Below, piece by piece: positions 1 to 32,668 of a DNA stretch of 32,668 bases. The notes under the pieces are model-generated. The model made no database searches, was not told the origin of the DNA, and worked only from the letters and a program-made list of their open reading frames with translations. How positions within the stretch are numbered: position 1 is the first letter of the stretch; each line of letters opens with the position of its first letter. Source of the stretch: Pseudobdellovibrionaceae bacterium (GTDB lineage Bacteria > Bdellovibrionota > Bdellovibrionia > Bdellovibrionales > Bdellovibrionaceae); contig JBIKLL010000024.1 in NCBI GenBank assembly GCA_044359815.1, forward strand, positions 1 through 32,668. Direction: 5' to 3'. A program made the translations under genes and the position numbers.

Positions 1-2073
1 GTCGTAATCTTTGGGATCAGCAAATGTGGCAGCCAAAACGCCCTGTTTTTTCAGATTGGTTTCATGAATTCTGGCAAAGCTTTTTGTAATCACAGCTGTG
101 CATCCCAAAAATCTGGGCGACATAGCCGCGTGTTCGCGCGATGATCCTTCTCCATAATTTTCATCACCAATAATCACCCAACCCTTGCCACGTTTTTGAT
201 AATCCCTGGCAACTTTAGTGAACTCAATAGAGCTTTCGCCCGACAACAGATTACGGCCTTTGCCAATTTCTTTGGTAAATGCATTGTCTGCACCCAAAAG
301 CATATTGTTAGAAATATTATCTAAATGCCCTCTGTATTTTAGCCATGGACCGCCTGGACTGATGTGATCCGTTGTGCATTTGCCTTTTGCTTTGGCTAAA
401 ACCAATTGCTCAGTAAAATCTTTTCCGTCCCATTTTATAAATGGCTTTAATAATTGCAATCGATCCGATTTTTCACTGACGGCAACCTTTGCATCTTTAC
501 CTTGGGGTTTTTGGTAACCCTCGGTGTCTGCCACAAAACCTTTGCTGGGAAGCTCAGGAGCTTCTGGAGCCTTCAGCTTGATGCCACCCTTTGGAGTTTT
601 CAGCTCGTCAGTCATTGGATTAAAATCCAATCGGCCAGCCACGCCCAATGCCATCACTAATTCTGGCGAACCAATAAAAGCCAAAGTTTCGGCGTTTGAA
701 TCATTTCGGCCTCGAAAGTTTCGATTAAATGAAGTCACTATTGTATTTTTGGTTCCTGTTTTAACATCATCACGCTTCCATTGACCAATACATGGACCAC
801 AAGCGTTTGCTAAAACGGTGGCTCCCACCTGAGTCAGCACACTCATTTGTCCATCACGTTCGATGGTATTTTGAATTTGTGTAGATCCTGGTGACACCAA
901 AAATGGTTGAGCCATCTTGACTCCGGCATCCAGAGCTTGTTTTGCAACAAAGGCCGCTCGCCCAATGTCTTCGTAAGAAGAATTTGTGCAAGATCCGATC
1001 AAAGCACTGGATAACTGAACCGTCCAACCTTTTTCTGCGGCTTCTTTTTTGATTGCCGAAATCGGTCTGGCCAAATCAGGTGTGTGTGGCCCAACCAAGT
1101 GAGGTTCCAATACTGATAAATCAATTTCGTAAACTTCGTCGAAATATTTTTTAGGATCTTTTTCGACCTCGGGATCAGCTAATAAAATATCTTTATTTTG
1201 ATCTGCGATCTGGGCCAATCCTTCCCTTTGGGTGGCTTTTAAATATCCAGCCATTTTTTCGTCGTAAGGAAATATCGAACAGGTAGCTCCCAGCTCGGCA
1301 CCCATGTTTGTGATTGTGGCCTTGCCTGTGCACGAAATAGATTTTGTACCTTCACCAAAATATTCAACAATTTTATCAGTTCCGCCTTTTACCGTCAGCA
1401 TTCCGCATAATTTTAAAATGACGTCTTTGGCTGAAGTCCATCCGTTCATTTTACCTTTTAGATGAACACCAATCAGTTTTGGATTTTTAACTTCCCAAGC
1501 CAGGCCCGCCATCACGTCAGAGGCATCTGATCCCCCAACACCGACAGCGCACATTCCTAAGCCGCCTGCATTTGGAGTGTGAGAATCAGTCCCGATGATT
1601 AATCCACCTGGGAAAGCGTAGTTTTCAAGAATCACTTGATGGATAATCCCAGCGCCGGGTTTCCAAAAACCAATATTGTATCTGGAACTGGCCGTCGCCA
1701 AAAAATCATAAACTTCTTTGTTTGATGACATGGCAGATCCCATGTCTTTTTCTTTACCCACATAGGCTTGGATCAAATGATCACAATGCACAGTTGATGG
1801 CACTGCGGCTTCGTCCTTACCTGCCAACATAAATTGCAAAATAGCCATCTGAGCCGTAGCATCCTGCATTGCAACCCGATCTGGTCGCAGCAATAAAAAG
1901 CTTTTGCCTCTTTCCAGTTCTTGATTCTGAGGGTCGTCCAAATGTCCCAACAAAACCTTTTCAGCTAGGGTCATGGGGCGCCCTAAACGTTTTTTAACGA
2001 TGGCGATGCGCTCTTTAGTTTTTTTATAAACGTTTTGGACCATTTCGGGAGTGGTTTCGATTTTGGCTGACAT
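1..2073 (-). CDS. acnA: Aconitate hydratase, mitochondrial (ACO2)-type; 3' end runs off the window
   Basis: Not in the ORF track because there is no stop in the window. ATG at 2073 with AGGAGT upstream. Translation [12 protein letters not shown]...[14 protein letters not shown]...[19 protein letters not shown]...VHCDHLI...[13 protein letters not shown]...NMGAELGA...[11 protein letters not shown]...[11 protein letters not shown]...CTTDHISP...[11 protein letters not shown] contains the aconitase motifs. Confidence 0.95.
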
Positions 2074-2342
2074 ATTTTGAACTCCTATTTTATTGATCTG
2101 CCCAGTCTAACCCCTATGGTTCTGATACACAACGATGAGAGCCGTCGCATTAGGTTTTCAATTGTGAATTTTCAGAATTGGGCCACCGTCGAGTCGGCGC
2201 TTTTTTCTGCCATTTATGATGGCTATGAATTGATCACAATCTCTGACCAGACTGCACGTTTTTAATCATTCGTTTTTAGTATAACAACATTGTCTTTATG
2301 AATTTTATCTGCCAGCAATACTGAGCTAAGGTTTTATTTATT

Positions 2343-2816
2343 ATGAAGGCACTACTTAGGTCTGGTTTTATTATTGTTATGTTGGTTATCAGCCAAACAG
2401 CTTTTGCCAATCAAAAGGTTTTTAAAGGACTGATTGATACGGCTCAGAAAAACTGCCCTGAACTGAACTGCAGCCAAGAATTTTTTGTGCGCCCATTAAC
2501 TGAAGCTGAAACAAGCAGTTTGAATTCTGTGATGATGCTGAGGATTCACCAAATCGCTTTTGATTTGAATCAACTCTGGGGTGACACCATTTTAGAAGGT
2601 GACTATGAAGTCACTGGTGAAATGCATTTAGAAATTTTAAGTGGTGTTTTTATAAACGGTAAATTATCTGGGTTTCGCATCCAGTATTCGCAACCAGCCA
2701 AGGATTTGTTGAAGGATCAGACTGGCAAAATCACAGAAAAAGGTTTTGTGTCTTTGAATCTGACCGAAGCCTTTGTCGATGAATTTTCTATGGCAAAATT
2801 TTTTGCTGGTAACTAG
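2343..2816 (+). CDS. Hypothetical secreted protein
   Basis: 157-aa ORF with a Sec-type signal peptide (MKALLRSGFIIVMLVISQTAFA); no family recognised. Confidence 0.8.
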   Translation: MKALLRSGFIIVMLVISQTAFANQKVFKGLIDTAQKNCPELNCSQEFFVRPLTEAETSSLNSVMMLRIHQIAFDLNQLWGDTILEGDYEVTGEMHLEILSGVFINGKLSGFRIQYSQPAKDLLKDQTGKITEKGFVSLNLTEAFVDEFSMAKFFAGN

Positions 2817-2828
2817 TCCATCTATTAA

Positions 2829-3308
2829 CTAGCTGACCTTGATGATTTCGTACTCGAAGGTTTTATGTTCTTTTTCGACGATGGCGATGTCACCCACCTT
2901 TAAACCGACCAAGGCTTCGCCTAAGGGGCTTTTGGGTGTGAGGACTTGGATAATCCCCTGATCAGTTTCAAGCGTCATTCCGCCAGCAGCCGGAGTTAAA
3001 AATGCTTTTGTTATTTTGTCATCAAGGGAAAGCTCGACAAGGGCCGTGGGACCAATCGGCGTTGACGGGTCAAAATCCCTTAGCTTCAGTGATTTATAAA
3101 TAAACACAGACTCTTCAATTTCGACCAATCTTTTGGCTTGGGCTCCCGCTAAATACCCAGCCTCTAGTGCACGGGTGTCGTATTGATTTTCGGCGATGCT
3201 TTCTTCACCAGTGGCAGCCGCCAGTGTTTCCATGGCCGCAGCTTTCAGGGCCACTAAATCTGCTTCCAATTTTATCAGGATTTTTTCGACGATAATTTTT
3301 TTATTCAT
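2829..3308 (-). CDS. GreA/GreB-family transcription elongation factor-like protein
   Basis: N-terminal coiled coil with AENQYDTRALEAGYLA and C-terminal GreA_GreB motif TPKSPLGEALVGLKVGD. Confidence 0.85.
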   Translation of the reverse strand: MNKKIIVEKILIKLEADLVALKAAAMETLAAATGEESIAENQYDTRALEAGYLAGAQAKRLVEIEESVFIYKSLKLRDFDPSTPIGPTALVELSLDDKITKAFLTPAAGGMTLETDQGIIQVLTPKSPLGEALVGLKVGDIAIVEKEHKTFEYEIIKVS

Positions 3309-3357
3309 AAAAATTGCTTCAAGCTATCAACTGCAAGTCTAGCAATCAACTAGTAAT

Positions 3358-4575
3358 CTAAGCTGTTTTTTTGTCGCCATTTTCAGAGGCAGATGAGTTG
3401 TCGCTTTGATCTGTGGTTTCTGAACTTTCATTTTGCTCTGCAATTCGCAGTACGTCTTGATACCAATCTTGAAACCATGTGAAAGCTAATTTTACCCGCT
3501 CGCACTGGTACATTGAAATTCTCATTTTCAGAGCGAACATCACATCCACGTGGGACTGGTAAAGCATAACTGAAACAAATTCCTGAGCCACCAACAGGCA
3601 GGCATCCATAATGCCCATTTCGTGGCTTTCTTGATCAATTGGTGCATGGGACACATCAACCATTTCAGCTGTATGTGGAGGACACATTTCCCATTTGTTT
3701 GCCATATCGACAGCGTTTTGAATTTTTTTAGATAAAAATCCATTAGCCGAAATCCCTAGCAGCATTTCACCAGTTCGCATATTCCACAGATTGTAATACT
3801 CATCCTCGGACAGATTAGAAGCCAAAATCAATTCTGAAAAAGCAAACCCCTGCATCTGAGGATCTAACTTGCCCAGCATTTTTTCAGATAACGCTGTCGA
3901 AATCAGGTTGGTAATTACACATGAATTAAGTCTTCGTGTAGAGCTTGAATTTAATATTTCTTGAAACATCTGACTGTGTTGCTTGCTGGATTTCAATGCC
4001 CCCAAGGCGACCTTGAAATTTTCCTCAGCTTCGTTTTTTACATGATCAGCTATTCCCATCCACTCTGAGAAATCATTTACCAGCTCGGTGTTAACCTTAA
4101 GAGCTGACAAGCTGCCATCGTATTTCAGATACTTGATATAGGATTGATTGAATTTCCTGAGCACATCCAACAGCATTTTATCCATAGGGACATTTAAATC
4201 AGGTCCACTGTGACTTTCCGCGAACTGAATCTGATTGGCGACATAACTGTGAATGGCATGAAGCTCCAAAGGCATTCGCTGAATTTCTACATTTTTTGAT
4301 TCAGGCAATATGTCCATGCCCTCAATAATTAAACTAAATGAAGCATTTTTTTGATCATTTAATCCCAGTGCAATCTGTCTGCATTGAGCAATTTCTGTCC
4401 CAATCAAATCAACAATCACGGCACCACTAAAATCTTTAAAATTTATGGCAGAAACAGAATTAAAATCCTTGCGCTCAACCTGAATTGAAAATTTATTCTG
4501 CAGATAGGCCTGCAACAGACGAAACAATCCCCGTCTTGAATTATGATTTAAAATCGTAACTGTCTTTGCGCCCAT
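3358..4575 (-). CDS. Hypothetical protein, probably receiver-like N-terminus plus degenerate HD-GYP-like domain
   Basis: 405-aa ORF. The helical C-terminal half follows HD-GYP architecture (CPPHTAEMVDVSH, DACLLVAQEFV) but lacks the catalytic motifs. The ORF is confident; the domain call is tentative. Confidence 0.5.
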   Translation of the reverse strand: MGAKTVTILNHNSRRGLFRLLQAYLQNKFSIQVERKDFNSVSAINFKDFSGAVIVDLIGTEIAQCRQIALGLNDQKNASFSLIIEGMDILPESKNVEIQRMPLELHAIHSYVANQIQFAESHSGPDLNVPMDKMLLDVLRKFNQSYIKYLKYDGSLSALKVNTELVNDFSEWMGIADHVKNEAEENFKVALGALKSSKQHSQMFQEILNSSSTRRLNSCVITNLISTALSEKMLGKLDPQMQGFAFSELILASNLSEDEYYNLWNMRTGEMLLGISANGFLSKKIQNAVDMANKWEMCPPHTAEMVDVSHAPIDQESHEMGIMDACLLVAQEFVSVMLYQSHVDVMFALKMRISMYQCERVKLAFTWFQDWYQDVLRIAEQNESSETTDQSDNSSASENGDKKTA

Positions 4576-4771
4576 AAACTCTTTTCGGCCTTATAAATTC
4601 AAACCTTTACGTTAATTTTTTATAAAACGTTTAACTTTTGAACACCAAATGTATTGACTTAAAACATATCGATTCATTCTGTACTATTTCTGGATCAGAA
4701 CGCAAAATATAAACAAATATTTGTTTAGAATTTCTGTTTATTATGTTCTCAAATGGCAGCAAGGAGTTATT

Positions 4772-4858
4772 ATGTTCCAGTTTTGGAATTATAAGTTAAA
4801 TATGACTTATGTTAAAGAAAGCCATTCACCCGTCGCGAAAAAGCTATTTCAAGCTTAA
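4772..4858 (+). CDS. Candidate 28-aa small protein
   Basis: AAGGAG 5 nt before the ATG; MFQFWNYKLNMTYVKESHSPVAKKLFQA*; its stop overlaps the top6A stop (TTAA). Confidence 0.3.
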   Translation: MFQFWNYKLNMTYVKESHSPVAKKLFQA

Positions 4859-6018
4859 ACGTAAGATTTATTTTTGATTTTCTCTAAAATGATTTTTTCC
4901 ATTTTGATTTTATCATTTGGATCGACAGAAAAGTACGCTTGCTGTTCGCAACGAATTTTTTCCTTCAATAGCCAACGTAAAATATCAGCCAATCCTTTGT
5001 TCTTCTTGTCCAAAAAGAACGGATCATTTTCCAAGGCGTCTTTGGCTTTTTTCAATGACCTGGCTTCGGCCACGTCGTTTTCTTTCACCTTGTAATAAGG
5101 CAGATCATACTTTTTAACGTCTTCTGGCAGCACCCCTAAAAACTTAACATCCGGGGCACTAAAATCAGCATTTCTGATCAGTGAAGCCGCAGATCCGGCT
5201 TTCAAGGTTCTAAAAATATTTTGCAATGTGTACGCATCCAAATCGCCGAAAAAATACATAGGCACTGCCAATTGATCTTCAATCAATTTACACCATCCAC
5301 GTACAGCATTTGATGGAACACCTTGAGCACCTATCAGGATACAATTATTTCGCTTAGTGAATCCCATTGATTGCAGGGTGTTTGCGGTACCTTCAGATTC
5401 GATGACCAGTGCAAAATCAATTTTCTTTTTAGCCTTAAGCTTCAAAGACTGCGGTTTGTTTTTAGGTTGATAAGGCGCCGTTCCCAATGTCGACAGATCA
5501 ACAACGGCTTTATCGCCATCAGCCATGGTTTCAGTAACCACCAGCTGTTTAGAATAAGTTTGCCCACCCCTATCGTTGGCAAAACAATTCAGCTCTTCAC
5601 GATAAACCTTTAGCATGTCCCCGATAAAATCTATGATCGAATCACTTTCATTCTGATCATCAAAATCCAAGGGTCTAAATTTAGGTTCATTTTTTATCAG
5701 ACCTTTACAGATATAATATAATTCCCTTTTTGTATTTACGGCTTCGATTTCCAGGTTTCTGAGCAGGATTTCCAGCATAAAAACCACTCGGGCCAGTTTC
5801 TGCACGCTGGAAACATTGAGCTCGGTACGAACAACCTTATCCCCAGGGGTTAAAAATCCCACCTTTGGATTGTAAAATGAATTATCTAAGGAAGTCTTAA
5901 CGGCTTCCAATACAGGTCGTTTGCTTTTCTCCAGATCAGTCAACATCCTTTCGGCCATAATTTTTGCTTCATCAGGAATGTCGATTTTCAATTCACGAAT
6001 GCTGATTAACTTGGACAT
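4855..6018 (-). CDS. top6A: DNA topoisomerase VI subunit A (Spo11-like)
   Basis: TKRELYY catalytic-Tyr motif, FDDQNESDSII, TOPRIM motifs LVIESEG, GAQGVP and FGDLD, and EQQA; directly downstream of top6B. Confidence 0.95.
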   Translation of the reverse strand: MSKLISIRELKIDIPDEAKIMAERMLTDLEKSKRPVLEAVKTSLDNSFYNPKVGFLTPGDKVVRTELNVSSVQKLARVVFMLEILLRNLEIEAVNTKRELYYICKGLIKNEPKFRPLDFDDQNESDSIIDFIGDMLKVYREELNCFANDRGGQTYSKQLVVTETMADGDKAVVDLSTLGTAPYQPKNKPQSLKLKAKKKIDFALVIESEGTANTLQSMGFTKRNNCILIGAQGVPSNAVRGWCKLIEDQLAVPMYFFGDLDAYTLQNIFRTLKAGSAASLIRNADFSAPDVKFLGVLPEDVKKYDLPYYKVKENDVAEARSLKKAKDALENDPFFLDKKNKGLADILRWLLKEKIRCEQQAYFSVDPNDKIKMEKIILEKIKNKSYV

Positions 6019-6019
6019 C

Positions 6020-7945
6020 TTAACCCTCTAGTTCTTTCTCGTGATCAATTTTTACTTTTTTTTTTGTTGTGTCTGCTTGCTTCTTAGTTGTATCGGCCAT
6101 TTTTTTGGTCGTATCAGCTTGCTTTTTCGTCGTGTCCGCTTGCTTCTTGGTCGTATCAGCCATTTTTTTGGTAGTATCTGCTAACTTCTTGGTAGTCTTA
6201 CCAGAGGAGCTTTCATCATCTGAATCACTAGGCAATAATTCCAACTGCTCTTCATTGAACTCTGACGCTTCCTCAGATTTAGCAGCCCCATCGTCATCAT
6301 CTTCAGGTAAACCTAATTTTTTCCGTTGTTTTTGCTTTTGCACCGACAGCTTCATTTCTGCGTCTTCCAAATCCTTTTTGGCGTCGGCTGAATCTCTGCC
6401 CAGTAATTTTTTAAGACCTTCTTCGGCCTTTTTTGCTCTGGCAGCATTGGATTTAGTGATTCTGACCAAGCACTCTACCAAAATAGGCCCGAACTGTTCG
6501 ATGTGAGCCAGCTTTCGTTCCAAATCTGCTTCTTTGAATTCTTTTTTAATGTGTCTGGAAAGCTTTTGCCCAGCTTGCATCAAGGCTCTGCGAATTTCCT
6601 CAACTAATTCTTCGCTGGCATCGATGGTTTCTTTGGATGCATTTTTAAATTTAATAAAAGGCGACGTAACTGCCACCGCAAAAACATAGGGTCCAATGGG
6701 CAGACTGTTTTTGGGTTGAGCCAATCCATAGTTTTTCCAATTAACAGACTCAATCGCCCAGGTGATAGCACACCCAGATTTATCAAACTGCAATGGCACT
6801 CTATTGGCAAATCTGAGCAACTGCACAGGCTCATCAGCTTCTTGGTTGCGGTTAATAAACCTGGCCAAAGCAACCTCAACTACCACTGGTTTAAAATCAC
6901 AGATTGCTGGTTTTCTGGTTACGACACTGAAAAAATCAATCTGGCCCAATCTTTGAATGGATTTAGATAAAGCTTCCTCACTGACAGTCATCACCGATTT
7001 GGTGGATGGAGCCATCAGCTGGACTTCTTGCATCGCCTGAAAAACTTTTTTAAATTCTTCATCTTTGATTGTTGAAATTGGCTTATTCAGTAAATTTTTA
7101 GGAAGTCCTTTTGCAACAAATTCTTTGATCGATTGATCATTGATTCGGGAAAATCCAGTTTTTAAAAACTTATCCAAGTTAGTTTTACCAAACAATGTGG
7201 CGTGGGTGATCAGCTCGCCCAGTTTAAAAGTATGAGGATGGGGCAATGTGGGCTGCGGAATTTCTGGCACCGCTGTGCTGACCCGCTCAATTTTGACCCA
7301 GTCCTGATCCAATAATTTATAATTAAGCGACAGATGAGGATTCACCAAAACTGTGCCCTCTATATAAGTGATCAAACCGCCGTCACCGTTTAATTGAACA
7401 CGTCCATCAATAACGAACTCAACACGCACACCGCTTTTTTTATCCCAATCAACAGTTTCTTTGTTTTTCAAAACACCGGTATTTGATTTAATATCAACAT
7501 CGACTTGGCCAGTGATCGCTTTTCGCATGCTGGATGTTTTGGATTTTACAAAAGCACCCTTGGCATTTGTTAATTGCGCCCAAGTGGTTGCAGCCGAAAT
7601 ACCAATACCCTGTTGTCCCCGTGAACATTGTCCCTTGCCAAATTTAGAAGACGCCAAATATTCACCAAAAACCTTGGCCAAATCATCGGCCTCAATGCCT
7701 GGGCCGTTGTCCTCGACGACAATTTTAATCAGATCTGTATTTTTGGATGACCCTTGGCCGACTTTTTTAATTTCGATGGAAACTTCGGGCAAGATGCCTT
7801 CTTGCTCGCAGGCGTCTAACGAATTATCCACGGCCTCTTTGAGGGTGGTTAACACCGCCTTGATCGGAGAAGAAAAGCCAACCTGTTGCAAGTTTTTAGA
7901 AAAATACTCTGCCGTACTACTTTTAGTAATCTTTGATGTTGCCAT
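6020..7945 (-). CDS. top6B: DNA topoisomerase VI subunit B (GHKL ATPase) with acidic and Lys-rich repeat tail
   Basis: AEYFSKNLQQVGF, KEAVDNSLDACE, VEDNGPGI, SSKF...SRGQQGIGISAA, LRFANRVPLQF and SKETID match Top6B. Confidence 0.96.
   Translation of the reverse strand: MATSKITKSSTAEYFSKNLQQVGFSSPIKAVLTTLKEAVDNSLDACEQEGILPEVSIEIKKVGQGSSKNTDLIKIVVEDNGPGIEADDLAKVFGEYLASSKFGKGQCSRGQQGIGISAATTWAQLTNAKGAFVKSKTSSMRKAITGQVDVDIKSNTGVLKNKETVDWDKKSGVRVEFVIDGRVQLNGDGGLITYIEGTVLVNPHLSLNYKLLDQDWVKIERVSTAVPEIPQPTLPHPHTFKLGELITHATLFGKTNLDKFLKTGFSRINDQSIKEFVAKGLPKNLLNKPISTIKDEEFKKVFQAMQEVQLMAPSTKSVMTVSEEALSKSIQRLGQIDFFSVVTRKPAICDFKPVVVEVALARFINRNQEADEPVQLLRFANRVPLQFDKSGCAITWAIESVNWKNYGLAQPKNSLPIGPYVFAVAVTSPFIKFKNASKETIDASEELVEEIRRALMQAGQKLSRHIKKEFKEADLERKLAHIEQFGPILVECLVRITKSNAARAKKAEEGLKKLLGRDSADAKKDLEDAEMKLSVQKQKQRKKLGLPEDDDDGAAKSEEASEFNEEQLELLPSDSDDESSSGKTTKKLADTTKKMADTTKKQADTTKKQADTTKKMADTTKKQADTTKKKVKIDHEKELEG
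6059..6200 (-). repeat. In-frame 21-bp/7-aa tandem repeat (x-ADTTKK) x6 in the Top6B C-terminus
   Basis: Translation KTTKKLADTTKKMADTTKKQADTTKKQADTTKKMADTTKKQADTTKKK; the DNA copies differ at synonymous sites. Confidence 0.92.
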
Positions 7946-8028
7946 TAAATTTTTCCTCTACACTAAATAGAAAAGGCAAATCCACTGGTTTTCGCAAGGA
8001 TTTCATTAAAAACAGCGCGCGTGCTGCG

Positions 8029-8310
8029 TTATTCAACAGTTAAATGGTGCTTCTTTTTTGAATTACAAGCTTTGCAAGCCGTCACGCAGTTGGATTTATC
8101 AGATTTACCACCTCGTGCAATCGGTATCAGGTGATCCATTGTGAGCTCAGAGGGATGGAAATTCTGTTCACAATAATGGCATTTACCCCGGCCCAATTGG
8201 TTTTTCCACCACTGGGTGGCTTTAAGTTCCTTGGCTTTTGCCCTTTGCTGCTTTTGAAAATCAGCCGGAGCCGGAACAAAGAATTTTAAAGACTCATCTG
8301 CCATTTGCAT
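8029..8310 (-). CDS. Small standalone HNH endonuclease-family protein
   Basis: CHYC...LTMDHLIPIARGG...NCVTACKACNSKK; the start may be the second Met (8304). Confidence 0.9.
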   Translation of the reverse strand: MQMADESLKFFVPAPADFQKQQRAKAKELKATQWWKNQLGRGKCHYCEQNFHPSELTMDHLIPIARGGKSDKSNCVTACKACNSKKKHHLTVE

Positions 8311-8423
8311 CCCAATAATATTTTCGTCTTAAAGTTTTGCAGCCAAAAAATCGACGTCTCAAAAAGAAACACTTTTAAAACTGACAGTCAACATCAGGGG
8401 AATTTTCGTGCTAATCTTAGAGC

Positions 8424-10175
8424 ATGATTTTAGAACTTTTTATAAGCCTTACCTTACAAGCCAAAGAAACCAAAAGTTTATGCGAAGACATTGCGACCTT
8501 CACCTGCAAGTCCATCAAAATTGACGATGGAACAGGTTTTGTCGATCCTTCAAAGAACATCATTCAAAAGGCTCATGATTTTTATTATGGAATGACTGAA
8601 CAAACCAAACTGCTGTTATCCAAAGAAATTAATTCTGATGAAAATCTGGAAATGCGTCCACAGCTGATTGAACTATTGGATTTAGCCCAGGACCTTCCCT
8701 GCTACAAAAATAAAACATTAAAAGACAAACAAGAATGCGATGAAAAAATCATCCGTAGGCTGGTGCAGTTTGCAAATCCCTTTATCGATGACATTGAAAA
8801 AATATCTTTGATGTATCAGGGATCAAAAAAACTGGATAGCGAAAACAAGACTGCCAATTTTCAAGTCCTGGCAGCAAATCCAAAATTGCAAAAAATTTCT
8901 GAAAAGGTAAAAAACCTTTTGGCTGAGGAAAACCGAAAATCCCTTGTGCTTGCAAACATTCGTGATTCGGTTTTCCCAAAGGTTAAAGAGCTTTTGATTG
9001 AACGGGTTAAAAAAATTGATTTAGAAGCCTACGAAAAAACCATGATGGTGAAACGTTTAAACAACGTAAAATTTGGCGGATTTTCCTGCCAAAAATACAA
9101 CGACTTTTTACAGCAGAATTTTGTTTCGGACTTGTACTGGGACGAAACCTCCAATGAACTGACGGTTTGTCCCGGTTTTGTAAATGGCAGAACCAGTCAG
9201 TTTTCAATTGGTTTTTCTGTAGCCCGAGAAATTTCTAAAACCATTTCGCCCCATCAATGGGCGAAACGCACAGATGCTTCATTAGTCAGTGAAAATAAAA
9301 TTTCACAGATTGAGCAAAAATACCCGGTGAACGAACTGCCAATGTGTTTGCGATTGAACTCCAGCGTTTTTGCCAGGGAATCAATCCCTTATTTTGGCGG
9401 AGATCAATTGTCTGAAGCGACTTCTGATTGGTGGGCGGCTGAAATTATCGCCAAATATGTAGAGAGCCTACCAAGGGTAGCTAATCAAAAAATATTTTAT
9501 GATTATGGTTATTCTAATATTTTAAGGGGCCAAGATTGCCGCGAATCAAAATTTTATTCTCCTTACCCTGATGTGCAGGTCAGAACCAATGCTCTGTTAA
9601 GGGTTCAACCTAAAATCAGAAGTCATTTAAAATGCGCAGCCATCAAGCCGACCGAGGAATACCAATACTGTTCATCGGATTCAGCTGTGGATAAATCCAA
9701 CATGGCTACTACGGATTCATCTGAGTCTGGCGATGTCGCTGCAGCGGCGGGCGCTGGCACTGATGCTGCCGCAGCGGCAGAGGCTTCTGGCAAGCCATCA
9801 GATCTGACTGCAAAATCAAATGATGGAAACAGTTTTGTGAATGAAGGCGGCAGAAGTCCCGCCAGTATAAATAATGCAGCTATTAGCGCTACAGTGGGCG
9901 CAACGGTTGGAACTACGACTGGAGCCTCTGCACTGAGTGGCGCTGCAGCTGAAGCCTCTAAATCTGGTTCAGAAAATTTAGCAGTGCCTCCAGTGGGTCC
10001 CGAACGCGATCCGGCCTCTGTATTGAATGATCCTTTAGATGCTCCAATTGTTAGCAAATCACGTGATTACTCTAACACTCCGACAGTCAAATGGGGCGAA
10101 GCCGATGTGCCGCTAGAGCAAACTGTTGAAAGAAATTTGCCAATGGGACCGCTGGAAGAAGAAGCAGCACCTTAA
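8424..10175 (+). CDS. Secreted Cys-rich protein, possible inactive zinc-metallopeptidase homologue, with Ala/Ser/Gly-rich disordered C-tail
   Basis: 583-aa ORF with a short hydrophobic N-terminus; AREISKTISP and SEATSDWWAAE sit where gluzincin HExxH and ExxxD motifs are expected; low-complexity tail. Confidence 0.6.
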   Translation: MILELFISLTLQAKETKSLCEDIATFTCKSIKIDDGTGFVDPSKNIIQKAHDFYYGMTEQTKLLLSKEINSDENLEMRPQLIELLDLAQDLPCYKNKTLKDKQECDEKIIRRLVQFANPFIDDIEKISLMYQGSKKLDSENKTANFQVLAANPKLQKISEKVKNLLAEENRKSLVLANIRDSVFPKVKELLIERVKKIDLEAYEKTMMVKRLNNVKFGGFSCQKYNDFLQQNFVSDLYWDETSNELTVCPGFVNGRTSQFSIGFSVAREISKTISPHQWAKRTDASLVSENKISQIEQKYPVNELPMCLRLNSSVFARESIPYFGGDQLSEATSDWWAAEIIAKYVESLPRVANQKIFYDYGYSNILRGQDCRESKFYSPYPDVQVRTNALLRVQPKIRSHLKCAAIKPTEEYQYCSSDSAVDKSNMATTDSSESGDVAAAAGAGTDAAAAAEASGKPSDLTAKSNDGNSFVNEGGRSPASINNAAISATVGATVGTTTGASALSGAAAEASKSGSENLAVPPVGPERDPASVLNDPLDAPIVSKSRDYSNTPTVKWGEADVPLEQTVERNLPMGPLEEEAAP

Positions 10176-10272
10176 AGCATAAAGCGGAGCAATCATCATA
10201 TAGAGCATCTGTCATTGAACTTAATATGATATGCGCAAAAATCATTTTTATTAGTAACTTAAAAAACTAAAC

Positions 10273-10362
10273 TCAACCGCGCCAGTTGTTGTGTGCGCGG
10301 CAAAGCAGTCGCAGGTTTTCTGGTTTATGATTTGGTCATTAACCGCGCCATTTGTTATGCGC
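10273..10362 (-). repeat. Orphan copies of the 3' end of the adjacent HNH gene
   Basis: 10329..10273 reads HKPENLRLLCRAHNNWRG*, identical in peptide to 10431..10375; 10362..10339 reads AHNKWRG*. Confidence 0.9.
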
Positions 10363-10374
10363 GACCGTCGCGGT

Positions 10375-11476
10375 CTACCCCCGCCAATTGTTATGCGCTC
10401 TACAAAGAAGTCTTAGGTTTTCTGGTTTATGGCTGCCACCATCGGCAAAACGATGAATGTGATCAATCTGCAATTGGTGTTTTGATTCACATTTTTTGCC
10501 TGTGACTGTGTTTTGGTACTGGCAACTGCCATTATCTCGGCTCCAGATAATTTTTCGCACTTTCGTCGCGATGTATCTGCTGGGTGAGGGATGCTGCTGT
10601 AAACCATTCTCTGTGCTAGTATTGGAGTTGGGTGAGTGATTTAATTCTTTATTCTGAGCACTTTTATTTACTCCGGCGCCGGAGTGAGTGGGCTTATATT
10701 TGATTTGAGGTACAAGATCAAAGAACGCAATCTGATTAACTTTATTGTCAGATTTTTTGTTCACTTTAGCGTGCTCTATTCTTGAGGAGTTTTTCACTCC
10801 GGCGCAAGAAAAGGTTGGATTATTTTTGATTTCAGAAGTGATCTCTGCAGTTTTGCCTTTTTGCTTAAAATCATTGTAAAGCTTTTCGACCAGAAGCTGC
10901 ATCAGGCTTCTGATGTTTTTATCTGGCAACTGATGAGACAAAAGATTTTGCAGTTCGGTGATTTTAGTTTTTAAATCAGAGCTGATCACAAATTTAATCT
11001 CTGTAAATTCCTCAGTCAGAGGTCGCAGGCGTTCAGAGTGTTTGACAGACTCTGGACGTAATTTCACCAGCTCAAGTTCTGCTTCGCGAGAGGATTTGTT
11101 TTCAAGGTTTTGCAGAATTTGTTTTTTCTGTTCGGTTTTTAATTTGTTTCCGGTTACGGATTCTTCTTTTTTGAAAAAGCTTTGAGCCTGAGCAACCACA
11201 GTCAGTTTCAAGCTGCCATTCTGGATTTTGGTTTTTACTTCAGGAATCTGCTGGATTAGTCGGGCTGCAGAAATCCGTCGCATGGCGCTGGCGGGTTCAT
11301 AACCCAGATCTTTGGTTACAAAATCAAACAAACTGCCAAAGCTGTCTGCGTATCACTTCTTGGATCAGTTCAATGACTTCCAGTGTGAGCTGCTGCTCGG
11401 TTTTGGCTCGCGACCTGATGGTTTGCAGCAAGCTTTCGTCGGTAAGAATTTTGTTTTGTTGGGATTTTTCTGTCAT
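10375..11476 (-). pseudogene. Large DUF222-like/HTH + HNH endonuclease gene, frameshifted near codon 48
   Basis: RBS AAAGGA and ATG at 11476 give MTEKSQQNKILTDESLL...EVIRRQL. The frame then changes near 11335-11340 to FGSLFDFVTKDLGYEPASAMRRISAARL...SRYIATKVRKIIWSRDNGSCQY...C...LQIDHIHRFADGG...NLRLLCRAHN. Confidence 0.8.
10668..10708. repeat. 41-bp repeat containing perfect palindrome ACTCCGGCGCCGGAGT (copy inside HNH CDS)
   Basis: Identical to 12144-12184; degenerate copies at 10796-10833 and 11986-12025; palindrome core also at 26104-26119. Confidence 0.9.
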
Positions 11477-11500
11477 TGGGTAGTCCTTTCTGTGGGTTTG

Positions 11501-11570
11501 TTTCTGTTTCTGTTTCTGTTTCTGTTTCTGTTTCTGTTTCTGTTTCTGTTTCTGTTTCTGTTTCTGTTTC
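11501..11570. repeat. Hexanucleotide microsatellite (TTTCTG)x11.7
   Basis: Direct reading; lies just 5' of the RBS of the HNH gene on the minus strand. Confidence 0.97.
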
Positions 11571-11844
11571 ACGAATGTATAACATGGGTTTTCTGGGCTC
11601 ATTTTTCGTGGTTTAAATATTCTGCAAGAAGCGATCGCTAAAAAATATTTTGATCACTAGGACTTCTTTTGCTCGCTCAATGTGGCTAATTTTGGAGAGT
11701 TTTAAGCGCAGACTAATTGATTTTTAAGATCTGGCCAGGAACAAAACAAAAAATTCCAAAAAGCACGTCAAGAGAAATAAAAAAATAGTTTATATTTAGC
11801 GCGGTCAGTAATTTACTTATTGAGTTTCCAATTATTCAGGGAAA

Positions 11845-11968
11845 AATACTTTAATACTTTAATACCTTAATACTTTAATACTTTAATACTTTAATACCTT
11901 AATACTTTAATACTTTAATACTTTAATACTTTAATACTTTAATACTTTAATACCTTAATACTTTAATA
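11845..11968. repeat. Octanucleotide tandem repeat (AATACYTT)x15.5
   Basis: AATACTTT units, with the AATACCTT variant at units 3, 7 and 14. Confidence 0.97.
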
Positions 11969-11985
11969 ATTCAGCAATTCAGATC

Positions 11986-12025
11986 ACTCCGGCGCTGGAG
12001 TAAGTGGGATTATATTGGAATTGAG
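11986..12025. repeat. Degenerate copy of the ACTCCGGCGCCGGAGT repeat
   Basis: ACTCCGGCGCTGGAGTAAGTGGGATTATATTGGAATTGAG aligns without gaps to the 10670 copy. Confidence 0.85.
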
Positions 12026-12143
12026 AGAAATCTTTTAGAGAGAGTATTGGATATATCTTTTCATACCATTTGATAAATATCTATATTTAGGTCGTTAAAC
12101 GGCAGACAAGCAAATGGCCTCCGAAATTGCTGATTTAATATTC

Positions 12144-12184
12144 TTACTCCGGCGCCGGAGTGAGTGGGCTTATATTTGATTTGA
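12144..12184. repeat. 41-bp repeat with ACTCCGGCGCCGGAGT palindrome (intergenic copy)
   Basis: TTACTCCGGCGCCGGAGTGAGTGGGCTTATATTTGATTTGA, identical to 10668-10708. Confidence 0.92.
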
Positions 12185-12309
12185 AGTTCATTTAAAAAGA
12201 CTAGTCAAACTCTGGCTTCGAATCAGTCTGGAAAAACAGTTATCAAGAAGAGTATTGCTATAGAAAATCATAAAGCAACCTGACACCCAAAAATGAAATT
12301 ACAGATTAA

Positions 12310-14322
12310 TTACCTACTAGGATAATAAAGCCGATTGTCCCACATGCCCTGACTGAAATACTGCAAGGTTGCTTTTTGGATTTTCTCAATTTTGTCCCTA
12401 ATCTCAGCTTCGTTAGCTTTTGCATTGCCAACTTCAGCCTTAACACTGCCTCCACCGGATATAAAACTTCCCCTACCTTCAGCACTGCCACTGCCGCCAT
12501 TCCCAACGGCCCCAGCCCCAGCACCGCCACCAGCAACCCCACCAATCGCTGACTTCATATCCAAATCACTGAGCCGAAACATCTCGGGATTTTTCCCACG
12601 GACCCACCTTAAAACATGATTATCAAAAACAGTGTAATATGCCCCCTCATCATACAGGGTCACACTGCGTGCGCCTTCGATAAAAACCGATCGGCCCAAA
12701 TAATTATTATCCTTAACGGGCACATTTAAAAAATCCAAAATACTGGGCAGTATATCAATCTGACTGACTGGTTCAGTGACCTTGATTTTAGCCAAATCAA
12801 CACTTGGATGAAAAAACATAATTGGAATTCTAAATTTACCCAAAGTATTTTTAAAATCGGGTCGTAGATTTTTATAGGTGTGATCAGCACTGACTACAAA
12901 CAAAGTGTCCTTGTACCAACTTTGGGTTTCACAATATTCAAAAAATTTCTTCAGTGCAAAATCGGCATAGCCAACGCTTTCCAGTATATCTAAATCACCT
13001 TTTGGAAATTGATTCTGATTTGCCACTGGGATTTTAAACGGATGATGCGAGCTCAATGTAAATACACTGGCAAAAAACGGCCCTGAAAACTCAGATATTT
13101 TTTGCGCTGACCACAGCATAAAGGGCTCATCCCAAATCCCCCAAGTCCCATCATAATCTGATTTTACAGGGTATTCATTCAATCCATAATATTGATTAAC
13201 CCCAGCACTTTGCATAAAACGATCAAAATACATTGTTCCATTTTTGGCTCCATGAAAAAACGCTGATGAATACCCCCGCTCAGCCAGCAAACTACCAATC
13301 CCCCAAAAATAATTTGAAACATATTGAGAATTAATAAAGCTTTCTGCCATCAACGATGGGATTCCAGCCATCACCGAGGCGATTCCCTCAATTGAACGTC
13401 TGGAATTTGCGTAAGCATTCTCTAAAAACAACGACCTTCCGGCCATCTGATCCAAAAACGGAGTAAAGCCTTTGTCCCCAAAGGGCTTCCCCATATAATC
13501 ATAATTAAAACTTTCTAAAATAATTAAAACCACATTCTGAGGTTTGCTTGGACGCAATCCCTGCAACACATTTTTCCCCTGCACCGAGCCATTCAGATAC
13601 TGTAGCAATTCCTGGGTTGATGCAAAATACTGATCCCTTTCCAGAGGAATCCTTTTAATGGTTTGTAAAACCGAAAACCCCGTATTGGTCACTGCCATAT
13701 TTAATGCTGGCGCTGAAAACACCTGTGCGTGAGCAAAGTTGAGGGGTTTGCTTTGCAGCCCCCCACGGGCAGCAATAACAATTGCGATAAAAATCCCCGC
13801 TAAAACGATTCCCAGTTTTCTGGCAGGCATCTGCACCAGCTTCAACCGTTGCCAAATAAACCGGATCAAAAATAAATATCCAATAAAAATTAAAACTGAA
13901 ACTGCAAAAAGCTTCCAAGCATACAAGACTGTTTTTAGACCCGCAGCCCCTGGCTGAATTTCGGCAAATAACTGAAAGGTATGAAAAGTCATCCGGCGGC
14001 CCAAAAAATGGATAAATTCGCTGTCACTAAAATTGACTGCCAACAAGGGAAATTGAAAAATAAAAAACACAGCAACCATGGCCGTAAATACTTTTGGTGA
14101 ATTTCTGAAATACAGTCCGACTAAAACCACCAAAAATGCTGGCAGCGATAAAATGGCAATCGCGGACAGATCAAAACGCAAACCAACCAATAGCGTCAGC
14201 AGCAAAGTGGACCAAGCCTGATCTGAAAACATATTGGAATTATAGACTAAAAATATAATCCTTTGCGCCTGATACAAAACCAGGGTGCAAGCAATCAGAT
14301 TTAAAAGCAAAATCACATGCAT
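12310..14322 (-). CDS. LTA-synthase/OpgB-like sulfatase-family membrane protein
   Basis: About five N-terminal TM helices (GLRFDLS, ARGGLQ), then an alkaline-phosphatase fold: NVVLIILESF, RSIEG, LSSHHPF, SADH, SQIDILPSIL. Confidence 0.9.
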   Translation of the reverse strand: MHVILLLNLIACTLVLYQAQRIIFLVYNSNMFSDQAWSTLLLTLLVGLRFDLSAIAILSLPAFLVVLVGLYFRNSPKVFTAMVAVFFIFQFPLLAVNFSDSEFIHFLGRRMTFHTFQLFAEIQPGAAGLKTVLYAWKLFAVSVLIFIGYLFLIRFIWQRLKLVQMPARKLGIVLAGIFIAIVIAARGGLQSKPLNFAHAQVFSAPALNMAVTNTGFSVLQTIKRIPLERDQYFASTQELLQYLNGSVQGKNVLQGLRPSKPQNVVLIILESFNYDYMGKPFGDKGFTPFLDQMAGRSLFLENAYANSRRSIEGIASVMAGIPSLMAESFINSQYVSNYFWGIGSLLAERGYSSAFFHGAKNGTMYFDRFMQSAGVNQYYGLNEYPVKSDYDGTWGIWDEPFMLWSAQKISEFSGPFFASVFTLSSHHPFKIPVANQNQFPKGDLDILESVGYADFALKKFFEYCETQSWYKDTLFVVSADHTYKNLRPDFKNTLGKFRIPIMFFHPSVDLAKIKVTEPVSQIDILPSILDFLNVPVKDNNYLGRSVFIEGARSVTLYDEGAYYTVFDNHVLRWVRGKNPEMFRLSDLDMKSAIGGVAGGGAGAGAVGNGGSGSAEGRGSFISGGGSVKAEVGNAKANEAEIRDKIEKIQKATLQYFSQGMWDNRLYYPSR

Positions 14323-14402
14323 GCCTGGTATTTTTGAATGAAATCATTCCTAAATCAAAGTCAATCGTGACAAATACCATCGCATTAGTTAAAACCAGGC
14401 CT

Positions 14403-14630
14403 ATGACACAGGAACAAATGATCCACAGACTCAAAGCAGCCTATACTGATGGCTCCATTCAGGTAACCGACCTAACAGGAACCTCAGATCACTGGGACGT
14501 TGTGATCGAATCCAGCGTGTTTAAGGGAATGAGTCGTGTCCAACAACACCAGCATGTGATGTCTCAGTTTGCCAAAGAGTTGAAAACTGGCGAGGTCCAT
14601 GCTTTAACTATCGTTACAAAGATTATTTGA
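14403..14630 (+). CDS. bolA: BolA/IbaG family protein
   Basis: DLTGTSDHWDVVIESSVFKGMSRVQQHQHV...EVHALTI; start placed at ATG 14403 rather than the track's 14334; adjacent to a monothiol glutaredoxin. Confidence 0.9.
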   Translation: MTQEQMIHRLKAAYTDGSIQVTDLTGTSDHWDVVIESSVFKGMSRVQQHQHVMSQFAKELKTGEVHALTIVTKII

Positions 14631-14736
14631 TTGGTTTTTGTTGATTCAAACAAAATTGAATCTTGAAAAGGAACGATTAAATAACTTAATAAGAACCTAG
14701 AAAAGAACCTAGAAAAGAACTTAAAGAGGATTAAAA

Positions 14737-15045
14737 ATGAGCACTAAAGAAAAAATCGAAAATATCTTAACCACCAACAAAGTCGTTTTGTTTATGAAGG
14801 GCTCACCACAATCACCCATGTGTGGATTTAGCGCACGAGCAAGTGCTATATTGGCTGATTTAGGCGTGCAGTTTCACCACATTGACGTGTTGTCTGATCC
14901 CGAAATTCGCGAAGGCATCAAGGTTTACGGCAACTGGCCAACCATTCCTCAGTTGTACATCAATAAGCAATTAATTGGTGGCAGCGATATTATGATGGAA
15001 ATGTACGAAACCGGCGAACTGCAAACAGTTGTTAAAGCTGTTTAA
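14737..15045 (+). CDS. grxD: Monothiol glutaredoxin (Grx4)
   Basis: VVLFMKGSP, CGFS, WPTIPQLY, GGSDI; RBS GAGGA. Confidence 0.96.
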   Translation: MSTKEKIENILTTNKVVLFMKGSPQSPMCGFSARASAILADLGVQFHHIDVLSDPEIREGIKVYGNWPTIPQLYINKQLIGGSDIMMEMYETGELQTVVKAV

Positions 15046-16418
15046 AAAATCTTACCAGGATTAATAATGTTGTCGGGATCAAATATTTTTTTGATCCCTT
15101 TCATAATCTGAATTTCTGACTGACTTCTGCTAAATTGCAAAAACGGCTTTTTTGTTAAACCAACGCCATGTTCGGCTGAAATACTGCCAGCAAACTTCTG
15201 AATTTCCTGAAAAATCAAAACATCAACTTTTTGACAATCTTTAACAAAATCTTCTTTGCTCATACCGTCTGGACGCAAAATATTTAAATGTAAATTTCCG
15301 TCACCAATGTGGCCAAACCAGACGACTTCCCATTTAGGATAATTGGCCTTGATGATTTTGTCCAAGCTGTTCATAAATCCCGGAACCTGATCGATCTGCA
15401 CACTGATATCGTTTTTATAGGGGGAAAATTTGGATAAAGATTCGCTGATGTCCTCGCGAAACCGCCAAAAAGTTTTTGCCTGGGATGCCGACTGAGCAAC
15501 GACCCCATCAGTGATCCAATCTTTTTCCAAACACTCCTCAAAGGCTTTCATTATTTTATCTTCGTCATCTGTCGAAAATTTTTCGACCTCTGCCACGATA
15601 TAAAAGGGATAGGCTTTATCAAATGGGGAACTTAGTTTCATAGCGCCAATGACCTTTTGCAAAGCCAAATCAGAAAAAAACTCAAAGGCCGTCAGCGATA
15701 CATGATTTTTAAACTGGGCAAACACCTTCATTAAATTTTGTAAATCATTGACCGCCATCAACAACACCTGTTGCTCTTGAGGCTTAGGAATCAATTGCAC
15801 AGTGGCCTCGACCACAAAACCCAATGTTCCCTCGCTGCCAATAAACAAATGGCGCAGATCATAGCCCGTGGCATTTTTAACCAAGTTATTGTTCAGGGAC
15901 AACAGCTCGCCAGTACCAGTGACGACTTTTAGGCCCGTTATCCAATTGCGGGTCAAACCGTATCGCAAAACCTTGATACCGCCTGCGTTGGTCGCGATGT
16001 TTCCACCCATTTGGCTGGACCCCCTGGCGGCAAAATCGACGGGATAAAATAAATTATTTTCCAATGCAAAATTTTGCAGGGCCTCGGTCACAACACCAGG
16101 CTGAACAGTCACTGTGTTATCCACAGGATTCAGTTTAGAAATTTTATTCATCCGATCAAAAGAAACTACGATTTCACCATTGGTCGCAACAGCCGCACCC
16201 GAAAGCCCGGTTCGGCCTCCGCTGGGGACTAATCCGACTTTGTGAGTCCTGGCCCATTTAACTATTTGAACAACCTGATCTGCCGTTTCTGGAAACACAA
16301 TTGCTGAAGCATTGATATCAAAGTAGGTTGTCCAATCCCTGCCCCATTTTGCAGTGGACTGAGGATCAGTTAAAATTTGTTTGTCGTTTAAAAATGATTT
16401 CAGTTCATCCAGTTTCAT
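15042..16418 (-). CDS. FAD-binding oxidoreductase (VAO/PCMH family), D-2-hydroxyglutarate/D-lactate dehydrogenase-like
   Basis: PSGGRTGLSG, GGNIATNAGG, KNATGYDL..LFIGSEGTLG, FGHIGDGNLH, SISAEHGVG, FDPDNIINPGK. Confidence 0.92.
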   Translation of the reverse strand: MKLDELKSFLNDKQILTDPQSTAKWGRDWTTYFDINASAIVFPETADQVVQIVKWARTHKVGLVPSGGRTGLSGAAVATNGEIVVSFDRMNKISKLNPVDNTVTVQPGVVTEALQNFALENNLFYPVDFAARGSSQMGGNIATNAGGIKVLRYGLTRNWITGLKVVTGTGELLSLNNNLVKNATGYDLRHLFIGSEGTLGFVVEATVQLIPKPQEQQVLLMAVNDLQNLMKVFAQFKNHVSLTAFEFFSDLALQKVIGAMKLSSPFDKAYPFYIVAEVEKFSTDDEDKIMKAFEECLEKDWITDGVVAQSASQAKTFWRFREDISESLSKFSPYKNDISVQIDQVPGFMNSLDKIIKANYPKWEVVWFGHIGDGNLHLNILRPDGMSKEDFVKDCQKVDVLIFQEIQKFAGSISAEHGVGLTKKPFLQFSRSQSEIQIMKGIKKIFDPDNIINPGKIF

Positions 16419-16422
16419 AATT

Positions 16423-16776
16423 TTAATTTTTAATAGCTAAAATGCTTTTACCAATGGGATCTGTTTTTAAATTTAATGTTTTTTCCTCTGAGTAGGCCTC
16501 ATACATTCTTTGCAGCAGAACCACGGCCTGATCAAACAAAATCGTTTTTCGCGAGTCTGGATTTTTAGCAAAGCCTTCCATTTTTTCTGAAATCACACTG
16601 ACATCAGGAAAACCATAGGTTTTACCCGTTCCCTTAAGTTTGTGATATTCGTGCATCAAAGCTTCCCAGTTTTTGCTTTCTGTTAATCTTTTTAACAATT
16701 CTATTTTTTTAGGAAAGGCTTTTAAATAGTCTTTTTTTAATTCTGATAATACTTGTGATAGCTGTGGTTTTTCCAT
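16423..16776 (-). CDS. Standalone Hpt (histidine phosphotransfer) protein
   Basis: HKLKGTGKTYGF motif in a 117-aa helical protein. Confidence 0.88.
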   Translation of the reverse strand: MEKPQLSQVLSELKKDYLKAFPKKIELLKRLTESKNWEALMHEYHKLKGTGKTYGFPDVSVISEKMEGFAKNPDSRKTILFDQAVVLLQRMYEAYSEEKTLNLKTDPIGKSILAIKN

Positions 16777-16779
16777 ATC

Positions 16780-16989
16780 TCACTCTGGCGGCACCATGGG
16801 TCTATCGTCAAATCTAAAAGTTCTGATTTTAAAATAGGCATAAAATGCGCACCATGCCCAGCTGGAGGACAATATTAAATAGACCCCGGAATAACTCCAC
16901 CACGGGCCACCGGCCACAGCCCAGGAAGTAAAAATAACTCCAAAAATAAATCTAAGAATTCGATCCCAAAGGGCCACATTGATTTTCAT
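16780..16989 (-). CDS. DUF2892/YgaP-like small membrane protein
   Basis: MKINVALWDRILRFIFG...WCAFY..FKIRT fits the N-x-G-x-x-DR...C-P-x-Y pattern loosely; two TM segments. Confidence 0.75.
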   Translation of the reverse strand: MKINVALWDRILRFIFGVIFTSWAVAGGPWWSYSGVYLILSSSWAWCAFYAYFKIRTFRFDDRPMVPPE

Positions 16990-17051
16990 AATTTATGCTC
17001 TCTTGTGTAAAGCCTAGCATTGTTTAAATCTTTCTGTCATTGTTAAGCAAC

Positions 17052-18041
17052 ATGTCTAAAATAGAAACTGATTTTACCAAAATGATGAAGTGCGATCTGC
17101 CGATTATCGGCGCCCCGATGTTTTTAGTATCGAATGTCGAGATGGTTGTGGCTATTTCTGAGGCCGGCGGGGTTGGATCCTTCCCTGCATTGAATTTTAG
17201 ACCTATTGAGGCGTATGAAAAGGCAATTAAACAAATCAAAGCAAAAACTAAAAAGCCCATCGGCGTGAATGTGATAGTGAACAAGAGCAACACCAGACAG
17301 TCCCAGGATTTAAAAATCGCCCTGGATAACGGAGTCGAATTATTTATTACGTCCCTGGGTAGCCCAAAAGATGTGATCAAAGAAGCCCATAAAAATGGTG
17401 CGAAAGTTATTTGTGATGTGACTAATTTAGAACACGCTCAAAAAGTACAGGATATGGGTGCCGATGGAGTGGTAGCTGTGTCTTCAGGTGCCGGTGGCCA
17501 TGCTGGACCCATTTCACCGTTGGTCCTAATCCCTTGGTTAAAAGCTAAGCTTAAAATCCCCATAATCGCAGCCGGAGGCATCGCAGACGGTCGCTCTATG
17601 GCAGCCGCCATGACCCTAGGCGCCTCAGCTGTGCATATTGGAACGCGGTTTATTGCCAGCACCGAGGCCGGCGTGGATCAAGCCTATAAAGACGCCGTCG
17701 TTAACGCCAGCCCCGAGGACATTGTTATGACCACTAGGGTTTCTGGAACACCGGCTGCGGTGATTAATACTCCTTACGTTCAAAAAATGGGATTGGATCT
17801 TCCGATTTATTTAAAACTGCTGAAGGAGCAAAAGCTCACTAAAAAATATGTGGTGCCATTGATACATTTATTGGGGATGAAGCAATTGGAAAAAGCCGCT
17901 AGCGGCCCAACTTGGAAAACAGTGTGGAGCGCCGGTCAATCCGTGGGATTGATTCACGAAATCTTACCTTGCAAAAAAATCATCGAAAAAATGATCTCCG
18001 AATACAGCGAATCAATCGCCCAACAACCCCAGGTCAAATAA
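17052..18041 (+). CDS. Nitronate monooxygenase / FabK-like FMN oxidoreductase
   Basis: PIIGAPMFLVS, GAGGHAG, PIIAAGGIADG, HIGTRFIASTEA, WSAGQSVG; ATG at 17052. Confidence 0.92.
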   Translation: MSKIETDFTKMMKCDLPIIGAPMFLVSNVEMVVAISEAGGVGSFPALNFRPIEAYEKAIKQIKAKTKKPIGVNVIVNKSNTRQSQDLKIALDNGVELFITSLGSPKDVIKEAHKNGAKVICDVTNLEHAQKVQDMGADGVVAVSSGAGGHAGPISPLVLIPWLKAKLKIPIIAAGGIADGRSMAAAMTLGASAVHIGTRFIASTEAGVDQAYKDAVVNASPEDIVMTTRVSGTPAAVINTPYVQKMGLDLPIYLKLLKEQKLTKKYVVPLIHLLGMKQLEKAASGPTWKTVWSAGQSVGLIHEILPCKKIIEKMISEYSESIAQQPQVK

Positions 18042-18045
18042 GAGT

Positions 18046-18378
18046 CTTAAAAAATATTTCTATGATTTATACCTTTTGAATACATTTGCGAGCGCGCATG
18101 GCATATCTGGTGTTGCGTAAATGCAAAGATAATTTTTTTCACTATTTTTAGACACTCGCTAACGGCCGCGGGCTCATCTCTCGTATATAGTCACTATATA
18201 AAAGCAATTTTTTTGCTTTTATATAGTGACTCAACACCAGATATGCCCCGCGCGCTCGCTGTATGTGTCTAAAAACAGTAAAAACAAATTACCTTTGTAT
18301 TTATGCAATACGAGAGATGAGCTTGCGGCCGTTAGCAAGTATTCAAAAGGTATAAAACACAGAAATATTTTTTTTAAG
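18046..18378. repeat. Nested long inverted-repeat element (hairpin-within-hairpin)
   Basis: Arms 18046-18083/18339-18378, 18113-18155/18265-18308 and 18189-18207/18213-18231, interrupted by conserved GC-rich boxes shared with 28792-29043. Confidence 0.9.
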
Positions 18379-18979
18379 AATCTTTTTTGCTTTGGATCAG
18401 AGACAACATTTGATCCATGGCTACCCTGATGCGATCCAGATCCTTGCGGTCCAAATCAGTGGCATTCAGCTCAACCATTCGGTTGTGAAGCTTCTCAAAC
18501 ACCAGATCGATCCGTGTCACTATGTTAGATAAGTCATGCAGAAACTTGGCAAATTCTTCGCCCTTCACCTTTACTTCTGCAGACGGCTTAATCACCAAAG
18601 ACTCTCCGCTCAAAACCATTCTGATTTTGTTTAAAAGCTCTGGCATATTCAGTGGCTTTGCCAAGACTCCTTGGACTTTGAGGGCAACTTGTTTAACGAC
18701 AGCAGGATCCAAATACCCACTCATAATTATAATGGGAGTTTTAGCGTTTTTATCATCTGCATTAGAAGGATTTCTGAGCTGCTCCATAATCTTGGTGCCA
18801 GAACCGCCACTCAGTTTTAAATCCAATAAAACCAAATCAAATTTTTGATTGTTCAGTTTATAAATTGTCTCAGAAATTTTTGCCGAGCAAACCACGCTGA
18901 ACTCAGACTTTTCCAAAAAATCTTTTATCAGCTCCTGAACAAATTCTTCGTCCTCTACGACTAGGATATTTTTTTTCAC
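18374..18979 (-). CDS. Response regulator: REC domain plus short DHp/HisKA-like C-terminus
   Basis: ILVVEDE, LVLLDLKL, IIMSG, AKP; C-terminal FLHDLSN helix pair; GTG start with RBS GGGAG. Confidence 0.85.
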   Translation of the reverse strand: MKKNILVVEDEEFVQELIKDFLEKSEFSVVCSAKISETIYKLNNQKFDLVLLDLKLSGGSGTKIMEQLRNPSNADDKNAKTPIIIMSGYLDPAVVKQVALKVQGVLAKPLNMPELLNKIRMVLSGESLVIKPSAEVKVKGEEFAKFLHDLSNIVTRIDLVFEKLHNRMVELNATDLDRKDLDRIRVAMDQMLSLIQSKKDS

Positions 18980-18989
18980 AGTTCACTCC

Positions 18990-20168
18990 CTACTGAGCAT
19001 TGCCCAAAAACTGTACCCAATTTGTTTGTTTGTTAAATTCTAATCCCTGATACCTTTGTTGATTCGACTCAAAAGTGTATCCGTAACCTACTGGTAACCA
19101 CACACTAATGCCCTTTGCGTTTTTAAATTCCTCAGAAGCTTCATTGGCAATTATCAATTTTGCATGAGCTTTATTAAAGTCATTTACCAGGCTCTCTGAA
19201 AGCTCGACTTTAAAATCCAAAAGCTTATTCAGAAAATCCAAACCATCGGCATAATCATTGTAATAAAATGTCTGAGTCGCAGCAGCGGCAGCTTTGATTT
19301 TATCAGCATCAGCACTAAGCCTTTCGATCAATTCTTGATTTAATCGTGCAACACTTTTATTAAAGGCCTCCAAGTATTCCATATCAAACGCTGAAAACGT
19401 AACGTCTCTGGTTCCATAAATTCCACCTGAGTAAGCTTTGAAATACTCAGTAGTTAATAATTTGCCTACAGACACAGCATCCATTTTTGGGTCTTTGTTT
19501 AAACCTTCCAGAAATTTATTATAGGGCCAGCCTTCACCCGGTTCCAGATCCTGTGATCCCAGAAAAACCCTGACTGCCCCTTGCATTTCAGTCGCAACTT
19601 CGGCCATGGACATCAAACAGGCATCACTGCCATAAACATCAACCGGTCTGCCAATTTCAGCAGCTATTTGTTTCATAGCTACACCCAGTTGTTCAGTAGT
19701 TATTTTGTTACCTGTTCTGTCATCAAACGAAATATCCATCAGCGAAATATCGCTGTTTGCTCGGACAGCTTTCCATCCGCTACCATGATTCCAAACATCG
19801 ACAAAATATTTTTTTGCTGGATAATTTTGGTGAGCCCATTTTACGAAATCGACCAATTGCTTGTAATCACCCATATCTGACGATCCCAGATTCATCACCA
19901 CTGGCGAGGTAACCTTGTTTGTGTCAGAGTCTTTTTCGACAAACAATCGCAAGACGTCTGGATTTCGGTAGGATCCCCATTGGACAACTATGTTGATATT
20001 TTTGTTGGATCCAATTTCTTCCATCTGGTTGATATTTAAATCACCAAATGTATCCAGATTATTAACTCCATTTAAAAAAACTATCAGGGTCCATTCTTTT
20101 TCGATGGTCTCTGAATAAGCCTGGGAACTGGCAAAAAAAGTCAGTAAAATTGCGACGATGGTTTTCAC
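18990..20168 (-). CDS. Secreted clostripain-family (C11) cysteine peptidase
   Basis: Signal peptide; EWTLIVFLNGVNNL, WNHGSGW (catalytic His), SDACLMS (catalytic Cys), SQDLEPGEGWPY. Confidence 0.92.
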   Translation of the reverse strand: MKTIVAILLTFFASSQAYSETIEKEWTLIVFLNGVNNLDTFGDLNINQMEEIGSNKNINIVVQWGSYRNPDVLRLFVEKDSDTNKVTSPVVMNLGSSDMGDYKQLVDFVKWAHQNYPAKKYFVDVWNHGSGWKAVRANSDISLMDISFDDRTGNKITTEQLGVAMKQIAAEIGRPVDVYGSDACLMSMAEVATEMQGAVRVFLGSQDLEPGEGWPYNKFLEGLNKDPKMDAVSVGKLLTTEYFKAYSGGIYGTRDVTFSAFDMEYLEAFNKSVARLNQELIERLSADADKIKAAAAATQTFYYNDYADGLDFLNKLLDFKVELSESLVNDFNKAHAKLIIANEASEEFKNAKGISVWLPVGYGYTFESNQQRYQGLEFNKQTNWVQFLGNAQ

Positions 20169-20276
20169 AGCTATCCCCTTTCAAGTGGGTAAAGCTGCAT
20201 CGGAAATCTGGCCACAGAGATTAACCGGACCTAAGTTATATTAAACTTAGTTAGACCTAGTCCCTTTGGTTATTGT

Positions 20277-20435
20277 TGATTTTAAAATTAAGGAATATAG
20301 ACATTTGAATTTACTTAAAAAGACCACAGCTCTTTATTTGGTATCGTTACTCAGATTGCTCGGGTCAAGCCCCCGCCTCCGCAGAGGGTCTTTTTAAGTA
20401 AATTCAAATGTCTATATTCCTTAATTTTAAAATCA
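20277..20435. repeat. Perfect 49-bp inverted repeat around a 61-bp GC-richer core
   Basis: 20277-20325 is the exact reverse complement of 20387-20435. Confidence 0.95.
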
Positions 20436-20512
20436 GTACCAACCTAATTGACCTTAGGTAAATCAGTTTCACTTAGGTCAGTTTAAGACTCGGCGGTCCT
20501 GCGCAAGACTGC

Positions 20513-20543
20513 AAAAAAAAGCCTGGCGTCATAAACGCCAGGC
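20513..20543 (-). terminator. Rho-independent terminator
   Basis: Minus strand GCCTGGCGT-TTATG-ACGCCAGGC followed by T8. Confidence 0.88.
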
Positions 20544-20605
20544 TTGGAACACCACAACGACCTTCAGAGGGGAGATGGGATAGAAGGGCGCCGCAGAAAA
20601 ATCTG
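20513..20605 (-). ncRNA. Candidate sRNA with C-rich loop and intrinsic terminator
   Basis: G-U-containing stem GCGGCGCCCTTC/GAAGGTCGTTGT enclosing TATCCCATCTCCCCTCT, followed by the terminator; no promoter established. Confidence 0.4.
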
Positions 20606-20703
20606 TATGGACCAATAACATTGACCAGAAATGATATTACAGACTTTAGTCGAAAATTTCGAGTGACAGAGATTTTGACAGAATAATGTTCAGTGATAAA
20701 TGT

Positions 20704-21912
20704 TTAGACAACCCGGGTTCGGATGCTGCGTTTAAGTTTCTGAATTTCTTCGTTTAAACCTTTTGCATCGATATTTTCAAAATCCATCACCAAGTAACCA
20801 ATTTTGTCATCAGTCGACAGATACTGTGAAGTGATGTTGGCTCCAGCTTTTGAAACCACCTGATTGATTTCACCCAAGATCCCTGGCTGATTCAAATGCA
20901 CGTTGATAATCCGTTGAACATTTTTAGTGAACGGCAAATCCACCTGCGGAAAATTCACAGCCCCACTGGTTGAGCCAATTTTAAAAAATCTAATAAAGCT
21001 TTCTGCGACCTCAAGCCCTATGCTGTACTGAGCCTCCTCGGTGCTGCCACCAATATGAGGGGTCAAAATCACATTGGGTAATCCCTGCAGCGGACTTTGG
21101 AATTTTTCTTTGTTTGAAGCGGGCTCCACAGGGAACACGTCGATCGCACAACCGCCTAAATGGCCGGAACTCAATGCCTGCGCCAAGTCTTCAATCACGA
21201 CCACTGTGCCCCGACTGGCGTTTAATAAAAACGCTCCCTTTTTCATTTTAGATAATTCTTTGGCCGTAATCAGGTTAGCTGTTTGCGGAGTTTCAGGCAC
21301 ATGCAGAGTTACAAAATCAGAATTTTTCAAAAGCTCATCCAGTGAATTGGCAATCAAAGCATTGCCTAAATTCAGTTTTTTAATCACGTCGTAAAACATC
21401 ACCTTCATGCCCAAGGCCTCTGCCAACACACTGACCTGTGATCCAATATGACCGTATCCAACTATCCCCAAGGTCTTACCCCGGATTTCACGACTGCCCT
21501 CTGCGGATTTAATCCACTCACCCTTGTGAGCCATAGCACTGCGATCCCCCAGGCGTCTGGACAGAGCTATCATTTCAGCTATGACCAGTTCAGCCACACT
21601 TCTGGTGTTTGAATGAGGAGCATTGAAAACAGGTATCCCTAAAATATTCGCATCAGCTAAATCCACTTGGTTTGTACCGATACAAAAAGCACCCACTGCC
21701 ATCAGATGAGGATTTTCAACCAACACTGATTTTCGCAATTCAGTTTTCGATCTGATACCGACGGCGTCGAACTGCTTTAGCAATGTATTTAATTCTTTTT
21801 CTGCCGGAGAATGGCTCAGTCTTTCAACCTGAAAGCCAACCTCTTGCAGACGTGTTTGCGCCACCTCATGAATATTTTCTAGGAGTAGTATTCTTGTTGT
21901 CTTCATTTTCAC
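20704..21912 (-). CDS. serA: D-3-phosphoglycerate dehydrogenase (E. coli-type, with ACT domain)
   Basis: GIRSKT, GAFCIGTNQVD, SNTRSVAE, GYGHIG, NASRG, TPHIGGSTEEAQ, and ACT domain HLNQPGIL. Confidence 0.95.
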   Translation of the reverse strand: MKMKTTRILLLENIHEVAQTRLQEVGFQVERLSHSPAEKELNTLLKQFDAVGIRSKTELRKSVLVENPHLMAVGAFCIGTNQVDLADANILGIPVFNAPHSNTRSVAELVIAEMIALSRRLGDRSAMAHKGEWIKSAEGSREIRGKTLGIVGYGHIGSQVSVLAEALGMKVMFYDVIKKLNLGNALIANSLDELLKNSDFVTLHVPETPQTANLITAKELSKMKKGAFLLNASRGTVVVIEDLAQALSSGHLGGCAIDVFPVEPASNKEKFQSPLQGLPNVILTPHIGGSTEEAQYSIGLEVAESFIRFFKIGSTSGAVNFPQVDLPFTKNVQRIINVHLNQPGILGEINQVVSKAGANITSQYLSTDDKIGYLVMDFENIDAKGLNEEIQKLKRSIRTRVV

Positions 21913-22043
21913 ATAATGAGGTTGGTGGATCTATCAACTCAATCCCTTTTCAGTTATAACATTATGCAAAATCTGTTTTAGTTACGGCATTTAGCAAAGT
22001 TGTTTTCTTAGGCAGATAGGTAATTTATTAAAGGAGAATATTT

Positions 22044-23357
22044 ATGACTCAAAACCAATCATTTCATCTGCTTTTAGTAGATGATGACCAATTGGTGGCT
22101 GAATCCATAAAGATGTCCCTGCCATCAAATTGGAAGATGACTTGGATTCAAGATCTGCAGTCGCTGCCTAAAGCCATTGTTCACTGCGCATTAGTTGATA
22201 TACATATCAATGGTCAACCCGAGGGCTTGAATGTGATTAGAGAGCTTAAGGCTCTGCATTCGCAATTGCCTATTATTGCTATTTCCGGAGACATGTCTTT
22301 AGACATAATGGAATCTGGTGTGAACTTGGGTGCTTCCAAGTTTTTAGCAAAGCCCATTTCTGCGGAAGAATTGCACAATCAATTGGATAAAATCGAAGCT
22401 CTTTGGCTGTTAAGATCCAAAGAATCAAAAGGTTCAGATAAATACCAGTGGATTGGTAATGGAAATCAATCTGAAACCTTAAAGCAGGCCTTAGCTTCGC
22501 TTAAAGGTGAAGACGGACCTATATTGATCAACGGTGAAACTGGTGCCGGCAAAGAAGTCGTTGCCAGAATTTTAAATTCACAGGAAACGGCCCGTCCTTT
22601 TGTGGCTGTTAATATGGCCAGTGTTGCAGAAAACTTGTTTGAATCAGAATTTTTTGGTCACGTAAAAGGCGCCTTCACAGGTGCTGATACACAAAAAATT
22701 GGTTTGATCGAAGCTGCAGATGGTGGAGATTTATTTTTAGACGAGGTCGATGCCTTAACCTTGACCAATCAGGCAAAGCTTTTAAGATTTTTAGAATCTC
22801 AAGAGTTTCGCAAGGTAGGATCTAAGGATTTAAAGGTTTCCAATTGCAGAATTATTGCCGCTACCAATAAAGATCTGAACAAACTGGTTCAATCAGGACA
22901 GTTTCGTGAAGATCTTATGTATCGTTTGTCAGGTAAGGTGATTTTGGTTCCTGCCTTAAAAGACAGAACCGAGGATCTGCCATTGTTGGTAGAGCATTTT
23001 ATGAAAAACACCAAGCACACAACCTTTAAGCAAGTTATGCCCGAGGCCTTGGATTTGATGAAGACTTATAATTGGCCTGGTAACGTCAGAGAGCTTAAAA
23101 GAATTTGTGAACAATTGCTGGTGAGCTCGCCCATGCCATTTATCAGACCTCAGGATGTGCAGAAATTTTTAACAAACCAAGCAGAAGTCAATGAAGACAT
23201 TGCCATGGGTTTACCGGCTTTGATGCAAAATTATGAGCGCAAAGTGATTACCGAAGGACTTAAAAAAGTGCGCGACGTAGAAAAAGCCGCTGCTCTGCTG
23301 AAAGTTTCGCGAAGCAACTTGTATAAAAAAATAAAAGACCTCAATATTGAGTTGTGA
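22044..23357 (+). CDS. Sigma-54-dependent (NtrC/AtoC family) response regulator
   Basis: REC (LLLVDDD), Walker A GETGAGKE, ESEFFGHVKGAFTGA, FLDEVD, FREDLMYRL, WPGNVREL, Fis-type HTH. Confidence 0.95.
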   Translation: MTQNQSFHLLLVDDDQLVAESIKMSLPSNWKMTWIQDLQSLPKAIVHCALVDIHINGQPEGLNVIRELKALHSQLPIIAISGDMSLDIMESGVNLGASKFLAKPISAEELHNQLDKIEALWLLRSKESKGSDKYQWIGNGNQSETLKQALASLKGEDGPILINGETGAGKEVVARILNSQETARPFVAVNMASVAENLFESEFFGHVKGAFTGADTQKIGLIEAADGGDLFLDEVDALTLTNQAKLLRFLESQEFRKVGSKDLKVSNCRIIAATNKDLNKLVQSGQFREDLMYRLSGKVILVPALKDRTEDLPLLVEHFMKNTKHTTFKQVMPEALDLMKTYNWPGNVRELKRICEQLLVSSPMPFIRPQDVQKFLTNQAEVNEDIAMGLPALMQNYERKVITEGLKKVRDVEKAAALLKVSRSNLYKKIKDLNIEL

Positions 23358-24292
23358 TTGAGATTTTAAATTCATTGCCCGGCGCCTGGTCCAGACAGGA
23401 TTACCGACTAACCGTTTTTATTGTCCTGGGATTTTTATTTTTTTCAGGCGCCGTGGTCTATTTTTTCAGAAACAGAAATTACTATTTCATAGTGTCGTGG
23501 GCCAGCATCAAAAGCTGGCTTTTTGTTGCACCAATGCTGTTTGTTTTATTGGGACTGCCATGGCCGTGGCCCTTGGTAGTATTGACTGTGATCGCTATCA
23601 CTGGTGCAAAAGTATTTTTTCAATTTATGGGGATGTACCATAGGTCCTATTTTGTTTTAACAACCTATGTGGCTATTATGGCCCTGGGCTATGCGACCTA
23701 CATTAATGATTTAGAACTTTATAATCTGCTGCCCATGGTGGTTATTGGGATTTCCTGCCTGATCCCACTGCTGCGAAACAACTATAAACGAATGATCCAA
23801 TACATCAGCTTGACCAGTATGTGTTTTGTCTTTTTGGGTTGGTCCTTTATGCATCTGGGTCTGATCATGACATTTGAAAAAGGCATTTATCAATTAATGT
23901 ATTTAATCATTCTGACTGAGTTTTGTGACAACACCAATCTGGCGATTTCGCGCCATTTTGGTCGGTGGAATATTTTTGATCGCATTGATACAAAACGCAC
24001 AGGCGAATCCACTTTGGTGGCAGCTGGTATCACCATTGCCTTGGCTTTTTTAATGCGCAATCTGTTGCCTGATAATTCTGAAAAATATTGGCTGACCTGC
24101 GGGTTAATTGCTTCATTGGGTGGATTTATCGGCGACATGGTTATGACAGTGGTTCGCAGAGACGCAGGCATCAAAGTCGTGGGAACATTTATTTTAGGCC
24201 GCGGTGATTTTTTGCACAGAATGGACAGGCTGATTTTTGTGGCTCCAATGTATTATTACATTGTTAAATATCTGCCGCCTTTGGTGATATGA
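23354..24292 (+). CDS. Phosphatidate cytidylyltransferase (CdsA/YnbB-like)
   Basis: Polytopic membrane protein with TEFCD...FGR, GDMVMTVVRRDAGIK and RMDRLIFVAP; 4-nt overlaps with both neighbours; upstream of an acyltransferase. Confidence 0.8.
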   Translation: MIEILNSLPGAWSRQDYRLTVFIVLGFLFFSGAVVYFFRNRNYYFIVSWASIKSWLFVAPMLFVLLGLPWPWPLVVLTVIAITGAKVFFQFMGMYHRSYFVLTTYVAIMALGYATYINDLELYNLLPMVVIGISCLIPLLRNNYKRMIQYISLTSMCFVFLGWSFMHLGLIMTFEKGIYQLMYLIILTEFCDNTNLAISRHFGRWNIFDRIDTKRTGESTLVAAGITIALAFLMRNLLPDNSEKYWLTCGLIASLGGFIGDMVMTVVRRDAGIKVVGTFILGRGDFLHRMDRLIFVAPMYYYIVKYLPPLVI

Positions 24293-25137
24293 AGGACTGG
24301 GTTTACGAAAACGAGCAGTGGACTAAGCTGCCGCCTTATTTAAAACATCTGCCCCTGTTCACCAGACATCATGATTGGGTCAGTCTGATTGTCAGACATC
24401 TGTGGGCCTTGTTTTTAAAATTTGTATTTTTTAGATTTTATATTCGATTGAAGGTCATTGGCGATTATCACAAAATTTATCGCGAAAACCCCAGGTTGCT
24501 GGTGATTTCAAATCATGGCAGTCATTTGGATGCGATATCTATAGCGACGTCCATACCTGTGCGCTATTGGATTGACGTCTATATCGCTGCAGCAAAGGAT
24601 TATTTTTTTACCAATGCTGTGTTTACGTTTTTTTCTCAGCACTGTTTGGGCGCCATCCCTATTGACCGCAAAGATCGAAAGGGCGAAGCCATTAATCTGA
24701 TTTTAAATTTGCTGGGGAACTTGGATCGCATCTGGTTGATTTTGTTTCCTGAAGGCACACGATCCCCTGATGGAAAAATCCATGATTTCAAACGCGGGGT
24801 CAGTATTTTTGCCGAACGAACCAAAACCCCGATTTTGTTTTTATTTGTTGAAGGCAACAGTGAGCTGTGGCCCAAAGGCCGAGCCTTTGCCAAACCGGGT
24901 AAGCTTGCCATCCACGTGGGCCCTGTTCACCCACCCGCATCCATTGACATAGTTTATGCAGCCTACAAAGAATGGGCGATCAAAATCAGTCCCGATGCCT
25001 TTGCGGACGCTCGTATTGAGCAAGAGGTTGAACGCAAAATTTCATCGCTTGAAAATCCCGGAAATGAGTCTATAGAAGACAGCGAACCCGATGAATTTGA
25101 CGATAAGGAGTCTTCATGGAGCCGACAGGACGATTAA
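24289..25137 (+). CDS. 1-acyl-sn-glycerol-3-phosphate acyltransferase family (PlsC-like)
   Basis: NHGSHLD (HX4D), AAKDYFF, IPIDR, FPEGTRS. Confidence 0.92.
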   Translation: MKDWVYENEQWTKLPPYLKHLPLFTRHHDWVSLIVRHLWALFLKFVFFRFYIRLKVIGDYHKIYRENPRLLVISNHGSHLDAISIATSIPVRYWIDVYIAAAKDYFFTNAVFTFFSQHCLGAIPIDRKDRKGEAINLILNLLGNLDRIWLILFPEGTRSPDGKIHDFKRGVSIFAERTKTPILFLFVEGNSELWPKGRAFAKPGKLAIHVGPVHPPASIDIVYAAYKEWAIKISPDAFADARIEQEVERKISSLENPGNESIEDSEPDEFDDKESSWSRQDD

Positions 25138-26012
25138 AGCTTTCAATTGCTGGTTACGATCTGTTTGCCATTCCCACTGGCGAATTTGGCTTGGATGGTG
25201 GCGCCATGTTTGGGACCGTCCCTAAGGTTTTGTGGGAAAAATCAAATCCCCCGGATGCTCAGAACCGAATTAAAATGGAAGCTCGTGGTTTACTGCTGAA
25301 AGGTCACGGAAAAATCATTTTAATTGATTGTGGTAATGGTTCGGATTTTATCGCCAAATACGGGGAAAAGCTGGGCACCAAGTTTCAAGAAATGTACAAC
25401 GTGCAATCTGGTGGAACCAGTTTAATAAATTCATTGAAATCGATTGGCGTTTCTACTGATCAAGTCACTGACGTGGTCTTAACACATTTGCATTTTGATC
25501 ATGCGGGCGGCGGCACCACCGAAAAAAATGGCAAGCTGGTGCCGACCTTTGAAAAAGCGCAATATTATTTGCAAAAAGCCAATCTGGAAACCGCCAGCCA
25601 GCCAAATTTGCGCGAAAAGGCCAGTTATTTTGAATCAAATTATAAACCCCTGTTGGATTCTGGAAAATTAAAATTATTGAATGGCGATACAGAAAATATT
25701 TTACCCAATATTTCTGTGCAAGTTTCCAATGGCCACACTCAGGGGCATCAGTTTGTTGTCATTAGCGATGCCCAATCGGGCTTGGTTTATTGTGGCGACG
25801 TTATCCCCACAAGCTCACACGTCAGACTGGCATGGGTAATGGGTTATGATTTAAATCCGTTGATGCTGATCCAGGAAAAACAAAAACTGCTAACCCAAGC
25901 CACTGCAAAAAATTGGTATTTGTTTTTTGAACACGATCCCTATTGCGACATCGCCAGCGTTACTGCCAAGGGTTCAGATTTTGCCGTCGAAGCCAGATAC
26001 AGCCTGGGATAG
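25116..26012 (+). CDS. MBL-fold metallo-hydrolase (YtnP/AHL-lactonase-like)
   Basis: LDGGAMFG.VPK.LW, THLHFDHAGG, GHTQGHQ, MGYD..P, FEHDP; RBS TAAGGAG. Confidence 0.93.
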   Translation: MEPTGRLKLSIAGYDLFAIPTGEFGLDGGAMFGTVPKVLWEKSNPPDAQNRIKMEARGLLLKGHGKIILIDCGNGSDFIAKYGEKLGTKFQEMYNVQSGGTSLINSLKSIGVSTDQVTDVVLTHLHFDHAGGGTTEKNGKLVPTFEKAQYYLQKANLETASQPNLREKASYFESNYKPLLDSGKLKLLNGDTENILPNISVQVSNGHTQGHQFVVISDAQSGLVYCGDVIPTSSHVRLAWVMGYDLNPLMLIQEKQKLLTQATAKNWYLFFEHDPYCDIASVTAKGSDFAVEARYSLG

Positions 26013-26028
26013 GTTTTTCTGTTAGGCT

Positions 26029-26063
26029 AAAAAGTCATCCTGATTTTCAGGATAGTTTTTTTT
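26029..26063 (+). terminator. Probable (bidirectional) intrinsic terminator
   Basis: A5...ATCCTGA-TTT-TCAGGAT...T8 just after the MBL gene. Confidence 0.6.
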
Positions 26064-26101
26064 GCAGCCACCCCGTTCGCTCAAATTCAATTAAATAGGA
26101 C

Positions 26102-26124
26102 TTACTCCGGCGCCGGAGTGGGTG
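26102..26124. repeat. Distal copy of palindrome ACTCCGGCGCCGGAGT
   Basis: TTACTCCGGCGCCGGAGTGGGTG matches the start of the 41-bp repeat at 22 of 23 positions. Confidence 0.85.
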
Positions 26125-26191
26125 ATTGCAGTGGCTTTTGAATTCTTATCGTTGATGAATGGTGACTCAGTGGTGACTTACAAAATACGCC

Positions 26192-26714
26192 GACGACTTG
26201 GCTACTACGGTCGCCGCCCTCACGGCAGCTCCCTGCGTAGCCTCACCCCATTCGCTCAATAAAACATCCTGTTTTATTTCCCCATGTTAAGTGCTCCTGG
26301 GCGCTTCACATCGAACATGACATTTAGTCATGTTCGCCGTTTGCACGGTCGCACTCACCATGGGTCGCTCTTTCGCTTCAAGTCCTTCGATGAAAACCAA
26401 TCAATCAAAAATCGCCTACAGCGAGGCGGCGAGGAGGTTGCGACTGAGGCGTGGATTTACTACGTCGCAAGGAAGCGACCGACGAAGGTAACAAAGCTGT
26501 AGGTGATTTGTGATTGATTGGTGATCCCGAGACGACTTGGTCAAGCGCTCGGACTCGCATCAGGCTCGTCCTCCGCCTGACCACCCTCAAATTGCTATTG
26601 CTCGCACCGCCCACGCGCTACGCGCTTCTTCGGCATATGCCTCGAGGGCTTTCCGGCTCGCAATGCAGCCACTGGCTGCCGCAATTTTCGCTTCAAGCCG
26701 TCTCGGGATCACCA
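26192..26714. repeat. Array of alternating-orientation tRNA-Arg 3'-end copies with structured inserts
   Basis: 3'-end copies at 26692-26714 (+) and 26519-26539 (-), degenerate copies at 26377-26399 (+) and 26192-26201 (-); internal IR 26396-26422/26496-26522. Confidence 0.8.
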
Positions 26715-26718
26715 AACT

Positions 26719-26744
26719 AAAAAACCACCTTGCGGTGGTTTTTA
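26719..26744 (-). terminator. Intrinsic terminator of the tRNA gene
   Basis: Minus strand AAAAACCACC-GCAA-GGTGGTTTTTT immediately after CCA. Confidence 0.85.
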
Positions 26745-26747
26745 ATT

Positions 26748-26824
26748 TGGTGATCCCGAGACGACGTGAACGTCTGACCTACTGCTTAGAAGGCAGTTGC
26801 TCTATCCAGCTGAGCTACGGGACC
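26748..26824 (-). tRNA. tRNA-Arg(UCU)
   Basis: GGTCCCG-TA-GCTC AGCTGGATA GAGC-A-ACTGC CTTCTAA GCAGT-AGGTC-AGACG TTCACGT CGTCT-CGGGATC-A-CCA; 77 nt, A20 Arg identity element, encoded CCA. Confidence 0.96.
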
Positions 26825-27006
26825 ACTGTGATTTTGAAAAGCAAATAATAATTGCCCCAAAATCTGGTTGGGGGCAAGCTTAAATCCTTCAGAAATTCCT
26901 TCAAATGGCCTCAAATGCGATAAATTTGCCCTTTTGTATTTACATCTGGTTTTCAAAATCTGTCTTTTCGTGCCAACCGAATCACGTCTAACTAATATTC
27001 AAAACG

Positions 27007-27408
27007 ATGCTAGCCGCAATTTTGATCAGCCTTTTTATTTCCCACGCCAAATCCAACCAGCAAAATAACCTTTTCCTGCCCGGGCTTTTAAACGGAACTT
27101 ATAGCGTCAAGCCTTCTAGTTGCAGCAGCAGTTTTGTGGATCGAATTCAATTTGGTTTACAAGAAAACAAACTGCACTTCCAAAACAGTTACTTTGTTTT
27201 TGACCAACATAAAATCCAAGAGGTTGGGGTGGGTGAATACCGCGTGTTTTTAATCAAATACCACCCCAGCAATGACAGCATTTTTGTGCAGCAATTTAAT
27301 ATTGATCATGGTCAGGTGTTCTGGTCCACTTGGATACAAGATTTAACTAATGGTTCAATGCATTTATTAGATAAAAATATTTTACTTAAGATGAAAGGAT
27401 CCCAATGA
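27007..27408 (+). CDS. Hypothetical secreted protein
   Basis: 133 aa, hydrophobic N-terminus, ATGA overlap with the next gene. Confidence 0.65.
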   Translation: MLAAILISLFISHAKSNQQNNLFLPGLLNGTYSVKPSSCSSSFVDRIQFGLQENKLHFQNSYFVFDQHKIQEVGVGEYRVFLIKYHPSNDSIFVQQFNIDHGQVFWSTWIQDLTNGSMHLLDKNILLKMKGSQ

Positions 27409-28346
27409 AAGTTTTTTTATATTTTATTTACGCAGCATTTGCGCAGTCGCAGCTTGAAGTCGGAGTAGACGCCATCAACAAAATGACGGGATGTTATTTG
27501 GTGGATTACAGCTACACAGAGGTCGAATCCTTAAAGCCTGGCTATCAAATCCATGAAGATGTTTATGATGTGAATAAAAATAAAACTGTTAAAGAGTGGA
27601 TTTATACAGATCGAATTTCAGACACAAAGATTCGCCTTCAGCACGTGATGTTTGCAGTTGATCTCAAAGGGGATTTAATGCGGCATTCAGAACTCAAGCA
27701 CACCGGCGAGGACTGGGAATACAATTCGGCTGTTAACTATGACTTCAAAGCCCCTAACCAATGGGAAACAATCATACCTCCATCAGACACTTGGACCAGA
27801 AGGATCACAAACCTGGATGATGGTTTACGGTATCAGTGTGCGGCCCCTTGGAGCGTGGGATTCGCCAATCCCGAATGGAGTTGTGAAAACTACGCACCCA
27901 TCCCAGGACGCGAAATCCGCGATATGAAGCGCAGTGATTATCAGACTCTGCAAAGAAACACTAAGGTCATCGTTTATCCAAATAACTGGCTTGAGCGTCA
28001 GGACAATATTAAAACCATTCACACTGCCAATGAAAAATCCCCTTTGGCTCGCGAGCTGGGTAAGACTTGGTACGTTCGCTTGCCTGATTCAGACTGTCAG
28101 CCTGCAATGGCTTTTATGGCGCCTCGAAAAGCTTTTTGGGATTTGCTGCGAACCACTTGGGAATCCGTATTAGATGGCAAATCGAATTTTACCGAAAAGC
28201 CCAGACCCAAAGGTGGTCCATCAAGATACCTTAAGATTTTGGATCTAGAGGATCAGGCCCTGTCCATGGATTTAAAGGATCCAAACACAGCCAGCAAAGT
28301 TTCCGAAGACATTAAATTGATTATCAACGAATTTAGAGAAATTTAA
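27405..28346 (+). CDS. Secreted DUF6607-like protein
   Basis: AINKMTGCYLVDY.Y.E, EWI...LQH, KH..EDWEY, DDGLRY.C...W, P.P.RE..KRSDY, W...QDN.K recalled as the DUF6607 pattern (from memory, not searched). Confidence 0.65.
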   Translation: MKVFLYFIYAAFAQSQLEVGVDAINKMTGCYLVDYSYTEVESLKPGYQIHEDVYDVNKNKTVKEWIYTDRISDTKIRLQHVMFAVDLKGDLMRHSELKHTGEDWEYNSAVNYDFKAPNQWETIIPPSDTWTRRITNLDDGLRYQCAAPWSVGFANPEWSCENYAPIPGREIRDMKRSDYQTLQRNTKVIVYPNNWLERQDNIKTIHTANEKSPLARELGKTWYVRLPDSDCQPAMAFMAPRKAFWDLLRTTWESVLDGKSNFTEKPRPKGGPSRYLKILDLEDQALSMDLKDPNTASKVSEDIKLIINEFREI

Positions 28347-28373
28347 TTTATAACCACAGCCCAGGAGGCAAAC

Positions 28374-28781
28374 ATGAAAGCACTTATTTTAAGTACATTA
28401 TTTATAGCAAGCGTATCGCAGGCTCACATAAAACCTGGCGATCACTTTGGGACTCAAAGGGATGGACAAAAATGTTCTATGACGGTTGGCAAAACTTATT
28501 TTATTGATGATTTTAAACACCCACTGCAAGAGCGTATCGAAATTAAAATCAACGGAGAAGATTTTTTGGTTCAACATCCACCGGTGATTTCACCCAGCAG
28601 ATCGCTTGCGTTTTTTAACCATGACCGTTTTCACGCAATCAATGCCAACCCAACTGGGGCAAAAGCAGTGGTGATTGACATGGGTGTTGTAGACGGCCAC
28701 AAAGCCCCTACCCGCTTTGTGTTGATTGACCAAAACTACAAAGAAAAAACTCAATCAAAAAAGGTTTGTAACCTAAACTAG
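28374..28781 (+). CDS. Hypothetical secreted protein
   Basis: RBS AGGAGG, signal peptide MKALILSTLFIASVSQA, two Cys. Confidence 0.85.
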   Translation: MKALILSTLFIASVSQAHIKPGDHFGTQRDGQKCSMTVGKTYFIDDFKHPLQERIEIKINGEDFLVQHPPVISPSRSLAFFNHDRFHAINANPTGAKAVVIDMGVVDGHKAPTRFVLIDQNYKEKTQSKKVCNLN

Positions 28782-28791
28782 TTTTGATCCC

Positions 28792-29043
28792 ACTTGCCTG
28801 CGGCAAATTTGAATTTTAAAAAATATTTCTTTGTTTTATATCTTTTGAATACATTTGCGAGCGTGCGGGGCATATCTGGTGTTGTGTCATTTAATTTAAC
28901 TAGGAATATGATAATTTATTAATCATATTTTTAGTTAAATTAAATGATACAATACGAGAGATGAGCCCGCGGCCGTTAGCAAGTATTCAAAAGGTATAAA
29001 ACAAAGAAATATTTTTTAAAATTCAAATTTACTGCAGGCAAGT
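28792..29043. repeat. Long hairpin element with conserved asymmetric bubble (single-unit form of the 18046 element)
   Basis: Outer arms 28792-28852/28983-29043, inner arms 28882-28912/28922-28952, boxes 28853-28884 and 28952-28982. Confidence 0.92.
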
Positions 29044-29059
29044 TGGCTAGTTAATAAAA

Positions 29060-32000
29060 CTAATCGTACTTGAGTGAGTCAGGGACAAAATCTGATTTGC
29101 TCAAGCCACCGTTGACACTGATGTCAGAGATTTCCAAATCCGTACTGCGCTTTGAAATATTGTTCTTCACTCGGATCAGCTGTGATCGGTAAGTTCCGCC
29201 AGCCAGTTTTTTGTAATTGCTAAATTCTACGGTTTTAGCAATTTTTTGCCCCACATAATGATCGATCTTAATTGGCAATAAATTGGCCTTGGATAGGTAC
29301 AAATACGAATACTGGTATTTAGATTTCTTTTTTGGCTGAACCGAAAATATATAGGCCTGGGCATTTTCAGCACGCAGTTTAACCACAGATGACTTAATCA
29401 CATCCAGGTTCAAATCATCAGCTGTGACCTCTGATCCCAATATTCCGGCCTGGCTGGTGTTGGATGTGACAATCTTTCTGATTTGACGCGAGCTGGGTAA
29501 ATACACCCATTGATTCTGTCTGTCCGTTGTAACCTCGGCCAAAAAAGCTGTCCCTTTGATATCAGCGGGTTCCAGCATTTTTACCTTTGCAAAAAAACTT
29601 TTATCCGAAAGCGTCTGCAAGCTCATCGTGCGGACCTTCACAGATCCATCGGTTTCAATTATTTTCATTTTAACTTTGGCGACTTCATCTTTGCTTTGCA
29701 ATTGCTGCGAAGCCTTTATCAATAAATCTTTAGCTCTTTGATCGGCGGTTGCTGATAACACCTGATGTGGTACAGAACAAATCAGTAAAAATAAAACAAA
29801 ACTAGCAGCAATTTTATTAGAACTCATTGAATCCCTGTCTTTCTGGTTGTTTTCTGAATTGAACTTCTTGTTGTCCGATTTATTCAGCATATCAGGAAAG
29901 TGAGTCAACAACACAGGTAAAAAAATCAAATCTCCAATTGCTCCAGCAAAAATCGAAATTAACATGTAAATTCCAAAACTTCTGTTCAGTTCAAAATCAG
30001 ACGCTAAAAATACCGAAAAACCGCAAAACACTACGACAGTTGCGAACAAGCAAGGATTCGCTTCCACAAAAAAAGCTCTCTTAACAGGTAAAAAGTTGCG
30101 TCCTTCTGTCAAACTTTTCAACCTTCCCAGCAAATACACCGTGTTGTTAAACGCAAGCCCCAACGAAATCGAAAATATCAATGCAATGCCTGGTTTGATC
30201 GGAGTCTCCATCAAGCCCAAACTGCCGATCAAAATCGCCGGCGGTATCAGATTGGGAATACAAGCTACTATGGCCCATCTGATAGACTTGAAAATAAATA
30301 TCAGCATCACAAATATAATCAATAAGCTCTGCCAAAATCCAAAAATCAGATCCTTTGAAACCTCGCTGTTGATTGTGTGAATCGTTGCAGCCATTCCTGC
30401 CTCAGTGATTTTTACTTTGGGAAATTGTGATTTAAAGCGACTGGTGATTGCTGACCTGAGCTCGCTGATCCTATCTGATTCTAAATCAAACAGCCTGATT
30501 GATACTCGAGTGATTCTATCATTATCAGCCAAAAAACTTTCTGTGGGATTGGGACTGCTCATTGAAAACAAAAACAATGTTTCAGAAATTTTCTGATCCG
30601 TCTGCAAGGATTTGGGTCCCAAGATATCTACTACGGAAAGGGCACTGCCAACCCCTGCAAGAGCTCTTATCTGTTCAACAGTTTTATTCAGCGATCCTAA
30701 TGACTGACTGGACTTCCAGTTACCAGCACCCGTCAGTTCTAAAACCACATCATAATAAACACTGCCACCGAATTTGGAATCAATAAATTCAGTCGATGCT
30801 CTGGCCTGATGATTTTCAGGTAAATCATTAAACAATTTGGTCGAAAAATTTAAATTTCTGCCAGACAGCAGAAAAAACACAAAAGCAAAAACTGTCAGGG
30901 AAAATCCCCAAACGCTTTTGCGTCTGAGCGACATCACCCAATAGGCTTTTGACTGAGTGAAATCGCGCAACTGGGGTTTTAAATAAGGTCCCCACACTAT
31001 AATCAAAAAGAGCGAATACAGCCATACAAACATGATCACAATGGATATCACTAAGCCAAACTGATTGATCAACGGTATGGCGGTCCAAGCCAGTGATAAG
31101 AATCCAATACTGGTCGTTAACGAGCCCAGCATATTCGGTAAAAATAAATCCTTAAGGGTCATCAGCAGGTTCTGCCAGCTGAGAACAAAATCTTTTTGCT
31201 TTTCAACAAAAGCCCATGAGTGCAATGTGTGAACAATCAATGAAACCACAGTTAAACTGACCAGGATTGGCAATGTTGACAGCAACACTGTAAATGGAAT
31301 TTCAAAAAATCCCAGTAATCCCACAACAACTAGGTTGGTCATCACTAAGGAGCCCAGTAAAAACCACAGAGTGCCATTGTCTTTAAAAAACAATTTTGTG
31401 ATCAGTGCAAAAATCAAAACACTGAGTAAAAAAAACTTTCCCAGTTCATTCATCAACATGACTGTTAACTGCGACTGTATCGCTAGCGGCCCACCCGAGG
31501 AAACACTCAGATCAGGAAACTGCATTAATGCCTTTGTTTCGATTTCAGAAATTTTCTGTTTAAGCCTGTAGGGATCTAGGGCCTCTAAATCGATCAATAA
31601 TAATGTGGCTTTTTTATCAGCCGTTATCAGATGTGGTTGGATGATCGTACTGGTGCTGACATAATTGGTAAACTGTTCTGCATCCAATAAATCAAACACA
31701 GGTCCAACCAGCAGCTGCCCGTCCTTTTCCAGACTGGTTTGAATCTCGGTCATCGAAAACACTGATTTCACAGATTGGATTGTTTTAAGCTCGTTGGTTA
31801 AAGCCTTCAGTTGTGTGATCCTGGTGGGCATCAGCCAGCTTCCGTGTTCGCCTGGCATTTCAATCAGCAGCGCCAACACCGGTTTGGATGAAATATTAAA
31901 AAGTTTTTTTATCTTTGAATCATTCTGAAGCAATGGATGATTTTTCGGAAAGAACTGCTCCATCGAATAATGAGTCCGCAGATCTTTAGCAAAGTAAGTT

Positions 32001-32149
32001 AAGACAACAGTAAAAAGAATGACAAAAAAACTAAAATACCTGTGTAAAGGTTTTGCATTTTTGGGCGCAAATAAAATTTCCACACAAAGGCTTCGAAGTT
32101 TGCTAACATTTCTTTGTATCAGACCTTGGCCCAGTTGCATTGAAACCAT
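29060..32149 (-). CDS. MMPL/RND-family transporter fused to a C-terminal LolA-like (outer-membrane lipoprotein-sorting) domain
   Basis: Two RND halves (GSLTTSIGFLSL; IFKSIRWAIVACIPNLIP; AIGDLIFLPVLL), then EPADIKGTAFL, QWVYLPSSRQIRKI, ILGSEVTADDL. The start codon is uncertain and may lie downstream of 32149. Confidence 0.88.
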   Translation of the reverse strand: MVSMQLGQGLIQRNVSKLRSLCVEILFAPKNAKPLHRYFSFFVILFTVVLTYFAKDLRTHYSMEQFFPKNHPLLQNDSKIKKLFNISSKPVLALLIEMPGEHGSWLMPTRITQLKALTNELKTIQSVKSVFSMTEIQTSLEKDGQLLVGPVFDLLDAEQFTNYVSTSTIIQPHLITADKKATLLLIDLEALDPYRLKQKISEIETKALMQFPDLSVSSGGPLAIQSQLTVMLMNELGKFFLLSVLIFALITKLFFKDNGTLWFLLGSLVMTNLVVVGLLGFFEIPFTVLLSTLPILVSLTVVSLIVHTLHSWAFVEKQKDFVLSWQNLLMTLKDLFLPNMLGSLTTSIGFLSLAWTAIPLINQFGLVISIVIMFVWLYSLFLIIVWGPYLKPQLRDFTQSKAYWVMSLRRKSVWGFSLTVFAFVFFLLSGRNLNFSTKLFNDLPENHQARASTEFIDSKFGGSVYYDVVLELTGAGNWKSSQSLGSLNKTVEQIRALAGVGSALSVVDILGPKSLQTDQKISETLFLFSMSSPNPTESFLADNDRITRVSIRLFDLESDRISELRSAITSRFKSQFPKVKITEAGMAATIHTINSEVSKDLIFGFWQSLLIIFVMLIFIFKSIRWAIVACIPNLIPPAILIGSLGLMETPIKPGIALIFSISLGLAFNNTVYLLGRLKSLTEGRNFLPVKRAFFVEANPCLFATVVVFCGFSVFLASDFELNRSFGIYMLISIFAGAIGDLIFLPVLLTHFPDMLNKSDNKKFNSENNQKDRDSMSSNKIAASFVLFLLICSVPHQVLSATADQRAKDLLIKASQQLQSKDEVAKVKMKIIETDGSVKVRTMSLQTLSDKSFFAKVKMLEPADIKGTAFLAEVTTDRQNQWVYLPSSRQIRKIVTSNTSQAGILGSEVTADDLNLDVIKSSVVKLRAENAQAYIFSVQPKKKSKYQYSYLYLSKANLLPIKIDHYVGQKIAKTVEFSNYKKLAGGTYRSQLIRVKNNISKRSTDLEISDISVNGGLSKSDFVPDSLKYD

Positions 32150-32167
32150 CTTTGATTAAGAAGGACT

Positions 32168-32668
32168 ATGAAAAACTTTTCGGTAAAGAAGCTGATCTTG
32201 TTAAGTCTTTTCACGCTGCCATCAGTGGCAAAATCAGAAATTCTGCAATCACCTGTCCTTCTAAGAATCCCTTGGAACCTATTGTCGAACTCTTTGTCTT
32301 CCGCAGCTGAACAGGGTTTCCAAAGAATCCAAATTCCCAATCAAACCGTTTATCATCAGGATATCCCTGTAGAAATCAATAACATTCAAATGGACATCAG
32401 CTACAGACTGAGACCTTTTGGGATTTACGGACTGCAGACTCAAATACAGTCCGATTACCTCAGAATCCGTGCCGTTTTAGGTGAAATTAAAATCTCAAAA
32501 ACAATTGAAAGAATCGTCAATGGAACCACAGTTCAGGTTTCACTGACCGCTGTTTGTGAACCCACGGTCCTGTTTCAAAATGAGGCCAGCATTGGCAGCG
32601 TGATCAATTTGTCGGCGTCTCAAGGATCACTGACTGCACAGATCAATGATTTGGATTTTAATTGGAGC
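32168..32668 (+). CDS. Hypothetical secreted beta-rich protein, 3' end runs off the window
   Basis: Not in the track; open for 167 codons: MKNFSVKKLILLSLFTLPSVAKSEILQSPVLLRIPW...NDLDFNWS; AAGAAGGA upstream. Confidence 0.8.
   Translation, partial: MKNFSVKKLILLSLFTLPSVAKSEILQSPVLLRIPWNLLSNSLSSAAEQGFQRIQIPNQTVYHQDIPVEINNIQMDISYRLRPFGIYGLQTQIQSDYLRIRAVLGEIKISKTIERIVNGTTVQVSLTAVCEPTVLFQNEASIGSVINLSASQGSLTAQINDLDFNWS

Follow-up and report, generated by a model that had tools for sequence, protein, structure and literature searches.

Why would the last codons of an endonuclease gene recur twice beyond its own stop codon, written each time in other codons and encoding the same or nearly the same peptide? 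This question is raised by a locus in a 32,668-nucleotide stretch of DNA from a Pseudobdellovibrionaceae bacterium (contig JBIKLL010000024.1, positions 1 to 32,668), referred to below as the window. The gene concerned encodes an HNH endonuclease and spans window positions 11476-10375 on the minus strand. It belongs to a multi-copy family present in Bdellovibrionota and Oligoflexia. Its product matches the Pfam family HNH (PF01844) with 29.1 bits at residues 278-312, above the cut-off of 21.4, and the D-H..N..H-N motif and the cysteines are visible in the translation. A comparable build is that of the DUF222-type HNH repeat genes, which are multi-copy and chromosomal and encode a C-terminal HNH motif behind a helical N-domain and a variable linker. 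In the window protein HNH is the only Pfam domain, DUF222 (PF02720) being annotated on just two distant matches.

The gene is not intact. A tblastn search with the intact relative P0002 divides it into two parts, in the following order along the minus strand:

Positions 11336 to 11476, minus strand: first 47 codons of the HNH gene, with the ATG at 11476, aligned with P0002 residues 1-47 at 96% identity
Positions 10375 to 11340, minus strand: remainder of the HNH gene, aligned with P0002 residues 52-376

The 5' fragment reads MTEKSQ...RRQLWQFV and then a stop, out of frame with the remainder of the gene, whose open frame (11331-10375) starts with a TTG codon. Relative to the intact forms, represented by P0002, P0003 and P0131, a frameshifting deletion of about 17 nt has occurred at 11336-11340, so that RRQLYLQLGFGSLFDF is replaced here by RRQLWQFV and a stop, a lesion that is missing from the initial annotation of this DNA. 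Judged from its sequence, the window copy is a pseudogene or else codes for an N-terminally truncated product.

The initial annotation had reported that the C-terminus of this gene recurs downstream; the recurrence is real, and both the coordinates and the sequences given for it are correct. On the minus strand the gene ends with ...GGSHKPENLRLLCRAHNNWRG-TAG (10431-10375), and the following segments can be distinguished from there on:

Positions 10431-10375, minus strand: tail 1, the gene's own last 18 codons and TAG, encoding HKPENLRLLCRAHNNWRG and a stop
Positions 10363 to 10374, minus strand: spacer 1, 12 nt, ACCGCGACGGTC, unique within the window
Positions 10362-10339, minus strand: tail 2, an orphan end of 24 nt, seven codons and TAA, encoding AHNKWRG and a stop
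Positions 10330 to 10338, minus strand: spacer 2, 9 nt, TGACCAAAT
Positions 10329-10273, minus strand: tail 3, an orphan end of 57 nt, 18 codons and TGA, whose peptide HKPENLRLLCRAHNNWRG is that of tail 1
Positions 10313 to 10329 and 10415-10431, minus strand: an exact 17-nt repeat, CATAAACCAGAAAACCT, its two copies 102 nt apart

Tails 2 and 3 are thus stacked 3' of the HNH gene in the same orientation, each retaining conserved core sequence, and each fragment terminates exactly at the conserved C-terminus of the family with its own distinct stop codon. Tail 2 reads GCG CAT AAC AAA TGG CGC GGT TAA, and the first three bases of spacer 2 provide a second in-frame stop. Tails 1 and 3 are separated by 45 nt, the sequences that follow them on the 3' side are unrelated to each other, and the window translation contains no ORF between the orphan ends. 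With spacers of 12 and 9 nt, one reading frame is common to all three ends, a feature that had not been described before and that would arise by chance about once in nine cases. Two small palindromes are also found here. Spacer 1 and the first bases of tail 2 form CGCGAC-G-GTCGCG, and the tail 2/tail 3 junction (10322-10344) carries the imperfect palindrome GGTTAATGA-CCAAA-TCATAAACC, with 9-nt arms and one mismatch; both could be due to chance or be the trace of fold-back template switching.

The divergence between the ends is what makes the arrangement unusual. A recount gives the same 13 differences between tails 1 and 3 as were first listed, all synonymous or stop-to-stop and all located after the 17 identical nucleotides: 11 fall in the 18 sense codons, every one of them synonymous, and two in the stop codon (TAG vs TGA). 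Tail 2 differs by 4 nt from tail 1 and by 4 nt from tail 3, with one non-synonymous change, N to K. Single substitutions in tails 1 and 3 are synonymous with a share of 0.22-0.23, and when 11 random substitutions were placed in the 54 coding nucleotides, taking either tail as the start, the peptide remained unchanged in 0 of 300,000 trials. The degenerate pattern AHNxWRG plus stop has three matches in the window where 0.01 is expected, a number that none of 100 shuffles reached. The window contains two exact copies of the 17-mer CATAAACCAGAAAACCT; when as many as three mismatches are tolerated, 0.24 occurrences are expected and 2 of 100 shuffles reached two. With 11 of the 18 degenerate codons differing between tails 1 and 3, the first five would all be spared with a probability of 0.0025.

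Tandem duplication followed by neutral decay, already discarded in the initial annotation, is ruled out by the 11 silent changes among 11 coding differences, by the simulations and by the flanks, which are not duplicated in register. An alternative genetic code or read-through is excluded as well, since TAG, TAA and TGA each serve as the stop of one end. Since only silent changes separate the tails, the divergence took place in separate functional genes under protein-level selection and not in place. As far as their sequence tells, the orphan tails must be the ends of other, once-functional versions of the HNH gene, either alleles of other strains or paralogues.

Could the stack nevertheless serve a purpose where it stands, as a structured 3' UTR, a terminator array or a read-through extension under selection? 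One element would be compatible with such a role:

Positions 10261 to 10288, minus strand: terminator-like hairpin, whose stem (10288-10274) lies within the last part of tail 3, and then a stretch rich in T (T6 at 10266-10261)

The codons of R-A-H-N-x-W-R-G produce GC hairpins in tail 3 and, more weakly, in tail 2, the T run comes directly after tail 3, and the frame common to the three ends would suit an extension. However, the region 10240-10440 folds no better than its shuffled versions (z = -0.74; 46 of the 200 shuffles do equally well), the pieces are set apart by four stop codons with TAG, TAA and TGA all represented, the gene itself is broken, and nothing alike was seen in the relatives surveyed (80 loci). 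An Rfam search of the window returned a tRNA as its only match. A selected function of the stack is accordingly the least probable of the explanations considered here.

A second explanation is that the stack is artificial, the contig having joined strain variants of the gene end that were never on one molecule. The window does behave like a metagenome-assembled contig, several alleles of the HNH gene coexist in public data, and the same 318-residue frame is recorded in two sources. On the other hand, the two spacers are unique and belong to no allele, so that they must have been present in the reads; graph assemblers collapse or split variants and do not place them in tandem; and the sole exact repeat, of 17 nt, is below usual k-mer sizes. 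We hold an assembly artefact to be quite unlikely.

The surroundings of the gene are those of an ordinary chromosome. The other 23 ORFs of the window are chromosomal housekeeping genes, aconitase and topoisomerase VI among them, and include no recombinase or phage gene. The gene facing the HNH gene in convergent orientation (8424-10175) encodes a 583-residue protein without a Pfam family, and a distant homologue of this protein is equally convergent on an HNH gene of the family at one of the 80 loci surveyed, L059 (5313-7103), from a Bacteriovoracaceae MAG. The housekeeping context and this shared neighbour therefore indicate an old resident chromosomal locus. Because insertion of a whole copy into a resident copy would leave a second fragment of the gene body, such a fragment was sought elsewhere in the window; none was found, the only matches being 13-residue echoes of the linker that belong to a dispersed palindromic repeat.

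The neighbourhood has some features of its own. A further HNH endonuclease, small (93 residues) and unrelated to the large family, is encoded at 8029-8310 on the minus strand (PF14279, 52.6 bits; PF01844, 52.0 bits), with the topoisomerase VI genes on one side and the gene of the 583-residue protein on the other. The topoisomerase VI pair (4855-7945, minus strand) consists of an A subunit, Spo11-like with a Toprim domain, and a B subunit, in whose C-terminus 21/42/63-nt tandem repeats code for ADTTKK(Q/M) units (6058-6193). The repeat echoed from the linker is a 41-nt sequence (10668-10708, translated QIKYKPTHSGAGV), of which a 100% identical copy is found 1.4 kb away in non-coding DNA upstream of the gene (12144-12184) and a third copy, 87.5% identical, at 11986-12025. 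Its core is a perfect 16-nt palindrome, ACTCCGGCGCCGGAGT, which is also present between genes at 26104-26119; in all, the palindrome has four copies in the window, compared to 0.03 expected, and none in the 80 loci. From its distribution the element looks like a REP-like dispersed palindrome, with one copy also located in frame within coding sequence. Upstream of the HNH gene there are two long microsatellites: at 11499-11570 (TGTTTC)12, which is perfect and stops 23 nt short of the start codon, and at 11845-11968 (AATACTTT)15.5, 94% matching. Slippage in these tracts could modulate the expression of the gene, and their presence strengthens the impression that this locus is prone to rearrangement.

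The chromosomal setting bears on the possibility that the stack represents att-type scars, as the initial annotation had envisaged. An element targeting the 3' end of the HNH gene and carrying a substitute end would have inserted once or twice and would then have been deleted, leaving attL and attR nearly adjacent. Integration of this kind is recognized by a gene 3' end present in two copies that differ silently around an identical core, and here a core of 17 identical nucleotides is present at both copies of the gene end. There is also a precedent in a gene of similar build, REP13E12 of Mycobacterium tuberculosis, a DUF222-type HNH repeat known as an integration target. It holds the phiRv1 prophage and attB, according to PMC9317374. 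The element itself would have to be entirely missing, since just 45 nt separate the copies, and two near-complete internal deletions would be required. Moreover, no integrase, recombinase or transposase is encoded by any of the 23 window ORFs, nor by any of 112 ORFs located within 2.5 kb downstream of 65 family loci, and the HNH gene has no homologue in phage and plasmid collections. The att-site proposal thus finds no support at this locus or in the relatives, and we consider it improbable.

What the close relatives display is an exchange of gene halves. The closest relatives, among them P0002-P0005 and P0129-P0134, are 87-91% identical to the window protein and all possess the same last 18 residues. 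P0133 agrees with the window protein throughout its 5' part (155 of 155 positions) and with P0004 throughout its 3' part (146 of 146 positions). P0004, P0134, P0131 and P0002 represent all four combinations of two 5' types with two 3' types. The junction zone of these mosaics lies near ..LVEKLYNDFK, at the boundary between the conserved N-domain and the variable linker. All of them come from metagenome contigs and were compared as proteins, so that some may be assembly chimeras. P0133 starts at the same TTG as the open frame of the window (the source writes the TTG start as L, also for the entry of the window itself) and thus probably shares its frameshift, which suggests that a broken 5' part is common to both while the 3' half differs. 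Among these 87-91% identical relatives, the linker between N-domain and HNH domain also varies by large insertions and deletions, and P0005 resembles a deletion between two internal PT-S-AGV repeats. On the evidence of these sequences, the 3' halves of the multi-copy HNH genes seem to be shuffled between versions in this clade.

The more distant members of the family were surveyed for other instances of stacking. Homology searches yielded 149 homologues at E <= 0.001 and 393 confirmed places in genome contigs, from which 80 loci were kept; the best genome-contig match to the window protein has 41% identity, so that the surveyed loci are all at 41% or less. A motif scan detected no stacked tails in the 80 loci. 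The second family end seen at L014 belongs to another gene copy on the opposite strand, and three isolated weak matches far from gene ends (L033, L043, L071) were taken as chance. Each locus was also searched with its own last seven residues plus stop, and neither stacked nor orphan tails were encountered at any of the 75 loci that could be scored, namely the 80 minus five whose ORFs ran off the locus, of which about eight hold broken copies and are uninformative. The initial annotation had looked to other family members for further stacks; 75 loci, all at 41% protein identity or less, supply none. Its view that incoming copies recombine into the 3' end of a resident copy and displace the old tail is therefore borne out in one respect, by the exchanged 3' halves of the close relatives, and not in another, as the distant loci lack stacked tails.

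No donor of the tails or spacers was recognized among the 80 loci. None of these loci contains spacer 1 along with the stop codon that precedes it, or spacer 2 along with the Gly and stop codons before it, and none of 134 relatives is a live protein ending in AHNKWRG. Ten paralogues from one MAG exhibit no extra nucleotide conservation at their 3' ends, where synonymous codon identity is 0.60-0.63 vs 0.67 overall. As synonymous identity is not raised there, the 3' end is no general hotspot in the family, and the loci surveyed carry no sign of att use or of homing either.

These surveys weigh on a further idea, that of homing into occupied sites. Here the nuclease would cut cognate copies at their conserved 3' end, the break would be repaired from a diverged copy with the old end left behind, and silent recoding would shield the new end from cleavage. 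A free-standing HNH nuclease gene with many copies per genome in Bdellovibrionota is a natural candidate for such behavior, the 3' halves are exchanged among close alleles, and a 17-nt stretch is conserved at the nucleotide level. Yet this copy is frameshifted, other loci have no stacked tails (0 of 75), and the ten paralogues have no nucleotide-level conservation of their 3' end; the cleavage specificity is hypothetical, and silent divergence of this kind is expected between old alleles without any role in immunity. The suggestion that recoding confers immunity to self-cleavage finds no support, as ordinary synonymous divergence between alleles would give the same recoding and the resident gene is itself frameshifted, and homing is very unlikely to have built the stack. 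Only marginally less remote is the broader conjecture that the HNH genes of this clade are self-homing cassettes, in which an intact nuclease would cut the 17-nt stretch in sister copies and repair would bring in a new 3' module. If this were true, recoded ends would escape re-cutting, and stacked tails would record successive homings into an occupied, even dead, site.

Three gene ends, purely silent divergence, a frameshift, mosaic relatives and a locus with no mobile-element context are what an explanation has to accommodate. The one that we favor, with somewhat better than even confidence, is that tails 2 and 3 are 3' ends displaced by homology-facilitated illegitimate recombination with diverged versions of the HNH gene. 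The 3' part of the resident gene, comprising the linker, the HNH motif and the end, would have been overwritten through recombination with a diverged homologue. The left junction would be homologous and located inside the gene. The right junction would be illegitimate, because the donor would share no downstream flank with the resident locus, and would lie 9-12 nt past the stop codon of the donor, inside the last 24-57 nt of the resident gene. By virtue of that position, the old end would escape replacement and be shifted downstream. No fewer than two donors would be needed, in two successive events or in one compound event, and the orphan tails would be untranslated scars. If displacement took place, TGACCAAAT.. 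or GTTTAGTTTTTT.. would be the native downstream sequence of alleles with the tail-2 or tail-3 spelling. What we infer in this scheme is which versions acted as donors, in what order the events took place and how each junction was formed.

Tail 3 is probably the original resident end, still supplying the terminator, because the hairpin and the T run are found there and because its codons fit the host better, although this is weak evidence. They fit better than those of tail 1 to the genes of the window by 4.4 bits and to the gene body by 6.8 bits, a comparison that involves 13 codons and is correspondingly weak. Inspection of the junctions by eye revealed no clear microhomology. Two features are not foreseen by displacement, namely the exact 17-nt repeat at the bounds of the 102-nt period and the reading frame shared by the three ends.

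It is on the repeat that a one-step origin, ranked second after displacement and by our estimate unlikely, does better. A strand copying the resident gene, with tail 3 as its end, would have jumped, once past the 17-mer, to the ends of one or two ectopic HNH genes, copied these together with 9-12 nt of their downstream sequence, and returned to the resident gene 17 nt behind its point of exit, which would yield an 85-nt insertion and a 17-nt duplication. The exact 17-nt repeat would then be one resident sequence copied twice. The setting would be replication or break repair, and the process would be akin to SPDIR (short-patch double illegitimate recombination), in which ectopic single strands are described to integrate at sites of microhomology (10.1101/2023.11.22.568220), or to microhomology-mediated template switching. 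Such a templated patch would agree with the small size of the inserted segment, with the small palindromes across both spacers, with the closer fit of the tail 3 codons than the tail 1 codons to the gene body (6.8 bits, again from a test based on 13 codons), and with the occurrence at the same locus of the deletion of about 17 nt, the 41-nt copies and the two microsatellites. It would nevertheless demand three switches in one event, at junctions devoid of clear microhomology, and no donor is available among the 80 loci.

Displacement by imprecise recombination, the preferred reading, has well-described counterparts. In Rhs loci, orphaned 3' regions accumulate in strings as each newly inserted end shunts the old one downstream (Jackson et al. 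2009, PMC2935791). The resemblance to the window is close in layout: a full-length gene is followed by former 3' ends in the same orientation, each keeping a piece of the conserved region (PMC2935791). The Rhs tips described in that report are kilobase-sized, unrelated toxin domains that come with immunity genes and are met again at other loci and in other strains (PMC2935791). The ends in the window, unlike these, measure 24-57 nt, carry no cargo, encode the same peptide (tail 3) or one that is one residue off (tail 2), and were seen at one locus only (0 of 75 relatives). Tails 2 and 3 accordingly encode neither non-homologous domains nor cognate immunity genes.

A second counterpart is provided by the T6SS effector-immunity modules of Vibrio cholerae, for which sequential displacement via homology-facilitated illegitimate recombination was reported (PMC5361080). 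As in the scheme proposed here, those modules combine a conserved upstream anchor, an illegitimate downstream junction and stacked leftovers, including a shifted 3' end of an effector gene (PMC5361080). The retained immunity genes are selected in that system according to the same source (PMC5361080), whereas the leftovers in the window bring no evident benefit and the gene itself is decaying.

The comparison with e14 of E. coli K-12 goes in a different direction. There, icd extends into the prophage and a C-terminal fragment, the pseudogene icdC, is found at its far end (PMC13626634). As at the HNH gene, a substitute 3' end with mostly silent differences is in place and the native end survives as a pseudogene fragment, as presented in PMC13626634. 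The copies at icd and icdC are, however, separated by a 15 kb prophage and a recombinase (PMC13626634), as opposed to 45 nt and no recombinase in the window. By analogy with the Rhs and T6SS loci, the stack is best read as a protein-neutral miniature of C-terminal displacement.

On this reading, C-terminal displacement, hitherto discussed for toxin loci, at which new ends are favored by selection, can occur without any functional gain, in a gene that is decaying and selfish-looking. The stack would then constitute a small, clean natural record of imprecise homeologous recombination. For annotation it serves as a warning that short in-frame echoes of a gene end located past a stop codon may be scars, and not exons or read-through extensions. 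It also draws attention to uncultivated predatory-type bacteria with a clade of multi-copy HNH genes in which 3' halves seem to pass from one version to another.
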